Below are positions 1-63,698 of a DNA stretch of 63,698 nt, one piece after another (the first letter of the stretch is position 1; every line of letters starts with the position of its first letter). The notes under the pieces are model-generated. The model was not told where the DNA came from, made no database searches, and saw nothing but the letters and a program-made list of their open reading frames with translations. The stretch spans positions 1 through 63,698 of the forward strand of contig JBHELT010000018.1 of the NCBI GenBank assembly GCA_046262935.1. The letters are read 5' to 3'. The position numbers and the translations under genes are program-made. The stretch comes from Actinomycetota bacterium. Its GTDB lineage: Bacteria > Actinomycetota > CADDZG01 > JAHWKV01.

Positions 1-99
1 GATTCGCCAATCGCCGAGTCTCATAGCTCGAAAATCGCCTGCTGATGCGGGTCTATTCAGCTACTGCTCGTCTACCGTTTGACACGAACCACAGTTGTT
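1..99 (+). mobile_element. Right end of a second IS110-family copy, truncated by the window edge
   Basis: 1-103 is identical to 2564-2666 (IS right end plus GTTATGC); the flanks diverge afterwards. Confidence 0.9.
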
Positions 100-103
100 A
101 TGC
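97..103 (-). repeat. attC R'' box (GCATAAC on minus), interrupted by IS110
   Basis: RYYYAAC-type box 8 nt after the stop of cassette gene 112..420; same junction as 2660-2666. Confidence 0.75.
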
Positions 104-111
104 GGCACATC

Positions 112-420
112 TCAGCTGAACCGTCTGAGGTACATCGAGGAAACCACTAGCGCGCCAACTAGCGGACCCACAAAAACGACAAGAGCCACCCATTCTTTAG
201 AGACAATCGACTTAGGAGCGAAGGCTAGGATCGCAGCGCTCACCACACACGCGATCAAGAGTGCCCAACCTGCAAACGCATTTACCGGAAACCAAATCTC
301 GCGACTGGAAAGTGTCTTTTGAGTGCGAAATCCATACCAGGAATTCGGTCCAATCCATCGGAGGATGAGTGGGATGCTTACCACCGCCAAGAGAGCGTCG
401 GCGAAATAAAGTTGGCTCAA
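112..420 (-). CDS. SdpI/YhfL-family membrane protein (cassette gene)
   Basis: PNSWYGFRT..TLSS..IW..VN.FAG motif, three TM segments, GAGGAGG RBS before TTG. Confidence 0.75.
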   Translation of the reverse strand: MSQLYFADALLAVVSIPLILRWIGPNSWYGFRTQKTLSSREIWFPVNAFAGWALLIACVVSAAILAFAPKSIVSKEWVALVVFVGPLVGALVVSSMYLRRFS

Positions 421-461
421 CCGAATCCTCCTCTTCTCTGAACCCCTTGATTCATTGGTCC

Positions 462-522
462 GTATAACGGCTTGGGCGGTGAGCCGCCGGCGAAGCCGGC
501 CGGTTCCACCGCCGTGTTAGAC
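462..522 (-). repeat. attC site (61 bp)
   Basis: Minus strand GTCTAAC...imperfect GC-rich palindrome...GTTATAC, directly after gene 541..873. Confidence 0.85.
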
Positions 523-540
523 AGCATTCGCTCAAAGCGA

Positions 541-873
541 CTACCTTCCGTTTGATAGCAGAGACCAGAATACTAGGCCGGTGGCATTCCATATGAACAC
601 GCATGAGCGGAATAACCAAAGGAACCTTCGCGATTCTTTGTCCTCCCGGATCCACGTTGGTGAGAAGAAGAGCCAAACAAAAAAGCACCTATTGAAGGCA
701 AACCAGCTCCGAAAAGCTGTCGCCTCACGAGGATGGAAGAACCATCCGCGTGGTCTCCCATCGCGCTCCCATTGCTCGCGGTGATCGCGATACTCCCGTC
801 GAAGCAATTGCTCGAACCCTACAAAGGCCCCAATGAATACGAGCATTAGCGCTAAGAAGATTAAGATGTCCAA
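541..873 (-). CDS. Hypothetical membrane protein (cassette gene)
   Basis: 110-aa ORF filling the space between two attC sites; hydrophobic N- and C-terminal segments. Confidence 0.65.
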   Translation of the reverse strand: MDILIFLALMLVFIGAFVGFEQLLRREYRDHREQWERDGRPRGWFFHPREATAFRSWFAFNRCFFVWLFFSPTWIREDKESRRFLWLFRSCVFIWNATGLVFWSLLSNGR

Positions 874-880
874 CCGGTCT

Positions 881-931
881 GTCTAACGGTTTGGCCGTTC
901 ACCCGCCGAAGGTCGGGTGCAACGGCGTGTT
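881..931 (-). repeat. attC site split by IS110 (remainder at 2663-2666)
   Basis: Joining 881-931 to ATGC (2663-2666) rebuilds GTCTAAC...palindrome...GTTATGC (55 bp). Confidence 0.85.
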
Positions 932-1020
932 GATACATATCTTCCTCTGATTCCACGACCTGTTGCCGTTCTCATGCGAGAACCGAGCCCAAGGTAGTGG
1001 ACGGCACGAGGAGGTGGGCA

Positions 1021-2337
1021 ATGGAGTTCATCGGTGGGCAGCAACAAGCAGAGTTCGTGGACAAGATTCGCGACGCCAACAGAGAGCGTCTTCTGGCAGC
1101 ACCCATTGATGTGGGTAAGCATAAGGCGGCAGCACTGGTTTGTGACTTCTTCGGCGAGATCGTGGCTCCGCCATTCGAGTTCGATCTGAACGAGAGAGGA
1201 TTCACACAACTTACGACCGTCCTTTGTCGAGCTGAAGCGCAGCGTGATGCGGCCTGGACGAGAGTCGGTCTCGAGCAAGCTGGCCATTATCACGACACGC
1301 TTCTCGTGCGGTTGCAAAACGAAGGACTCGACGTCGCACTACTCAACCCAGCCCAGGTGAAGGAGAACCGTTCCCAGAATCTGTTGCGATCGATCAAGAC
1401 CGATGCCCGCGATCTAGCAGCCATGGCAGAGCTCATCATCCGCGGCAAGGGTCGCACCGCCCCAGTTGAAGATGGTCCCATGGCACGGCAGGCTGTTTTG
1501 GTGGCGCATCGACGCCGCAAGGTCAGGGCTCGCTCCGCACTCAAGAACCAGATCCTTTCGACACTCGACCTGGTGTTCCCGGGGCTCGACGGCTGCTTCA
1601 CTGACATGCTCGATACCAAGCTCGGCAATCTGTTGATCTGTGAAGCAATAACTCCCGAGCGAGTGATGCGCCTTGGATCCAAAAGGCTTCGCACCTTCGC
1701 CGGTAATCGTGGGGTAATGGTGAAACAAGCCAAGGCGGATCAGATCGTAGAGGCCGCCCGGATTGCCTTCAAACTACCTGCTACCAGGGCAGATGCGCTG
1801 CTCGAGGTCATCTCAGCCGATGCGAAGCTGCTCGAAGCACTCGAGTCCACGATTGAAACTACTGAAGCCAACCTTGCCGAGGTGCTGCCGCGAACTGCGG
1901 CAGCAGTGCTCACCTCGATGCCGCACGTGAACGTCGTGCGCGCTTCCAATTACGGCGCGGCGGTCGGTGACCACAGTCGTTTCACAAGTGCCGCTCAGGT
2001 CTATCGGCTGAGTGGGCTGGTCCCGAAACTCTACGAGTCGGCTGGACGCAGAAGACCAGGCACCGCCATCAGTCGCGAAGGAAAGGTGGAACTCAGAGAG
2101 GCCATCTTGGATCTGGGTAGAGCCCTTCGGCTCGGGCACCCAGACTTCAAGGCATATGCCCTACAGCTAAAGGAACGCGGCAAGCACAACGGGGTGATCA
2201 TGTGCGCGCTCGGAAACCGAGCCAACCGGATCGCCTTCCGCATGATGTGCGATCAAACATCTTTCGACGGGGCACTATGGCCACGCGTAAGCGGACGGAT
2301 CCCTCATGGCCGACTCGCGTCGACCAGGCCGAAGTAA
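1021..2337 (+). CDS. IS110-family DEDD transposase / bridge recombinase
   Basis: IDVGKH, GLEQAGHY, IKTDARD (DEDD); C-terminal SGLVPKLYESAG and SREGKVELR; ATG 1021 follows GAGGAGG (track start 997). Confidence 0.93.
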   Translation: MEFIGGQQQAEFVDKIRDANRERLLAAPIDVGKHKAAALVCDFFGEIVAPPFEFDLNERGFTQLTTVLCRAEAQRDAAWTRVGLEQAGHYHDTLLVRLQNEGLDVALLNPAQVKENRSQNLLRSIKTDARDLAAMAELIIRGKGRTAPVEDGPMARQAVLVAHRRRKVRARSALKNQILSTLDLVFPGLDGCFTDMLDTKLGNLLICEAITPERVMRLGSKRLRTFAGNRGVMVKQAKADQIVEAARIAFKLPATRADALLEVISADAKLLEALESTIETTEANLAEVLPRTAAAVLTSMPHVNVVRASNYGAAVGDHSRFTSAAQVYRLSGLVPKLYESAGRRRPGTAISREGKVELREAILDLGRALRLGHPDFKAYALQLKERGKHNGVIMCALGNRANRIAFRMMCDQTSFDGALWPRVSGRIPHGRLASTRPK

Positions 2338-2401
2338 TCCGTCCGCAGACGACATGTTTTCATCATCAAACAGCAATGGCGAACGCGATAAAGATGTGGA
2401 C

Positions 2402-2550
2402 GGGGCCGGGACTAACGCCGACCGTGTTATGGGGCCTTCGGGACTCCGGGTATAACAGGGCGCCTCGGCCCCTTCCCACAAGGGAGCGCGAACGTAGTTG
2501 TCAGGACCACTGAAGTGCAGGTGAGTCCGTGTAGATCAACGAGCAGCCCC
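2402..2550 (+). ncRNA. Putative IS110 bridge RNA (target-binding and donor-binding loops); boundaries approximate
   Basis: Two stem/internal-loop/hairpin modules; loop strands match attC (CGTGTTAT, GTATAAC) and the IS circle junction (AGTTGT, ATCAAC); C(UUCG)G tetraloop. Confidence 0.7.
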
Positions 2551-2705
2551 GGGAACCCATCTGGATTCGCCAATCGCCGAGTCTCATAGCTCGAAAATCG
2601 CCTGCTGATGCGGGTCTATTCAGCTACTGCTCGTCTACCGTTTGACACGAACCACAGTTGTTATGCCGCTGTCAGGAAACGTATCAGTTCGACCAGTTTG
2701 GGAGG

Positions 2706-2891
2706 TTACTGACCTTCATTTTGCTGGCTGTTCTCAGACCTAAACTCCATAATCTCTTTTACCCACTCGAAGCACTCGTTGCAAATTCCCAAATCAACGT
2801 CGTTGGAGGGAACGACTATCGTGCCCACTTCATCTTGCCGCTTATTGCAAAAGAGGCATTTGACTGCTCGTGATTTTGGCTCGGTGACCAG
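2706..2891 (-). CDS. Stand-alone ClpX C4-type zinc-finger protein (cassette gene)
   Basis: CLFCNKRQDEV...GICNECFEWVKEI resembles ClpX ZBD; probable CTG start at 2891 after GAGGGGG (track start 2936). Confidence 0.6.
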   Translation of the reverse strand: MVTEPKSRAVKCLFCNKRQDEVGTIVVPSNDVDLGICNECFEWVKEIMEFRSENSQQNEGQ

Positions 2892-2905
2892 GGAATCCCC
2901 CTCGG

Positions 2906-3328
2906 TTACGCTGGGCGTGTGGCGATTGCGACACAATCAGCAACCGACCCACCGCTTGCGCGACAAATCCTGTAGGTGGTTAGGTTGATTACGGGAGCAT
3001 TATGCAGGCAGAGTCGCGGATCTTGGCATGCCTGGCCAAGAACGAAATCAACGCCTTGATTGGCAAGACCAACGCCCTGATCGGAAAGCCCAAGGGCGGA
3101 GTGTAATGGCTCGGTACCCTCCAATTGGTGATCTGTAGACTCAAGCGTCTGCGCCGTACCTGGGTCGATGCAGGCTAACGTGTCGAGCCCCGAAGGAGGC
3201 AACCGTATCGGGATAATACATGAAACGATATCGCCCGGGTCGGCGGACGCGCTGAACGGCAGTTGAATAACTGCTGCGACTGAAAATAGCAAAGCTAGCC
3301 ACAATGAACAATATCTTCTCATTCTCAA
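2906..3328 (-). CDS. Hypothetical secreted Cys-containing protein (cassette gene)
   Basis: Signal peptide ending ASA; six Cys in the mature part. Confidence 0.6.
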   Translation of the reverse strand: MRMRRYCSLWLALLFSVAAVIQLPFSASADPGDIVSCIIPIRLPPSGLDTLACIDPGTAQTLESTDHQLEGTEPLHSALGLSDQGVGLANQGVDFVLGQACQDPRLCLHNAPVINLTTYRICRASGGSVADCVAIATRPA

Positions 3329-3446
3329 ACTCCCAGCATGTCTGCGGGACCTTATCGGGCCATTATGTATTTGTCAAAACATAGTGTTCGATCGTCCTAC
3401 ATGGTCCTCGCAAAAAGGGTGTTCCATCAATCTTCGTTAGCTGTCG

Positions 3447-3507
3447 GTATAACGGATTGGCCGCTCAGCCGCCGCCGAAGGCGGTCGGTTGCCGCGGCGT
3501 GTTATGC
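3447..3507 (-). repeat. attC site (61 bp)
   Basis: Minus strand GCATAAC ACGCCGCGGCAACCGACCGCC TTC GGCGGCGGCTGAGCGGCCAATCC GTTATAC, with an unpaired A after CCG as in canonical attC. Confidence 0.88.
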
Positions 3508-3803
3508 AGTTGAGATTCCTTCTCGGCGGGTTCTCTAAGATTTCGGTTAGCACTTTGGGTGCCAAGTTGGCGCAGGCGATGGGAGTAGAAATACCCCGAG
3601 TAGAAGAGGAAGAGCGCCGGGGTGAAGAAAACTATCGGCTCGAGCTTGATATCCCAGAACGACATGACTTGCGCTGCGACTAAGAAGGTACCCCAGCCTG
3701 CAATGCCTAGCCACCAAAGTTTGACACTACGATTCCACTTCTTCGAGGTCATCGGACGACGAAACCCCATACGTTCGTCGAGGCGATTTAGTTTCTCAAG
3801 CAA
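3465..3803 (-). CDS. Hypothetical membrane protein (cassette gene), reads into its attC
   Basis: GGAGG RBS plus TTG; two TM segments. Confidence 0.6.
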   Translation of the reverse strand: MLEKLNRLDERMGFRRPMTSKKWNRSVKLWWLGIAGWGTFLVAAQVMSFWDIKLEPIVFFTPALFLFYSGYFYSHRLRQLGTQSANRNLREPAEKESQLHNTPRQPTAFGGG

Positions 3804-3820
3804 TCAGGTACCTCCCATCT

Positions 3821-3893
3821 GCATAACGGACTTGGCGCTCAGCCGCCACTTGGCGCGTAGCTCCAAGTGGTCGGTTGCCGCGCCGGGTTAAAC
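3821..3893 (-). repeat. attC site (73 bp)
   Basis: Minus strand GTTTAAC...CCACTTGG/CCAAGTGG hairpin...GTTATGC. Confidence 0.88.
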
Positions 3894-3944
3894 AGCAACA
3901 TTGCGCGCGACCTGCAAAGTCCAACCGTTTTCACGAATACCCAT
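3888..3944 (-). CDS. Putative 18-aa mini-ORF MGIRENGWTLQVARNVAV (small cassette)
   Basis: GAGGGG RBS, ATG 3944, TAA stop inside the R'' box GTTTAAC. Confidence 0.4.
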   Translation of the reverse strand: MGIRENGWTLQVARNVAV

Positions 3945-4044
3945 GGTCTGCGCCCCTCATCACGACTCGGCCCCAATTATCGCGGGCCTTAGCTTTGAAA
4001 CCATCGATCACACGACACGCGTGAATCCGCACGACGAAAGGTCT

Positions 4045-4097
4045 GTTTAACTCTTGTATGAACAGACCTGGTAAACCCGGTCCCCGGCGTGTTAAAC
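4045..4097 (-). repeat. Degenerate attC or attI-like site heading the array
   Basis: GTTTAAC ACGCCG...TTCATAC AAGA GTTAAAC; perfect outer boxes, weak internal symmetry. Confidence 0.55.
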
Positions 4098-4220
4098 GCA
4101 GGGCTTGGAGCGGGCGGGGTGATGGAAATGGCCCTTTGAACAGCGGGTTTGAGTCGGTCCATGGAGTGTCCCCCGTCGTTATGCCGCTATGCCGGTCGGT
4201 ATAAGCGCGTTTCAAACTCG

Positions 4221-4305
4221 TGTCCGAGCGGGGATTTGAACCCCGATGAACTTGCGTTCACTAGGCCCTCAACCTAGCGCGTCTACCTAGTTCCGCCACT
4301 CGGAC
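4221..4305 (-). tRNA. tRNA-Leu (anticodon GAG), CCA not encoded
   Basis: Acceptor GTCCGAG/CTCGGAC, anticodon arm CTAGG-TTGAGGG-CCTAG, long variable arm, TTCAAAT T-loop. Confidence 0.95.
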
Positions 4306-4338
4306 GATGGAACCGCACGATTATAGACGCCCTAGAAG

Positions 4339-5931
4339 CTACCGCCTCCATGCCCACAGGTTCCAAAACGGCCCATCGACAGTAGCGTTCGCCGTTGGCC
4401 CAACAACCCCATGATCGAAACCGATGAACCAATCGCTCTCGAACATCGGAAGCACAGGGATATAGGCGGCGATCGACTTGGCGACCGCCTTTACAGATCC
4501 TTCCGATGATGCTGCGGCATCCAATCGAGCATCGATGTCATCCGAAGCAAACCCGGTGAGGTCCATACCCTGCGGACTGATCCTGTCCGAACGAAACCAG
4601 TCACGAAGGTCAACTGATGGCGATCCGCGGTGCTCCCAAAGCGCCATGTCGAAGGCCGATTCCCTGCGCCAGCGAGAATACAGTTCTTGTGGAGCTACCT
4701 GGGCAAGATCGATCTCTAGCCCCGCATCTTCTAGTCCCTTCTGGATCGCTCGAACGACGGATCCGGCCACGCTGCTGTTGGTCGTCACCAGCAAGGGTGA
4801 CGTCGCAGCTTTCCGAACGAACTTCCCGCCGGCACCCTTAGTGAATCCTGCTTTCTTGAACGCATCGCCGGCAGCGGACACATCTTTGGTAAAGGACTTG
4901 AAGGAATCATCACGGATCTGCGGCGTCAACGAATCGAGTCCCCTGCCCTGTTCCCTGATCAGCGCGTCAACGATCCCCTGCCGGTCTATAGACCTTGAAA
5001 CTGCCTCTCGAAACGCTTGGCTGGAACCCGGTTCCCGCTTCATGTTGAAGGCTAGTTCCCACCACGACGAACCAGCAGCTCGATCGAATCTAACGCCCTT
5101 CATCCGCGCCAGGCGGTTCGACAGGTTGGGCTCAGTTCCGCTTACCATCACGGCAACCGTTCTATGCTGCAGTAGGAAGATGGCGGTATCGATGTTGTCC
5201 ACGAACTCGATGCGCACATCTTGAAACACTGGCGAGTGTTTCCACCATTTGGGATTTCTCACAAGGTCAACCTCTTTGCCTCTTATCCATTGCTTCACAA
5301 GATAAGGACCACCCGAAAACGTTGGCGGCGATCGCAGGGCACCCTCGATGTCTTGGCCCTCGAGTAGATGTTTTGGCAAGATGAAATCGCCGGAAGAGAA
5401 GAGATCCTCCCAGGCAGACGGCAGTCGCGAGAATTCGACCCTTACCGTGTGCGTTCCTACAGCGACTACGTTTTTAACCTCGGAATAAACGGCTGCATGC
5501 CCCAGCCGAGTCTTCCGCCCCTTGACGGTATTCCACGTGAAAACGATGTCTTCGGCGGTGATCGGCTTACCGTCCGACCATACGGCTTTGGCATCTAAAC
5601 GATAAGTGACACTTGGAGTCTTCCTTTTGTCTTGCGAAGGCCTTGGAACTTGCGCCAGACCGGCGACATAGCGGAGTTTGGGATCCACATCAAGTAGGGT
5701 GGGAAGCACCGGTCGCAAGATGTCAAGGGTTGCGTCTGAACGTCCATCGAACGAATACGGATCGAATGAAACTGGCTCTTGTGGATAAGCGATGGTTAGG
5801 CTTCCCGAGGCATCCGCAGGAGTTGCCCGAACTTGTCTTACTGCAGGCGTGCGCTTCCTCGCCAATGCGAAGGCAACACCACCTGCGATCAATAACAGAG
5901 CAAGAAGCCCTACCCCTACCTTACGTGTCAT
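4339..5931 (-). CDS. Peptide/nickel ABC substrate-binding protein (family 5)
   Basis: EPVSFDP, WSDGKPITAEDIVFTW, GGPY motifs; ATG 5931 likely (track 5991). Confidence 0.9.
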   Translation of the reverse strand: MTRKVGVGLLALLLIAGGVAFALARKRTPAVRQVRATPADASGSLTIAYPQEPVSFDPYSFDGRSDATLDILRPVLPTLLDVDPKLRYVAGLAQVPRPSQDKRKTPSVTYRLDAKAVWSDGKPITAEDIVFTWNTVKGRKTRLGHAAVYSEVKNVVAVGTHTVRVEFSRLPSAWEDLFSSGDFILPKHLLEGQDIEGALRSPPTFSGGPYLVKQWIRGKEVDLVRNPKWWKHSPVFQDVRIEFVDNIDTAIFLLQHRTVAVMVSGTEPNLSNRLARMKGVRFDRAAGSSWWELAFNMKREPGSSQAFREAVSRSIDRQGIVDALIREQGRGLDSLTPQIRDDSFKSFTKDVSAAGDAFKKAGFTKGAGGKFVRKAATSPLLVTTNSSVAGSVVRAIQKGLEDAGLEIDLAQVAPQELYSRWRRESAFDMALWEHRGSPSVDLRDWFRSDRISPQGMDLTGFASDDIDARLDAAASSEGSVKAVAKSIAAYIPVLPMFESDWFIGFDHGVVGPTANATVDGPFWNLWAWRR

Positions 5932-7498
5932 CTGCGGCGGGCTTGAACCTGGCGATCTCGAATGTTCCTTCGAGGTCAACGTAGAAACCATCGACTGCGC
6001 TGGATGCTACGAACCTGTTCCTGAAACTCCCGATGGGCACCACGACCGCATCCTTGGTGATCCTTGACTCCAGCGCTGCATAAACCTTCAAACTCGATCG
6101 AGATCTTGGTTGTGCCCGCGCCGCCGTTATCGCTTGGTCGACATCGGTTGCGCTATATCCGAAATGGTTGTCGGTGGATCCAGTCCTGAACAAACCGCTT
6201 ACGAACCAGTCTGCGAGCGGATACTCTGCAACCCATCCAACCCGATACATGTCTACCTCACCCTTCTGCAATGAGTCCAAGAAATCTGTCAGAGGCAGTG
6301 GGGCCAGTTGAACCGATATCCCAATCCCTTCGAGTTCGGCCTTGATCAGTTTCGCCATCGTCTCCTGGGGTTCTCCGCTTTGATATGCGAAACGGATCGA
6401 TGGCTGTACGCCTGATTCGGCTGCGGTTTGGGTCACCAAAGCTCTTGCCTCAGCTACCCGGTGTTCGCATAACTTCCCGCACGAACCCTCGGTCCTACCG
6501 GGCAACCCTTGAGGTATCAGCGACGTCGCAGGCCTCATCGCATCATCGAAAACGGAATGGGCGATCGCTTCGCGATCGATGGCCATGCTGACCGCCCGCC
6601 GCAGACGGATGTCGCGGACCCGTCGGATGTCGAAGCCAAGATACAGCTGGGCTGCCAGCGGCCCGAACCCTTCCGTCCCGTACCGCCGCGATGCGGCCTC
6701 CGCGCTCGACGAAGGCACTTCGCTCACATCAACCCGGTCGGCCTCGAAGTCCGAGTACGCCCCCGTCGTTTGTTCGTATATCAACAGCTTGACCGTCTGA
6801 TAGGCCGGGGCGGAGCCCCAGTACCGACGATTCCTCTCCAGGGTGATGTCGGCGCCTGGTTGCAATGACCCCTTCACCTGGTAGGGCCCGGTGCCAACGG
6901 GATGGTCCTTGAATGCGACAGGATCCAGTGTGACGGCAGCCTTGGGGACCGGCGCGGTTGCCGGATGCGTAAGAACGTAAGGGAACTCGAACCATGCCGA
7001 CGTCAACTTGATCTCAACGGTCGATGGATCGATTGCTCTCAATCCCTCAAGCTCCGTGGCGGTGGCCTTCACTCCAACGGCCGCGTACCCAACTATCGAT
7101 TCAAGCAGGAACCCAACCTCTGAACCCGTCTGTTTGCGCGCCAAACGATCGAGGGAGAACACGACGTCGTCTGCGGTGAGGGTGGTGCCATCGTTGAAAC
7201 GAACCTTGGGTCTCAAGTGGAACACGAAGCGCGTTCCGCCATCGAGCACTTCCCATCTGATAGCCAGTCGCGGCTTCAATGCGAGGGTCGTGGGATCCAC
7301 CGCCACCAAGGTATCGAACAATTGTTTGTCAACCAGCGTTCCGGCAGGATCCTTCACGAGTGGAGGGTCAAGGCTCGAGGGTCTTCGTATGGCAACACGC
7401 AATGTAGAGGCCTTGGCCACCGAACCCGACGGCGCGCATGCTGCGCTGGCCACGACGCACGCGAGCGCAAGGAATACCCAGAACCTGCGGTGCCTCAC
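5921..7498 (-). CDS. Peptide ABC substrate-binding lipoprotein (family 5)
   Basis: Lipobox AAAC; PSSLDP, FNDGTTLTADDVVFS, PVGTGPY. Confidence 0.92.
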   Translation of the reverse strand: MRHRRFWVFLALACVVASAACAPSGSVAKASTLRVAIRRPSSLDPPLVKDPAGTLVDKQLFDTLVAVDPTTLALKPRLAIRWEVLDGGTRFVFHLRPKVRFNDGTTLTADDVVFSLDRLARKQTGSEVGFLLESIVGYAAVGVKATATELEGLRAIDPSTVEIKLTSAWFEFPYVLTHPATAPVPKAAVTLDPVAFKDHPVGTGPYQVKGSLQPGADITLERNRRYWGSAPAYQTVKLLIYEQTTGAYSDFEADRVDVSEVPSSSAEAASRRYGTEGFGPLAAQLYLGFDIRRVRDIRLRRAVSMAIDREAIAHSVFDDAMRPATSLIPQGLPGRTEGSCGKLCEHRVAEARALVTQTAAESGVQPSIRFAYQSGEPQETMAKLIKAELEGIGISVQLAPLPLTDFLDSLQKGEVDMYRVGWVAEYPLADWFVSGLFRTGSTDNHFGYSATDVDQAITAARAQPRSRSSLKVYAALESRITKDAVVVPIGSFRNRFVASSAVDGFYVDLEGTFEIARFKPAADDT

Positions 7499-9126
7499 CT
7501 TCCCAACTCGCGCAGAACTGGGTCACCGAATAGATCCGTTGGCTTATTGATCGCGGCGACAACGCTCGTCCTGAACCCGACGTGATCGACCCCGAACCAG
7601 ATGGGAAGGATGGGAACCGATTCGCAAAGCGCCGATGCCGCCCGCGCATAGATCGCGGCGCGCTCGGAGTCCGAAACGGTCGCTCGCGCTTTCTTCATAA
7701 GCATGTCGAAGCTCGAGTCGCTGAATCTTTCGTAGTTATCGAGGCTGCCGGTAGAGAACAATGGATCGAGGATAGCTTCGGGCGACGGATACTTGAGCGA
7801 CCATGCCAAGCGGTATGGCCCATCAGGCCCATCGCCGGCGAGGATGTCGAGGAATACCTTCCAATCGTCCGATCTCAAAGTCGATGTGACACCGATGCTC
7901 TCGTTCCACGACTTGATGAGCGGCCGCAACCACGCCTCATGGCCCCCATCGGAGTTCGTCCTCACGGTCATAGTCACCTTCGATGGGTCTATCTTGGAAA
8001 GGGTCAGTTCGCGCTTCGCCTTCGGTCGGTCCGGAACCCTTGGAACCGACGTTAAGCAATCAGATGCCTTCGATGCTGGTCCCGCCGTTGGTGGGAGCAT
8101 CCCGGTTGCGATCAGGCGCGTCCCAACCAGAACCCCGTCAACTATCGCCTGCCTGTTGATAGATCGATCAAGCGCAACGCGGAAATGCGGATCGTTGAAA
8201 GGAGGTCGCGTGACCGGCAAGCCGATGTAGGACACGAGCCCGTTCGCGGCAGCCTGAACCGAGATGCCCGCACGCTTCGCTCTTGCGATCTCATCGACCG
8301 GAACCTCAGCCACATCGGCTTTCTTAGCGGCGAGGGTCTTGAACACATCAACTGGGCTCTTGCCGAATATGAATTCGATCCTGTCGTACCAACCACGACC
8401 AGCACGAGACATAGAAGGCCTCATCCCCTGATAAGCGGTGTAGCGAGTGAGGCCTAGGCCATGGCCCTTCTCCCATGGTTTGGCCAGCATGTAGGGCCCC
8501 GTACAAGAAGGCGCATCCCCAAACGACCCTTTGTCCACTTCCTCCTTGGGAACCGCAGTGCCCGCGGTTGGATTGGACAAGATGGTGGGTAACTCCGCGA
8601 ATGGCTCCGAGGTTTCGACAGTAAGGGTTTTGTCGCCAATCGCCTTCACTCCGGAGAGAGTGGGAGTCTTGTCTGTCCTTAGATCAAGGTAACCTGCCAC
8701 TTTCTCGAACAAGAAGTGCTGGGCAGAACCCGTCTTTGCAGATACGAAACGTGAGATCGAATAGACGAAGTCCGACGCCGTTACCTCGCGACCGTTATGG
8801 AATTTGATCCCGGTTCGCAGGTGGAATGTGAAGTGGCGCGCATCGGGTGATACATCCCAAGAGGCTGCGATATCGGGGACGAGGCGCCCGGTCGTTGGTT
8901 CGAACGTGACCAACGTGTCGCATAGCTGCTTCAACACCAACACAGCGGCCCGGCTATTGGCGGCTACAGGGTCGAGCGATTCGGGTTCGAGCGAAGCGAC
9001 GGTCAACGTGCCCCCCACCCTCGGTAGCCGGTGAGGCGAAGACTCGACGGCCGAGGGATTGATCGCACAGGCGGGGAACGCGACGGCGAACAGGGCCAAG
9101 GCAACCCATCGTCTTACTGAAATCAC
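7495..9126 (-). CDS. Peptide ABC substrate-binding lipoprotein (family 5)
   Basis: Lipobox; EPESLDP, FHNGREVTASDFVYS, CTGPY. Confidence 0.92.
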   Translation of the reverse strand: MISVRRWVALALFAVAFPACAINPSAVESSPHRLPRVGGTLTVASLEPESLDPVAANSRAAVLVLKQLCDTLVTFEPTTGRLVPDIAASWDVSPDARHFTFHLRTGIKFHNGREVTASDFVYSISRFVSAKTGSAQHFLFEKVAGYLDLRTDKTPTLSGVKAIGDKTLTVETSEPFAELPTILSNPTAGTAVPKEEVDKGSFGDAPSCTGPYMLAKPWEKGHGLGLTRYTAYQGMRPSMSRAGRGWYDRIEFIFGKSPVDVFKTLAAKKADVAEVPVDEIARAKRAGISVQAAANGLVSYIGLPVTRPPFNDPHFRVALDRSINRQAIVDGVLVGTRLIATGMLPPTAGPASKASDCLTSVPRVPDRPKAKRELTLSKIDPSKVTMTVRTNSDGGHEAWLRPLIKSWNESIGVTSTLRSDDWKVFLDILAGDGPDGPYRLAWSLKYPSPEAILDPLFSTGSLDNYERFSDSSFDMLMKKARATVSDSERAAIYARAASALCESVPILPIWFGVDHVGFRTSVVAAINKPTDLFGDPVLRELGR

Positions 9127-9172
9127 TCCGGCAATCTATCTCAAGCACGTGCGAACCGACCGACATCTGTGA

Positions 9173-10774
9173 TCACGAACGCGACGCCGACCTCAGTATC
9201 GGAGTGCCGAAGAGATCGAGCCTGGTGGACCCAACGCTGTGTACGGCATCCGAGAAAACCCAATGTCTGACCCCGAACCAAAGAGGCGCGCCCGGCATCA
9301 GCTGACAAATGCGGTTCTCCGCTTGCTGCCATTGAACATCTGCCCGGGTCGGATCCACTTCTGCCCTTGCGCTGTCTATGTCTGCGTCGACCTGGGCGTC
9401 GGAAAATGACATCGTGTTGCGCGGGGAACCCGATCTCACTAAAGCACCGAAGCGGTCGTCGGGGACCGGTAGGCGTGGATCGTTTACCACGATCCATATG
9501 CCAGACGCGCTGTGACCGGCAAGCGAAGTGCCAAAACCGCCCGGATCGAGGGGCTGGAGTTTCAGATCTATCCGGATCGCATCTTTCACCTGCACCTCGA
9601 TCGCCTGAGCTACCAATCGCGAGATCCGTGAGGAATCGAATATGAGTTCCAGGTTGGACTTCGCAGGATCGATCCCTGTCGAAGCGAAAATAGTCTTGGC
9701 TCTATCGGTATCGGCGATCTTGTGCAGGGAGTCCGAGCACACGGATGCGCGGTCTGTTTCATCGGGCAACCATTGGGTCGCCGACTGACGCTGATCACCG
9801 AAGGCCGCATCGATGAGCACCAACCTGTCCAACGCCAGTGAGATGGCCAGCCGCAATCTGGGGTCCGCGGTTGCTGGCTTCGTGACGTCGAACGCAAGAT
9901 AGGTCATCTCCGGAGTGTTGCGGCGTGCGTAGCCCTTAAGCGATCGAGCTTCGACCAGCCGAGAGTCTGGAACTTGGCTCACTGCAACGGTTCCCGCCTT
10001 GAATGCGTCGAAGGCCTCCTCGATGGATGCGAACAGATGAAAGTCGATCCGGTCAGCCGCGCCGTGCCCAGACTCCGTGAAAGCCACATTCGCGCTTCTG
10101 CTCGATGTCGCGCGCGTGAGCGTTACTGAGTTATCCGAAACCCCTTGGAACTTGTATGGGCCTGCGCAAGGCGGGGAAGAGTTCGCCACGGCAGCATCTC
10201 TCTCAACAGATTTGGGGCTGAGCGGAATGAGGGCCGGGTCCGCCAATACAGAAACCATGTCAGACGACGGTTCGCTGAATCGGATCGCTATCGACGAGAT
10301 CCCCACCGCGGTTACTCCAGGAAGGTCGCTCGTTTGCCCCGATCGCACATCTTGGAACCCCTCTATCCGGCTCAACAACGAAGCCGACGGTGAAGCAGTT
10401 GCTGGTCGAACCACGCGCGACAGCGCTTCTCTGATGGCCGGTGCATCCACGGGAGTGTCATCGACGAACTTGACCTTCGGACGAAGGTCAAGAACCAGTG
10501 ATCGAGAGTCTTTGCCAAAAGTCCAACCCTTGGCCAGGGCTGGTCGCGGTTTGCCAGTTTCGGGGTCAAGGCCAACAAGCCCATCACAAGCGGTCCGCAA
10601 CATGAGCAATGCCGATTGAGTGGTCGCTTTGGCCGGATCGAGGTCCCCAGGAGCGAGCGTTCCCACGGACAGCGATCCGCCCCCCGTTTTCGTGACAGGC
10701 GCGACGGCGCCTTTTGGACCACAGGAACCGATCAACAAAACCAACGCCGAAACGGCGATGAAGCGTCGTATCAA
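9173..10774 (-). CDS. Peptide ABC substrate-binding lipoprotein (family 5)
   Basis: Lipobox IGSC; DLDPA, CAGPY; TTG start overlaps the oppF stop (track 10804). Confidence 0.9.
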
Positions 10775-11865
10775 ACCACGGTCTTGTGCTTGGCGAAATG
10801 ACATGCTGCGAATTGCCCCGGCGAGTGCTCTTCGAGTTCGGGTTCCACGTCAACGCACACCTTGGCCACCTGCCGATGCACCACTTTCCCGATGGTAACC
10901 ACCTGCTGTTCCCCGGCGGCCGCGACCTCTTCGCTCCTGAAGCATCGTGTGTGGAATCTGCACCCCGGCGGCGGATTCGCAGGACTCGGGACATCGCCGC
11001 GAAGGATCACGCGCTGCCTCTGCTTCTCTTTGGATGGGTCGGGGATAGGCACGGCTGACAGCAACGCCTGCGAATACGGATGCATCGGGCTCTGGTAAAC
11101 CGCGTTCTGCGGGGCGAGCTCAACAACCTTGCCCAGATACATGACCAGGACATCATCGCTGATATGCCTGACCACCGACAGATCGTGCGCGATGAAAACG
11201 TAGGTGAGGTGTCGCTCGGCCTGAAGATCCTCCAGTAAGTTGATTATCTGAGCTTGGATCGAAACATCCAATGCCGACACAGGTTCATCGCAGATGATTA
11301 GTTTGGGCTCGAGCGCCAAAGCTCTCGCGATGCCTATCCGCTGCCTCTGCCCACCGGAGAACTCGTGGGGATATCGATTGCCGTGCTCCGGGTTCAGCCC
11401 AACCCTGTCGATAAGTTCCGATATCTTCCCTCTGCGCGCGGCGCGGGCAGACCCGTGAACGATCATGGGCTCGGCGATGATGTCGTTGACCGTCATCCTC
11501 GGATTCAAAGATGCGTAAGGGTCTTGAAAGATGATCTGCATGTCTCGCCGCAGTTCGCGCATCGCATTGTTATCTAACGAAGTTATCTCTTGGCCCTCGA
11601 ACCACACCTTGCCCGCTGTGGGCTCGAGGAGACGCAGGATGCATCGCGCCAGCGTCGACTTCCCGCAACCCGATTCACCCACGATCCCAAGGGTTTCCCC
11701 GCGACGGACCGTGAAGCTCACACCATCGACCGCTTGGACCGCTCCCACCTTCCTGCGTAGGAATCCCTTCGTTATGGGGAAGTGCTTGACCAATCCTTCG
11801 ACGCGCAGGATCTCTTCACCCTCTGCCGGGTCCTTCGGCGCCCGCGCTTCGGCGACCTGGCTCAT
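10771..11865 (-). CDS. oppF: Oligopeptide ABC ATPase
   Basis: [25 protein letters not shown]-terminal Cys motif. Confidence 0.93.
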
Positions 11866-12884
11866 CCGGCCTGCTCCGCAACCAATGACACCGGGGGTTT
11901 CCAATCTGGTTTGTCGGCGAAGTGGCACGCAGCTATGTGGTCGGTGGTAGTGGTAGGCCGAAGGGTCGGGTACTCATGTCTGCAGATGTCTTCGACGAAA
12001 GGACATCTTGGCGCGAATGGGCAATGGTGGAGTTCCTTCAATAGCGACGGCGGGGCCCCCCGTATAGGGAGCAGTCTCTCTTTCCGCTCCTGATCGAGCC
12101 GCGTGATCGAGGTCATCAATCCCCAGGTGTAGGGATGTTTGGGTTCGTAGTAGATCTGGTCGCATGTCCCCATCTCAGCAACCTTGCCCGCGTACATCAC
12201 CATCACTCTGTCTGCGACGCCCGCGACGACTCCCAGGTCGTGAGTGATCAGCATGATCGAGGAATCGAACTCGGCCTTCACCCTCAGCAGAACGTCCAGT
12301 ATCTGGGCTTGAATGGTGACGTCTAGGGCTGTGGTCGGCTCGTCGGCGATCAGAAGATCAGGGTTGAGCGCGACAGACATCGCGATCATCGCGCGCTGAC
12401 GCATCCCTCCAGAGAACTGATGGGGGTATTCACGCGCACGCTCATCGGGACGGGGGATGCCTACCAATTCGAGCAGTTCGACAGCCTGGCGCATCGAGGC
12501 CCTCTTGTTGGCCTTCGTGTGAGTTCGATAGACCTCGGCGATCTGGCGCCCAACCGTGAACACCGGGTTGAGTGCAGTTAGCGGGTCTTGGAAGATCATC
12601 GCGATCCGGTCGCCTCTAAGATCTCGCAGCCGATCCTGTTTCATCTTCAGCAGGTCCGTGCCCTTATAGAGAACCTGACCGCCGACAACTTTGCCGAACG
12701 GTTTCGGTATCAGGTTGAGTATCGACAGGGCGGTGACGCTCTTGCCAGACCCAGACTCACCAACCACGGCGAACAGTTCGCCGGGAAAGACGTCGAAACT
12801 GACATCGTCGACCGCACGAACGATCCCGTCCTCGGTCGAGAACTGGGTGCGCAGGTTGCGAACACTGAGCAGAGGTTCGATCAG
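11862..12884 (-). CDS. oppD: Oligopeptide ABC ATPase (probable CTG start)
   Basis: [16 protein letters not shown]; conserved N-terminus [19 protein letters not shown] lies upstream of the track start 12767. Confidence 0.92.
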
Positions 12885-13801
12885 CCCAATCTCCCGGCGG
12901 ACGTCGGGTCAAGGGCGTCGCGCAGACCATCACCGACGAAGTTCACACACAGAACCGTTATCAAGATCATCAGGCCTGGGAACCACACCAACCATGGCTC
13001 GGAGAGCATCGAGTCTTGGGAGCCCGAGAGCATGTTGCCCCAAGTGGCCGTTGGCGGCTGGATACCAAAGCCCAGGAACGAAAGCGTCGATTCTGAAAGG
13101 ATCGCGAGAGCGATCACCAGGGTCACGTTCACGATGATCGGGCCGAGGGTATTGGGAAGTATGTGTTTCATCATCATGCGTTTGGAGCTAGCGCCCGATG
13201 CCCTTGCGGCTTCCATGTATTCCTTCTCTTTGATCGACAACGACATTCCGCGCACGATGCGAGCGACAGGCATCCAACCGACCGCGGACAAGATGATGAC
13301 GATGTCCGATATCCCGCCCTTCAAAGCTCGCGCCGCCATCATCGCGACCGCCAAAAACGGAAGCCCTAGAAAAAGATCTGTGACCCGCATCAGCGCGTTG
13401 TCAACGAACCTTCCATAGAAACCGGCCATCACCCCCACCGCAGTTCCGATCAGCCCCGATGAAAGGGCAACACCAAGCCCCACCGCGAGAGAGATCCTTC
13501 CCCCAAAGACAACGCGGCTGAATTCGTCTCGCCCCAGTTCATCGGTTCCCATGAGGTGTCTTAGGCTCGGGCCCTCACGAGAGTGTTTCAAGTCAAGGTC
13601 GTTCGGCTTATAGGGGGCAACGAGCGGGGCGAATATGGCGACCAAGTAAAAAACGACGAGGACGATACCGCCGACCATCGCGGCGCGATGCCTGCGGAAA
13701 CGTCGCCATGCGATCTGTCGCGTCGTCCTCGACGTTGTTTCCGGTCCCTGTTCTGGCGCAGCGGGCACCGGATCAGCCACATGTGTTCCGATGGTACTCA
13801 T
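12881..13801 (-). CDS. oppC: Oligopeptide ABC permease
   Basis: HLMGTDELGRD, EAARASGA, LSFLGFGIQPP. Confidence 0.93.
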   Translation of the reverse strand: MSTIGTHVADPVPAAPEQGPETTSRTTRQIAWRRFRRHRAAMVGGIVLVVFYLVAIFAPLVAPYKPNDLDLKHSREGPSLRHLMGTDELGRDEFSRVVFGGRISLAVGLGVALSSGLIGTAVGVMAGFYGRFVDNALMRVTDLFLGLPFLAVAMMAARALKGGISDIVIILSAVGWMPVARIVRGMSLSIKEKEYMEAARASGASSKRMMMKHILPNTLGPIIVNVTLVIALAILSESTLSFLGFGIQPPTATWGNMLSGSQDSMLSEPWLVWFPGLMILITVLCVNFVGDGLRDALDPTSAGRLG

Positions 13802-13810
13802 GTTGTGCTC

Positions 13811-14824
13811 TCAGTCATAACGGATCCTTGGATCGAGTGACGCATAGAGGATGTCGGCTAGAAGATTGAAAGCCACGATCAATCCGGCTGTCACCATCAA
13901 CCAGGAAAGAACGATCGGGTGGTCGCCGCTCAAGAGCGAATCGACGAATATCCCTCCCATCCCTGGCCAAGAAAATATCGACTCGGTGATGATAAGTCCT
14001 CCGAACAGCCCACCAACATCTATAGCCACCACGGTGACCAGCGGGATCAAGGCGTTGCGGAGCCCATGCTTCAAAACGACTTTCGTCTCAGAAACTCCCT
14101 TCGCCCGAGCCGTACGCATGTAATCAGAGCCCATGACTTCGAGCATGCTCGCGCGCTCGTATCTACCCCATCCGGCGACTAACTGAACCATGAGAGCCAG
14201 TGATGGCAACGTCGCATGCCTGAGGAAATCGCCCAAGCTGAATCCGATCGTGCCAGGTCTTCGAAGGCCGCCGGTGAAGAAAAGGGGTTCCGACTCCAGA
14301 AATGCCGGCAGGAAGTGGAATGTATGGCGAAGGCTGCCGAGCCAGCGTTCCAGATAGAACCCCATCACCAATTGAAGGATGAGCCCGAACCAGAAGATCG
14401 GCATGGAGATGCCGAAGAAGGAAGCGCCAGTGAAGGTGTAGTCCAACTTCGAATAAGGCCTGACCGCCGAGTAAACCCCCACGGCGATCGCGAAGAACAG
14501 CGACAAGATCACCGCCATGGCCATCAGTTTCAAGGTGTTGACGAAACGTTCGATCAGGATGGGCTTGACTGGTCTTTCGTATTGAAGCGAGATCCCCCAG
14601 TCCCCTCTCGCGAAGTGAGAGAGCCATGCCACGTACTGCTCGGGCCCTGACTTATCCAGGCCCAAGGCCGCCTTGACTCGCGCAACATCCTCCTGGCTCA
14701 TCCGGGGGTTGATGAGCGCCCTCGTTGGGTCCGTGGTCAATCTCATGAACGTGAATACGAGCACCGATGAGACGATCAAGATCGGTATGGAGATGAGGAC
14801 GCGCCTTACGATGTAGGAGAGCAT
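13811..14824 (-). CDS. oppB: Oligopeptide ABC permease
   Basis: GDWGIS, YMRTARAKG, KHGLRNALIP, LDPRI. Confidence 0.93.
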   Translation of the reverse strand: MLSYIVRRVLISIPILIVSSVLVFTFMRLTTDPTRALINPRMSQEDVARVKAALGLDKSGPEQYVAWLSHFARGDWGISLQYERPVKPILIERFVNTLKLMAMAVILSLFFAIAVGVYSAVRPYSKLDYTFTGASFFGISMPIFWFGLILQLVMGFYLERWLGSLRHTFHFLPAFLESEPLFFTGGLRRPGTIGFSLGDFLRHATLPSLALMVQLVAGWGRYERASMLEVMGSDYMRTARAKGVSETKVVLKHGLRNALIPLVTVVAIDVGGLFGGLIITESIFSWPGMGGIFVDSLLSGDHPIVLSWLMVTAGLIVAFNLLADILYASLDPRIRYD

Positions 14825-14840
14825 CTATCTCTCATTATAG

Positions 14841-14868
14841 GAACAGGGCCCGGATAACCGGGCCCTGT
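14841..14868. terminator. Perfect hairpin between the SBP gene and oppB
   Basis: AACAGGGCCCGG-ATAA-CCGGGCCCTGTT. Confidence 0.65.
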
Positions 14869-14903
14869 TCATCTTCTTTCGTTGCGGGATAACGGGGTTT
14901 TGC

Positions 14904-16676
14904 CTATCCGTTCCCTGGACACGTCTTACATGGCGGGATCTGGTCGCCTGCCCAGTTTGACGTTGCTGTCGGGTCGGGAGTTGCGACCGAGGCATACATC
15001 AGAACCTGCCAGTCACGCGAAGGCTGCCTGGTTTGGAACAGGTAGCCAGCAACTGAGTTGTCGGTTCTAACGTGGATACCTATCCCTTCGAGCTGCTTGA
15101 CCAGGATCAACTGGAACTGTTCACGACCGGTGTTACCGGCAGTCGTTCCGTACTTGAACTCCAAGGTCTTGCCGTTCTTCTTCCAGTCTTGCAGTGTGAT
15201 GGTTGCATTGTCGCCGAGCGTTTTTGGCAGATCGGCTTCTTTGATGGGCTTGCCCGCATCATCGAATGGTTTCCATCCTGCCTTGACCAAAATGTCTTCA
15301 GCCTTGGCCTGATCTTGCGTGACAGGGAAGTCGTTGTTGCACCACTTGCCGCCCGCGTTGTCTGGCACGTTGAGGAGGCAGGGGCTGACTTTGGCTTTGA
15401 AACCGGTTGGCGCGAGCAGGTCATTCACGACCTTGTCTATCGCCGCCTGACGGTCGAGCCCGAAAAGGATCGCCTGTCGCACGGCTAGTTCATCAACGGG
15501 ATGCATGTCGAGGTTGAACCACAGACCTTCATACTGCGTGCCGCCTTTGGCCTTGACCTTGCCATTGGCCACTTTGCCGCTGATCACTTCGCTCAGCGCG
15601 TCGGCCGGCTGCGGGAAGAAGGCATCGACCTCACCAGTGCGGAACGCTGCAACTTCTCCTGCTTGGCGAGCAGCTTGCTTGTTCAGGAAGATCACCTTCG
15701 CGATGGCTGGCTTGGGACCTGTGTATTTGTCGTTGCGAGACAGATCCATCTCGTTGGTGTCGAACTTGTCGATCTTGTAGGGACCGCCCGAGAATGGAAG
15801 ATCCGTCGCCATCTTGCCGGTGACATTCGGGTTGTTGTTGAACGCCTTGGCTTCCATGATGCCCCCGGCGCCGCTGCCGAAGAGATCTTTCCAAGGTGCG
15901 TACGGCTCTTTGAACTTGATGGTGACTTTGCTTCCCGCCGTGACGACGTCGGTGATCTTTTCGTAGCCGACCCGCGAGAGTGCGTCGGGCGTCTTCATAA
16001 CGGCCTGCCAGGTGAACTTGATGTCTTCACCGGTGATCTTGGTGCCGTCGGCCCAGTTCGCGTCATTCAGATCGTAAGTGACCGAGAATGGGCTCTCGGT
16101 GAGGGTTCCCTTCTCTTTGCTCGGGATCTCTTTGATCAAGTACGAAGGCTCATATTCGTTGCCAGCGGTTAGCTGGGTGAGCTTGGGATACGCGACATTC
16201 GTCAGGTAGAACAGCCAGGACGAGTTGGCGCAGGACGTGATCTGGTTCAAACAGGTGGGCCACTGTTCCGCTCCAAACTTGAGCGTGTCACTTCCTTTGA
16301 GCGACCACTTGGGAAGTTCGCCTGAGAAGGCTGCCTGGCCGCCGTTGAAGTCGAGGTCGGCACCGAGCTTGGCCGAGTTCCAAACGAGGATGGATGGCTT
16401 TGCGTACAGAGGGATCGAAGCGATATCTTTGAACGTGAGCGCACCTATCTTCTTGAATTCCTCAACGCGCTTAGCTTCGTCGAGTTCCTTATCTGAATCC
16501 TTCATCAACTTCGTGGCTTCTGCGTTGTTCCACCCGTCAAAGTTCGCGCCTGACGCGGCTGCCGCCGATGCCGAGGGTGATGCGCTTGTCCCACCCGTCG
16601 TTGACTTAGTGCATGCCGCCAAGAGCATCGCCATAACAACAGCGATCCCCAGGATGTATCTACCCCTTTGCCTCAC
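14904..16676 (-). CDS. Family 5 ABC substrate-binding lipoprotein, apparently circularly permuted
   Basis: Lipobox LAAC; WADGTKITGEDIKFTW, SGGPY; a normally C-terminal segment sits at the N-terminus; GTG 16676 after GGAGG. Confidence 0.88.
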   Translation of the reverse strand: MRQRGRYILGIAVVMAMLLAACTKSTTGGTSASPSASAAAASGANFDGWNNAEATKLMKDSDKELDEAKRVEEFKKIGALTFKDIASIPLYAKPSILVWNSAKLGADLDFNGGQAAFSGELPKWSLKGSDTLKFGAEQWPTCLNQITSCANSSWLFYLTNVAYPKLTQLTAGNEYEPSYLIKEIPSKEKGTLTESPFSVTYDLNDANWADGTKITGEDIKFTWQAVMKTPDALSRVGYEKITDVVTAGSKVTIKFKEPYAPWKDLFGSGAGGIMEAKAFNNNPNVTGKMATDLPFSGGPYKIDKFDTNEMDLSRNDKYTGPKPAIAKVIFLNKQAARQAGEVAAFRTGEVDAFFPQPADALSEVISGKVANGKVKAKGGTQYEGLWFNLDMHPVDELAVRQAILFGLDRQAAIDKVVNDLLAPTGFKAKVSPCLLNVPDNAGGKWCNNDFPVTQDQAKAEDILVKAGWKPFDDAGKPIKEADLPKTLGDNATITLQDWKKNGKTLEFKYGTTAGNTGREQFQLILVKQLEGIGIHVRTDNSVAGYLFQTRQPSRDWQVLMYASVATPDPTATSNWAGDQIPPCKTCPGNG

Positions 16677-16768
16677 TACGCACCTCCATGTCGAAGATTC
16701 AACCAAGCGTTTTACGCCTGGCCGGGCATCCTATAGCCCTATGTCACAGTAAAAGTGGATTCAGCCTA

Positions 16769-16996
16769 TTACTTGAGGTTTAGCACAAGCAATATCGTGG
16801 TTGTGGCGAACACCAAGGCGGTCACGATGGTGATCCGGTCGAGATTGCGTTCAACTGCGGTCGAACCTCCAACCCCACCTCCCAATCCTCCGCCGAACAT
16901 CTCCGAAAGACCGCCACCGCGGCCTGCATGCAACAGGATGAACATAACCAATGCAGCGGCCGATAAAACATGGAAAACAACAATGACGGTAAGAAC
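16769..16996 (-). CDS. secG: Preprotein translocase subunit SecG (probable GTT start)
   Basis: ILLH.GRGGGLSEMFGGG...ERNLDRIT; follows tpiA; first TM begins upstream of the track start. Confidence 0.9.
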   Translation of the reverse strand, partial: VLTVIVVFHVLSAAALVMFILLHAGRGGGLSEMFGGGLGGGVGGSTAVERNLDRITIVTALVFATTTILLVLNLK

Positions 16997-17130
16997 GGCT
17001 ACCTCCCTAGGTGATTACGACGGTTGTGAGTCTAACGCGCCGCAACCCAGCTGGCCCCTTAGGACCCGATCCCGCGCACGTCAGCGAGCACATCAGTCGC
17101 AGAGCAGGAACCCCTTAACTGGGCTATTGG

Positions 17131-17895
17131 TCACTTTTGGTACTGGACCAGCCGCGCAAAGTCTTCGGCCTCCAGGCTGGCTCCACCAACCAATGCGCCG
17201 TCTATGTCTGGCTGTGACATCAATTCGGCGATGTTGCCAGGCTTCACGCTTCCTCCATATTGGACTCGAAGATCGTCCGCTGAATCGGGCGCGAAGTCAC
17301 GGACAGTGGTTCTGATGAACGAACTCATTGCCTGAGCGTCCTCAGACGAGGCGGTCTTGCCTGTTCCGATCGCCCAGATGGGTTCGTAGGCGATCACCAT
17401 CTTGGCGACCTGCTCCCCGGTCAAACCCTTGGTGCCCTCCAAGACCTGGGCGGAGACCCTCTCCTGCGCTACAGAGCCTTCACGCTCTTCGAGCGTTTCA
17501 CCAACGCACATGATCGGGATGAGTCCCGACTCGAACGCTGCGGTCACCTTCTTGTTCACGGTTTCGTCGGTTTCAGCGAAGGATTGCCTGCGTTCCGAGT
17601 GACCGATGATCACGTACTTAACACCGAGCTTGGTGAGCATGGACGCAGATATCTCGCCGGTGAATGCGCCCGATGATTCCCAGTGCATGTCCTGTGCCCC
17701 TATCGAGATCTCCAGGTCATCGCCGTCGATGGTTGTTTGAACTGAGCGGATAGCTGTGAATGGCGGGCAGATGACGATGTCGACCTGATCATAGGTAACC
17801 GGTTCGAGATGGTTGCGTAACGCCTCGACGAAGTGGATCGCATCGAGGTGTGACTTGTTCATCTTCCAATTCGCTGCGATCACGGGCTTTCTCAT
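17131..17895 (-). CDS. tpiA: Triosephosphate isomerase
   Basis: AANWKMN, GHSERR, AYEPIWAIGTG, YGGSVK. Confidence 0.97.
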   Translation of the reverse strand: MRKPVIAANWKMNKSHLDAIHFVEALRNHLEPVTYDQVDIVICPPFTAIRSVQTTIDGDDLEISIGAQDMHWESSGAFTGEISASMLTKLGVKYVIIGHSERRQSFAETDETVNKKVTAAFESGLIPIMCVGETLEEREGSVAQERVSAQVLEGTKGLTGEQVAKMVIAYEPIWAIGTGKTASSEDAQAMSSFIRTTVRDFAPDSADDLRVQYGGSVKPGNIAELMSQPDIDGALVGGASLEAEDFARLVQYQK

Positions 17896-19073
17896 CGGAC
17901 CCCCTCCATCAGTGCCGCAAGACCTGGCAGGCTCTTGCCCTCCAAGAATTCCAAAGAGGCGCCGCCTCCGGTTGACAGGTGATCGACGGATCCGGCCAGA
18001 CCGAACTTGGCAAGAGCCGCCCCCGAATCTCCTCCACCAACAACCGTGAAGCCAGAACAAGACGCGACGGCCTCGGACACCAGGCGTGTGCCCTCCGAGA
18101 ACGAGTCCCACTCGAAAACCCCCATCGGCCCATTCCAAAGAACGGTGGCAGCACCCTCGATCGATTCGCCGAACCGCTTAGCGGTTCCTGGACCGATATC
18201 CAAAGCCATCTTGTCTGGAGGAACTGCATTAGCATCGACCAAGATCGATTGCGCTTCGGAGCTGAATCCTTCGGCCACGACAAGGTCTTCGGGCAATCGG
18301 ATCGTTGCTCCCGCTGCCGCCGCCTCTTTCATCGCATCGGCAACCTCGTCCAACCGGTCCGGCTCGATCTTCGAAGTGCCCACGGCAAGGCCGGTCGCAG
18401 CAAGGAACGTGTTTGCCATCGCGCCGCCGATCAATATCTCGTCGGCATGTGCGGCGAGGTGGCGAACGACGCCAAGCTTGTCCGAAACCTTTGCCCCCCC
18501 GAGCACGACAACGAAAGGTCGCCGAGGGTCTTGGATCAATCGCGATAACACCTCTACTTCGCGCTCAAGGAGGCGACCCGCGGCATGCGGCAGGAGCCCC
18601 GGGACTCCCGCAACCGAAGCATGGGCCCGGTGAACCGCTCCGAAGGCATCACACACGAATAGCTCCGCCAGTGATGCCAGCCTCTGGCTGAATCCCGGAT
18701 CATTTGACTCTTCTCCCTGGTCGTAACGCAGGTTTTCGAGCAGAGCGACTTCATCGGCATCCATCGATAACAGGTCCTCTGCAGGACCGGTGGGATCGCT
18801 CGTGACTCGAACCCTTCTCTCCAAAAGGGTTGCGAGGCGCTGACCCACAGGAAGCATCGACAGCGCAGGATCTACCTTGCCCTTGGGGCGCCCCAAGTGC
18901 GAACAGCACACCACAGTCGCGCCGCGCGATAGGAGTTCATTGATCGTAGGTAGCGCCGCTGCGATGCGCATGTCATCGACCACTTCACCATCGCGGATGG
19001 GAACGTTGAAATCGACGCGCAGCAGAACACGTTTACCAGAAACGTCGAGCGCATCTATGGATGGCAGTTCCAA
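17892..19073 (-). CDS. pgk: Phosphoglycerate kinase
   Basis: RVDFNVP, SHLGRPKG, GGAKVSDK, STGGGASLE. Confidence 0.97.
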   Translation of the reverse strand: MELPSIDALDVSGKRVLLRVDFNVPIRDGEVVDDMRIAAALPTINELLSRGATVVCCSHLGRPKGKVDPALSMLPVGQRLATLLERRVRVTSDPTGPAEDLLSMDADEVALLENLRYDQGEESNDPGFSQRLASLAELFVCDAFGAVHRAHASVAGVPGLLPHAAGRLLEREVEVLSRLIQDPRRPFVVVLGGAKVSDKLGVVRHLAAHADEILIGGAMANTFLAATGLAVGTSKIEPDRLDEVADAMKEAAAAGATIRLPEDLVVAEGFSSEAQSILVDANAVPPDKMALDIGPGTAKRFGESIEGAATVLWNGPMGVFEWDSFSEGTRLVSEAVASCSGFTVVGGGDSGAALAKFGLAGSVDHLSTGGGASLEFLEGKSLPGLAALMEGVR

Positions 19074-19075
19074 AT

Positions 19076-20104
19076 CTAAGCCCGGCCCACCTTCTTGATC
19101 AGGTCGACCAGCCTGTTGGAGTAACCCCATTCGTTGTCGTACCAGCCGATCACCTTGACCTGGTTCCCCAAAGACATCGTCGATAGGCCGTCGATGATGC
19201 ACGACGCCGGATTGCCGATGATGTCTGACGATACGATCGGGTCCTCGGTGTACGCGAGGATGCCGCGCCAGTTATCCGAATTCGCTGCGGCCTGGAAAGC
19301 AGCATTCACTTGTTCCGCGGTAGCTTCGTTCTCTAGAACGCACACCAGGTCGGTGACGCTGCCGTCGGGAACCGGAACCCGCATGGCCATACCGTCGAGT
19401 TTGCCTTTCACCTCGGGGATGACGAGCGCAAGCGCCTTCGCGGCACCGGTTGACGCTGGAACTATGTTGAGTGCGGCAGCCCTCATCCGACGAAGATCGG
19501 GCTTTCCCTTGCGGGTGACCGCGGCCTGGTCCTGCAATTGCTGCTCCGTTGTGTAGGCATGGATGGTCGTCATGAATCCGGACTGGATGCCGAAGTTATC
19601 CAACAGCACCTTGGTCATCGGACCAACTGAATTGGTCGTGCAGGAAGCGTTGGAGATGATGTGGTGTTTGGACTCGTCATACTGCGAATCGTTAACCCCA
19701 AGCACGATCGTGAAGTCGGGGTCGGTTGCGGGGGCCGAAACGATGACCTTTCGGGCACCTGCCGAAAGATGCTTCGAGGCACCCTCTCGGTCGGTGAAAA
19801 GTCCAGTCGACTCGATCACGACGTCCACTCCCATCTGCGCCCAGGGCAGGGCCGCAGGATCGCGTTCGCTGATGAATGTGATCGATCTTCCATCGACACT
19901 TATCGAGTCGTCAGTTGTCTTGATCTCGGCTCCCAATACTCCGTGCGTCGAGTCGTACTTGAGCAGGTGACCGAAGACCTCAGGGGTGCCCCCCGGGTCA
20001 TTGATGACCACGAGCTCAACGTCGGTTGTCCCTTGCTTGATGATGGCTCTTAGAAAGTTCCTGCCGATCCGGCCGAAACCGTTGATGCCTACTTTGATAC
20101 TCAA
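19076..20104 (-). CDS. gap: Glyceraldehyde-3-phosphate dehydrogenase
   Basis: GINGFGRIGR, SNASCTTN, WYDNEWGYS. Confidence 0.97.
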   Translation of the reverse strand: MSIKVGINGFGRIGRNFLRAIIKQGTTDVELVVINDPGGTPEVFGHLLKYDSTHGVLGAEIKTTDDSISVDGRSITFISERDPAALPWAQMGVDVVIESTGLFTDREGASKHLSAGARKVIVSAPATDPDFTIVLGVNDSQYDESKHHIISNASCTTNSVGPMTKVLLDNFGIQSGFMTTIHAYTTEQQLQDQAAVTRKGKPDLRRMRAAALNIVPASTGAAKALALVIPEVKGKLDGMAMRVPVPDGSVTDLVCVLENEATAEQVNAAFQAAANSDNWRGILAYTEDPIVSSDIIGNPASCIIDGLSTMSLGNQVKVIGWYDNEWGYSNRLVDLIKKVGRA

Positions 20105-20238
20105 TGCAGCCTCCTCGATATCCGAGATTCCGTGTTTGTGAAGTCCCTAGATACTATCCTTGCGGGCGATCGGGGCCGATTTGATGTACCTGTCGGCATG
20201 CCCAAGGGAACCGGAAGAGATCGACGGACCCTCCTGCA

Positions 20239-21132
20239 TCACAATTTCTTCAACACGTCCGCAAGTCGAGCCGGGTCATGGCGCGAAGATCCATCGGTTG
20301 GGAGAAGATCGGCCCCCACGACCAGAACCCCCATGCCCTTCAACGCCACGATATCGACTGCGACTGCAGGCCCATTCGTTGGAGGACGGCCTGTATGAGC
20401 GACCACAACATCCACGGAGCCGGTCCCCAGGTGCGCGTAAACGGCCGACAGATGCGCCGCCGCATCGAAGTGCTGAGTCTCCCCTAAGGGAGCCACCAGA
20501 TTGCAGACATAAACCTTTTGAGCATGAGCCGTAACCAGCGCTTCCTTCAATTCCCGCACCAGGAGCGGAGGCAAAACGCTGGTGAAAAGACTGCCAGGAC
20601 CAAGAACGATCTGGTCTGCATCCGTCAAGGCTTGTACAGCGGGTTCAAAAGGTTTCGGATCGGCGGGATCGAGAGCAACAAAGGTTATGCGACCCGTTGA
20701 GGTTGCAACCTCAACCTGACCCTCAACGAGTTGTCCTTCGACCTCTGAGATCAATCTGACCGGATCCAATGTTGGTGGCAGTATCCTGCCCTCGGCCCCC
20801 AGTAGGGCCGCGGCCTGTTCGATAGCCGCAACGAAACTTCCGCTCTCTTGCGCTGCGGCGGCGATCATCAGGTTCCCAACTACATGGCCTTCGAATCTGC
20901 CCGACGGGAACCGATGTTGGAAAACCGACACCGTTGGTGAGTCCGGGGCTAAAGCCGCAAGGCAGTTGCGTATGTCGCCCATCGGCAAAACCCCAAGTTC
21001 GCGGGCGAGCCTTCCGGATGAGCCTCCGTTGTCGGCTACCGTGATGATCCCAGTGACATCATCCGAGTAGAGCCTGGCGGCCCTAAGGCTGGCCGAGGCT
21101 CCGTGACCTCCGCCAACAACTACAACGCTCAC
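20239..21132 (-). CDS. yvcK: Gluconeogenesis factor YvcK/CofD family
   Basis: VADNGGSSGRL, GDIRNCL, GPGSLFTS; follows rapZ. Confidence 0.9.
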   Translation of the reverse strand: MSVVVVGGGHGASASLRAARLYSDDVTGIITVADNGGSSGRLARELGVLPMGDIRNCLAALAPDSPTVSVFQHRFPSGRFEGHVVGNLMIAAAAQESGSFVAAIEQAAALLGAEGRILPPTLDPVRLISEVEGQLVEGQVEVATSTGRITFVALDPADPKPFEPAVQALTDADQIVLGPGSLFTSVLPPLLVRELKEALVTAHAQKVYVCNLVAPLGETQHFDAAAHLSAVYAHLGTGSVDVVVAHTGRPPTNGPAVAVDIVALKGMGVLVVGADLLPTDGSSRHDPARLADVLKKL

Positions 21133-22007
21133 TCGCGGTCCAGGTCCCTATGTACAACTGTCGAGGGGAAACCTTTCTCTTGGAGGTATCTCGCAATCTC
21201 GTCACCAACAACAACCGAGCGATGCTTACCACCGGTGCATCCGATCCCGATCGTCAGGTAGTGGCGACCTTCATTAACGAAACCGGGAAGCAGGAATCCC
21301 AGCAGGTCACGCAACTTGAACAGAAACTCCTCAGTACCAGGCGCATTCAGTACATAACCCCTTACCTTGCGGTGGGTCCCGTTGAGAGGCCGCAACTCAT
21401 CTACCCAATGCGGGTTTGGCAGGAATCGGCAATCCAGGATGATGTCGGCATCAAGCGGGATGCCATGCTTGTATCCGAACGAGATCACATTGACCGCGAT
21501 CCCAGATCTGGCCGATGGGTCAGCGAACAAAGATGAGACCTTGTCGCGGAGTTCGTGCACGTTGAGGTCGGTTGTGTCGATGATCACGTCGGCAACGTCG
21601 CGGAGTCTTCGCATGATCTGGCGCTCTTGGAAGATCCCTTCGACCACTCGGTCGCTCTGGGCCAAAGGATGCTTCCTCCTGGTCGCCTCGAACCTTCTGA
21701 CCAAGGACCTGTCAGACGCCTCCAAGAACAGAACCCGCAGGTCAAACCCTCGGTCCTTGATGCCGTCGAGGGCCTTCTCGAGCTCGGGGAAGAATTCTCC
21801 GCCTCGCACATCGACTACAAGTGCGATCTGCTTCACTTTGCTGCCGGGGGCCGAAACTAGTTCGACCATCTTCTCGATGAGCGCGGGTGGGATGTTGTCC
21901 ACGACGAAGTAGCCGAGGTCTTCGAATACCTTAGCCACCTCGGACCGGCCAGCCCCTGAAAGGCCCGTGATGAGCGTGAAACGGGGAGCCGAAACTGCTG
22001 CGCTCAC
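21129..22007 (-). CDS. rapZ: RNase adapter RapZ (P-loop)
   Basis: TGLSGAGRS, SFGYKHGIP, DCRFLPNP, GCTGGKHRSV. Confidence 0.95.
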   Translation of the reverse strand: MSAAVSAPRFTLITGLSGAGRSEVAKVFEDLGYFVVDNIPPALIEKMVELVSAPGSKVKQIALVVDVRGGEFFPELEKALDGIKDRGFDLRVLFLEASDRSLVRRFEATRRKHPLAQSDRVVEGIFQERQIMRRLRDVADVIIDTTDLNVHELRDKVSSLFADPSARSGIAVNVISFGYKHGIPLDADIILDCRFLPNPHWVDELRPLNGTHRKVRGYVLNAPGTEEFLFKLRDLLGFLLPGFVNEGRHYLTIGIGCTGGKHRSVVVGDEIARYLQEKGFPSTVVHRDLDRE

Positions 22008-22462
22008 TGAGTGGTCAAGGCTTTATCGAGATCCAACTGATGTTCAACATGGTGTTCAAGGGTACTTAGGACAACCCAGCGCTCGAGACGAGGCTTGGCT
22101 TCCCACATCTCATCGGGAACCTCCCTTACCAGACCGGCAACATCCAGTCCGGTAACCAACAACTTCTCCAGCAACTGGGTTGCTGGCACCGAGGACATCG
22201 CGATAACGGCCCTTTCATTGTGGTCATCGGCCTCGGAATAGTCTCGGCGTTCATAGGTGCCATTCATGGTTGTACGGATCGCCCATATGCATTGTTCATG
22301 CCAGTACACCATGTGAGCCACGAGATCGCGTATCGCCCAAGTTCCTATCGTGTGAGGCTCTTGCAAGATCTCAGCTGATGCATCCGATAGTCTGCTATGC
22401 AAGCGCCTTACGCTCTGCTCAACCTTGTCGGCAAGTTCGTGCCGATCTGATACTGGCATCAT
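22004..22462 (-). CDS. DinB/MDMPI-like protein
   Basis: WAIRDLVAHM...HHVEH metal-binding pattern. Confidence 0.7.
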   Translation of the reverse strand: MMPVSDRHELADKVEQSVRRLHSRLSDASAEILQEPHTIGTWAIRDLVAHMVYWHEQCIWAIRTTMNGTYERRDYSEADDHNERAVIAMSSVPATQLLEKLLVTGLDVAGLVREVPDEMWEAKPRLERWVVLSTLEHHVEHQLDLDKALTTQ

Positions 22463-24312
22463 GTCCTCCTGAGGGCCTCATGGATCCTTCGCGCCATCTC
22501 TTTACCGATGCCGGGGACCTGTGCGATCTGCTCGATCGTTGCTTGCTCCAACTTCTTCACCGAACCGAAATGCTTGAGCAGGGCACTTCGGCGAGAAGAG
22601 CCGACCCCAGGCAACTCATCGACGATGCTCTTAGTCATCGACTTCGCACGGCGCGTCCTCTGGTAACCAACCGCGAACCTGTGGGCCTCGTCTCGAACCC
22701 TCTGGAGAAGATACAGGGCCTCGGAGCCTCGTGGGATGATCCTGGGTTCCGATTCACCCGGAACGAATACTTCTTCGAGTCGTTTCGCCAAAGACACGAC
22801 CGGGATGCCCACGATCCCAACCTCGCTCATCACCTGAACCGCTGCATTCAACTGACCCTTACCACCATCTACCACAATCAATCCCGGCTGGTAAGCGAAC
22901 TTGTCTTGGCGGTCGCGCGGTTTCGCCGAAGCTTCGACCAGCCGGGTGAGCCTGCGCCCGATCACCTCCCCCATCGAAGCGAAATCGTCCTGGCCCTCTA
23001 CTGAGTTGACCTTGAATTTGCGGTAATCCGATCTCTTTGGCAGCCCGTCCTCGAAAACAACCATAGAACCGACAACTTCCGTCGGCCCCAGGTTAGAGAT
23101 GTCGAAACATTCGATCCGGAGCGGCGCTTCGGGTAGGTCGAGTTGTTCTTGGAGTTCTGAAAGTGCCTTTGAACGAGCGTCGAAATCGGTCGCTCGCTTC
23201 AGCCGCTCACGACCGAATGCTTCCTTAGCGTTTTCCGCGATGGTTTCGAGGAGTCTGCGTTTGGAGCCTCGCTCGGGGACCCTGATCGTCACCTTGGAAT
23301 CGCGAGCTATCGACAGCCAGGCTTCCAAGACTTCGGCCGACGGGGGCATGACCGGAACCAGCACCTGTGAAGGGATCTCGGTTTGGTCCGAGTAGAGGTT
23401 CTCGATGAAAGTTTCAACCAGCGGTGCATCGTCAAGGTCTTCGACCTTGTCCACCATGAAGCCCTTTCGGCCAACCATCCTGCCCTTGCGCACGAAGAAC
23501 ACCTGGAAAGAGGCTTCGAGGTCGTCTCCGAAGAAATGGATCGCGTCGATGTCTTCTCTCTTCTCGGTGACCATCTCCTGACGTTCGATGACTCTGCGAA
23601 CTGCGCTCGACTGGTCCCTCAAACGGGCAGCCTGTTCGAACTCGAGCCTTGCTGCAGCGTTCTTCATGCGGTCCTGCAGATCTTTGGTGATCTTTTCGTG
23701 GTCGCCATCCATGAATTCACAGAATTGCCTGACTATCTGCAGGTGCTGTTCGGCATCGACATGACCGACGCATGGGGCGGAACATCGGCCGATGTCGTAC
23801 AGCAGACAAGGGCGTCTCGCCGACTTGGCGCGGTCGAACACTCCCTTGCTGCAGGACCGAAGGGGAAATACTCGCAGCAGCAGGTCGAGCGTCTCTCGGA
23901 TCGCGTATGCATGCGTGTAGGGCCCGTAGTAACGATCTCCCTTTCGTTTACGTCCTCTCACAACCATGGCTCTTGGGAATTCCTCGCTCATCGTTATGGC
24001 GAGATATGGGTACGACTTGTCATCGCGATAGCGCACATTGAAACGCGGGTGATGTTCCTTTATGAATGTGACTTCGAGCTGGAGAGCTTCGACCTCGGTC
24101 GATGTGACTATCCATTCAACTTCGGCAGCCGAATCGACCATCGCAATGGTTCGGGCATGCAATCCCGTTGTGAAGTAGTTGGGAACCCTCGACCTCAGAC
24201 TCTTTGCTTTGCCGACATAAAGGACGCGTCGTTCTTCGTCTCGGAACATGTAAACGCCGGGCGAATCTGGGATGTCTAGGTTGCGCGGGCGCCAACTTGG
24301 ATCGGCCACCAT
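22459..24312 (-). CDS. uvrC: Excinuclease ABC subunit C
   Basis: PGVY, YVGKAKSL, ECFDIS, DGGKGQ, RDEAHRFA, HhH. Confidence 0.97.
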   Translation of the reverse strand: MVADPSWRPRNLDIPDSPGVYMFRDEERRVLYVGKAKSLRSRVPNYFTTGLHARTIAMVDSAAEVEWIVTSTEVEALQLEVTFIKEHHPRFNVRYRDDKSYPYLAITMSEEFPRAMVVRGRKRKGDRYYGPYTHAYAIRETLDLLLRVFPLRSCSKGVFDRAKSARRPCLLYDIGRCSAPCVGHVDAEQHLQIVRQFCEFMDGDHEKITKDLQDRMKNAAARLEFEQAARLRDQSSAVRRVIERQEMVTEKREDIDAIHFFGDDLEASFQVFFVRKGRMVGRKGFMVDKVEDLDDAPLVETFIENLYSDQTEIPSQVLVPVMPPSAEVLEAWLSIARDSKVTIRVPERGSKRRLLETIAENAKEAFGRERLKRATDFDARSKALSELQEQLDLPEAPLRIECFDISNLGPTEVVGSMVVFEDGLPKRSDYRKFKVNSVEGQDDFASMGEVIGRRLTRLVEASAKPRDRQDKFAYQPGLIVVDGGKGQLNAAVQVMSEVGIVGIPVVSLAKRLEEVFVPGESEPRIIPRGSEALYLLQRVRDEAHRFAVGYQRTRRAKSMTKSIVDELPGVGSSRRSALLKHFGSVKKLEQATIEQIAQVPGIGKEMARRIHEALRRT

Positions 24313-24363
24313 CAGATACTCTCATGGACCAGTCGATATGACGGTCACGTTAGGAGCGGTTAC

Positions 24364-25167
24364 TTGCCCTTGGTGTTCGCAGCTGTGATGCCGCATGGGG
24401 GTGCCCTCATCCCCGGTGTCGAAGAAACCGACGAGAATGCCTCTGCCGAGTTGACCGAGGCTATGGATCGCATCGCCTCGAACGCTGCTGAGGCGCGCTT
24501 GGATGTCGTATTCATCGCAACTCCGCATGGGGTTCGGATCGAGGACGCTCATTCGATAGCGATGGCGACGACCACCGAAGGCTCGCTTGGTCCGTTCGAT
24601 CTAAGCGCTCCGATCGATCACACCACCTCGGTAGAGATCCTGGCTGAGGCTCAAGAACGCAAGCTTCCGTGTGTGGGGATCCTCTTCGGGGGCCAGTCTG
24701 TGCCGCTCCCGATGGACTGGGGTGTTTTCGTTCCGCTTTGGTTCCTCAGTCAAACGGGACCTCTCCCACCTGTGGTCGTCATCTGCCCATCTCGATCATT
24801 CGGTCTCGATACCCTTGCTGACCTTGGCCGAGTGATCGCCGAGCATGCAGAGAAAAGCACATTGCGGATCGGCATCATCGCAAGCGCAGACCAGGCCCAC
24901 GCCCATCAGGCTGAAGGACCTTACGGCTTCGACCCGACCGCGAGGGTCTTCGATGAACTCATCGTTGATATAACCAGGCGCGGGGCCTACCAGGAATATC
25001 TAAGGCTGTCATCGGATCTGATCGAGACCGCGCTCCCCGATAGCCCATGGCAGTTGGCGATCTTGAAGGGAGCTTTCGATGTGGTCGATTTCGCGGTTAA
25101 GTCGGTCGATTACGATTGTCCATCTTACTTTGGGATGATGTGTGCCGAATTCGCACGAGGTCAGTAG
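24364..25167 (+). CDS. LigB/Memo-like class III extradiol dioxygenase-fold protein
   Basis: MPHG, TPHG, MDWG.FVPL, IASADQAH, PSYFGM. Confidence 0.7.
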   Translation: MPLVFAAVMPHGGALIPGVEETDENASAELTEAMDRIASNAAEARLDVVFIATPHGVRIEDAHSIAMATTTEGSLGPFDLSAPIDHTTSVEILAEAQERKLPCVGILFGGQSVPLPMDWGVFVPLWFLSQTGPLPPVVVICPSRSFGLDTLADLGRVIAEHAEKSTLRIGIIASADQAHAHQAEGPYGFDPTARVFDELIVDITRRGAYQEYLRLSSDLIETALPDSPWQLAILKGAFDVVDFAVKSVDYDCPSYFGMMCAEFARGQ

Positions 25168-26114
25168 GGGGTGGCCGAGTAGTGTTGGATCACTTTGATC
25201 GCGTAATATCCAAGCGGCATCGCTACCAACAAAGAGTCGATCCGGTCGAGCAGACCGCCGAAGCCCGGCAACAGGTCTCCCGCATCCTTTGTGTCGAAGG
25301 CGCGCTTCACCAAAGACTCAACCATGTCGCCCCACAACGCCCCTAGGCCGATCACCAAAGGAACAACTGCCACCGTCACTTTGGTGAGGTCCCCTGGGAT
25401 CGCGAAAGACATGAGCCAGAAGGCTAGATAAGCGCCGACAACATTGCCCGCGGCCCCGGCCCATGTCTTATTGGGACTAACGGACGGACGGATCTTCGGC
25501 CCTTTGGCGATCTTGCCAACGGTGAAAGCGAGCACGTCCGAAAGAGCAACGGAAGTGCCGAGGAGAAGCAGCAGCGCTACGCCCTGCTTCTCGGTCCGTG
25601 CGATAAGCACGAAGAACGACAAGAACACCGCGATCCATATGTAACCAAGAACGCTGGCCGCCGCTTGCATGACTTCTGTACGCGGGTCGGCATGGGGATC
25701 TTTGAGGCGCGTTAGTGGGATGAGCGTCGCGACCGCGAAGAAGCCGATGGGCATGAACAAGAAGAACCTGTGACCGAAATACGCGGTGACGATGAGACCG
25801 AACACTCCGTAGCCGATGAGCCACGCGAGATATGGCCGCGCTAGTTTCACTAATTTGCCGTACTCGATGATGGCCTGGATGGACATGTAAACGACAAGTC
25901 CGAGCGATACGAACCCACCGGTGAAAACGCTTAAAGCAAAGATGGGGGCCATCACCGCCCACGACCCCACTTTTTGGAAGAGAACCGAACCGCGCCATCG
26001 TGAAGGCGGCTTTCTTTCAACAACGATCACGAGAACAAGGGCCACGAACAGCAGAAGCCCTATCCGCGATGCCGTCGGCTGAAACAGCGGTTGAGCGAAT
26101 GGATCACGAGGCAT
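25161..26114 (-). CDS. Phosphatidate cytidylyltransferase family (YnbB/CdsA-like)
   Basis: SPNKTWAG, GDMVESLVKR..KD.G.LLPG.GG.LDRIDS. Confidence 0.88.
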   Translation of the reverse strand: MPRDPFAQPLFQPTASRIGLLLFVALVLVIVVERKPPSRWRGSVLFQKVGSWAVMAPIFALSVFTGGFVSLGLVVYMSIQAIIEYGKLVKLARPYLAWLIGYGVFGLIVTAYFGHRFFLFMPIGFFAVATLIPLTRLKDPHADPRTEVMQAAASVLGYIWIAVFLSFFVLIARTEKQGVALLLLLGTSVALSDVLAFTVGKIAKGPKIRPSVSPNKTWAGAAGNVVGAYLAFWLMSFAIPGDLTKVTVAVVPLVIGLGALWGDMVESLVKRAFDTKDAGDLLPGFGGLLDRIDSLLVAMPLGYYAIKVIQHYSATPY

Positions 26115-26700
26115 CTAGCATCCGTCTGCTGATGAAAAGTCTTTGTATCGCCGTGACCGCGCTTCCGGCGAGGATCACCCACACCCCCGCCTTCAAGGCC
26201 CTTTCGCCAACGAAGTAAGCGGAGGCACTGGCGATTGAAACCACGATCATCCGGTCGGCCTTGCCCATAACCCCAGCGTAGATACGACTACCACCAGCAG
26301 CCTTGGCAACCGTTCCTATGTACGAACTGAGAAGAACCATGGCAAGAGCCGCGGCGGCCGGTCTGAAGAAAGTCACCGAGCCGAGACCGATGAACCACAC
26401 GACGTCGGAAAGTCGGTCGCAGGTTTCATTCAAGACCTCGCCGTATGGCCGGGCAGAACCGTCTGCAACCGCCACCATCCCGTCAAGAGCATTGAGCGTG
26501 ATCCGACCCATCGCCAAGAAAGGGACGAGTAACAGCAACCACCTTAACCAGCCAGCGAACATGAAACAAAGCGCGCCGGCAACCGACAACAAAAGGGCAG
26601 TCGCAGTTATCGAATCTGCCTTCACTCCCAGACGGATGAGCAGATCCCGCGCTCTGGTCAACCTCCTTTGGAACGCGGGCTTGATGGAATAGATACTCAA
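26104..26700 (-). CDS. CDP-alcohol phosphatidyltransferase (YnbA-like)
   Basis: LDGMVA...G.VLNETCDRLSD; N-terminal YSIKPAFQ. Confidence 0.88.
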   Translation of the reverse strand: MSIYSIKPAFQRRLTRARDLLIRLGVKADSITATALLLSVAGALCFMFAGWLRWLLLLVPFLAMGRITLNALDGMVAVADGSARPYGEVLNETCDRLSDVVWFIGLGSVTFFRPAAAALAMVLLSSYIGTVAKAAGGSRIYAGVMGKADRMIVVSIASASAYFVGERALKAGVWVILAGSAVTAIQRLFISRRMLDAS

Positions 26701-27398
26701 ACTTCACCGGCGGGGCGGGCACCAAGTTCGACGATGGCGTCGTGGAGTCGTTGATTGAAGGAAACATAATCGTCCGCAGGCGTTGGCCCAACGGGCTTTC
26801 CGAATCTGACCGTCACATCGCCGTGGCGCGGGAACGTCGCACCTTTGGGGAATATGTCGTAGGCACCTTGCAAGAAGATGGGAACGGCGGCACATCTGAC
26901 GTCGACGCACATGTACGAAGCCCCAAGTTTGAAATCGCCAAGTTCACCAGTCTTGGAACGGCTGCCTTCTGGGAAAAGCAAGACCGACCATCCGCGCCTT
27001 AACCCTTCTTTGCATCGCTCGAGCGATTCGCGTGAACCCTCGTGCCTCTCGAAGGGGATGGTGCCGAGCGCTAGAGATGTCAACGCGCCAACCGCAGCAA
27101 CTTTGTAGAAATAATCAGCAGCCGCTGCCACCATCGTCTTTTGTCTCAGACGGAAGGGAAGAGCCGCCAGGATGACCGGGCAATCCAGATGTGATGTGTG
27201 ATTAGAAACGAGCACCACCGGGCCTTCGACCTGGTTCAGGTTCCGCTTTCCCCGAACGTCAAGCCGCGCGAACCACCTAACCAGCGGAAAGAGGAGCGTT
27301 TGCTGTATGTCGCTGCGCAGGCCACGGACCGGGCCTGTGTGCGCCCAATCGTACGGCTGGAATAACCTCTGCGGAATATGCGCTCCCGGCTTTTTCAT
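26697..27398 (-). CDS. Lysophospholipid acyltransferase (PlsC-like); start uncertain (ATG 27398 or ATT 27377)
   Basis: NHTSHLD, FPEGSRS. Confidence 0.85.
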   Translation of the reverse strand: MKKPGAHIPQRLFQPYDWAHTGPVRGLRSDIQQTLLFPLVRWFARLDVRGKRNLNQVEGPVVLVSNHTSHLDCPVILAALPFRLRQKTMVAAAADYFYKVAAVGALTSLALGTIPFERHEGSRESLERCKEGLRRGWSVLLFPEGSRSKTGELGDFKLGASYMCVDVRCAAVPIFLQGAYDIFPKGATFPRHGDVTVRFGKPVGPTPADDYVSFNQRLHDAIVELGARPAGEV

Positions 27399-27959
27399 CC
27401 GATCCAAAGGCTGGTTCAAAGTGACTCTGGCCTCATCCTCGCATTTTTCTGGGGTGTAGCCGAGGCATTGTTCTTCCCAATCTTCCCCGACTACTACCTG
27501 TTCGCAGTGGTGCCAGCAGCTCCAAGCAGATGGTGGCGCGCTGCCTCTTTCGCGACCGTGGGGTCGATCATCGGTGGAACGATCGGTTACTGGATCGCCG
27601 TGGCGCTTCACTCCTTTTCCATCGCCAGCCACATGCCTTTGATCGCACCAGGGATGATGCGTGAGGCAAGCGATTGGATAAGAGCCCTCGGAGGGTTCGC
27701 AGTCTTACGTCAACCTCTTTCAGGGATCCCATACAAGGTCTTCGTGTTTCTGTGCGGGGCTCGGCACCTGTCCTTCATCGTGTTCATCTGGGCATCCCTT
27801 ATAGCAAGGGGCGTGCGCTTGTTCGCGATCGCCGGTCTCGCTGCGATACTCGGCAAACTTCCGGAGACTTGGAGATCGCGGACCTACGACCTCTTCCTTG
27901 CGCTGTTCACCATCACCTTTGGGCTCGCGCTCGCCGCGGTGGTTCGCTCTTTTAGATGA
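27378..27959 (+). CDS. YqaA/DedA (VTT) family membrane protein
   Basis: AEALFFPIFPD, GSIIGG.IGY, IPYKVF, ARGVR. Confidence 0.8.
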   Translation: MRSRLFHPIQRLVQSDSGLILAFFWGVAEALFFPIFPDYYLFAVVPAAPSRWWRAASFATVGSIIGGTIGYWIAVALHSFSIASHMPLIAPGMMREASDWIRALGGFAVLRQPLSGIPYKVFVFLCGARHLSFIVFIWASLIARGVRLFAIAGLAAILGKLPETWRSRTYDLFLALFTITFGLALAAVVRSFR

Positions 27960-27974
27960 TGAGCCCGCGCGGGC

Positions 27975-30944
<2,970 letters not shown>

Positions 30945-31013
30945 AGGTGGGTCATTGTCCCACGAGGCATCAACTACAGGCTGGTCAGTCGAAGGCGTGG
31001 GAGAATCGGCGGG

Positions 31014-31343
31014 ATGAACATTACGACTTTGTCGATCATCGAAGCGTCGCTCCTTATCGTGGGCGCCGTCCTGGCCACTCGACTCACTCGATGGCTCTCG
31101 AAGAACGGGGACCGCAAGGTGGTTCTCATGGCATCGGTTGCCTCTTGGTTCATCTTGTTCGGGATGGTCCCGTTCTTGGTGTTCAGCCTCTTCGTCGCTT
31201 CGGCGAGAGGCACGGCTGCCTTACATGGCATCGGGACACTCGCCACATTCGTGCTGAACGTGATCCCTTTCGCACTGGTCGCTTCACCTCTCATCGGCTC
31301 GATCACGGGGTTCGTGCTCAGCCGGCACATGCAACGCGTATAA
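31014..31343 (+). CDS. Hypothetical membrane protein
   Basis: 109 aa, three hydrophobic segments, fills the uvrA-kynU gap. Confidence 0.55.
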
Positions 31344-31356
31344 AGGCACCCCCAGA

Positions 31357-32616
31357 TTGCCCGATCGCAAAGATGCCGAGCACCTAGATTCCATCGATCC
31401 ACTGGCAGCCTATCGGAGCGAGTTCCGGATAGCGGACCCAGATCTCATCTACGTTGACGGCAACTCTCTCGGGCGTCTACCCGAAAGGACCATCGAAGCC
31501 GTATCGCGAACCGTAGCTGAGGACTGGGGTGAGGGGCTCGTGCGCTCGTGGCACGGATGGATAGACCTGCCTGCCTCCGTTGGCGACAAGATCGCTCCCT
31601 TGATCGGAGCTTCACCGGGGGAAGTCATCGTCGGCGATTCGACCAGTGTGAATCTCTACAAGTTGGCCAAGGCCGCACTAGCTCGGTCCCCTGCTCGGCG
31701 AACCATCGTGTGCGACACGGGCGATTTCCCAACAGACATCTACATCATGGAAGGGATCGCGCGCGATAGCGGCTGCCGCTTAGCGCGTATCGATCCAGAT
31801 CCGGTCCATGGAGTTGCTGCCGCCGACATCGAAATGGCATGCGCCGAGTACGCTGAGGATGTCGCGTTGGTGGTCCTTTCGCACGTCAATTATCGAAGTG
31901 GAGCGGTGGCCGACATGCACGCGATAACCCATGCGGCACACGCCGGCGGGGCGATGATGCTTTGGGACCTCAGCCACTCGGCGGGATCGATCGAGATTGA
32001 TCTTGGCTCTTCCGGTGCGGAGCTGGCTGTTGGCTGCACCTATAAGTACCTCAACGGCGGCCCTGGAGCGCCCGCTTACATGTTCGTGCGGCGCGAGACC
32101 CAAGACTCGTTGACCCAGCCGATCTGGGGTTGGTTCTCTCAACAAGACCAGTTCGGTTTCGCCGGCACATACCAGCCAGCCACCGGCATCCGTAAGTTCT
32201 TGGTCGGAACTCCGCCGATATTGTCGCTGGTAGCAGCGAGCGAGGGCATAGTCCTGGTATCCGAGGCAGGTGTTCCGGCGTTGAGGGCCAAGAACATCGC
32301 GCTCACCGAGATGATGATCGCGTTCTTCGACGAGCAGATGCATGAACTCGGGCTTAGCCTCGCAAGCCCCCGTGACGCTGACAAACGCGGCTCTCACGTT
32401 TCACTCTCGCACCCAGATGCTTACCGCATCTGCACCACTTTGATCGATCGATACCGCGTTGTGCCCGATTTCAGGGCGCCCGATGTCATCAGACTGGGGG
32501 TACCAGCCATCTACACCAGGTTCGTCGATGCATTCGATGCGATGGACCGCCTTGCGGCTTTACTGCGAGCTGGAGACCACGTCGGGTCCCCAGGCGAGAG
32601 AGCCCGCGTCACTTAG
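31357..32616 (+). CDS. kynU: Kynureninase
   Basis: YVDGNSLG, WDLSHSAG, GCTYKYLNGGPGAP, RGSHVS. Confidence 0.95.
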   Translation: MPDRKDAEHLDSIDPLAAYRSEFRIADPDLIYVDGNSLGRLPERTIEAVSRTVAEDWGEGLVRSWHGWIDLPASVGDKIAPLIGASPGEVIVGDSTSVNLYKLAKAALARSPARRTIVCDTGDFPTDIYIMEGIARDSGCRLARIDPDPVHGVAAADIEMACAEYAEDVALVVLSHVNYRSGAVADMHAITHAAHAGGAMMLWDLSHSAGSIEIDLGSSGAELAVGCTYKYLNGGPGAPAYMFVRRETQDSLTQPIWGWFSQQDQFGFAGTYQPATGIRKFLVGTPPILSLVAASEGIVLVSEAGVPALRAKNIALTEMMIAFFDEQMHELGLSLASPRDADKRGSHVSLSHPDAYRICTTLIDRYRVVPDFRAPDVIRLGVPAIYTRFVDAFDAMDRLAALLRAGDHVGSPGERARVT

Positions 32617-33649
32617 CCCTATGAACTAACATGGGCGCCGCCAGATTTGAGATATCCACTGATGGATCACCATCGACGATGATGAAGTTGGCCGTGGCTC
32701 CCGGTTCGATAAGACCAACGTCGTGCAGGCCCAGGTGGATGGCGGCTGAAGATGTGGCCGAGGCGATAACGTCATGGGCACTCATCCCGATCTGCATCAT
32801 CAAACGCAACTCATCGACATCGATGCCCGCCGGTGGACCACTGTTGCCCATGTCTGTTCCGTAGACGAACGGGGCTCCAGCCTCGAAAAGTCGCCGCGTA
32901 TTTGCCAGTCGCACCTCGGACGGGTCAATGTGCAGCGTAGGAACGATAGTCATCGAGCCCGCTATCGCGTTTACCAGATCATCGCTCAACGGCTCATCGC
33001 TCCAAAGACCGTGGGCAAGTTCATCCACTCCTGCTTCTAAGGCGATGTGCAATTGGGCCACACTGCTGCAATGACTCGTGACGCGAAGTCCCAGCCCGTG
33101 AGCCGTTTCAACCACCGCGCCAAGTTCCGCTGGGTCCAAGGTAGGACCAGACTGAGGAGCCTGCGCTACCTTGATGATGCATGCTCCCATCGATGCGATC
33201 ATCGCCACCGCGTCAACTGCGGCCGGTGCACCGGATACTTCGAGGCCTGTGCCCGGCGGAGCCCACCTTGCCTGGGTTGGATATCCACCGACCGCAGTGA
33301 TCATGGGCCCGGCGCAAAGAAGCTGTGGGCCTGCGTCCGGATCGGCTATCAGTTCGCGTGCCAGTGTGAAGATCTCCATTAACGGCCACCCGAGATCACG
33401 AGCCGTGGTCACACCCCCTGCTAAGACACGCTTTGGGTTGAAGAACCCGATGTGAACGTGGGCATCTATGAAGCCGGGCAACAAGAATTTGCCTTCGTAT
33501 GCTGCGCCCTCGGTACCCGGGGGCCCCAGGTGCAAAGAGTCCGTGATGCTGTGGAAGACGCCATCGCGAACCACTACGTCCTTGAGTTGGGCTGACCCAG
33601 AGGCATCGATGACCGAAACGCCGGTCAGAACAAGGTCTTCGTCGTTCAG
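32609..33649 (-). CDS. Amidohydrolase family protein (probable CTG start)
   Basis: LPGFIDAHVH, GVTTARDLG, GTDMG, GLIEPG. Confidence 0.85.
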   Translation of the reverse strand: MNDEDLVLTGVSVIDASGSAQLKDVVVRDGVFHSITDSLHLGPPGTEGAAYEGKFLLPGFIDAHVHIGFFNPKRVLAGGVTTARDLGWPLMEIFTLARELIADPDAGPQLLCAGPMITAVGGYPTQARWAPPGTGLEVSGAPAAVDAVAMIASMGACIIKVAQAPQSGPTLDPAELGAVVETAHGLGLRVTSHCSSVAQLHIALEAGVDELAHGLWSDEPLSDDLVNAIAGSMTIVPTLHIDPSEVRLANTRRLFEAGAPFVYGTDMGNSGPPAGIDVDELRLMMQIGMSAHDVIASATSSAAIHLGLHDVGLIEPGATANFIIVDGDPSVDISNLAAPMLVHRAK

Positions 33650-34101
33650 GCTGAACTCGCGTCGATAGCGCGTTTGTACGCTATGGCGTCGCCCAATGCC
33701 GCCCCGAAACCTACTAGCAGGATACTGAAGCCGGGGATGAACGCGATCAGATGAAATGTTGAAACCCCGATACCAGCAACCAGCCCAACCAGCCCGCCGG
33801 CCAACGAGGAACGGAATCTGGACCTCGTGATGACAACGCCAGCGATCTTTGGCGTCATCCACGTACCGAATGCGATGCCAACGCAGCCCCCGATGATGGC
33901 CCCCAGGACCAGTCCCGAACCGGCACTGCCGAGGGCGCGTCCAAGGAACGCGCCGATCACCGAGGTGCCTATCGAAGCAGCGGCAGCCGATGCACAAACG
34001 ACTGCTATCAGCATCACCGGATAGCCTCGGCTGCGATGAGAACCAACGGATCGGTCGCCGGTTCCGCCGGTTGATGGATCGGGTATCGATGGATCAGGCA
34101 A
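33646..34101 (-). CDS. Gly-rich hypothetical membrane protein
   Basis: Four hydrophobic segments; coupled to the uvrB end. Confidence 0.6.
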
Positions 34102-36094
34102 GGGCTTTCAACTCTCTTTTCAGGTCCGAGATCTCATCGCGGAGTCTGGCAGCGTATTCGAACTTGAGTTCCTTCGCTGCCTCATGCATCTCCTCTTCTA
34201 AAGAGATCACCAGACGGGTCAGTTCGTCTTTCGGTAGTGCAACCGTGTCGGCGCGGCGATCACGACGGCGCTTGCCTCTGGGCAGCGGCGTTGTGTCCGA
34301 CCGCGCGGTCAGCAAGATGTCGGAGATGTTCTTGCGGATGGTCTGAGGGTCTATGCCGTGCTCCAGGTTGTACTCGATCTGGATCTTTCGACGACGGGTT
34401 GCCTCGGAGATCGCTCGACGCATCGAATCTGTGACGCGATCTGCATACATGATCACCTGCCCGTCGACGTTACGCGCTGCCCTTCCCATGGTTTGTATCA
34501 GCGACGTCTCCGAACGAAGGAACCCTTCTTTGTCGGCATCCAATATCGCTACCAGTGCAACCTCGGGTAAGTCGAGCCCTTCGCGAAGCAGGTTGATCCC
34601 AACCAGAACGTCGAATTCGCCCAGCCGCAGATCACGAAGTATCTCGATTCGCTGGATGGTGTCGATGTCGGAATGCAGATACCTCACTTTGACTCCCGAC
34701 TCAAGAAGGTAGTCGGTTAGGTCTTCGGACATCTTCTTGGTCAACGTTGTGATCAGAACACGTTGTTCCGATTCGACCCTGAGTGAGATCTCATGCATGA
34801 GGTCATCGATCTGGCCCTTGGTTGGCTTGACGATGACTTCGGGATCGACCAAGCCTGTTGGCCTTACGATTTGTTCAACTATGTTTTTCGACACCTTCAG
34901 TTCATACGGGCTGGGCGTGGCGGACATGAAGATCACATCGCCAACGCGCTCGATGAATTCGTCGAATCGCAGTGGCCTGTTGTCCATCGCCGATGGAAGC
35001 CTGAACCCGTGTTCAACCAGGGCCTCCTTCCGGCTGCGGTCCCCTTCGTACATCGCATGCAATTGCGGCACCGTAACGTGCGACTCGTCGATGATCACGA
35101 GGAAATCCTTCGGGAAGTAATCGAGCAGGGTATTGGCTGGCGAACCGGCCGGTCGATCGTCGATGTGACGAGAGTAATTCTCGATCCCATTGCAGAACCC
35201 CACCTGTTGAAGCATCTCCAGGTCGTACTCGGTACGCATGCGCAACCGCTGCGCTTCTAGAAGCTTGCCTTTCGACTCAAACTCGGCCAGCCGCTCTTTC
35301 AGTTCGGCCTCGATGGCCCCCACCGCGCGGTTCATTCGAGCCGTTGAAGCGACGTAGTGTGACGCGGGAAAGATCGTCAACTCCTGTGTTTCCCCTAACA
35401 TCTCCCCCGTCAACGGATCCATCTTCACGATCCTTTCGACGTTGTCACCGAACAGTTCCACCCTGATGCCCGTTTCTTCATAGGCCGGGAAGATGTCGAT
35501 GGTGTCGCCCCTGACACGGAACTTGCCTCTGATGAAATTGAGTTCGTTGCGTTCGTAGGCGATATCAACAAGCTTGCGCAGGATGGCCTCTTGGGAGATC
35601 TCTTGACCAATCTTTAGGCGCAAGAGCTGACCTTCGTACTCCTCAGGCGAACCAAGACCATAGATGCAAGAAACACTTGCGACGATGATGACGTCGCGTC
35701 TAGACAGCAGGGCCGACGTGGCCGAGTGTCGCAGCCGGTCGATCTCGTCGTTCACTGAAGAGTCTTTCTCGATGTATGTATCGCTGGAGGCGATGTAAGC
35801 CTCGGGCTGGTAGTAGTCGTAATAGGAAACGAAGTATTCAACCGCGTTGTTGGGGAAGAACTCCTTGAATTCGTTGGTTAACTGGGCCGCTAGGCTCTTG
35901 TTCGGAGCGATAACCAGGGTTGGCCGCTGGGCCTCGGCGATCACTCCAGAAACGGTGAAGCTTTTACCCGAACCGGTGATCCCAAGCAGGGTCTGCCGGT
36001 CGAGTCCGCGACTTAGACCGTCGAGCAATCCTGCGATTGCCTGGGGCTGGTCGCCGCTTGGCTCGAAGTCAGAAACGATCTTGAACGGTTGCAT
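34094..36094 (-). CDS. uvrB: Excinuclease ABC subunit B
   Basis: [32 protein letters not shown]; ATG 36094. Confidence 0.98.
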
Positions 36095-36810
36095 CAATCC
36101 ATCCCCAAGAGTGAAGGCAATTCTTCGAGTGTTTGTATCCTGGCGCCTTCGAACGAGGTGTGCAGATCTCTTCGGTCTATCAGCACCGGTGTCATCCCGA
36201 CTGCCGCCGATGCCTCGACATCGTTTCGGATGCTGTCGCCAACGTAAACGCTTTCTTGCGCGCTCACACCGGCACGCTCTAACGCAAGGTTGAAGATGCC
36301 GGCATCTGGCTTTTCTATACCTTCTTTGCCCGATATCACCACGACGTCGAAAAGGGGATCTACCTCCATCTCGATCAGCATGCCTTCGAGCCATTCCTCG
36401 AAGTTCGAGATCAGGCCAAGCACGAGGCCCGTGTCTTTCATCAGGCTCAGAGTGGGGACCGCATCGGGGAAGAGACGATACGACTCGGAGCGGGTGAATG
36501 TCTCGTACAGTGCCGAAGCGTAGGACCCATCGAGATCGGCCAATCCCAGCTCAGCGAATGCGAGGGCATAGACCCGGCTCCAGAATTCGTATGAAACTTC
36601 CCGCGAAGTCGTCCAAGCCGAGGTCCCCATGTGCTCCAAGACCTGGGCGAACGAGGGACCGATGGCGGTGAACGCGCTCGTGACATCGGCGACGTCGACC
36701 TCGACACCTTTTCGAGCAAGCACGCCGGCGAAGATCTCTTGGAATGACGGATGCGGAGCAAGCAGGGTCTCGCCTGCATCGAAGAAGACCGCCCGGTATT
36801 TCACAGTCAA
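36094..36810 (-). CDS. HAD-IA family hydrolase
   Basis: [24 protein letters not shown]. Confidence 0.88.
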
Positions 36811-37445
36811 CCCTTCGATCGGATAGCCAGTGTCAGTTCGCCCCAAAGAGTCTCGACGCTCTTGGTGAGCGACTCGATGGTGCCTCGATTGTGAATCACA
36901 TAGTCGGCGACCGCCAACTTGCGTTCGATGGGCCCCTGCGCCTGCATCCGCGCTCTTGCATCGGTTACCGACAAATCGCGATTGGCTATCGCCCGCGCGA
37001 TCTGATCTTCGGGCTCGGCTGATACAACAACCAGCGCGTCAAGGGCAAGCGGGCCAACCGCGGTCCCTTCCCGCGCATGCCTGGCAGACATCTCAACAAG
37101 CAGTGCCGCATCCACGACAACAACGCAATCGGTGCTCTGTCGTTCTGCGATCAGTTCGAGGATGCGAGCCGTGATCTGCGGGTGCGATATCGATTCGAGT
37201 TCGGCCAACTTGGCTGCATCGGAGAACACGATCGCAGCAACTTTCGTCCGGTCGATGTCGCCTCGTTCATCGAGTATTCCGTTGCCGAACACTTCGATCG
37301 CCTTAGCGTACCCGGGTCCCCCGCGAGAAAGCACCCAATGACCGATCTCGTCGGCGTCGATAACGATCGCCCCTTTGGCCTGCAGCAAGCGCGCAACCGT
37401 CGTCTTCCCGGATGCGATGCCGCCGGTTAGACCTACGAGATACAT
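36807..37445 (-). CDS. coaE: Dephospho-CoA kinase
   Basis: GLTGGIASGKT, IDADEI; rpsA-coaE-uvrB synteny. Confidence 0.95.
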   Translation of the reverse strand: MYLVGLTGGIASGKTTVARLLQAKGAIVIDADEIGHWVLSRGGPGYAKAIEVFGNGILDERGDIDRTKVAAIVFSDAAKLAELESISHPQITARILELIAERQSTDCVVVVDAALLVEMSARHAREGTAVGPLALDALVVVSAEPEDQIARAIANRDLSVTDARARMQAQGPIERKLAVADYVIHNRGTIESLTKSVETLWGELTLAIRSKG

Positions 37446-37473
37446 GCGCGGACCCTCTTTAGGTACTGCTCGT

Positions 37474-39060
37474 TTAGGTACGGTCCCGCTTCATATCCTC
37501 GAGGATCGATTCGAGGGACTCCTCGGGAGCATCGGTCGTGCTGTCCAACATCTCGCCAGCCAGCTCCGGCTCCGCAGGTTTCGGCTCAGGCTGAACCTCC
37601 GGTTGAACTTCGGTTTCAGACTGGGCAGTCGCCGCTTCAGGCTGGATCTCTGTCGTGGCTTCGGGCTGGATCTCTGGCGCCGCTTCGGGCGTCGCCGCCT
37701 CTGTCGTGGCTTCGGGCGTCGCCGCCTCGACCTGCTGTGAAGCATCATCAGCCGCGGCAACAACTGGCTCGGGAGCCGATCCTGCTTGGATGTCGGCTTC
37801 GATCCTCGCCACAGCCGGCTCCGTCTCGGCCGAAGACTCACCAGCAGGCACTTGCGCTGGTTCCATCTCGAACTCGGGAGTTGCCGGGGCTTCTGGTTTG
37901 GGGGCTACCGTGGAGGTTGAATACGTCGCGATGGTTGAAGGCTCAGAAGCCTGTTTCAGCGAAAGGCTGATCCGCCTGCGCTCGAGGTCGATGTCGATGA
38001 CTTTCACCTCAACCTCGGAGTCCAGAGCCACTACCTGCTCAGGCAGTTCCACATGCGCATCTGACAACTCCGAGATATGCACAAGGCCTTCTATGCCATC
38101 CGCGACTTGTACGAACACTCCGAAGGGAACCAGTTTCGTGACCTTGCCAGTAACGACGTCGCCCATCTTGTTCGTCCTGGCGAAAGCCTGCCAAGGATCC
38201 TCTTGGGTGTTCTTCAACGAAAGCGAAACGCGATCGCGGTCTAGTTCGACCGTAAGAACTTCGACGTTTACTTCCTGTCCGACTTGTATCACTTCGCTTG
38301 GGTGATCGACGTGCCGCCAGGATAGTTCCGACACATGGATCAGCCCATCTACGCCGCCGAGGTCTACGAACGCTCCGAAGTTCACGATCGATGAGATGAC
38401 TCCGACTCGCTTCTCGCCTGGCTTCAGGTTCTCGAGGAACTCTTTGCGTTGTTCCGAGTGGGCTTCTTCGAGGAATGCCCGTCGCGAAAGGACAACGTTG
38501 TTGCGATTCTTGTCGAGTTCGATGATCTTGCATTCGAGCTCTTTGCCAATGAATTGCTGAAGGTCGCGTACACGTCGCAACTCAACTAATGAAGCCGGAA
38601 GGAAGCCGCGAAGCCCGATGTCCAGGATGAGCCCGCCCTTTACCACTTCGATCACGGTCCCCTTGACGATCTCGCCAGCGCGCTTGATGTCTTCGATGCG
38701 TCCCCAAGCGCGTTCGTAACTCGCACGCTTCTTGGAAAGGATGAGGCGCCCTTCTTTGTCTTCCTTCTGAAGCACGAGTGCCTCGATATGCTCGCCGATC
38801 GAAACGATCTCGCTCGGGTCAACGTCGTTGCGTATCGATAGTTCGCGCGCTGGTATGACGCCCTCGGACTTGTATCCGATATCTACGAGGACCTCTTCCT
38901 TGTCGATCTTCACGATGGTTCCGGCAACAAGGTCGCCATCGGAGAACGGTTTGATGGTGGCATCGATGGCGGCCATGAGCTCCTCCATCGAAGTGCCTAT
39001 ATCGTTGAAAGTGATGCTTGTGTCGCGGTCAGCAGATACATCAGGTGCTTGGGATGACAA
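37474..39060 (-). CDS. rpsA: 30S ribosomal protein S1 with long acidic C-terminal tail
   Basis: DIGYKSEGVIP, RGFLPAS, GLIHVSELSW, four S1 domains. Confidence 0.97.
   Translation of the reverse strand: MSSQAPDVSADRDTSITFNDIGTSMEELMAAIDATIKPFSDGDLVAGTIVKIDKEEVLVDIGYKSEGVIPARELSIRNDVDPSEIVSIGEHIEALVLQKEDKEGRLILSKKRASYERAWGRIEDIKRAGEIVKGTVIEVVKGGLILDIGLRGFLPASLVELRRVRDLQQFIGKELECKIIELDKNRNNVVLSRRAFLEEAHSEQRKEFLENLKPGEKRVGVISSIVNFGAFVDLGGVDGLIHVSELSWRHVDHPSEVIQVGQEVNVEVLTVELDRDRVSLSLKNTQEDPWQAFARTNKMGDVVTGKVTKLVPFGVFVQVADGIEGLVHISELSDAHVELPEQVVALDSEVEVKVIDIDLERRRISLSLKQASEPSTIATYSTSTVAPKPEAPATPEFEMEPAQVPAGESSAETEPAVARIEADIQAGSAPEPVVAAADDASQQVEAATPEATTEAATPEAAPEIQPEATTEIQPEAATAQSETEVQPEVQPEPKPAEPELAGEMLDSTTDAPEESLESILEDMKRDRT
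37590..37732 (-). repeat. Short coding tandem repeats in the rpsA tail (EAATPEATT, EIQPE, EVQP); boundaries approximate
   Basis: Repeated CTCTGTCGTGGCTTCGGGC and CTGGATCTCTG units. Confidence 0.7.
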
Positions 39061-39227
39061 CGTTTTGCTCCTTCTTGCCCCGTTGGGGCTGGCGTACTCT
39101 CCCGGATGAACGAACGTTCGGGAGGCTGGATGAGTTTAGCACCAGCCGTTCGGCTGCGGCGGCCATGTGCACGGACGATCACCAGGGGTGACTTGAGCCC
39201 TTGAAACGTTCACCTCTCAGGGCTCGT

Positions 39228-39255
39228 TTGACATAACTAACCGGTTAGTTACACT
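39228..39255 (+). promoter_or_regulatory. Promoter with TetR operator
   Basis: TTGACA-16-TACACT overlapping the perfect palindrome TAACTAACCGGTTAGTTA (39234-39251). Confidence 0.8.
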
Positions 39256-39263
39256 GGACGGCC

Positions 39264-39878
39264 ATGACACGCGACTCGACCGCAACAAGGTCCAAGATCT
39301 TAGATGCAGCATTCGAAGAGTTCACAGCCAAAGGCTTCTCGGGCACCCGCGTCGACGACATCGCGAACAAGGCTGGCGTGAACAAGGCGCTTCTCTACCA
39401 GTACTACGGAGACAAGGATGCCCTTTACCGCAACGTTCTTCGGTGCAAGATGGGCGAGATCCACAAGGAAGTCGGATCAGGAGATCCGCTAGAGATCGTC
39501 GGACGTTTCTTCGATTTCCACGCGTCGAATCCGTGGATGGCTCGCCTTACGCAATGGGAATCGCTCTCGAACGATGAGCGTGAACTATGCGACGAGGTCT
39601 CGCGAAAGAAGCGCTTCGCCGAGCACGTGAAGTCATTGAAACAAGCCCAGAAAGACGGGCGGATCGATCCCTGCCTCGATGCGGAGCAGACCCTGATCAC
39701 CTTGATGGCCATCGTGACCTACTGGTTCTTGTCACCGCAGGTCATTCGGATGATCACGAGCAAAGATCCTTACTCGCCTCGGGAGATAGCCAAGAGGCGC
39801 AAACACGTCATCGAATCAGCTCGCAGATTACTTGCCCCAACCGATCCGAAAGGAGTGCCCGATGCCATTCGCAGGTGA
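39264..39878 (+). CDS. TetR/AcrR family regulator
   Basis: ILDAA.EEF..KGF.GT.VDDIA..AGV.K.LLY.YY HTH. Confidence 0.92.
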   Translation: MTRDSTATRSKILDAAFEEFTAKGFSGTRVDDIANKAGVNKALLYQYYGDKDALYRNVLRCKMGEIHKEVGSGDPLEIVGRFFDFHASNPWMARLTQWESLSNDERELCDEVSRKKRFAEHVKSLKQAQKDGRIDPCLDAEQTLITLMAIVTYWFLSPQVIRMITSKDPYSPREIAKRRKHVIESARRLLAPTDPKGVPDAIRR

Positions 39879-41436
39879 GAACAAGAGAGAAAAAGTGATC
39901 GTGTTGTTCACGATGTGCATCGCGCTGTTCATGGCGATGCTCGACAACACAGTTGTCAACGTTGCCTTGCCAACCCTCAGCCGCAAACTGGGGGCCGGAG
40001 TGAGCGGACTTCAATGGATCGTAGATGGTTACGTTCTTGCTTTCGCCAGCCTGCTTCTCACCGGGGGGATCATGGGCGACCGATACGGCCGCAAGAAGAT
40101 GTTCCTCGCCGGCCTTGGCTTATTCACGCTCTCATCACTGTTATGCGGACTATCTGGCTCGACCGGGCAACTCGTGGCATTCCGTGCATTGCAAGGCGTT
40201 GGGGCGGCGTTATTGATGCCAGGTACGCTTTCGATCCTTACGGTCACATTTCCAGCCGAAGAGCGCGCGCAGGCCATCGGCATCTGGGCCGGAGTTTCGG
40301 GTTTGGCCCTTGCGCTTGGACCAACAGCTGGCGGATGGCTCGTCGAGCACGTCGGTTGGCAGTCGGTGTTCTTTTTGAATGTACCCATCGGTTTCGTAGG
40401 TTTCCTGATCGCGTCGCGGACCGTGAAGGAGTCGCGCGCCCCCCATGCCCGTTCCCTCGACCTGATCGGTCTCGGACTCGGAACCCTCGCGCTGGTTAGC
40501 GTTACCTATGGGTTGATCGAGGCCAACCAGAAAGGCTGGAGCGACCCTGTGATCGTGGGGGCGCTCGTTGCCGCTGCGATCCTCTTCGCAGTGTTCATCG
40601 TCTTCGAGGGCCGCAATCCCAAGGCGATGATGCCCTTATCGTTCTTTCGTTATCCCGCGTTCTCGGCAGGAAACTTCGTTGCCTTTGCCGTGTCGCTTGG
40701 GCTTTTCGGTACCTTCTTCTTCTTGAGCCTTTACATGCAACTCGTACGTGGTTACTCTCCACTGCAGGCGGGGGTTCGTTTCCTGCCGATGACTTTGATG
40801 ATCGTCGTCACCGCTCCCAATGCTGGCAAGCTGGCCCAAAGGCGCGGCTCGCGCCTTCCGATGTCGATAGGCCTGACATTGGCTGCATTCGGGCTTGGCG
40901 CGATGAGCTTGTTGGGCGCAACGACTTCATTCGCTTACGCGATCCCATTGTTGATGATGATGGGAGTTGGCATGGGCATGACCATGACCCCCATGACCGC
41001 CGCGGTTATGAACGCGGTTGGCCCTGCCCGCGCAGGTTTGGGCTCGGCTACCACGAACACCTCGCGTGAGGTGGGGGGTGTCTTTGGGATCGCGCTCTTG
41101 GGAACCTTGCTCACGACCAAACTCAAGTCATCGATAACCGCGAAACTCGCAACGAGTGGTCTTGGGTTCACCCAGAAAGCGGCCGTTATCGCTGCAGCCG
41201 GTCACGGTCGAGTGACCCCTGGGCTGTTCAAAGGGATGACACTTCAGCAAGTTATCTTGGTGCGCACTTCGTTCGCATCTTCTTTCATCGAGGGCTTCCA
41301 TATCACCGTGCTCGTGGGGGCTTCGATGCTTTTGCTTGCAGCGGTGGTCGCCAACAGGTTCATTCCCTCGGCCGTTCACAGTTCGGAGCACGAACAAGCT
41401 CGAGACGAAGAAGCTGCCCTAGCCGCAGGACACTAA
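39862..41436 (+). CDS. MFS DHA2 (EmrB/QacA) efflux transporter
   Basis: LDNTVVNVALP, WIVDGY, GDRYGRK, WQSVFFLNVP. Confidence 0.93.
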   Translation: MPFAGENKREKVIVLFTMCIALFMAMLDNTVVNVALPTLSRKLGAGVSGLQWIVDGYVLAFASLLLTGGIMGDRYGRKKMFLAGLGLFTLSSLLCGLSGSTGQLVAFRALQGVGAALLMPGTLSILTVTFPAEERAQAIGIWAGVSGLALALGPTAGGWLVEHVGWQSVFFLNVPIGFVGFLIASRTVKESRAPHARSLDLIGLGLGTLALVSVTYGLIEANQKGWSDPVIVGALVAAAILFAVFIVFEGRNPKAMMPLSFFRYPAFSAGNFVAFAVSLGLFGTFFFLSLYMQLVRGYSPLQAGVRFLPMTLMIVVTAPNAGKLAQRRGSRLPMSIGLTLAAFGLGAMSLLGATTSFAYAIPLLMMMGVGMGMTMTPMTAAVMNAVGPARAGLGSATTNTSREVGGVFGIALLGTLLTTKLKSSITAKLATSGLGFTQKAAVIAAAGHGRVTPGLFKGMTLQQVILVRTSFASSFIEGFHITVLVGASMLLLAAVVANRFIPSAVHSSEHEQARDEEAALAAGH

Positions 41437-44102
41437 GACTTGGCTTCGGCCCAGTTGGGGCCGGAGTGCAGGTCGACATCCATAGGGACGTCCAACTCGA
41501 TCGCGTGCTCCATAGCCTCGCGGATGACTGCCGAAACGGGTGCGACATCTTGCTCGGGCACCTCGAAAACCAATTCGTCGTGAACCGTCAGAACCATGCG
41601 CGATGCGCTGCCGGCCTCGGCCTTAACGGCCTTACTCGCCCTAACCATGGCTAATTTGATGATGTCAGCTGCGGATCCTTGGATGGGCGCGTTCAAGGCT
41701 TGTCGTTCGCCGAGGCTTCTCACTCGGGGGTTGCGGCTGCCCAACTCCGGAACATAACGCCGTCGGCCAAGCATCGTGGTTGTGAATCCATCGACCGTTG
41801 CCTGCTCGATGACTTGATCGAGATAAGTCCTAACACCCGGGTACGATCCGAAAAATCCCTCGATGTAGGTGCGGGCCTGATCGACGGGGATCCTCAGCCG
41901 CTGCGACAAACCGAACGCGCCCATGCCATATGTGACCCCGTACGAAACCATCTTTCCAATGCTCCTAAGCTGTGGAGTGACTTCGCTCGTGTCTATGCCA
42001 AGGGCCTTGGCGATGGAAAGTTTATGAATGTCATCGCCCCGCCGAAACGCCCCAACGAGTTCTTCGTCCTTAGAAAGATGCGCCAGGATGCGCAGTTCGA
42101 TCTGGGAGTAATCGGCGACGATCAATACATGACCTGGCTCGGTGATGAAAGCTCTGCGTATCCGTAGACCTTCCTCGGTTCGGATTGGGATGTTCTGAAG
42201 ATTAGGTCTTTCAGAAGAAAGCCTGCCTGTGGCCGCGACCGTCTGATTGAAACGACAGTGGATGCGATCGGTCTTAGGGTCAGCCAGTGGTGGGAGGGCA
42301 TCGAGGTATGTCGATTTGAGCTTGGCCTTCTCGCGATGACGCAGGATCAACTCGACGACTGGATGTGCTTCACGCAAGGTTTCGAGGACACTGGCATCGG
42401 TAGAGAATTTGCCTGTCGAGGTCTTCTTCGAAGCCTTCAACCCAAGTTTGTCGTACAAGATCCGGCTGAGGTCACGGGTTGAGCCGATGTTGAAGCTCTC
42501 TCCAGCAGCAAGGTAGATCTGGGTTTCGATCGCCTGAAGTTCCTCGGCGGTTTCCTTGGACAGCCTCTTCAAGTAATCGACGTCGATCTTGACTCCATGC
42601 GATTCGACCTCGGCCAACACGGCAGCAAGAGGAAGCTCCAAGTCGTAGAACAGATCACTGGCGCCGCGCTTTTTGAGTTCATCGCCAAGCACATCGGCTA
42701 GCTCCGCTATGGCAAGCACTTGCAGTCCGTAGGTCGGCTCTTTCGTTTCATCATCGAGCAGGAGTTGCTGCTGGTCTGCTTCTGCATCGCTGCCTTGTTC
42801 CTCGTCTGGCCCGTCTAGCCGCAGTTCCTTACCAAGATGATGTCTGGCTAGTTCGTCCAACGCATATGACCCGCGCGCCGGCTCAACCAGGTAAGCCGCG
42901 ATCTCGGTGTCCATCTCGAAAGGCAATGGCTCGATGTTCATCGCCAGTAGAGATTCGATGGCGAGTTTGGAACCGTGGGTGATGATGCGTTTGCTCGATA
43001 ACAACTCACGGAATCGTTCGATGAATGGTTCTTCAGCCACCCATGCGGTATCGCCCACAGCGAATGCGATCGCCTTAGGCCTTCCTTCACCCACGAAGCG
43101 AGCAGTTAATCGATCGAGTTTGTCGAGGGTCGCTATGAACGCGTCGATGTTCGATTCATCGACATATATGACCTGAGCTTCGAAACCTTCTACCGCTTCG
43201 AGAGCTTCCGGCCTATCCGCAGCGAGGCGGTCGTAGAGAACGCGGAACTCGAGCGCATCGAACAGTTTGCGGATCTCGGTGAAGTCCCAATCGCCCATCT
43301 TGAGGCCCCCGAGGTCGATGTCGAACAGTTCAACATCGGTGCCGTGCGTCTTGAGGGCATCGATGTCCCTGAACCTGAAGAACTCACGGTTCTCGAGCAA
43401 TCGCTGTTGCGCCTCAGCGAGGTTGGCTCTCAGTTTAGGTGTGGCCTCATCGAGATGAGCGAACACCTCTTCAAGCGTTCCGTAAGTTTGGATGAGTTTG
43501 GCCGCGGTTTTCTCGCCAACTCCCGGTACCCCTTGGATGTTGTCGGAGGGGTCCCCTCGCAGAGCCGCATACTCAAGGTACCTTTCGGGGGGGAACCCAT
43601 ACCTTTCGACGACGGCGGCCTCATCGTAGATAACGGTCTCGGAGATTCCTCGCTTGTTCATCATCAACTTGATGCGAGGGCCAACCATTTGAAAGTAGTC
43701 ACGATCGGCCGTCACGATGATCACCTCGGCCCCCTCGCCGGCGGCCTTGGTTCCGAGGATGTAGATGATGTCGTCGGCTTCGACGTTGGGGACCTCGAAT
43801 ACAGGGATGTGCAGGACCTCTAGCACTTCCCGGATGAGGCCCACCTGCTGGCGAAACTCATCGGGGGCCGATGTGCGCTGCTCCTTGTATTCAGGCCGGA
43901 TGGCGAGGCGTTCTAACGGTCTTCCCTTGTCGAATGCGACGGCGATGTGATCGGTCTTGTGGTCTTGAAGGGCCTTGATGAGCATCCCCGTGAATCCATA
44001 AACAGCATTAGTCACCTGCCCACTAGACGTCCTTAGATCCGGCGGGAGGGCATAGAAGGCGCGGTACGCGAGCGAGTGACCGTCGATCAAAAGGACCTTC
44101 AT
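41433..44102 (-). CDS. polA: DNA polymerase I
   Basis: IDGHSLAYRA, GRLSS..PNLQNIP, ADYSQIELR, VHDEL. Confidence 0.98.
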   Translation of the reverse strand: MKVLLIDGHSLAYRAFYALPPDLRTSSGQVTNAVYGFTGMLIKALQDHKTDHIAVAFDKGRPLERLAIRPEYKEQRTSAPDEFRQQVGLIREVLEVLHIPVFEVPNVEADDIIYILGTKAAGEGAEVIIVTADRDYFQMVGPRIKLMMNKRGISETVIYDEAAVVERYGFPPERYLEYAALRGDPSDNIQGVPGVGEKTAAKLIQTYGTLEEVFAHLDEATPKLRANLAEAQQRLLENREFFRFRDIDALKTHGTDVELFDIDLGGLKMGDWDFTEIRKLFDALEFRVLYDRLAADRPEALEAVEGFEAQVIYVDESNIDAFIATLDKLDRLTARFVGEGRPKAIAFAVGDTAWVAEEPFIERFRELLSSKRIITHGSKLAIESLLAMNIEPLPFEMDTEIAAYLVEPARGSYALDELARHHLGKELRLDGPDEEQGSDAEADQQQLLLDDETKEPTYGLQVLAIAELADVLGDELKKRGASDLFYDLELPLAAVLAEVESHGVKIDVDYLKRLSKETAEELQAIETQIYLAAGESFNIGSTRDLSRILYDKLGLKASKKTSTGKFSTDASVLETLREAHPVVELILRHREKAKLKSTYLDALPPLADPKTDRIHCRFNQTVAATGRLSSERPNLQNIPIRTEEGLRIRRAFITEPGHVLIVADYSQIELRILAHLSKDEELVGAFRRGDDIHKLSIAKALGIDTSEVTPQLRSIGKMVSYGVTYGMGAFGLSQRLRIPVDQARTYIEGFFGSYPGVRTYLDQVIEQATVDGFTTTMLGRRRYVPELGSRNPRVRSLGERQALNAPIQGSAADIIKLAMVRASKAVKAEAGSASRMVLTVHDELVFEVPEQDVAPVSAVIREAMEHAIELDVPMDVDLHSGPNWAEAKS

Positions 44103-44109
44103 CCTTGGG

Positions 44110-44117
44110 ACTATAGT
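44110..44117. promoter_or_regulatory. Palindromic bidirectional -10 element (ACTATAGT)
   Basis: TATAGT on both strands, 7-8 nt before the divergent polA and DtxR starts. Confidence 0.55.
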
Positions 44118-44125
44118 AGGAACAC

Positions 44126-44794
44126 GTGAACATCCCTCAAGGCGCGCAGGAGTACCTAGAAGCCATCTTCGAGATGGAAGAGGAAGGGGGCCCCATAGCG
44201 CAGGCCCGCATCGCCAAACGGCTGGGCGTTAGCAGGGCGACCGTCTCGGAATACATCAAAAGACTTGAACGAGAGAAGTTCATCGACCTCGACGGCAGAC
44301 ACATCGCGTTGAACTCAACTGGCCGCGACGTTGCCACCCCACTGGTTCGCCGTCACCGTCTGGCTGAGCGATTACTGACTGACATCTTGGAGATCCCTTG
44401 GCATCGGGCTCACGAGATGGCGCACGATTGGGAACACATAATGACGCCGGAGGTAGAAGACAAGATCCTTACTAAAACCGGATCAACCACCTGTCCCCAC
44501 GGCAACCCGATCCCTGGCCAGAAACCGCCATACGACAGAGCCAAGTTGATACCGCTCACTGACCTTGGAGACAAAAACACAGGGACCCTCTGCTTGCTTA
44601 CCGAAGACGTTGAACTGGTAACCGATGTGCTTAGGTATTTCGAGGAGCATGGCCTGATGCCGGGGGCAAGCATCAAGGTTGCCTCTGTTGCGCCCGACGG
44701 CACCTTGATGCTCGAAGTCGACGGCAAGCCCGCCTCGCTCGGTGCCTCGCTCGCCGACAACGTCTGGGTCATGCCCGGGGGTTCGGGGGCGTAG
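44126..44794 (+). CDS. DtxR/IdeR family metal-dependent repressor
   Basis: EYLEAI, RRHRLAERLL, WEH, TCPHGNPIP, FeoA-like C-terminus. Confidence 0.93.
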   Translation: MNIPQGAQEYLEAIFEMEEEGGPIAQARIAKRLGVSRATVSEYIKRLEREKFIDLDGRHIALNSTGRDVATPLVRRHRLAERLLTDILEIPWHRAHEMAHDWEHIMTPEVEDKILTKTGSTTCPHGNPIPGQKPPYDRAKLIPLTDLGDKNTGTLCLLTEDVELVTDVLRYFEEHGLMPGASIKVASVAPDGTLMLEVDGKPASLGASLADNVWVMPGGSGA

Positions 44795-44926
44795 CAGCCA
44801 CCGTCGGGTTAATTCCATCGTGCGCTAGAAGCTGCGAAGCCCCCGAGATCAAACCGGGTTCGGGGGCGTAGCAGCCACCGTCCGGTGAAGCCCATCGTGC
44901 GCTAGAAGCTGCGAAGCCCCGAGATC
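44779..44926. repeat. Two tandem ~72-bp palindromic REP-like units (period 77)
   Basis: 44779-44850 and 44856-44926 are near identical; each has arms TCGGGGGCGTAGCAGC and GCTGCGAAGCCCC(C)GA. Confidence 0.85.
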
Positions 44927-44962
44927 CAGTAGATTCTGTTTCTCAGGCACGAATTATGTCTA

Positions 44963-45016
44963 TTGACAGGGCCAAGTGAGGCAACTTAGGCTACCCTAAG
45001 TGTTAGGCAGACCTTA
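44963..45016 (+). promoter_or_regulatory. Promoter with tandem DtxR-family operator boxes
   Basis: TTGACA-18-TAGGCT; TTAGGCTACCCTAA (44986-44999) and TTAGGCAGACCTTA (45003-45016). Confidence 0.75.
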
Positions 45017-45072
45017 CAAGGGCTCTCAGGCGAAATGAGCGTCCGATGATCAACAGAAGGGTTGTATAGCAG

Positions 45073-45918
45073 GTGCTTCCAGCTTTCCTGATCGCTCTGC
45101 GAGAAGGCCTCGAAGGCGCACTGATAGTGGTCATATTGGCCACATACCTGGTCCGCGTAGGGCGCAAGTCGGAACTCAAAGCCGTTTGGCTGGGGGTCGC
45201 CGCAGCGGTCGCAGGGAGCCTTATAACCGGCATCATCGTCACGGCGGGGGTCGCCCGTCTTCCCGAATGGGCACAGGAAGCATTCACCGGTATCGCGACC
45301 ACCCTTGCGGTAGCGGTTCTCACTTGGATGATCTTCTGGATGCGTCACCATGCTCGCGGACTCAAGTCATCGCTGGAATCTCGCACTGAATCGGCGATGG
45401 AGTCTGGCCAGTCACTCGCATTACCAGTACTGGCCTTCACGTCAGTTGGCCGAGAAGGCCTCGAGACGGTTCTTTTCCTGAGGGCCGCAGTTGCATCGTC
45501 GACCGCTCACCTTGCCTCCCGCGCTGGCGCCACATTGGGGTTGCTCGTGGCAGCGGGGATCGCATATGGCATCTACAAAGGGGGCGTGAAACTCAACCTT
45601 CGCAGTTTCTTCCAGGTGACCGGGGGTCTCATCATCGTTGTTTCCGCTGGTCTTCTTTCCGGAGCCATACAAGCCTTCAATGAAGCTGGCTGGTTCAACG
45701 TACTCACTCAGAGGGCCTGGGACCTCAGCAGTTTGGTTTCTACGCATTCGATCGTTGGCAGCGCGCTGAATGGTCTATTCGGATACGAGCCTAAACCTAG
45801 CGTTTTCCAGGTGATCGCATACTGGGCGTTCCTGGTTCCCGCCGTGTTCGGCTTCTATTTCTGGCCGGTGATCAGAGCAAGAAGGGCTAAATCCCTAGCA
45901 ACCAACTCCGTCGGCTAG
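45073..45918 (+). CDS. efeU: FTR1/EfeU iron permease
   Basis: Two REGLE motifs; MIFWM. Confidence 0.88.
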   Translation: MLPAFLIALREGLEGALIVVILATYLVRVGRKSELKAVWLGVAAAVAGSLITGIIVTAGVARLPEWAQEAFTGIATTLAVAVLTWMIFWMRHHARGLKSSLESRTESAMESGQSLALPVLAFTSVGREGLETVLFLRAAVASSTAHLASRAGATLGLLVAAGIAYGIYKGGVKLNLRSFFQVTGGLIIVVSAGLLSGAIQAFNEAGWFNVLTQRAWDLSSLVSTHSIVGSALNGLFGYEPKPSVFQVIAYWAFLVPAVFGFYFWPVIRARRAKSLATNSVG

Positions 45919-45933
45919 TACAATCACCGACAA

Positions 45934-45947
45934 GAGCAACGGCGCTC
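45934..45947 (+). promoter_or_regulatory. ANTAR-type RNA hairpin overlapping a terminator
   Basis: GAGC-AACGGC-GCTC, hexaloop with A1 and G4. Confidence 0.5.
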
Positions 45948-45968
45948 GCACCAAGCGGGCGCCTTTTT
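45941..45968 (+). terminator. Intrinsic terminator upstream of gltB
   Basis: GGCGCTCGC-ACCAA-GCGGGCGCC-TTTTT. Confidence 0.8.
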
Positions 45969-45998
45969 ATTTCCCGGCTCGGTGCTCTCACCAACCGA

Positions 45999-48900
45999 AT
46001 GAAGGGAATGAACATGTTGCTAGAAGAACGCGATGCATGCGGCATCGGGTTCATCGCCGATAGCCGCGGAAATTCCTCACACCAGATAGTCCAAACGGCC
46101 CTCGATGCATTGTGCGCGGTGAGACACCGTGGCGCGGTTGCGTCGGACTCCAAGACAGGCGACGGCGCTGGCTTGCTGGTTCCCATACCAAACGGCTTAT
46201 TCACAGATCACATCGCTCAGGGCATCGATCCCTCTTTCATCGGTGTGGCGATGGTATTCGTATGGCCAAACGAAGGCGGCGGTATCACCCGATATCGATC
46301 GATCGTCGAAGAGTCGTGCGAAACAGAAGGCATCGCCGTCGTCGGCTGGCGAGAGGTACCGCTCAACCTCGACGCTCTTGGCACGTCAGCTCGTCGGGAA
46401 GCACCAGCGGTAGAACAGGCGATACTCCTCAAGCCCGTGGGAGCCGATCCCCAAGAAGCCGAGCGCAGGTGCATCCGTGCACGCAAACATTCCGAGAAGG
46501 TCTGCGCAGAAGCTGGAGTTAGGATCTACTTCCCTTCATTCTCGTTCCGCACGGTGACGTACAAGGCCCTATGCGTCGCCGATCAATTGAGCAATCTCTA
46601 TCTCGACCTCGCCGATGAGCGATTCATCGCCCCATTCGCGATATTTCATCAGCGGTTCTCAACGAACACCACGCCGAACTGGGAGCGCGCGCAACCATTC
46701 AGAACCCTTTGCCACAACGGCGAGATAAACACCATCCAGGGGAACGTGAATCGGATGCGCGCCCGTGAGGGAAGGCTGGGCAAGCGAAACTTGTTGGAAG
46801 AAGAGTTATTGCGGCCCATCATCGATGAATCTGGATCGGATTCGTCGATGCTCGACAATGTTGTGGAGTTGCTCGCAACTGAGGGCAGGGATATCACGCA
46901 TGTTGTTGCGATGCTCGTTCCGGCGGCGTGGGAGACCCTCCAAGACGTCGATGATGAGCTCCGCGATTTCTATCGCTATCACGCATGCTTGGTGGAGGCA
47001 TGGGACGGCCCCGCAGGACTGGTATTCACCGACGGCGTGCGCGTTGGTGCGGCACTCGATCGAAATGGATTGAGACCCCTGCGCTACCACGTGTGCGAAG
47101 ACGGACTGATCGTTGTTTCTTCAGAGGCTGGTGTCGTGGACCTCGAAGGACACGGGCAGGTAAGACGGGGCAAGATCGGCCCTGGCGGGATGATCTGCGT
47201 CGACCCGGACCGCGGCCTCGACGAGGACCCGATCGCATCGATAGCGAAACAAAAACCATACGGCGAATGGGTTTCGCGATACCTCGAGCCAGCTCCACTG
47301 ACGGAACCCGAGCCAACGGTGCCCGATGACCTCAAAGAAAGGCAGGTGCTATTCGGTTACACGAAAGAGGAATTCACGACGATGATCCGTCCCATGGCCA
47401 CTTCGGGCCACGAACCAACATCGTCGATGGGCGACGACACCGCCCCTGCGATCCTTTCATCGAGGGCCCGGCCGCTGTTCAACTACTTCAAGCAGCGATT
47501 CGCTCAGGTGACCAATCCGCCGATCGACCACGTTCGTGAGCGGTCGGTGATGAGTATAAGAACCCTGATCGGTCCTCACGATCCGATCCTCTGGGAGCGG
47601 CCCGAGGGGGCCGCATTGCTCGAACTCGAAACCTTCTTTCTGTTCAAGCCTTTGGGTGGATACCCGATCGACGCAACCTTCCCCATCGCCGAAGGCGTGC
47701 GAGGACTGAAGGCCGCGATCGAGCGGATAGGCGATGAGAGCGAACAGGCGGCTCGCATCGGAAGCGGGATCCTGGTCATATCGGATCGCGATGTGTCGGC
47801 CGAGCGCGCGCCGATCCCGGTCCTGTTAGCGGTCGGCGCCGTACATCAGCGACTACTAAGGTCCGGGCAGCGAACTCGAACCAGCATCGTTGTGGAAACC
47901 GACGAGGCCAGGGAGGTTCATCACTTCGCCTGCCTTCTGGGTTACGGGGCAGAAGCCATCTGCCCGCGACTGGCGATGGAGTCCATCGCTGCGCTAGTTG
48001 AGAAAGCAAGACTGGGCGAGGACATATCGATCGCCGAAGCACTCATGCGATATCGGTCCGCGATCGAGGAAGGCGTACTGAAAGTGTTGTCGAAGATGGG
48101 GATCTCGACCACCGATTCGTACCGCGGCGCGCAGATCTTCGACGCCATCGGTATCGGCCCGGAGGTGATATCGCTTTGCTTTACTGGTACCTCATCGCCG
48201 CTTGGGGGCATCGGCTTCAACGAGATCGCCGAAGACGTGGTTTCACGACACCTGAGCGCCTTTTCGGTTGAGCCGAAGATGCAGAACCCTGGGTTCTTCA
48301 AACATCACACCCATGGCGAGTATCACGCCACCAACCCTGAAATCATCAAGGCCCTTCAAGCGGCTATCAAAGATGGTCACTGGGATTCCTACCGCAAGTT
48401 CGCGGACCTGATCGAGTCCAGACCAGTCACCGAGCCGCGCGATCTTCTGGTGTTCAGGCCCCTCGGTCCCCCGGTCGCGTTGGATGAAGTCGAATCGATC
48501 GAGTCGATCACCCCGCTCTTCTCCAGCGGTGCCATCAGCCATGGGGCTATCGGGGCCGAGGCTCACGAAACACTCGCCATCGCCATGAACATGATCGGCG
48601 GGAAGGCCAATAGCGGCGAGGGTGGTGAGGACCCGCGGCGTTTTCGCGACGAACGCAATTGCAAGATCAAGCAGATCGCGTCCGGCAGGTTCGGGGTGAC
48701 CCCCGAATACGCAGCACACGCAGAGGAACTCCAGATCAAGATGGCGCAGGGTTCGAAACCCGGCGAAGGCGGTCAGTTGCCTGGTCATAAAGTCACCGCC
48801 GAGATCGCCCGTCTTCGGCATACGCAAGAGGGCGTTGCCCTCATATCTCCCCCACCTCATCACGACATCTATTCGATCGAAGACCTCGCGCAATTGATCT

Positions 48901-50357
48901 TTGATCTGAAGCAGGTGAATCCAACCGCGATGGTATCGGTGAAATTGGTTTCCGAAGCAGGAGTTGGCACCATCGCCGCAGGGGTCGCAAAAGCTTTGGC
49001 GGATGTCGTGCACATCGCAGGCTGGGATGGCGGCACAGGAGCGAGCCCTCTTTCTAGCATCAAGAACGCAGGCTTGCCGTGGGAACTTGGCCTTTCTGAA
49101 ACCCAGCAAACCCTTATGGCCAACGGACTTCGCGATCGCGTGAAACTCAGGGTTGATGGCGGGATGAAATCGGGTCGTGATGTGGTTGTTGCAGCACTAC
49201 TGGGCGCCGATGAATTCTCATTTGGCACTTCGGTGCTGCTGGCAGAGGGATGCATCATGGTGAGGGCTTGCCATCGCGATACGTGTCCTGTTGGGATCGC
49301 GACGCAAAGGCCGGATCTCAGAGCCAAGTTCGCCGGAACACCCGAGATGGTGGCGACCTATCTACGTTTCGTCGCAGAAGAAGTGCGGCGGACCCTCGCA
49401 GGACTTGGCGCCAGATCGTTGTCGGAACTGACCGGACGAACCGACCTGCTAGAGCCTCGCCCGATGGCAGACGATCGAGTGGACCTACTCGACCTCGAAC
49501 CGCTTTACCGCAGGTCGATGGGAAGCTCTTCTTTCGCTCAGCAGAACCCGATCCAGCGAACGCGCTCGACACTCGGCCACAAGATCCACGACGACGGATT
49601 CGACGCGATTGCCAAAGGACGCTTCATCTCACTCGAGTACTGGATCACTAATTCCGATCGTTCGGTGGGCGCGCGACTGGGTGGCGCGATCGCCAAGGTC
49701 CACGGATCCTCCCATCCACCGGGTTCAGCGAGCATCCGGTTCACCGGCAGCGCCGGTCAGAGTTTCGGGGCCTTCACCACCCACGGGATGGAACTGTGGC
49801 TGCAGGGAGAAGCCAACGATTACGTTGGCAAAGCGATGGGCGGGGGCCGCTTGGTCATAGTGCCTGCCTTGAACGATGCTGGAGATCCATTTCTGGCGGG
49901 AAACACGATCTTGTATGGAGCAACCGGTGGCGAACTCTTCATCGCCGGGCGGGTGGGAGAACGTTTCGCAGTGCGATGTTCAGGCGCGGTCGCCGTTGTC
50001 GAAGGCAGTGGCGATCATGCCTGCGAGTACATGACAGGCGGAACGGTTGTCATCTTAGGTTCAACTGGTTGGAACCTTGGCGCCGGGATGACCGGAGGCG
50101 AAGCGTTCGTTTGGGACCCCGAACTCAAACTCCCGGCGAGAGTCAACCCCGAACTCGTTGACATGCAGCGCTTACAAGACCCAGACGAAGCCAAACTCCT
50201 TGAACTGATCGCCACGCATGCAGAACTCACTGCATCCGATCGAGCTTTCGCGATCATCGAGGATTGGCAGAGCGAATCACGCAGGTTCTGGCGTATCGCC
50301 CCGCGTTCGAGTGTGGCTCGGATCGAGAGCGCGCACGAAGGGTCGCGGGCGAAATAG
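45999..50357 (+). CDS. gltB: Glutamate synthase large subunit
   Basis: DACGIGF, HQRFSTNT, HNGEINT, QGSKPGEGGQLPG, C..VRAC..DTC 3Fe-4S motif. Confidence 0.97.
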   Translation: MKGMNMLLEERDACGIGFIADSRGNSSHQIVQTALDALCAVRHRGAVASDSKTGDGAGLLVPIPNGLFTDHIAQGIDPSFIGVAMVFVWPNEGGGITRYRSIVEESCETEGIAVVGWREVPLNLDALGTSARREAPAVEQAILLKPVGADPQEAERRCIRARKHSEKVCAEAGVRIYFPSFSFRTVTYKALCVADQLSNLYLDLADERFIAPFAIFHQRFSTNTTPNWERAQPFRTLCHNGEINTIQGNVNRMRAREGRLGKRNLLEEELLRPIIDESGSDSSMLDNVVELLATEGRDITHVVAMLVPAAWETLQDVDDELRDFYRYHACLVEAWDGPAGLVFTDGVRVGAALDRNGLRPLRYHVCEDGLIVVSSEAGVVDLEGHGQVRRGKIGPGGMICVDPDRGLDEDPIASIAKQKPYGEWVSRYLEPAPLTEPEPTVPDDLKERQVLFGYTKEEFTTMIRPMATSGHEPTSSMGDDTAPAILSSRARPLFNYFKQRFAQVTNPPIDHVRERSVMSIRTLIGPHDPILWERPEGAALLELETFFLFKPLGGYPIDATFPIAEGVRGLKAAIERIGDESEQAARIGSGILVISDRDVSAERAPIPVLLAVGAVHQRLLRSGQRTRTSIVVETDEAREVHHFACLLGYGAEAICPRLAMESIAALVEKARLGEDISIAEALMRYRSAIEEGVLKVLSKMGISTTDSYRGAQIFDAIGIGPEVISLCFTGTSSPLGGIGFNEIAEDVVSRHLSAFSVEPKMQNPGFFKHHTHGEYHATNPEIIKALQAAIKDGHWDSYRKFADLIESRPVTEPRDLLVFRPLGPPVALDEVESIESITPLFSSGAISHGAIGAEAHETLAIAMNMIGGKANSGEGGEDPRRFRDERNCKIKQIASGRFGVTPEYAAHAEELQIKMAQGSKPGEGGQLPGHKVTAEIARLRHTQEGVALISPPPHHDIYSIEDLAQLIFDLKQVNPTAMVSVKLVSEAGVGTIAAGVAKALADVVHIAGWDGGTGASPLSSIKNAGLPWELGLSETQQTLMANGLRDRVKLRVDGGMKSGRDVVVAALLGADEFSFGTSVLLAEGCIMVRACHRDTCPVGIATQRPDLRAKFAGTPEMVATYLRFVAEEVRRTLAGLGARSLSELTGRTDLLEPRPMADDRVDLLDLEPLYRRSMGSSSFAQQNPIQRTRSTLGHKIHDDGFDAIAKGRFISLEYWITNSDRSVGARLGGAIAKVHGSSHPPGSASIRFTGSAGQSFGAFTTHGMELWLQGEANDYVGKAMGGGRLVIVPALNDAGDPFLAGNTILYGATGGELFIAGRVGERFAVRCSGAVAVVEGSGDHACEYMTGGTVVILGSTGWNLGAGMTGGEAFVWDPELKLPARVNPELVDMQRLQDPDEAKLLELIATHAELTASDRAFAIIEDWQSESRRFWRIAPRSSVARIESAHEGSRAK

Positions 50358-50366
50358 ACTCGCACC

Positions 50367-50771
50367 ATGGATGAAGGTTCTTTGGAAGCGATCAAAGCGA
50401 TGGGTCATGGCGCCCTCATGGACCGCATGGGAATCGAATGGGGCGAAGCCAACAAGGACAAACTCATCGCGACCATGCCGGTAGAAGGCAACACACAGCC
50501 TTACGGGATGCTGCATGGTGGAGCATCGGCCGTACTCGCCGAAGGGATGGCTTCGGTTGGTGCATGGCTGAACGCGCCTGACAAGTTGGTCATGGGCATC
50601 GAGATCAAAGTGAACCACCTGCGACCGGTTACCAAGGGCTATGTTACGGGTGTCGCAATACCCATAAGCGTTGGTCGAACCGTTCAGGTTTGGCAGATCA
50701 CGCTAACCAATGACGAAGACAAGCCCAGTGCGTTCGCGGTTTGCACCATAGCGGTGCGCGAAGCTAGTTGA
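50367..50771 (+). CDS. PaaI/hotdog thioesterase
   Basis: QPYGMLHGGAS..LAE. Confidence 0.9.
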   Translation: MDEGSLEAIKAMGHGALMDRMGIEWGEANKDKLIATMPVEGNTQPYGMLHGGASAVLAEGMASVGAWLNAPDKLVMGIEIKVNHLRPVTKGYVTGVAIPISVGRTVQVWQITLTNDEDKPSAFAVCTIAVREAS

Positions 50772-51189
50772 CCTGTTTCGTGTCGGCCTGACGTAAACGC
50801 TGAGCCATGCCCTTCATGATCTTTAGAGCAAGCCCCGGTATCTGTTCGAGCAGTCCATAGAACTCCCTCTGCCCGAGGACAACCAGCGTCATGTCGGTTT
50901 CGGCTATGACGGTCGCGTCCCTGGGGGCCCCGTCGAGCAGAGCCAGCTCTCCGAAGAATCCGCCTGCCCCTAGACTTGCCAGCTTCTTAGTGCCGCGCTT
51001 AACCACTGCTGTTCCTTTTTCCACAACGAAGAACTCCTTGCCTGTTGCCCCTTCTTTGATGAGCACCGTTCCCCCGGGCACATCTACGCGCTCAGCCATC
51101 TTGCCAACCGCGGCAAGGTCCTTCTTGGGCAACGCTTGGAACATCGGAACTTTTGCGAAGTACTCGAGGTACCTATCCTTGTTGTGCAT
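50764..51189 (-). CDS. Cyclic nucleotide-binding domain protein
   Basis: FFGELALLDGAPRDATV; no HTH. Confidence 0.88.
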   Translation of the reverse strand: MHNKDRYLEYFAKVPMFQALPKKDLAAVGKMAERVDVPGGTVLIKEGATGKEFFVVEKGTAVVKRGTKKLASLGAGGFFGELALLDGAPRDATVIAETDMTLVVLGQREFYGLLEQIPGLALKIMKGMAQRLRQADTKQVN

Positions 51190-51266
51190 CTACAGCCCCC
51201 TTCGTCTAGGGTTCGAGTCGTTCAGGGTTCGTCCAGCTAGGGTCCGTCCGGCCGAATCATAAGGAA

Positions 51267-52160
51267 ATGTCGCACATGTTTGAAACAACCTCCCGATCTA
51301 CCCACGTCTTCGAATCATTCGACCGGACGAAGATCGAATATCGGATGTGGGGACAGCCTACCGAAAGAACCACGGTGGTTTGTTGTTCAGGCATCGCTTG
51401 CGACGATGTCTACTGGACGTTCCTCGCTCCGGAGCTGGGTCATGACCGACTTGTCATCACCTGGGACTACCCATTTCACGGTTCATCTGGTCCGCCTGGG
51501 GACCCAAGCGAGATAAGGGTCGAATCGTTGGCAAGACATGCCGGTTGCGTCATGGAGAAAGCTGGGGTTGAGAGGGCAGCGATCATCGGTCATTCCATGG
51601 GGGTCCAGGTCGCCTTCGAGGTGCTTCGTTCATATCGCGATCGCGTTGCAGCCCTCATCCCTATCGCTGGGCCGTTCGCCAACACTGTAGGGAGTCTGTA
51701 TGGAACCAACATGGGGGTTGGCTTGCTGAAGCTGTTGGAGAAACTGGCCGAGATCAATCCTTCGGTCGCCGACGTTGTCTGGCGACTGTCCACGACTCCC
51801 GCTGTCGCCGACCCGGTGGGACGCTTCGCGGGACTGATCGGTCACGCTCCTGTTGACCTGATGGCGCGATACCTGACTCATCTAGGTCACTTCGATCCGG
51901 GCTCTTTGTTCGCGATGTTCAGAGCTGGCCACGAACACTCAGCTGAAGATCTGCTGGGTGATATCGATGTTCCTGTGCTGATCTTGCACGGGACCGCTGA
52001 CGTTATGAGTCCCATATGGCAGGCTCAAACGATGGCAGAACGCGTACCAGGCGCTGAACTGGTTGCCGTTCAAGGAGGGGCTCACACACTTCCGATCGAA
52101 GACCCAGGGTTCATCAACGATCAGATCCGCCGTTTCTTAGTATCGCGCGTCGATGCCTGA
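51267..52160 (+). CDS. Alpha/beta hydrolase
   Basis: GHSMG nucleophile, G..D, GAH. Confidence 0.9.
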   Translation: MSHMFETTSRSTHVFESFDRTKIEYRMWGQPTERTTVVCCSGIACDDVYWTFLAPELGHDRLVITWDYPFHGSSGPPGDPSEIRVESLARHAGCVMEKAGVERAAIIGHSMGVQVAFEVLRSYRDRVAALIPIAGPFANTVGSLYGTNMGVGLLKLLEKLAEINPSVADVVWRLSTTPAVADPVGRFAGLIGHAPVDLMARYLTHLGHFDPGSLFAMFRAGHEHSAEDLLGDIDVPVLILHGTADVMSPIWQAQTMAERVPGAELVAVQGGAHTLPIEDPGFINDQIRRFLVSRVDA

Positions 52161-52172
52161 TTCAGTTAGTTC

Positions 52173-52595
52173 CTAGGAAACTTCTATCTCCGCTCGCATC
52201 TGGTTATGGATCTTGCAGAAATACTTGAAGGTCCCCGCCGCTTCGAACTTGAAGGACTTCTTACCGCTCGCGTCGAGGGTCAGGTCGAACTTGTTGTCGG
52301 GGGCATCGGGCGTTCCCGAAGTAACCGTGTGCATGAAACTGTCCTTGTTTGTCCAGGTGACTTCTGCGCCGACCGAAGCCTTGAGCGTGGTCGGCGAAAA
52401 ACTTACGTCTTTGATGGTCACTGCATCGCCTGAACCCGAAGATTCCTTTGCGGTTCCGCCCGTGTTGTACTCGTTTGAGGTCTTGTAACCCGAATCCGAA
52501 TCGCCCTTTGACGAATCACTGTTGTAGCCCTTCTTGGCACACGCCCCGGCGACCAGGGCGACCACCGCAAGCGCGATCACAAACTTCTTAGTCAC
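52173..52595 (-). CDS. Cupredoxin/plastocyanin-like lipoprotein
   Basis: Lipobox AGAC; HTVT and YFCKIH..M copper ligands. Confidence 0.88.
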   Translation of the reverse strand: MTKKFVIALAVVALVAGACAKKGYNSDSSKGDSDSGYKTSNEYNTGGTAKESSGSGDAVTIKDVSFSPTTLKASVGAEVTWTNKDSFMHTVTSGTPDAPDNKFDLTLDASGKKSFKFEAAGTFKYFCKIHNQMRAEIEVS

Positions 52596-52604
52596 TGCGA
52601 CCTC

Positions 52605-53330
52605 CTACTCTTCTCCTAGATACGATTTCCGGACCTTATCGTTATTCAGCAGATCGTCACCCGAGCCTTCGAGAGTTATCTCACCGGATTCAATCACATA
52701 ACCGCGGTCGGCCAGCCTTAATGACTGGTGGGCATTCTGTTCGACAAGCAAGATGGTCGTGCCCTGTTGCTTTATCTGCGCGATTATTTCGAAGATCTGC
52801 TTGACCAACAAAGGTGCCAGCCCCATCGATGGTTCATCCAGCAGAAGCAACTTGGGCCGCGCCATCAAAGCTCGTCCGATCGCCAGCATCTGCTGTTCGC
52901 CACCGGAGAGCGTTCCTGCAGGCTGTCGTTTACGATCGTCCAGCACTTCGAACAATCCGTAAACGCGCTCGTAGTCACTCGCGATCGCGCTCTTGTCTCT
53001 GCGACTGTACGCGCCCATCGCTAGGTTCTCTTGCACCGACATGCCAGGGAAGACTCCTCTGCCCTCAGGTGACTGACTGACGCCCATCTTCACGATCTGG
53101 TGGGGCGCTTTGTGAGCGATCGGGATCCCGCCGAAGGTTATGGTCCCCGACCATGCCGGCTGGACACCTGATATGGCCTTCAGGGTTGTGGTTTTGCCGG
53201 CCCCATTGGCGCCGATGAGGGTCACGACCTCCCCTTCACCAACCGACAGCGATATCCCACGCACCGCCTCGACCACTCCGTAGCGAACACTCAGGTCTTG
53301 CACTTGCAAGATCGCCACATCAGGCGGCAT
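52605..53330 (-). CDS. livF: Branched-chain amino acid ABC ATPase
   Basis: GANGAGKT, LSGGEQQML, DEPSMGLAP. Confidence 0.95.
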   Translation of the reverse strand: MPPDVAILQVQDLSVRYGVVEAVRGISLSVGEGEVVTLIGANGAGKTTTLKAISGVQPAWSGTITFGGIPIAHKAPHQIVKMGVSQSPEGRGVFPGMSVQENLAMGAYSRRDKSAIASDYERVYGLFEVLDDRKRQPAGTLSGGEQQMLAIGRALMARPKLLLLDEPSMGLAPLLVKQIFEIIAQIKQQGTTILLVEQNAHQSLRLADRGYVIESGEITLEGSGDDLLNNDKVRKSYLGEE

Positions 53331-54099
53331 CTGAAGGTTCCCCAAGGTAAGCCGCTATCACAGACGGATCTCCTTGCACCTCAGATGGCAACCCTTCGGC
53401 GATCTTCTTGCCGAAGTTGAGCACCGTAACGCGATCGGAGATACCCATCACGACCTTCATGTCGTGTTCGATCAACAGGATGGTCAGTCCCGTGTCGCGC
53501 ACTTCGCGGATCAAAGACATGAGCGATCTCTTCTCGGATGGGTTCATGCCGGCAGCAGGTTCGTCTAGAAGCAACAGTCTTGGTTTGGTGGCCATCGCTC
53601 TTGCGATCTCGAGGCGGCGTTGATCTCCGTACGCCAGGTTGCGCGAAACCTCATTCGCCCGCTTCTTGATACCCATGAAGTCAAGTAGCGCGAGCGATTG
53701 CATCTTGCCGTCTGTTTCTTCCCTTCGGTGGCGCGGCCCACGAGTGAGGGCACCTAAAACGCTAGTTCGATGGTGGGCGTCGGCGCCCACGAGAACATTT
53801 TCGATAGCTGTCATGTTCGGGAACAACCTGATGTTCTGAAAGGTGCGTGCGATACCGGCTTTGGTCACCTGGTGCGGCTTTAAGCCAAGCATCGACTTGC
53901 CTGCCAGCATGATCGAGCCTTCGTCCGGTGCGGATACGCCGGTCACTACATTGAACAAGGTTGTCTTGCCGGCACCGTTTGGTCCGATCACAGCATGGAT
54001 CTGTCCTTCATCGACATCGAGATCGACACCCGATAAAGCATGCAGGCCACCGAACGAGATGCCACATCGCGAAACCCGAAGCAGGACCGATTCAGACAT
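53320..54099 (-). CDS. livG: Branched-chain amino acid ABC ATPase
   Basis: GPNGAGKT, RTFQNIRLF, LAYGDQRRLE, DEPAAG. Confidence 0.95.
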   Translation of the reverse strand: MSESVLLRVSRCGISFGGLHALSGVDLDVDEGQIHAVIGPNGAGKTTLFNVVTGVSAPDEGSIMLAGKSMLGLKPHQVTKAGIARTFQNIRLFPNMTAIENVLVGADAHHRTSVLGALTRGPRHRREETDGKMQSLALLDFMGIKKRANEVSRNLAYGDQRRLEIARAMATKPRLLLLDEPAAGMNPSEKRSLMSLIREVRDTGLTILLIEHDMKVVMGISDRVTVLNFGKKIAEGLPSEVQGDPSVIAAYLGEPSDAA

Positions 54100-55198
54100 C
54101 TTCGCGGCTTCCGGTAACCACGGTCGCTCCGATCGCGGAGGAGCCGGTTGCCTCTGCCAGCTCGGCGGCACGTCTTCGGCTTGGCAGCAGGCCCTGTGGG
54201 CGGAAGATCATCATCACGATGATGGCCAAGCCGAACAGGAACACCCTGAAGTCCGTGATGTTAGAAGCGGTCGCACCCAGGACCGTGTTCAGGAAGTTCT
54301 TGATAGCCTCCCCAGCCGCTGCGTCTCGCAGATATTCCGGCAAGAAGGCGATCGCGAATGCCCCCGCAACGACACCCGGTATCGAGCCCATCCCACCCAG
54401 AACGACCGCCGACAAGATGAAGATCGAAACGAACAACGTGAAATCGTCGGGGTTGATATAGCCAACCTTGGTGGCGTACATCCACCCTCCCAATCCCCCC
54501 GTGGTGGCCCCGATCGCGAATGCCCAGAGTTTCATCTTGAACGTGGGGACCCCCATCGCTTCGGCAGCATCTTCATCCTCTCGGATCGCTGCCCATGCGC
54601 GGCCAACCCGTGAGCGGTTGAGTGCAACCACCATGGCTATCGCGATGGTGATGGCCGCGAGCGAGATGTAGTAATAGGGCAAAGGATCGAACCTGAACTC
54701 GAATCCCGCGATGGCCGGTGGATGCGGGATCCCCACGATGCCCCGCGCTTGGCCGAGTGCCGGGGTGTTGAGCGCGATGATTCGAACGATCTCACCGAAA
54801 CCCAACGTGACGATCGCAAGGTAGTCGCCGCGAAGTCGAAGGGTTGGCGCGCCAAGCACCAAACCAGCGACCATCGCTATCAAGATCGCTGGAACGATCG
54901 CTTCCCATCCGTTCAGTCCCACTCCCAGCGTCAACTTCGCCGTCGAGTACGCTCCCACCGCGAAGAACGCTACGTAGCCAAGATCCAGCAAGCCCGCCTG
55001 CCCAACCACGACGTTCAGGCCTAACGCGAGCACGATGAACAGGCCAACGGGGTTGAAAAGTACGCCCTGCCAGTACTTCGGAAGGGTCGTTGGATACAAG
55101 ATCGCGAAGGCCATGAGCGCGATGATGATGGCGAGTTTCATCCATGGTGCCCGTGACGCCCACCAGCGCGCGACCGGATCGACTATGACGAGCCTCAT
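54092..55198 (-). CDS. livM: Branched-chain amino acid ABC permease
   Basis: GLLDLGYVAF, LRLRGDYLAIVTLGFGE. Confidence 0.95.
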   Translation of the reverse strand: MRLVIVDPVARWWASRAPWMKLAIIIALMAFAILYPTTLPKYWQGVLFNPVGLFIVLALGLNVVVGQAGLLDLGYVAFFAVGAYSTAKLTLGVGLNGWEAIVPAILIAMVAGLVLGAPTLRLRGDYLAIVTLGFGEIVRIIALNTPALGQARGIVGIPHPPAIAGFEFRFDPLPYYYISLAAITIAIAMVVALNRSRVGRAWAAIREDEDAAEAMGVPTFKMKLWAFAIGATTGGLGGWMYATKVGYINPDDFTLFVSIFILSAVVLGGMGSIPGVVAGAFAIAFLPEYLRDAAAGEAIKNFLNTVLGATASNITDFRVFLFGLAIIVMMIFRPQGLLPSRRRAAELAEATGSSAIGATVVTGSREDV

Positions 55199-56151
55199 GC
55201 TCGGGCCTTACCTAGACTCTCGCCCAACAGGCCAGTGGGTCTTATGAGCAGCACCAGCACTAATACCGCGAACGCGAATACGTCTTTCCATTGACCACCA
55301 AGTACCGCGGAGCCGTAGTTCTCGAGCAGGCCCAGCATCAATCCCCCGACGAGGGCCCCCCTTATGTTGCCGATGCCCCCGAGTACCGCTGCAGTGAACG
55401 CCTTGATCCCCGGCGTGAACCCGATATTGAAGCGAGCTTGCTCGAAGAAGATGCCAAATAACGTTCCCGCACCTCCGGCCAACAGACCTCCCAAGAAGAA
55501 GGTAAGAGTGATGACCCGATCGATATTCACTCCCATCAACGCTGCTGTTTCGGGGTTCTGCGCAGTTGCCCTGATCCCCCGGCCGAGCCGCGACTTCGCG
55601 ACGAACCTTTCGAGTGCGAACATCAGAACGAACGCCGAGACAACCACGAGTAGCTTGTCTGTTCTAACATCGGCTCCTGCTAAAGAGAAGATCTGCTTCT
55701 TCTCTAGGATGCGCGGGAACGGAAGGAATTCGCGACCGTACCTAAGGGCGAACAGTTCTTGTAGAAACAGCGAGACTCCGATAGCAGTGATCAAAGCCGC
55801 AAGACGCGGCGCGTTCCTTTTGCGAAGCGGACGGTAAGCAACCCTTTCGACGATGACCGCGGCCGTTCCTGACGAGAGCATTGCAACGGACATCATCAAT
55901 AAGATCGTGCCGGTAAGCGCCGCTCCGGCCAAGGGATCCGCTGAAGTTGCGATGCCAAGCGCTCTAACCGTGAACAGGCTCCCGAAAACGCCGATCATGA
56001 ATATCTCGGAGTGAGCGAAGTTGATCAGACGCAAGACACCGTAGACCAGGGTGTAACCAAGCGCGATCAGCGCATAGATCGCCCCGAGGGTCAAGCCATC
56101 GACGGTCTGCGGCCAGAATTGTCGAGCCAAACATTCGAAGCAGGAGTGGAT
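55195..56151 (-). CDS. livH: Branched-chain amino acid ABC permease (ATC 56151 or TTG 56130 start)
   Basis: GAIYALIALGYTLVYG..INFAH, AAVLGGIG. Confidence 0.95.
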   Translation of the reverse strand: MHSCFECLARQFWPQTVDGLTLGAIYALIALGYTLVYGVLRLINFAHSEIFMIGVFGSLFTVRALGIATSADPLAGAALTGTILLMMSVAMLSSGTAAVIVERVAYRPLRKRNAPRLAALITAIGVSLFLQELFALRYGREFLPFPRILEKKQIFSLAGADVRTDKLLVVVSAFVLMFALERFVAKSRLGRGIRATAQNPETAALMGVNIDRVITLTFFLGGLLAGGAGTLFGIFFEQARFNIGFTPGIKAFTAAVLGGIGNIRGALVGGLMLGLLENYGSAVLGGQWKDVFAFAVLVLVLLIRPTGLLGESLGKARA

Positions 56152-56170
56152 GTGCGCCTCCTTATCGAAA

Positions 56171-56194
56171 CGGCCGGGGAATCATCCCCGGCCG
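56171..56194 (-). terminator. Hairpin after livK
   Basis: CGGCCGGGGA...TCCCCGGCCG followed by TTT on minus. Confidence 0.6.
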
Positions 56195-56214
56195 CCTCAT
56201 TCCAATAGCTTTTG

Positions 56215-57402
56215 TTACTTAGTCAATTGATCGATGGTCCCCAAGTTAACGATCTTGCCGTTCTTGACTTCATAGGCGAAGACCTCGCCGCTCTTCACGT
56301 TGCCGTTTGGAAGGATCTCGAGCTTCTTAGAGATACCATCGAAGGTTGTGATCCCCTCTACGAATCTTAGGAGCGACGACCGGGTTTTGTTCCCTTTGCG
56401 GATCCCGTCGATGAAGATGTTCGCAGCATCGAATCCTTCGGTCGAGTAAGTACCTGCGTTCTTCCCCAGCGACTTCTTGAAGTCCTTGGCGAACTTACCT
56501 AGGGCCCCTGGCGCATCGGTTGTTGCGAGTTTGCAAGCGCATGTGAGCACTGCGCCTTCAGCGCCTTTGGCGCCCGCACCTTCGACGAAGCCCACATCGA
56601 GCGAACCGTCACCGCTCACGAACTTGCCCTTGTATCCGGCGTCTCGCAACTGCTTGGCGAGCCTGCCCGATTCTGCGTAATACCCACCGTAGAAGACCCC
56701 ATCGGGCTGTGGATTGGCGCCCACGACTTTGTTGACCACAGCGGAATAGTCCTGCGAATTGGGATCGACTGCATCGGTGAACGCTTCTGAGACGCCCGCA
56801 CCTTTAAGAAGATCGCGCGTGCCTTCGGCGACAGCCTTTCCATAATCGGAATTGTCGTGGATGAAGGCCATGGTCTTGAGCTTCAAGACCTTGGTCACGT
56901 AATCTGAAACGCCCTTGCCCTGGATGTCGTCATCCGGGATGAGTCTGTGGAATACGGTCTCGGTTGGGATGATGGTTGGCAGTTGTACATTGGTCGCCGA
57001 TGGACTGATCATCACAAGCCCGGCTTCTTCGAGTGATGGAATTATGGCCTTCGTTTCGCCTGAAAAGATCGGACCAACTATGCCGATGATCTCAGCATCG
57101 TTGATGAACTGATCCTTCAAAGTGCTTGCCTGACTCCCTGAACCTTGAGTGTCGAATTCTTTCAGTTCCAATTTCACGTCGAGGTCCCCAGCTGCATTGG
57201 CTTGGTCCACGGCGAGCTTTACGCCATTTAGTGCATTCAAGCCCAGGTTGGCAAGGGAACCCGTTTTAGGCCCCACGAATGCGATCGCGACCGTCTTTTT
57301 CTCAGAGGCTGTTTCCCCTGTTTTGGCTTTTTTCGTGCACCCTGCTGCGACCAGCATCAGAGCCATCGCAAGTATGAAGAAAGACATCGAGCGTTTTTTC
57401 AT
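56215..57402 (-). CDS. livK: Branched-chain amino acid ABC substrate-binding lipoprotein
   Basis: Lipobox AAGC; VGPIFSG, SPSAT, DNSDYG, SGDG. Confidence 0.9.
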   Translation of the reverse strand: MKKRSMSFFILAMALMLVAAGCTKKAKTGETASEKKTVAIAFVGPKTGSLANLGLNALNGVKLAVDQANAAGDLDVKLELKEFDTQGSGSQASTLKDQFINDAEIIGIVGPIFSGETKAIIPSLEEAGLVMISPSATNVQLPTIIPTETVFHRLIPDDDIQGKGVSDYVTKVLKLKTMAFIHDNSDYGKAVAEGTRDLLKGAGVSEAFTDAVDPNSQDYSAVVNKVVGANPQPDGVFYGGYYAESGRLAKQLRDAGYKGKFVSGDGSLDVGFVEGAGAKGAEGAVLTCACKLATTDAPGALGKFAKDFKKSLGKNAGTYSTEGFDAANIFIDGIRKGNKTRSSLLRFVEGITTFDGISKKLEILPNGNVKSGEVFAYEVKNGKIVNLGTIDQLTK

Positions 57403-57492
57403 GCTTCATTTCCCCTTTCGATCAGCGGTCCGGCTTGGGTTATTACAAGCCTGCGGATTCTACTCAAATCGGATACCTATTCAACAGCATCG

Positions 57493-58593
57493 TCAGCCTG
57501 AGAACGACCCTGTAAGGCGCCAAGCGCCATTCTGCGACTCATAAACCCACACCGGTGCCTTGGGCACCTCTCCCGACTCGGAGTAGTCGTATGACTTGGA
57601 ATCTCCCAGGAAGCTGGGGTTCAGCCGAAAGAAAGAGCTGACATCATCGGGTTTGGGGGCAACCTCTTGCACCGCCTCGAGCAACATCAAGGCTGCTTCG
57701 TAAGCCTCGACCGCATACGGCGTTGGCGCGACCGTGAATCGTTCCTGGAAAGTAGCGGAGAAATCGGCAACTGCTTGGTCAGCGGGATCTGCTTGCGGTT
57801 GATCGGAGATCAAGCCCGTAAGGGCCTTATCCGCCGGGGTTGCCCGCGCTTCGTGAGACATGAACAAAGGCCCTTTGTAACCAGCCTTGCGAAGTGACGC
57901 CACAACATCGAGCCCTTTCTTGGCGGCTCCGCAATAGATGATGCCTGCGGGGGCAGCCGACATGACTCCCGCGCTGAAAGCTTTCAGGTCGAGCTTCGCG
58001 GGAAGGACCTCGGCGCGGGTCACGGTTCTCTTCTTGCCTTCCAGGACCGCCTTCGCTGCATCGGCGATCGGGGCTCCCGCTTGTCCATCATTGAAGATGT
58101 CGATCGGCCCGTCGGTCCTTCGGTAAGCGAGGGTCCCAAGTAGCTGCCCTTCGCGCGAATCGTTGGCGATCATGCGCCGGAAACCTTTCCATCCGGGTTG
58201 CGGGATCGAATTCGATGAAACACTTGGCACGAGGAATGGCATCTGGGCTGGCTCGAACGAACCAGCGGCTGACACGACTTCGGCCCCCGATAGGGGGCCG
58301 ATCACACCAACGACATGGTCGGTCTTGACGAGTGCGTCTGCTGCTTGTTTGGCTCCCTCTGGTGTCCCCTTCGAATCGAATTGCCGCAGTTCGGCCTCGA
58401 AGATGGAGTCTTTCTTTTCGTTGTATTCCCTAAGCGCTACTTGGATGCCCCTGGTTACTGAAGTACCGACAGCCGCGTCGCTACCAACGATCGCTCCGAT
58501 GAGGATGCGGTCCTTTCCGGTCTGAACGGTCGGCTGTGCCCCGCATGCGGCTGCGAAAAGCAAGATCGACAGCGAACAGATCAGTTTGCGGAT
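57493..58593 (-). CDS. Second LivJ/K-like binding lipoprotein (probable ATC start)
   Basis: VIGPLSG, RMIAND, AYEA; ATC 58593 gives signal peptide MRKLICSLSILLFAAAC. Confidence 0.82.
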   Translation of the reverse strand: MRKLICSLSILLFAAACGAQPTVQTGKDRILIGAIVGSDAAVGTSVTRGIQVALREYNEKKDSIFEAELRQFDSKGTPEGAKQAADALVKTDHVVGVIGPLSGAEVVSAAGSFEPAQMPFLVPSVSSNSIPQPGWKGFRRMIANDSREGQLLGTLAYRRTDGPIDIFNDGQAGAPIADAAKAVLEGKKRTVTRAEVLPAKLDLKAFSAGVMSAAPAGIIYCGAAKKGLDVVASLRKAGYKGPLFMSHEARATPADKALTGLISDQPQADPADQAVADFSATFQERFTVAPTPYAVEAYEAALMLLEAVQEVAPKPDDVSSFFRLNPSFLGDSKSYDYSESGEVPKAPVWVYESQNGAWRLTGSFSG

Positions 58594-59177
58594 GGGGGCC
58601 CCTCGAGGATCTGCTCGGCGACCTGCTTCATCGTTTTGCGTTGTTGCATCGCGGTTTTCTGGATGAAACGGAAGGCCTCGTGCTCCGACGACCCCTCGGT
58701 TTGCATGATCATGCCTTTGGCACGTTCGACGATCTTCCTCGTCAGAAGTCTCTCATTCAGGTCGCGCGACTCATCGGCGAGAGCGCGCGCCTCTGCCCAT
58801 CTGGCGATCGCAAGTTCTATCGCAGGCACCAGGTCTGTTTGATCGAAAGGCTTCACCAGATAGGCCATCGCGCCGGTCTTGGTCGCTTTCTCAACCAGGT
58901 CTCGCTGGCTGAACGCGGTCAGGATCAGCACGGCCGACAGTTCCTTCTCCGAGATCCTGGAGGCGGCGGTGAGGCCGTCCATGCCTGGCATGAAGATGTC
59001 GAGGATCACCAGGTCGGGCCGAAGATCCAGGGCCAGGTTGACGGCAGTCTCTCCGTCGCCGGCCTCGCCGACAACGTCGTAGCCAGCCTCTTGAAGCATC
59101 TCTTTGAGGTCGAGCCTGATTATCGCCTCATCTTCGGCGATCACTATGCGTGTTGGGGTTTGCATGACGCCTACCAT
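58581..59177 (-). CDS. pdtaR: ANTAR-domain response regulator (PdtaR-like)
   Basis: AEDEAIIRLDL receiver plus RKIVERAKG..M...E.EAF ANTAR domain; next to tRNA-Leu. Confidence 0.88.
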   Translation of the reverse strand: MVGVMQTPTRIVIAEDEAIIRLDLKEMLQEAGYDVVGEAGDGETAVNLALDLRPDLVILDIFMPGMDGLTAASRISEKELSAVLILTAFSQRDLVEKATKTGAMAYLVKPFDQTDLVPAIELAIARWAEARALADESRDLNERLLTRKIVERAKGMIMQTEGSSEHEAFRFIQKTAMQQRKTMKQVAEQILEGPPSAN

Positions 59178-59189
59178 AACAGCGGCTTA

Positions 59190-59462
59190 CTAGAGCATCT
59201 CGTCTAACAATGCGTCTTGTTTCTTGCGGATTTCCGTGACCTCTGCCAGCAGTGCGTCACGCTGGCGGGTGTGCCGATCGAAGTCGGCTTTGGCCTCTTG
59301 ATGGGACCTGCGGCTGAGCGGATCGGCCTGCACAGCCAGATCGACTTCGGCACGGTCCAAGACCTCGGAATAATGGACAAGCTGTTCGTCGGCAACCGCG
59401 ATCTCAGTTTTCAGTTCCTCCAGACGCCTGGACAGTTCCTCGAGTTTCTTGTCGGCTCGCAT
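59190..59462 (-). CDS. Hypothetical coiled-coil protein
   Basis: 90-aa heptad-rich ORF upstream of pdtaR. Confidence 0.7.
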   Translation of the reverse strand: MRADKKLEELSRRLEELKTEIAVADEQLVHYSEVLDRAEVDLAVQADPLSRRSHQEAKADFDRHTRQRDALLAEVTEIRKKQDALLDEML

Positions 59463-59557
59463 ATCACGATTATCTGCTGAACCAAGTACTCATCGACACC
59501 AGCCCTGCCTCAGGACCAACTCCATTTCGTCAGGTTTCGCGTAAACTTCGCACCACG

Positions 59558-59643
59558 GCCCGGGTGATGGAATGGTAGACGTGATCGCCTCAAAAGCGAT
59601 TGGGCGACAGCCCGTGGGGGTTCGACTCCCCCCCCGGGCACCA
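59558..59643 (+). tRNA. tRNA-Leu (anticodon CAA)
   Basis: GCCCGGG/CCCGGGC acceptor, ATCGC-CTCAAAA-GCGAT, long variable arm, TTCGA, encoded CCA. Confidence 0.96.
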
Positions 59644-59863
59644 TTGCTGCCTTATTCAACCCGCCATGTGAACAAAGAATCTCAAACACTTCCGTGAACT
59701 CTTTCCAAGCGACCTTTCCGTCTCGGACTTATACGCCTTTCACAACGGCCTGATTGAAGGGGCGACGGACTTGGGCCTGGCTTTGAGGTCTTTGGCGTCT
59801 TTTGTCGAACTCGGATGGATGAGTTGCCTCCCGGGACGATTGTGCCTACAATTGTGGCTACCT

Positions 59864-60121
59864 ATGTCAATCGGTATCAGAGACCTCAAGAACCGAGCCT
59901 CGGAGATCCTTAGGAAGCTCGAGGAGGGGAAGATCCCCTTGGTTATCACGCGACATGGCCGCCCGAGTGCTCTGATCCTGCCGATCGACTCCCCCGAAGC
60001 TGAGGACTACGTGCTTGCCCATGCTCCAAGCATCGTGGATTCTTTGCGCGAAGCTGATTCTGATTTCCGTGCGGGCAAGACGGTCAGTCTGCGAGCTTAT
60101 AAACGTCAAAGAGGTCTCTAG
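59864..60121 (+). CDS. Phd/YefM family antitoxin
   Basis: IGIRDLKNRASEIL...VITRHGRP.A. Confidence 0.88.
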   Translation: MSIGIRDLKNRASEILRKLEEGKIPLVITRHGRPSALILPIDSPEAEDYVLAHAPSIVDSLREADSDFRAGKTVSLRAYKRQRGL

Positions 60122-60124
60122 GGT

Positions 60125-60403
60125 TTGGCTGAGGTTCGCCTTAGTCGCAGAGCCGTAAAAGACCTAGACGCCCTTACGAAGAGTAGGGCTCGCAATTTGG
60201 TCGACGCGATTGAGAAGCTGGGCGCGAATCCATCCGATCCGCAACTTGACATCAAGGTCCTGATGGGTCACCGCCCCTGGCGCCGACTTCGGGTTGGAAA
60301 TCATCGAGTGCTGTTCAGGATGGCAGACGGACAGAAGGTTCTAATCGTCGGCCGGGTCATCGATCGTAAGGAACTTGCTCAGGCTGCTCAGAGCCTGGAT
60401 TGA
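60125..60403 (+). CDS. RelE/ParE family toxin
   Basis: VRLSRRAVKDL...RRLRVGNHRVLF; follows the antitoxin. Confidence 0.85.
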   Translation: MAEVRLSRRAVKDLDALTKSRARNLVDAIEKLGANPSDPQLDIKVLMGHRPWRRLRVGNHRVLFRMADGQKVLIVGRVIDRKELAQAAQSLD

Positions 60404-60415
60404 AGCGTTTGAATA

Positions 60416-61380
60416 GTGACCCGAACGCTGATCAAGACCTCACTTACGAGCGCACTCCTTCTGCTTATCGCGTATGGCCGCTATTCATTCATCTCGAGCC
60501 GAGTCGTCCACGCTCGGATCGAATCCCATAAACGTCCCGTGGCCGAGGTAGGATTCCTGTTGCACACCCAGCAGTACACGCGGAGTTTTCGGGAATCAAC
60601 CCAGGGCTTGACCTTGGCGCCGACGATCCGGGAAGCGCGCTTGTACGCGGCACCTCAAACACCTCCGCTGAGCAGATTAATCTGCGATGGAACCTCTTCG
60701 GTCGTCTCAAGGTAGAAGGCCATGTTGGCCAGTCACTCCTGGAGCGCTTATCCGATAGTGAGGCACCCCAAGACAAGGCTGCAGCCTTAGCGGTTATGGC
60801 CAAATTGCCCGAAGGTTTCTCGGTTGCGGGGTCGATCGAGTTAACCCGACCCATGAGCCTTGAGGAGTTCAAAAGCCTTCGGATTCCCTTACACATCTGC
60901 TACACAGCCCGTGAGCAAAAGGAGCTTCAAACTTGGTTCTTTGCGCCGGGTCAAGTTTTGGACGACAGCAGATGCAATCTAACTTCGGATTACCGAACGA
61001 TGGACTCCGGGAGAGTCGTTCATCTTGGTCCAATCTACCTAGAGCCGGTCGATGATGTGCGAGCTAAAGATGCCCAAGCAGTGGCTATGCGGATTCATTT
61101 GAAAGACTGGAATTCGTTGATCGGCCATCGTCTCTCTTGGCCCAACCCTTTCCTGGTGGGATTCAAAGAATGGGTGGGCTCGCTAACCCATAGTGACGAT
61201 CATGACCTCCGTGAGTTGGAGTTACCGAACTCCCAGCACATAAAGGCTGTTGCCAGGAGTCCTATGGTGTATGGGTTCGTGGTTGATTCAGCGAGCAAAG
61301 CTGCAATGCTGTCGATCCTTGACGATTCAGCAATCAAAGGAGCGGCAATCTCCGATGCATCGTTCAGACTGGAACCGTAG
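60416..61380 (+). pseudogene. Membrane-anchored hypothetical protein, apparently split by a frameshift
   Basis: The frame of 60796..61380 is open from 60532 without a start; ORF 60416 supplies a TM N-terminus; one extra base near 60559 joins them. Confidence 0.5.
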
Positions 61381-61678
61381 GATCGAGGACATGATGCATT
61401 CGGATTCAGTTCAACCAAGTCTTAGCGATACGCCGCTCCTGAACGCCGGACCAAGTCCTCCTTCATTGACGATCGAGTCCATCAACTGAGACTGATGCCG
61501 AGTAGGTTCGCGTTCCCCCCGGTCGCAGTTCGTCGCCGCGTAGGCTAGAGAATTGCAAACCGCCATCGTTCCATTCCCCATGTGCCCCAAATAGCCGAGC
61601 TTCGACTGGGCGAACGAGTAGGAACTATCTTCGTTCCAGTCGTTGCCCTCGACAGATGGTGAATCGCCTGCAGGACAG

Positions 61679-62440
61679 TTAGGCGCCCAAAGTAAGGTCT
61701 TTGGCGGCTTCGGGTTCGACACCCTCGATCGGATGGACCGGCTCTTGGCCCCGCTCGGTTCTCCAGATACTGAAGGCCGCTGTAGATGCTGTCAGCCAAG
61801 CAAGACCAAGAACTATCCCGCCAAGAACATCGCTGATGTAGTGGACGCCGAGCGCCAGCCGAGAAAAAGCGATCGCTGAAACCAGCAGCGGGTAAAGCGC
61901 GATCACCGGGGCGCGCCATCTTCTCTTGACTGTCGGAATGAAGATCAGTAGCAGCGCGCCGTACGCGATCGTGGAGGTCATGGCGTGACCGGAGGGAAAG
62001 CTCTTGTCGAGGTAAAAGACGCGTCCAACCCGCTCTATGGCGGGCCGCGGCCTATTGACGGCGGTCTTGACCAGACCATTCAACAATGATCCCAGCATGG
62101 TGCTCGACAACAGGAAAGCAACGAGCCTCTTGCGTCCTCGGATGAACAGGTTCAAGGCGACCCCACCGATCAGCACCCAGAACCATGGTGGCCATCCGAA
62201 GAAACTGATGAGCTCCAAAGTGCTGCGCAAGAGTTTGGAACGTCGAGCGAACCCTGGCAGGTTGCGTGCTGCCGCGGTGTCTAATCTTACAAGTGGACCT
62301 TTGCTCAAGACCTGGACCAGCAGATAGACGAAGGGGACCGCCACCAAAGCGATGGCGAAGAGGAACAGGGTGAGCCTCAAGCCGTATCTCTGAGTCGGGT
62401 GCAGGCGTCTTTTGAGAAAGGTTGGAATCAGTGTTTCCAT
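61679..62440 (-). CDS. PAP2-family phosphatase
   Basis: K..V.RPRP, SFPSGH, SRLALGVHY.SDV. Confidence 0.92.
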   Translation of the reverse strand: METLIPTFLKRRLHPTQRYGLRLTLFLFAIALVAVPFVYLLVQVLSKGPLVRLDTAAARNLPGFARRSKLLRSTLELISFFGWPPWFWVLIGGVALNLFIRGRKRLVAFLLSSTMLGSLLNGLVKTAVNRPRPAIERVGRVFYLDKSFPSGHAMTSTIAYGALLLIFIPTVKRRWRAPVIALYPLLVSAIAFSRLALGVHYISDVLGGIVLGLAWLTASTAAFSIWRTERGQEPVHPIEGVEPEAAKDLTLGA

Positions 62441-62500
62441 ACGATTGGTTTTGCCGCATTCGTGTACGCTAAAACCTAAGGGATCGATCAGTTCTGCGTT

Positions 62501-63309
62501 CTATGAGTCGTGTCTGGACAATGATGCCCTCAGTTCTCGAGCCAGGCCGACCGCTGCATCGGTGTCGTCGTCGAGCACACGGCGCATGATTGCACTTCCC
62601 ACGATCACTCCATCAGCCGATTTCGCCGCCTCGAATGCCTGCTCGCCGTCGGTGATCCCGATCCCAAGCAAGATGGGAACACTGGCATGCGGCCTTATGC
62701 GCTCGACTACATCAGATGCCGCCTCCGCAAGAGAGTCTTGGGTCCCTGTGACTCCTAGCCGTGACACGGCATAGACGAAGCCAGTCGAGGCTTTCGCCAG
62801 GGTGGCCGCCCTTCGCTCAGAAGTGGTTGGCGCAACCATCTGAACGTGCGCGATCTGTTTGTCATTCAGCGCCCGCGTGATCTCGCGAGCTTCTTCGATC
62901 GGCAGGTCGGGCGTGATCAAACCTGCGACCCCCGAATGCGATGCCGCCGTCACGAATCTGCAGCACCAAAGGCATGGACCGGATTGAAGTAAGTCATGAC
63001 CACGAAGGGGCAGGACGCATAACTTCTAACCTGTTTGACCAGGTTCAAAGTTGACGTCATGGTCATCCCGGCGTCCAACGCTTTCATGGATGCTTCCTGG
63101 ATCACCGGTCCGTCCATCATCGGATCAGAGAAGGGAACGCCCACCTCGATCGCGTCAACGATCCCCGACAGGTCGGCAGCCAGTTCGATGAACCTTTGCG
63201 GGGAAGGAAGACCTGCGGTCAGATATGCAACGAGGATCTTTCCACCGGAGGCGAGTTGTTTGTTCAGATGACTTTCCAGCGGAAGTATGGCCCGCCCCTT
63301 TTCACTCAC
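62501..63309 (-). pseudogene. trpA: Tryptophan synthase alpha, frameshifted near 62960 (pseudogene or sequencing error)
   Basis: YLTAG, EVGVPFSDP.DGPVIQ and MTYFNP in one frame; PDLP, APTT, SRLGVTG and DGVIVGSA in another; GTG 63309 overlaps the trpB stop. Confidence 0.9.
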
Positions 63310-63698
63310 GCTCCGATGCCCAGTGCTGAAGCAACGATCTCGACATCTTTGTCGCCTCTTCCTGAAAGACAAACAACAACATCGCGCCGATCACCAAGAT
63401 CGCGAGCGATGTCAATGGCCCTTGCTATCGCGTGAGAAGGCTCGAGCGCAGGCAATATGCCCTCGGTGCGGGCCAGCAGTTGGAAGGCGTCAAGCGCGTC
63501 TTGGTCGGAAGCACTCAGGTATGTAACCCTTCCCGAATCTTTAAGCCAGGAGTGTTCCGGCCCAACCCCCGGATAGTCGAGACCGGCTGATATCGAATGC
63601 GCAGGCGCTACCTGCCCGTCGTCATTCTGAAGCAGATACGAGCGCGACCCGTGAAGAACCCCCGGCTTTCCCGCTGTCAGCGTTGCGCTATGCCGCGC
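63306..63698 (-). CDS. trpB: Tryptophan synthase beta, C-terminal part (runs off the window)
   Basis: Minus-strand translation [16 protein letters not shown]...[12 protein letters not shown]...LSGRGDKD. Confidence 0.95.

Follow-up and report, generated by a model that had tools for sequence, protein, structure and literature searches.

The closest described counterparts of the locus reported here are the CALIN (Cury et al., 2016; PMC4889954, as far as its accessible text goes), with which it shares at least two attC sites with their cassettes, the lack of an intI gene nearby and the presence of a complete integron in the same genome. Our array differs from them in that an attI-type head has been kept, a paralogue of the segment that follows intI in this genome, and in the accessible text of that survey we found no description of a CALIN with such a head. 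A route to arrays without intI is offered by attG insertions and SALIN (Loot et al., bioRxiv 10.1101/2022.09.11.507474, available part). There, as here, cassettes are located away from the integron platform, but in our case the attI-type platform itself has been copied and its left boundary does not coincide with the G|TT triplet. As to the phylum, the available parts of complete-genome surveys reported no complete integron in Actinobacteria (PMC9024848, PMC4889954), and a MAG study of 2026 speaks, in its available part, of a 'virtual absence' of integrons in Actinomycetota (PMC13323075). The same part of that study names the 'inverted' integrase orientation of sedentary chromosomal integrons. 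We found no published account of the actinobacterial integrons described below; supplementary tables of the surveys may list some.

The window, i.e. the whole stretch of 63,698 nucleotides that was analyzed (contig C18 of an uncultured actinobacterial genome, G000), carries at positions 97-4208 an integron cassette array on the minus strand. It comprises five cassettes; three attC hairpins are intact and two attCs have been split, both by one attC-targeting element of the IS110/IS1111 type. The features are the following (bit scores of attC sites refer to the covariance model R1 introduced below):

1-99, plus strand: 3' end of IS copy 2; the contig breaks inside it, and 1-106 is 99% identical to 2564-2669
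97-467, minus strand: cassette 5 (at least 371 nt) with an ORF for an SdpI-family membrane protein at 112-420 (Pfam SdpI, E=2.7e-11)
462-522, minus strand: attC of cassette 4; R'' GTCTAAC 522->516, R' GTTATAC 468->462; R1 match at 456-528, 90 bits, E=1.7e-23
468-886, minus strand: cassette 4 (419 nt) with a 110-aa ORF at 541-873, no family match
881-931, minus strand: 3' part of the attC of cassette 3; R' GTTAGAC 887->881, parted from its R'' by the IS; R1 match of the IS-split site at 875-942, 47.5 bits
932-2662, plus strand: IS110-family element of about 1.73 kb with IS1111-type layout; DEDD transposase ORF at 997-2337
2660-3452, minus strand: main part of cassette 3; R'' GCATAAC 2666->2660; ClpX-type zinc-finger ORF at 2706-2936
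3447-3507, minus strand: attC of cassette 2; R'' GCATAAC 3507->3501, R' GTTATAC 3453->3447; R1 match at 3441-3513, 86.6 bits
3453-3826, minus strand: cassette 2 (374 nt) with a 112-aa ORF at 3465-3803, no family match
3821-3893, minus strand: attC of cassette 1; R'' GTTTAAC 3893->3887, R' GTTATGC 3827->3821; R1 match at 3815-3899, 72.7 bits
3827-4050, minus strand: cassette 1 (224 nt), no convincing ORF
4045-4208, minus strand: attI-type platform (164 nt), the head of the array, with paralogues on contigs C73 and C76
4220-4305, minus strand: tRNA-Leu(GAG) (ARAGORN; Rfam tRNA, 50.5 bits)

An integron-type cassette array had been proposed here from the sequence, and every site listed in this original prediction was found where it had been placed. 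Four of these sites (462-522, 881-931/2663-2666, 3447-3507 and 3821-3893) are indeed attCs, whereas the one at 4045-4097 belongs to the attI-type head and is not an attC. The site at position 97 is real, but it consists only of an R'' remnant (GTTATGC, plus strand) at 97-103 beside the second IS copy (1-99). According to the ORF listing the cassettes are occupied by small co-oriented minus-strand ORFs, as anticipated, and the proposed nature of the array is borne out by the covariance-model matches and by an IntI elsewhere in the genome. A CALIN requires at least two clustered attCs and no IntI within about 4 kb. Here, a stretch of 3.8 kb contains four model matches and one R'' remnant, and no IntI match was obtained on contig C18, the distal side being the contig end.

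The attC assignment is based on two families of direct repeats, which correspond to the two halves of the sites 459-524, 878-937, 3444-3509 and 3818-3895. These sites form imperfect hairpins with R''/R' boxes (..TAAC / GTTA..), and for the hairpin at 462-522 a fold z of -2.9 was calculated. The covariance model R1 was built from 13 such sites, i.e. these sites and their relatives; a single consensus hairpin covers all 13 and compensatory changes were observed in 13 of its 22 pairs. When 83 sites were aligned, an alignment that was fitted to the model itself, 91.2% of the cells were pairing (73.3% after shuffling, 24-40% after sliding), and changes on both sides occurred in 17 of the 22 pairs. 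R1, run as the check that had been suggested for the predicted sites, matched the three intact sites and the IS-split site, and the attC beside the IntI gene on contig C73 scored 88.9 bits. In the genome (2.56 Mb), at least 20 matches at E<=1 were obtained (C18, 4; C73, 1; C5, 8; C14, 6; C75, 1, weak) with 150 of 1153 first-look candidates scored, and among the candidates scored the matches were clustered and confined to these five contigs. R1 sites at E<=1e-6 were present in 11 of 41 genomes (G000 and 40 relatives), and at this threshold none was detected in the 20 genomes of the sister families f2 and f4. An Rfam scan of the window returned two tRNAs only and no family at gathering score in the array.

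GC-rich hairpins that are located between small genes might also be intergenic palindromes of some other kind (REP-like elements or terminators, for instance), but we give this interpretation hardly any credence. The sites carry TAAC/GTTA boxes, they cluster beside bona fide IntI in G000, at the loci of four relatives and at 13 of 18 loci of the phylum, and none of the 20 sister-family genomes contained them. Moreover, the entry boxes of the cassettes covary with their own R'' boxes; the complementarity that had been claimed for these pairs was reproduced, the mismatches numbering 0, 0, 1, 0 and 1 from cassette 1 to cassette 5.

The head of the array starts with Box A (GCGC TTATAC CGACC) at 4208->4194, which is followed by several TAAC-type boxes, and its sequence signature places the crossover at the G|TT of GTTAAAC (4051->4045). 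R1 did not match 4045-4097. Three copies of this platform were found in the genome: one behind the sole intI gene (C73), where it begins directly after the stop codon, one on C76, which is a third head and lacks intI, and the one in the window. Window positions 4041-4099 are 93% identical to the C73 copy and Box A is 88% identical, the stretch between them being unalignable. Between the intI stop codon and the GTT (164 nt), the copies on C73 and C76 share 96.3% identity, and the first cassettes beyond this stretch differ. Thus, at least one of these two heads has changed after the duplication. Across the family, a platform of about 165 nt follows intI and ends in the attI crossover (..AG|TTA), and this layout recurs in other genera and families.

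The hexamer behind the platform complemented the R'' box of the first attC downstream exactly in 12 of 16 heads; three of the remaining pairs had one mismatch and one had three (the C73 junction was read by eye). Non-self pairs matched in 31 of 240 cases, and none of 100000 permutations reached 12 matches. For the window head, joint copying of the head and its first cassette would give rise to the same complementarity. Heads without intI that are followed by attCs were also present in relatives (G002:C32, G002:C44 and G015:C1, the latter in a 7-contig assembly), and tblastn detected no intI remnant beside the intI-less heads (all E>0.1). By eye, the head of G002:C44 retains about 25 nt that resemble the 3' end of intI. 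Homology between heads starts 1-2 nt from the intI stop codon (GCGC) and not at G|TT, and therefore simple IntI-mediated insertion does not account for the copying of the platform. Neither the 30-nt tRNA/platform junction nor a degenerate attI-core pattern had a match in two metagenome scans.

The statement that the array is without integrase holds for the window but not for the genome, since the IntI search that had been suggested as a check identified one intact integrase gene with an adjacent attC on contig C73. This gene (895-1971, minus strand) encodes 358 amino acids, and the protein scored 421 bits with TIGR02249 (cut-off 265), which was passed by none of 14 control genomes. It could be aligned with VchIntIA (2a3v) over its full length with a single gap of one residue (E=6e-76), and the motifs GLRL, HTLRH, GH and VYTH are kept. 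The alignment includes the region of the integrase extra helix. Contig C73 thus carries intI, its own platform copy and its own cassettes, with the attC 570 nt downstream of the gene; an IntI profile match, an attC near intI and an attI at G|TT (the latter by signature) make up a complete integron. The intI gene is located upstream of the cassettes and on their strand. At the loci of relatives all 37 of 37 attC matches were downstream of intI and on the intI strand, and the same-strand layout recurred at 13 of 18 loci with intI in the sample of the phylum. Clusters of attCs were present at the intI loci of four relatives (G002, G006, G015, G021), and in G015 arrays persist though intI carries two TGA stops.

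IntI above the cut-off was found in 5 of 19 other genomes of the family; in the phylum sample, 23 of 401 genomes had it. The enzyme falls into an Actinomycetota-only set of 16 sequences (SH-aLRT 99), and the nearest IntI outside the phylum shared at most 57% identity. These frequencies, the 13 of 18 same-strand arrays and the phylum-only clade indicate that an integron barrier in high-GC Gram-positives is not general. An uncultured actinobacterial genome with a complete integron and intI-less arrays, in a phylum thought to be almost free of integrons, makes such lineages a natural system for asking which host factors integrons need. The prediction had regarded the array as native rather than as an imported class 1 element, and the phylum-restricted IntI set as well as the attC type, which is common across the family, agree with that. 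An IntI-type recombinase and attC cassettes are shared with class 1 mobile integrons, but here the system is chromosomal and same-stranded, no resistance cassette was seen, and NF011946 gave 291.6, below its cut-off of 435. Judging from its name, we take NF011946 to be a class-1-type equivalog.

With the inverted-integrase integrons our system shares the location of intI and cassettes on one strand with the array downstream of intI, and small cassettes that are mostly of no known function, some of them toxin-antitoxin-like. It differs in its phylum, its Actinomycetota-only IntI clade and the long platform of about 165 nt between intI and crossover; the likeness is one of layout. We take inverted-integrase sedentary integrons to be of the Treponema type.

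Taken together, we consider it likely that the window harbors a secondary array of working type but without intI, which counts formally as a CALIN; it would belong to a native actinobacterial integron and be served in trans by the one IntI. The array might instead be a fossil, left over from a second integron or translocated as a piece of the main integron, which is no longer recombined and slowly decays under IS attack. A head without intI, the splitting of two of the five attCs by the IS, the lack of a clear ORF in cassette 1 and the persistence of the G015 arrays with an interrupted intI would all fit such a remnant. However, we regard it as unlikely because the three intact attCs score like the IntI-adjacent site (72.7-90 vs. 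88.9 bits), the genome encodes an intact IntI, the near-identical heads on C73 and C76 are followed by different first cassettes, and tblastn found no intI remnant beside the head (E>0.1).

For the secondary array served in trans, we infer from the sequences that the C73 IntI acts on the window array and does so at present. The enzyme would recombine circular cassettes, through their folded attC hairpins, with the platform at its G|TT, so that insertion takes place at 4051/4050, and cassettes would be excised by attC x attC recombination. The outcome would be the five cassettes seen here and probably further ones on contig C14. Expression of the minus-strand cassettes may start from a putative promoter in or upstream of the platform; a consensus scan of positions 1-4400, which does not cover actinobacterial promoters, revealed no sigma-70-like promoter.

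As to the route by which the head reached the tRNA, the platform itself was presumably copied. More tentatively, and with distinctly less confidence than for the secondary array, we suggest that in this lineage of Actinomycetota the attI platform may be a portable unit that seeds arrays at unrelated chromosomal sites, several of which a single IntI would serve in trans. A portable attI head is possibly a new feature. If true, it would make this a distributed multi-headed integron, a mode not described for proteobacterial integrons. The intI-less heads also bear on the origin of CALIN.

On the head side, the array is flanked by tRNA-Leu(GAG) and by genes for ABC-transporter binding proteins. 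The 3' end of the tRNA is 11 nt away from the platform and these 11 nt are unique. In G002, the same tRNA-Leu(GAG) adjoins an SBP gene, and the tRNA forms the native chromosomal border of the array. No contig carried the tRNA 3' end a second time, which would mark a tRNA-integrated island. The actinobacterial context proposed for the contig was corroborated (the housekeeping genes uvrA, uvrB, uvrC, polA, rpsA and gltB are present and their nearest relatives are in Actinomycetota MAGs). When relatives were compared at this locus, as had also been suggested, the array was missing in four of four (G015, G006, G002, G017), and none of their tRNA-Leu(GAG) loci contained an attC. In G006 and G002, the genes after the tRNA are colinear with C14 2900->377, beyond the C14 array, which suggests that the window array may continue into contig C14. 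This link between C18 and C14 is one of synteny only, both contig ends lying within IS elements. Joining the two contigs by sequence was tried and rejected: the assembly has only a single copy of the IS 5' end, and the IS110-family element at the end of C14 is another one.

The genome is assembled in 110 contigs and the platform is a three-copy repeat, so that the junction between array and tRNA might be an artefact of assembly or binning, the array belonging behind an intI gene or to another organism. We consider this very improbable. The window platform has diverged from the other copies (93% and 88% blocks) and the 11 nt next to the tRNA are unique, which means that no long shared repeat spans the tRNA/platform join. 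In addition, the GC content of the array (53-56%) compares with 57.8% for the genome, both the IntI clade and the attC type are restricted to the phylum sample, intI-less heads are present in a relative assembled in 7 contigs, and synteny places an array between the tRNA and the C14 genes.

Two of the cassette ORFs had Pfam matches, namely SdpI in cassette 5 and a ClpX-type zinc finger in cassette 3. The latter cassette contains a second ORF of 140 aa (2906-3328), for which no family is given, and no homologue of the cassette 4 ORF was detected in the 20 relatives searched. The SdpI-like protein was considered as a shared cassette and rejected; its one homologue in 20 relatives (G007:C199, 62%) has no attC beside it.

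The element at 932-2662 was assigned by its transposase, which matched Pfam DEDD_Tnp_IS110 and Transposase_20 as well as NCBIfam NF033542 (144.5 bits, cut-off 140). Its non-coding part is short upstream of the ORF (65 nt) and long downstream (325 nt). According to the available part of PMC11187229, a long non-coding region downstream of tnp is a criterion of the IS1111-attC group (ISKpn4, ISPst6). With this group our element shares the DEDD transposase and the downstream non-coding region, the insertion in fixed orientation at one attC end and a 9-mer in the non-coding region that is identical to the uninterrupted target; it differs in that host and attC type are actinobacterial, and with it the range of RNA-guided attC targeting would include a new phylum. 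The repeat listing of the window contains no inverted repeat between the IS ends. We propose that two of the five attCs were entered by an element of the IS110/IS1111 type that is RNA-guided and targets attC at its R'' end, and this entry should block recombination at both sites. The disruption of these two attCs is compatible with decay as much as with activity. A GTT triplet is present at both IS ends and leaves an ambiguity of 3 nt in their position. In BLAST, the hit at window positions 1-103 was 100% identical; the second IS copy, which lies there, cuts the attC of cassette 5 directly after its R'' box GCATAAC (103->97). It can be seen that both copies (2 of 2) sit after this same R'' box and in the same orientation.

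The small minus-strand genes near the left end of the window belong to a genuine integron array (a CALIN in formal terms), and its genome (G000; 2.56 Mb on 110 contigs, 57.8% GC, 94.9% complete) also has a complete integron, whose lineage is native to actinobacteria. The window is contig C18 of this genome in full length. When we read the sequence within 1-4310, every site of the original prediction was seen at its place, and an ORF scan recovered the small minus-strand ORFs that separate these sites. The GC content of the array is 53-56%. The following features were assigned in the array and on contig C73, which carries the integrase gene.

112-420, minus strand: ORF for an SdpI-family protein (Pfam)
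932-2662: IS110-family element with a DEDD transposase (profile matches)
2706-2936, minus strand: ORF with a ClpX-type zinc finger (Pfam)
C73 895-1971, minus strand: intI ORF, 358 aa

Read as minus strand, the sites are all built like an attC, with a ..TAAC box and a GTTA.. box on either side of an imperfect, bulged, GC-rich stem that ends in a short variable loop. Repeat finding placed the half-sites of four sites (459-524, 878-937, 3444-3509, 3818-3895) in two repeat families. When 13 sites of the window, further G000 contigs and relatives were aligned, RNAalifold yielded one 22-pair hairpin with compensatory changes in 13 of its 22 pairs. A covariance model trained on this alignment, i.e. 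on these sites and those of relatives, scored 150 of 1153 first-look candidates; across the genome it gave 20 matches at E<=1 (four in the window, one on C73, eight on C5, six on C14 and a weak one on C75), in line with the attC reading. Over 83 model-aligned sites, 91.2% of the cells pair versus 73.3% after shuffling (0/500 shuffles as high), pairing falls to 24-40% when the partners are slid, and both-sided changes occur in 17 of the 22 pairs, but these figures lean towards the model since the alignment was fitted to it. Most bulged bases are on the R''-L'' arm, which also carries them in canonical attCs.

The two boxes of a single site are unlike at 1-2 positions. Each cassette's entry box (TTxxxx past the G/TT crossover) is complementary to its own R'' box, as originally claimed, with 0, 0, 1, 0 and 1 mismatches for cassettes 1-5 counted from the head of the array; thus, the window cassettes probably came in as circles. 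The remaining small minus-strand cassette ORFs of the window gave no Pfam match, and for that at 541-873 no homologue was found in the 20 relatives searched. The SdpI-like ORF has one homologue among these relatives (62% identical, genome G007, C199 186-485). No attC was found beside this gene, which is not in a cassette; it may be either a source gene of non-cassette type or a cassette stripped of its site. Most cassettes on C5, C14 and C73 encode small proteins without assignment, DUFs, a HicA-like or a PIN-like protein. Among the products of the arrays at C5 70-3287 and C14 8195-11519 are DUF6429 and DUF1905 proteins, one with a HicA-like toxin domain and a DUF5615 protein, which is PIN-like. 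Sedentary chromosomal integrons typically have such small cassettes of toxin-antitoxin type.

The array had been described as lacking an integrase. This holds for the window, where TIGR02249 detected no IntI, but not for the genome: our search revealed a single match over the cut-off (C73 922-1857, minus strand, 421 bits vs 265), and none of 14 control genomes passed this cut-off. The C73 protein aligns end to end with VchIntIA (2a3v; E=6e-76) with a sole one-residue gap, and the catalytic motifs are kept. Past the intI stop codon, the same strand carries an attI-type platform, a 130-aa ORF, an attC (88.9 bits) and an ORF running off the contig. Because these attC and ORFs follow intI on its own strand, G000 has a complete integron with co-directional intI and cassettes. 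The same orientation was found in relatives, where 37/37 attC matches lie on the intI strand downstream of intI (15 in G002, 10 in G015, five in G006, one in G021, six at heads without intI). Among 18 intI loci of other families of the phylum, 13 have same-strand downstream attCs, four have no attC and one has a weak opposite-strand match alone. An inverted-integrase type is named in the methods part of a 2026 MAG study (PMC13323075).

The att site predicted at 4045-4097 is real and repeated in the genome, but it gave no attC-model match and reads as an attI-type head. Window 4041-4099 matches C73 727-786 at 93% identity and window 4184-4209 matches C73 868-893 at 88%, with no alignment between the two blocks. 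The C73 platform spans 164 nt from the intI stop codon to GTT. A third platform (C76 52373-52536), 96.3% identical to that of C73 over 164 nt, adjoins the 5' end of an unrelated gene. In all three copies, homology stops at G/TTA and three unlike cassettes follow. Other genera and families share the order behind intI: Box A (..TTATAC.GACC..) soon after the stop codon, then 110-200 nt with more TAAC-type boxes, often direct repeats, and finally ..AG/TTA. In a crossover test on 16 heads, we compared the hexamer past ..AG/ with the R'' box of the first attC downstream: the two were exactly complementary in 12 heads, which span five different hexamers; three heads had one mismatch and one had three. 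Non-self pairs matched in 31/240 cases, and 12 matches were reached by 0/100000 permutations; the C73 junction was read by eye. Since the window head passed this test, as did the intI-less heads G002:C32 and G015:C1 of relatives, we read 4045-4208 as the putative attI platform of this lineage, in which Box A and the part near the crossover may form a single site or a fixed first unit that has no ORF. In most heads (e.g. L219, L231, L222), a purine-rich AGGAG/AAGAG stretch lies directly 5' of the crossover, and 9-15 nt past it there is often the start codon of the first cassette. Speculatively, this stretch might be an attI-supplied ribosome-binding site for the first cassette.

Heads lacking intI recur in relatives: at G002:C32, G002:C44 and G015:C1, attCs follow pieces of the platform and no IntI match was obtained; no second platform copy was found in G006. 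By tblastn, no intI remnant was detected beside these heads, the window head or the C76 head; at G002:C44, about 25 nt resemble the intI 3' end by eye. The left boundary of the heads is a conserved GCGC adjoining the intI stop codon and not G/TT. Cassette insertion outside att sites is documented in a preprint (bioRxiv 10.1101/2022.09.11.507474). The C73 and C76 heads are nearly identical but are followed by different first cassettes, and thus cassettes were exchanged at one or both of these heads after their divergence. The C73 IntI would act in trans, its substrates being folded attC strands and the G/TT of every platform; circular cassettes would be inserted at the head and excised via attC x attC recombination, with expression presumably from the platform or upstream. 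The array is of a known kind, and its portable attI head is a possibly new trait. Our literature search, with the surveys' supplementary tables outside its scope, found no description of this actinobacterial integron lineage or of attI-headed arrays without intI.

Marker taxonomy agreed with an actinobacterial host: the window PolA (64%, 62% identity) and UvrA (76%, 75%, 75%) are nearest to uncultured Actinomycetota MAGs, followed by cultured actinomycetes at about 60-65%. IntI passed the cut-off in 7/41 genomes (G000 and 40 relatives; own family f1 5/19, f3 1/1, sister families f2 0/6 and f4 0/14) and in 23/401 genomes of an even phylum sample. At E<=1e-6, attC sites were present in 11/41 genomes (G000 excluded, f1 9/19 and f3 1/1), and no matches were obtained in f2 (0/6) and f4 (0/14). 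The near-complete relative G015 (7 contigs) has intI in two pieces with 2 TGA stops (G015:C4:127849-128783). Despite its broken intI, G015 keeps two arrays, a main one with at least 10 attCs and another on its contig C1. In a quick IQ-TREE of 101 IntI sequences, G000 IntI falls within a 16-row set (SH-aLRT 99) drawn entirely from the phylum sample (f1, f3, f11, f13), which bears out a native system rather than an import, although calling this set a clade is conditional on the root since no outgroup was used. Identity is 59-70% within the set vs at most 57% to the nearest sequence outside the phylum. Eight further phylum-sample IntIs lie elsewhere in the tree among other phyla. Two unpublished genomes were used, G021 in the tree, model seed, junction test and tallies and G116 in one tally; the conclusions do not depend on these alone. 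Passages of the IntegronFinder 2.0 paper report complete actinobacterial genomes without complete integrons, with one In0 and few CALINs (PMC9024848), as do those of Cury et al. 2016 for complete integrons (PMC4889954). A section of a 2021 review lists Actinobacteriota among integron-bearing phyla (PMC8618304), and portions of the 2026 MAG study state a virtual absence of integrons in Actinomycetota (PMC13323075).

The integron arrays of G000 are IS traps, and this causes the assembly breaks. Window 1-106 is a 99% repeat of 2564-2669, and both IS copies (932-2662; 1-99) lie in the same orientation directly past the R'' box GCATAAC of an attC. In the complete copy, 65 nt precede and 325 nt follow the ORF; a long non-coding region after the ORF is an IS1111-type layout according to sections of PMC11187229, which also show attC-directed guide RNAs for ISKpn4 and ISPst6. 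The window IS shares a stretch with its attC target: of the two window occurrences of CGTGTTATG, a 9-mer across the uninterrupted target, one lies at 3498-3506 within an intact attC and the other at 2423-2431 within the IS non-coding region (0.19 occurrences expected; 2/100 shuffles reach 2). A second stretch about 20 nt beyond the 9-mer fits the other strand by eye. By analogy, this suggests that the non-coding region holds a candidate guide RNA aimed at attC; its fold is no better than that of shuffles (z=-0.9). The C14 array is broken by an IS3-family element (rve + HTH_Tnp_1, 11868-13039), and at the contig end (14000-14396) lies the 3' part of another IS110-family transposase gene, unlike that of the window.

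The window platform starts 11 nt past tRNA-Leu(GAG). Comparison of this locus between relatives revealed no attC near tRNA-Leu(GAG) in G015, G006, G002 and G017. In G002, a binding-protein gene flanks the tRNA as in the window, and thus the tRNA side is ancestral. Genes downstream of this tRNA in G006 and G002 are colinear with G000 C14 from 2900 to 377, and above them C14 has a minus-strand array of six attCs (8195-11519). Both contig ends lie within IS elements, and the order therefore comes from synteny: the simplest would be tRNA-Leu, platform, window cassettes, a gap with IS copies, C14 cassettes and the conserved genes, which would make the array region a lineage-specific insertion of more than 10 kb. 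No repeat of the tRNA-Leu 3' end was found on the G000 contigs. On G002:C52, tRNA-Leu(GAG) (11619-11706) is followed about 1 kb downstream by a 55-nt partial copy (12672-12726), which marks a small element integrated at the very tRNA that stands at the head of the window array. On the other side, window 4339-10804 has four minus-strand ORFs in a row (525-550 aa) adjoining the tRNA, the first of which encodes an SBP_bac_5 solute-binding protein.

Follow-up and report, generated by a model that had tools for sequence, protein, structure and literature searches.

It is very likely that positions 932 to 2661 of the window (the whole 63,698-nucleotide stretch of DNA that was analysed) are an insertion sequence (IS) of the IS110 family, and also that its 3′ end codes for a bridge (seek) RNA some 150 nt long that targets the R″ end of a subset of integron attC sites. 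That the RNA is made, binds the recombinase and directs the reaction is suggested by analogy with the published work on IS621, ISEc11 and ISKpn4. As RNA-guided targeting of attC was published in 2024, the mechanism is not new; the IS in the window is a new and distant example of it. A first-pass annotation, made from the letters of the sequence, had proposed such an RNA downstream of the open reading frame, with one loop programmed to attC and the other to the IS junction.

The features of the IS are as follows.

932 to 2661, plus strand: insertion sequence, 1730 bp (junctions read directly)
1021 to 2337, plus strand: recombinase gene, 438 amino acids, IS110-family DEDD type (open reading frame; domain matches)
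2642 to 2647, plus strand: TTGACA in the right end of the IS, 14 nt before its end (read directly)
1 to 99, plus strand: right end of a second copy, running off the contig (100% identity over 99 nt; repeat families D1 and D7)

The left junction (931/932) reads ..GGCGTGTT|GATACATA, the IS starting with GATACATA, and the right junction (2661/2662) reads ..CACAGTTGTT|ATGCCGC, the IS finishing with CACAGTTGTT. The boundary is ambiguous by 2–4 nt (TGTT) common to both junctions. The gene leaves non-coding ends of 89 nt on the left (upstream) and 324 nt on the right (downstream). The right flank of the second copy starts ATGCGGCA at position 100, at a cassette boundary. No further copy of the IS and no further match to the RNA model described below was found in the 110 assembled contigs of the genome, which hold one full copy.

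The protein matched the DEDD_Tnp_IS110/Transposase_20 pair of domains, PF01548 (88.7 bits against a cut-off of 29, E 4.3e-25) and PF02371 (40.9 bits against 21.3, E 2.7e-10), and also NF033542, ‘IS110 family RNA-guided transposase’ (144.6 bits against 140). The IS621 transposase (8wt6) matched residues 294–418, at the C-terminus, with E 4.5e-8, and the solved ISCro4 transposase matched the same C-terminal domain with E 9.4e-8. G332, L333, P335, S340 and G342 were invariant in a four-sequence alignment (A5). The G..P....S(x)G motif is present, with S-A-G here instead of S-G; S340 stands opposite the serine in IS621's YES(G) motif, and we take it to be the catalytic serine.

The DNA in which the IS lies was then compared with integrons. 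Contig C73 of the genome carries the gene of an integron integrase (421.2 bits with TIGR02249, cut-off 265) and, next to it, attC-like repeats; a profile made from four sites recovered about 17 attC-like sites on contigs C5, C14, C18 and C73. Those around the IS are listed here.

455 to 528: attC site (profile search)
875 to 931, plus strand: interrupted attC site, left portion (E 2.5e-6 in an nhmmer search with the attC profile of this genome; repeat families D2 and D4)
3441 to 3513, plus strand: intact attC site, whose right box GCGTGTTATGC (3497–3507) has the same 11 bases as the occupied target and is empty
3815 to 3898: attC site (profile search)

The interrupted site resumes at 2662 (ATGCCGC..). 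The attC hairpins folded with energies of −19 to −43 kcal/mol, and the two clearest had single-base bulges on the plus-strand 3′ arm. Small cassette genes lie between the attC sites on the minus strand, and the integrase is on that strand too, beyond the array; cassette products with Pfam matches above the cut-off were SdpI (43.9 bits) and a ClpX zinc finger (32.8 bits). The gene of the IS, on the plus strand, is thus antisense to the cassettes. The orientation of attC was taken from the coding strand and the position of the integrase, the argument from arm length for the attC strand being ambiguous. The boxes of attC have the consensus RYYYAAC/GTTRRRY, and it is the first (R″, 5′) box that the IS splits, as GCAT|AAC on the cassette strand.

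The first-pass annotation had the RNA aimed at the most conserved box of attC. The target is indeed an integron attC site; it is the R″ (5′) end of the site that is used, and only the ..CGTGTT|ATGC subset is matched well. Among the right-hand attC boxes listed, about 10 read CGTGTT and only 5 continue with ATGC; both copies of the IS are at cassette boundaries with the right flank ATGC. The 11-nt target implied by the guides has no exact occurrence in the 2.56 Mb of the genome and 30 occurrences with one mismatch, where composition would predict about 69; only a handful of the 30 are in attC sites. The implied target is not unique, therefore the guides alone do not explain the exclusive occupancy of attC. 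Selection against insertion elsewhere, or further contacts, may contribute to it.

The predicted RNA comprises about 150 nt of the 3′ non-coding region (2402–2547) and has two stem/internal-loop modules.

2402 to 2472, plus strand: target-binding module; helix P1 2402–2410/2463–2472, helix P2 2416–2419/2459–2462, hairpin P3 2431–2436/2441–2447
2486 to 2547, plus strand: donor-binding module; helix P4 2486–2489/2543–2547, hairpin P5 2504–2510/2521–2528

The stems drawn in the first-pass annotation were all recovered: the outer stem of the first module, GGGGCCG (2402–2408) with CGGCCCC (2466–2472), which belongs to a helix that covaries; its inner C(UUCG)G hairpin (2431–2447), which has one bulged A at 2443; and the hairpin of the second module, GGACCAC (2504–2510) with GTGAGTCC (2521–2528). 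A fold of 2338–2662, which had been suggested as a check, did not bear the structure out. Single-sequence folding was not significant for that region (z −0.88) or for 2400–2552 (z −0.32), and the conserved structure was not returned. The case therefore rests on comparison with relatives. A search of Rfam gave no relevant family match.

Relatives were collected with the recombinase protein. A search of species-representative genomes gave 2 loci, 9 of 401 genomes of the same phylum, counting that of the window, matched at E ≤ 1e-40, and 80 loci were kept of 92 confirmed in metagenome contigs. The records in which relatives occur include some titled Actinomycetota, Conexibacteraceae and Mycobacterium. 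In relatives at 33–72% protein identity two modules could be recognised by eye, with differing loops that matched the elements' own flanks.

A covariance model (R1) of five helices (P1–P5, 30 pairs), specified by hand on an alignment of the window with the relatives L005 and L015, was searched against 89 sources and the matches (threshold E ≤ 1e-4) were realigned to it with Infernal. This gave 43 matches, one per source, and all 43 were downstream of the recombinase gene and on its strand, in agreement with the placement first proposed for the RNA. Among the 42 distinct RNAs, 96.3% of 1228 cells form standard pairs, compared with 76.2% in shuffled alignments; these pairing figures are flattering, as the alignment (A6) was fitted to the structure of the model and the sequences are related, and the contrast remains large with the control in which one partner was slid by 1–3 columns, where pairing falls to 33–44%. 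On the same 42 rows, 23 of the 30 pairs have changed on both sides, and not one of 500 shuffles came up to the real alignment on any of five measures.

The support extends to each helix. In the target module helices 1, 2 and 3 are paired in 95.0, 99.4 and 99.2% of cells, with compensatory changes at 6 of 9, 3 of 4 and 5 of 6 pairs; in the donor module helix 4 is 92.7% paired (3 of 4 pairs compensatory) and helix 5 96.0% (6 of 7). Summed from the per-pair table, 39 cells are G·U on the recombinase strand, which would be C·A mismatches on the opposite strand.

Two earlier alignments were set aside. RNAalifold on a MAFFT alignment (A1) paired the two target-guide strands with each other, as is expected because both cover the core, and the donor module was misaligned; the hand-specified structure replaced it. 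A five-sequence alignment (A2) was dropped when a one-base bulge was seen to shift the register of P1.

Four strands of the internal loops are putative guides.

2422 to 2429, plus strand: left target guide CCGUGUUA, in the sense of the target's top strand, GCGTGTT|A (7 of 8 bases agree)
2450 to 2456, plus strand: right target guide GUAUAAC, complementary to GTT|ATGC (7 of 7 with one G·U wobble)
2496 to 2501, plus strand: left donor guide AGUUGU, equal to the right-end bases 2656–2661
2535 to 2540, plus strand: right donor guide AUCAAC, complementary to 929–934, GTT+GAT, at the left junction

The left target guide CCGUGUUA matches the target GCGTGTTA at 7 of 8 bases, the mismatch being at −7. 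The other three strands stand as they were first described: GTATAAC (2450–2456) is present and complementary to the target with the wobble, and direct reading confirmed that AGTTGT (2496–2501) equals the right end of the IS and that ATCAAC (2535–2540) is the reverse complement of GTTGAT (929–934). The core common to target and donor is YT (TT in the window), usually with G before it.

The 5′ loop strand had been given as ACCGTGTTAT (2421–2430). It is present and has the sense of the target; the guide proper is 2422–2429, and the final T, at 2430, is probably scaffold and not guide, as judged from the aligned RNAs. Of the 43 RNAs, 33 end this loop strand with AT. Target position +1 is matched by the A in 35 of 38 elements, and position +2 by the base that follows it in only 4 of 38. 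Because the last base of the loop so rarely equals target +2, the 10-nt match first reported includes one scaffold base.

If these strands are guides, they should change together with the DNA that flanks each element, and this covariation across homologues, also suggested as a check, was found. The guides were read from fixed columns of the alignment. Right ends were found from the left donor guide and the TTGAC box, and left ends from the right donor guide, so the flanks that were compared with the target guides played no part in locating the ends. The right end was located by the donor-guide relation in 39 of the 43 relatives; as the donor guides were used for finding, this is not an independent test of them.

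On the right side, 104 of 140 non-core positions in 35 distinct elements match the element's own flank (mean 2.97 of 4), compared with a mean of 1.70 of 4 against the flanks of other elements; none of 10,000 permutations equalled the observed value. On the left, 66 of 84 non-core positions match in 21 elements (3.14 of 4, against 1.15 of 4 with other flanks) and again none of 10,000 permutations was as good. Related sequences are not independent, so these permutation counts overstate the significance. The left-side set was restricted to ends starting with GATA, a filter that was set after the output had been seen and that dropped 13 rows; without it, 33 distinct rows give 81 of 132 matches, and 0 of 10,000 permutations. 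The automatically placed left ends were false in 13 of 34 rows, which start with GACA or GATG, the junction TCCTCCT|GACACCCC being a recurrent example.

Individual relatives show the same relation at single sites. In L021, the closest (82% amino acid identity), the guide CCCAGTT is identical to the flank CCCAGTT, and the site gives no attC signal. In L006 (69%) the left guide is GCCAGTT and the flank GGCAGTT, and the right guide, reverse-complemented GTTAGGC, agrees with the flank GTT|AGGC at 7 of 7 positions, the right end reading ..CACAGTTGTT|AGGCAGC. In L021 and L006 guide and flank differ together from those of the window IS; identical loops at other targets would have spoken against guiding. 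The target-loop and donor-loop layout proposed for the RNA is thus supported both by covariation within the structure and by covariation of guides with flanks.

The L006 element adjoins an attC site, as detected with the attC profile built from the genome of the window. The L006 genome also codes for an integron integrase, which is in two pieces with two TGA codons in the second and scores 271.1 bits (cut-off 265); the integrase is 8 kb rightward on the minus strand with nine attC matches between, and the architecture is as in the window. L028 (70% identity over residues 1–322) also adjoins attC, with two attC sites on its contig, and its junction reads ..GGCCTGTT|GATACAC. A strict partner-box test for attC in the flanks of the relatives found none, and it missed the window's own site too. 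For the recombinases a FastTree tree, rooted at the midpoint, was made from the 79 rows that reached at least 60% coverage in a query-anchored alignment; L015 was among those dropped for low coverage. Rough as it is, the tree groups the window protein with L021, L028 and L006, and it was used for this point only. A further relative, L012, looks attC-borne by eye, and no conclusion here depends on it.

Among the closest known systems are members of the IS1111 family. The downstream non-coding RNA of IS1111-family transposases was described by Siddiquee et al. in 2024 as co-purifying with them, and the seekRNAs of ISKpn4, ISPst6 and ISPa25 as matching both strands of their attC target (PMC11187229). 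According to Durrant et al. (2024), 3′ bridge RNAs are predicted in 93% of elements of the IS1111 group, and in many IS1111 orthologues the donor-binding bases are in a multi-loop (PMC11208160). ISPa21 and ISPst6 are described as inserted close to the 5′ end of attC, in the direction antisense to the cassettes (PMC3001079). The IS in the window is like the first three in having its predicted RNA downstream of the gene, with two short matches to opposite strands of attC (PMC11187229), and like ISPa21 and ISPst6 in the position and direction of insertion (PMC3001079).

The window IS could then be a diverged member, by descent, of the IS1111-attC group (ISPst6, ISPa21, ISKpn4) that works by the same mechanism. 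In Tetu & Holmes 2008 the IS1111-attC recombinases are reported to be a monophyletic subgroup of those of IS1111; the attC-targeting IS1111 elements are said to be the subject of Post & Hall 2009 as well. The shared 5′-end site in attC and the antisense orientation (PMC3001079) would fit such a descent, as would the unequal non-coding ends of the IS, with the long one (324 nt) downstream of the gene and 89 nt upstream of it, as in IS1111 (PMC11187229).

The features by which the IS1111 family is recognised argue against it. Members of the family are described as having subterminal inverted repeats of 11–13 bp and transposases of 330–350 residues (PMC11187229). In five elements, namely the window IS, L005, G164, L016 and L017, the first 70 nt and the last 70 nt shared no inverted repeat of at least 8 matches (at most one mismatch allowed), and subterminal repeats were also absent among the 25 longest of 122 inverted pairs in 900–2700. 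The recombinase has 438 residues, and IS5075 (IS1111-family by annotation) shares 30% identity with it over about 125 C-terminal residues only. A tblastn search of plasmids with the window protein gave 308 records, led by Bacillus and Streptomyces, and no proteobacterial integron element, though copies of IS4321/IS5075 are in at least 5000 plasmid records as found by tblastn with a Pseudomonas IS110 protein. We consider descent from the IS1111-attC group unlikely.

Set against the published description of IS1111 (PMC11187229), the window IS lacks the repeats, the recombinase size and the full-length kinship, and has the long downstream non-coding region. By these criteria it falls outside the IS1111 family and is of the IS110 type, with its non-coding region downstream of the gene. 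Some IS110-type elements, with transposases of 315–450 residues, are described as having such a region as well (PMC11187229), and the window IS resembles this group in the size of its protein, the lack of long subterminal repeats and the long 3′ non-coding region; the description of the group in that paper names no target and no RNA. Because the IS1111 hallmarks are absent, the window IS probably belongs to a lineage independent of IS1111, set apart by its lack of subterminal repeats and a recombinase that is not of about 340 residues from the proteobacterial ISKpn4, ISPst6 and ISPa25, and likewise from ISPa21, elements with which it was compared by their descriptions. No actinobacterial IS110 element targeting attC was among the literature matches listed, which is a statement about that listing and not a proof of absence.

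IS621 (PMC11208160) offers the other comparison. Its DEDD recombinase with a C-terminal Tnp domain is shared with the window IS, as are its junction promoter on the circle, which is predicted for the window IS, and the layout of the RNA, with the target loop first and the donor loop second, and one strand in the sense of the target and one complementary to it, overlapping at the YT core. Unlike in IS621, where the RNA is encoded in the left end, it is 3′ of the gene here, and the recombinase has 438 residues compared with 326–328, with similarity detectable only in the C-terminal 125 residues.

A broader proposal can be made from the relatives: that a clade of IS110-type elements has converged independently on the same end of attC, in the same orientation, as the proteobacterial IS1111-attC elements. 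The clade would be marked by the lack of subterminal repeats, a recombinase of about 420–460 residues and an IS621-like two-loop RNA at the 3′ end, and would be found in Actinomycetota-type genomes and soil metagenomes; within one small subclade the guides would have been rewritten between attC variants and non-attC targets. Our confidence in this convergence is evenly balanced. If it is true, the clade is a natural retargeting series, with at least 35 distinct guide sets on a compact scaffold of 150 nt. The window IS and its relatives would take RNA-guided targeting of attC past the IS1111 family, to a distant IS110-type lineage in the chromosomal integrons of high-GC soil bacteria. This suggests that the ends of attC sites are a recurrent safe harbour, reached by rewriting a few guide bases.

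A separate question is whether the IS is still active. The IS and its RNA gene could be intact in sequence and yet inactive, the occupancy of attC being a fossil. In keeping with this, one full copy was assembled, the identical target at 3497–3507 is empty, and a 2.5-kb insertion, beyond which the right end is found, interrupts the donor hairpin in the RNA gene of the L006 element. On the other side, the reading frame is open and the guides still match the occupied sites; the 99 nt of the second copy are 100% identical, and a contig break inside it is what is expected for a repeat present in several copies. Inactivity is therefore judged distinctly unlikely.

It is very improbable that the 3′ structure is instead a protein-binding end, a terminator or an mRNA stability element whose likeness to the flanks is due to chance or to leftover target sequence. 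The matches are short (6–8 nt) and the single-sequence fold is unremarkable, as this explanation would have it. Against it stand the covariation of the loops with their own flanks in 35 elements on the right and 21–33 on the left, with 0 of 10,000 permutations in each case, the presence of four loop strands at fixed places in a covarying scaffold, and a layout equal to that of experimentally proven bridge RNAs (PMC11208160). That the guide acts as folded single-stranded DNA of the IS end, as in IS200/IS605, is a distinction that sequence alone cannot draw, and it has next to no likelihood given that the recombinase family has been shown to use RNA (PMC11187229, PMC11208160), that the module is at least 100 nt inside the IS and not at its tip, and that the 39 G·U cells are tolerated in the helices.

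For the RNA-guided IS, a mechanism can be outlined. No promoter-like site was found in the linear IS. The TTGACA of the right end and a TG-n-TACATA in the left end would, as read from the sequence, make a promoter only on the junction of an excised circle; a TTGAC-like box is upstream of the right end in 38 of the 39 right ends located in relatives, and junction promoters have been described for ISEc11 (PMC11187229). Excision to a circle would join the two boxes into this junction promoter, from which recombinase and RNA would then be produced. In the target loop, CCGUGUUA on the 5′ side would base-pair with the target's bottom strand over the left half and the core, and GUAUAAC on the 3′ side with its top strand over the core and the right half. 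The sequence that the two would define is ..CGTGTT|ATGC, found at the R″ end in a subset of the attC sites of the host integron. In the donor loop, AGUUGU and AUCAAC would define the junction at which the right end meets the left on the excised circle. The recombinase–RNA complex would bring the circle junction and attC together, and strand exchange would take place at the YT core (here TT), leaving the IS in attC in one orientation, antisense to the cassettes.

Such an insertion parts the R″ box from the rest of attC and should leave the neighbouring cassettes frozen in place, which bears on how integron arrays turn sedentary. Group IIC-attC introns likewise home to attC close to its 5′ end, in the direction opposite to cassette transcription (PMC3001079); unlike the window IS, they are retroelements with a different mechanism and no DEDD recombinase.

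The analysis also indicates that a natural bridge RNA can be recognised, and its target read, by comparison of sequences alone. The 43 aligned RNAs with their flanks form a data set for the rules of guiding (the YT core, the conserved A at +1, the division of scaffold from guide), and the elements are compact orthologues to try in Actinomycetota.

The nearest relative of the recombinase encoded in the window (82% protein identity) is found on a metagenome contig, L021. Its bridge RNA has the same right guide, the strand complementary to the core and right flank, as that of the window, while its left guide, the strand with the same sense as the left flank, is altered at two bases, and no attC signal was found at its insertion site. 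The difference between these two close relatives appears to be a case of natural retargeting.

Variation was also seen within a single genome, G164, which carries four copies of the element (L011, L018, L019 and L020) with mutual identities of 99.6-99.8%. The left guides of these copies differ at one base, two reading GGGCT and two CGGCT, and at this base the guide is the same as its own flank in two of the four, L018 (GGGCT) and L020 (CGGCT). The flanks of L011 and L019 have T at this position. This hints that guide variants emerge and are put to use inside one genome.

The occupied target sequence, GCGTGTTATGC, is also present exactly at 3497-3507 in the window, within an intact attC into which no element is inserted. 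In the unpublished genome G082 a related element is present as a truncated copy (L012, 1380-1950) in an attC-like site, with the junction ..GCGGCGAGTT|GATACGC, and uninterrupted GCGAGTTAGCC was found farther along. None of the conclusions makes use of this locus.

The sequence TTGACA is located at 2642-2647 in the window, 14 nt ahead of the right end of the element, and a TTGAC-like box precedes the right end in 38 of the 39 located among relatives. Left ends begin GATA(C/T), the partner segment in the window being 930-939. Together the right-end TTGACA and the left end would form a putative promoter on the excised circle only.

The bridge RNA gene of one relative, in the L006 genome (G402), is itself interrupted:

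L108 (G402:C4) 7957-10436, 2.5-kb insertion inside the donor hairpin

Repeated CCGGGTG apparently borders this insertion, and the start of a gene within it looks like that of a putative IS21-type transposase.

Three features concern the layout of the arrays:

C73:922-1857 in the window's own genome, minus strand, integron integrase (within L001, C73:1-1960)
G402:C4 127849-128783, minus strand, integrase of the L006 genome, with attC matches to the left of the gene
Window 4221-4305, minus strand, tRNA gene

The cassette genes (window 1-4215) and the C73 integrase are on the same strand and the array is located past the 3' end of the integrase, an arrangement that differs from the usual divergent one; the L006 genome repeats it. 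Window stretches 4041-4099 and 4174-4209, adjoined by the tRNA gene, recur as C73:727-786 and 858-893, with identities of 93% (60 nt) and 81% (36 nt); on C73 they belong to the interval from the last attC to the integrase. Judged from this recurrence, the array in the window terminates in integrase-proximal-like sequence, with the tRNA gene where the integrase would stand. Either a second array or a rearrangement could account for this.
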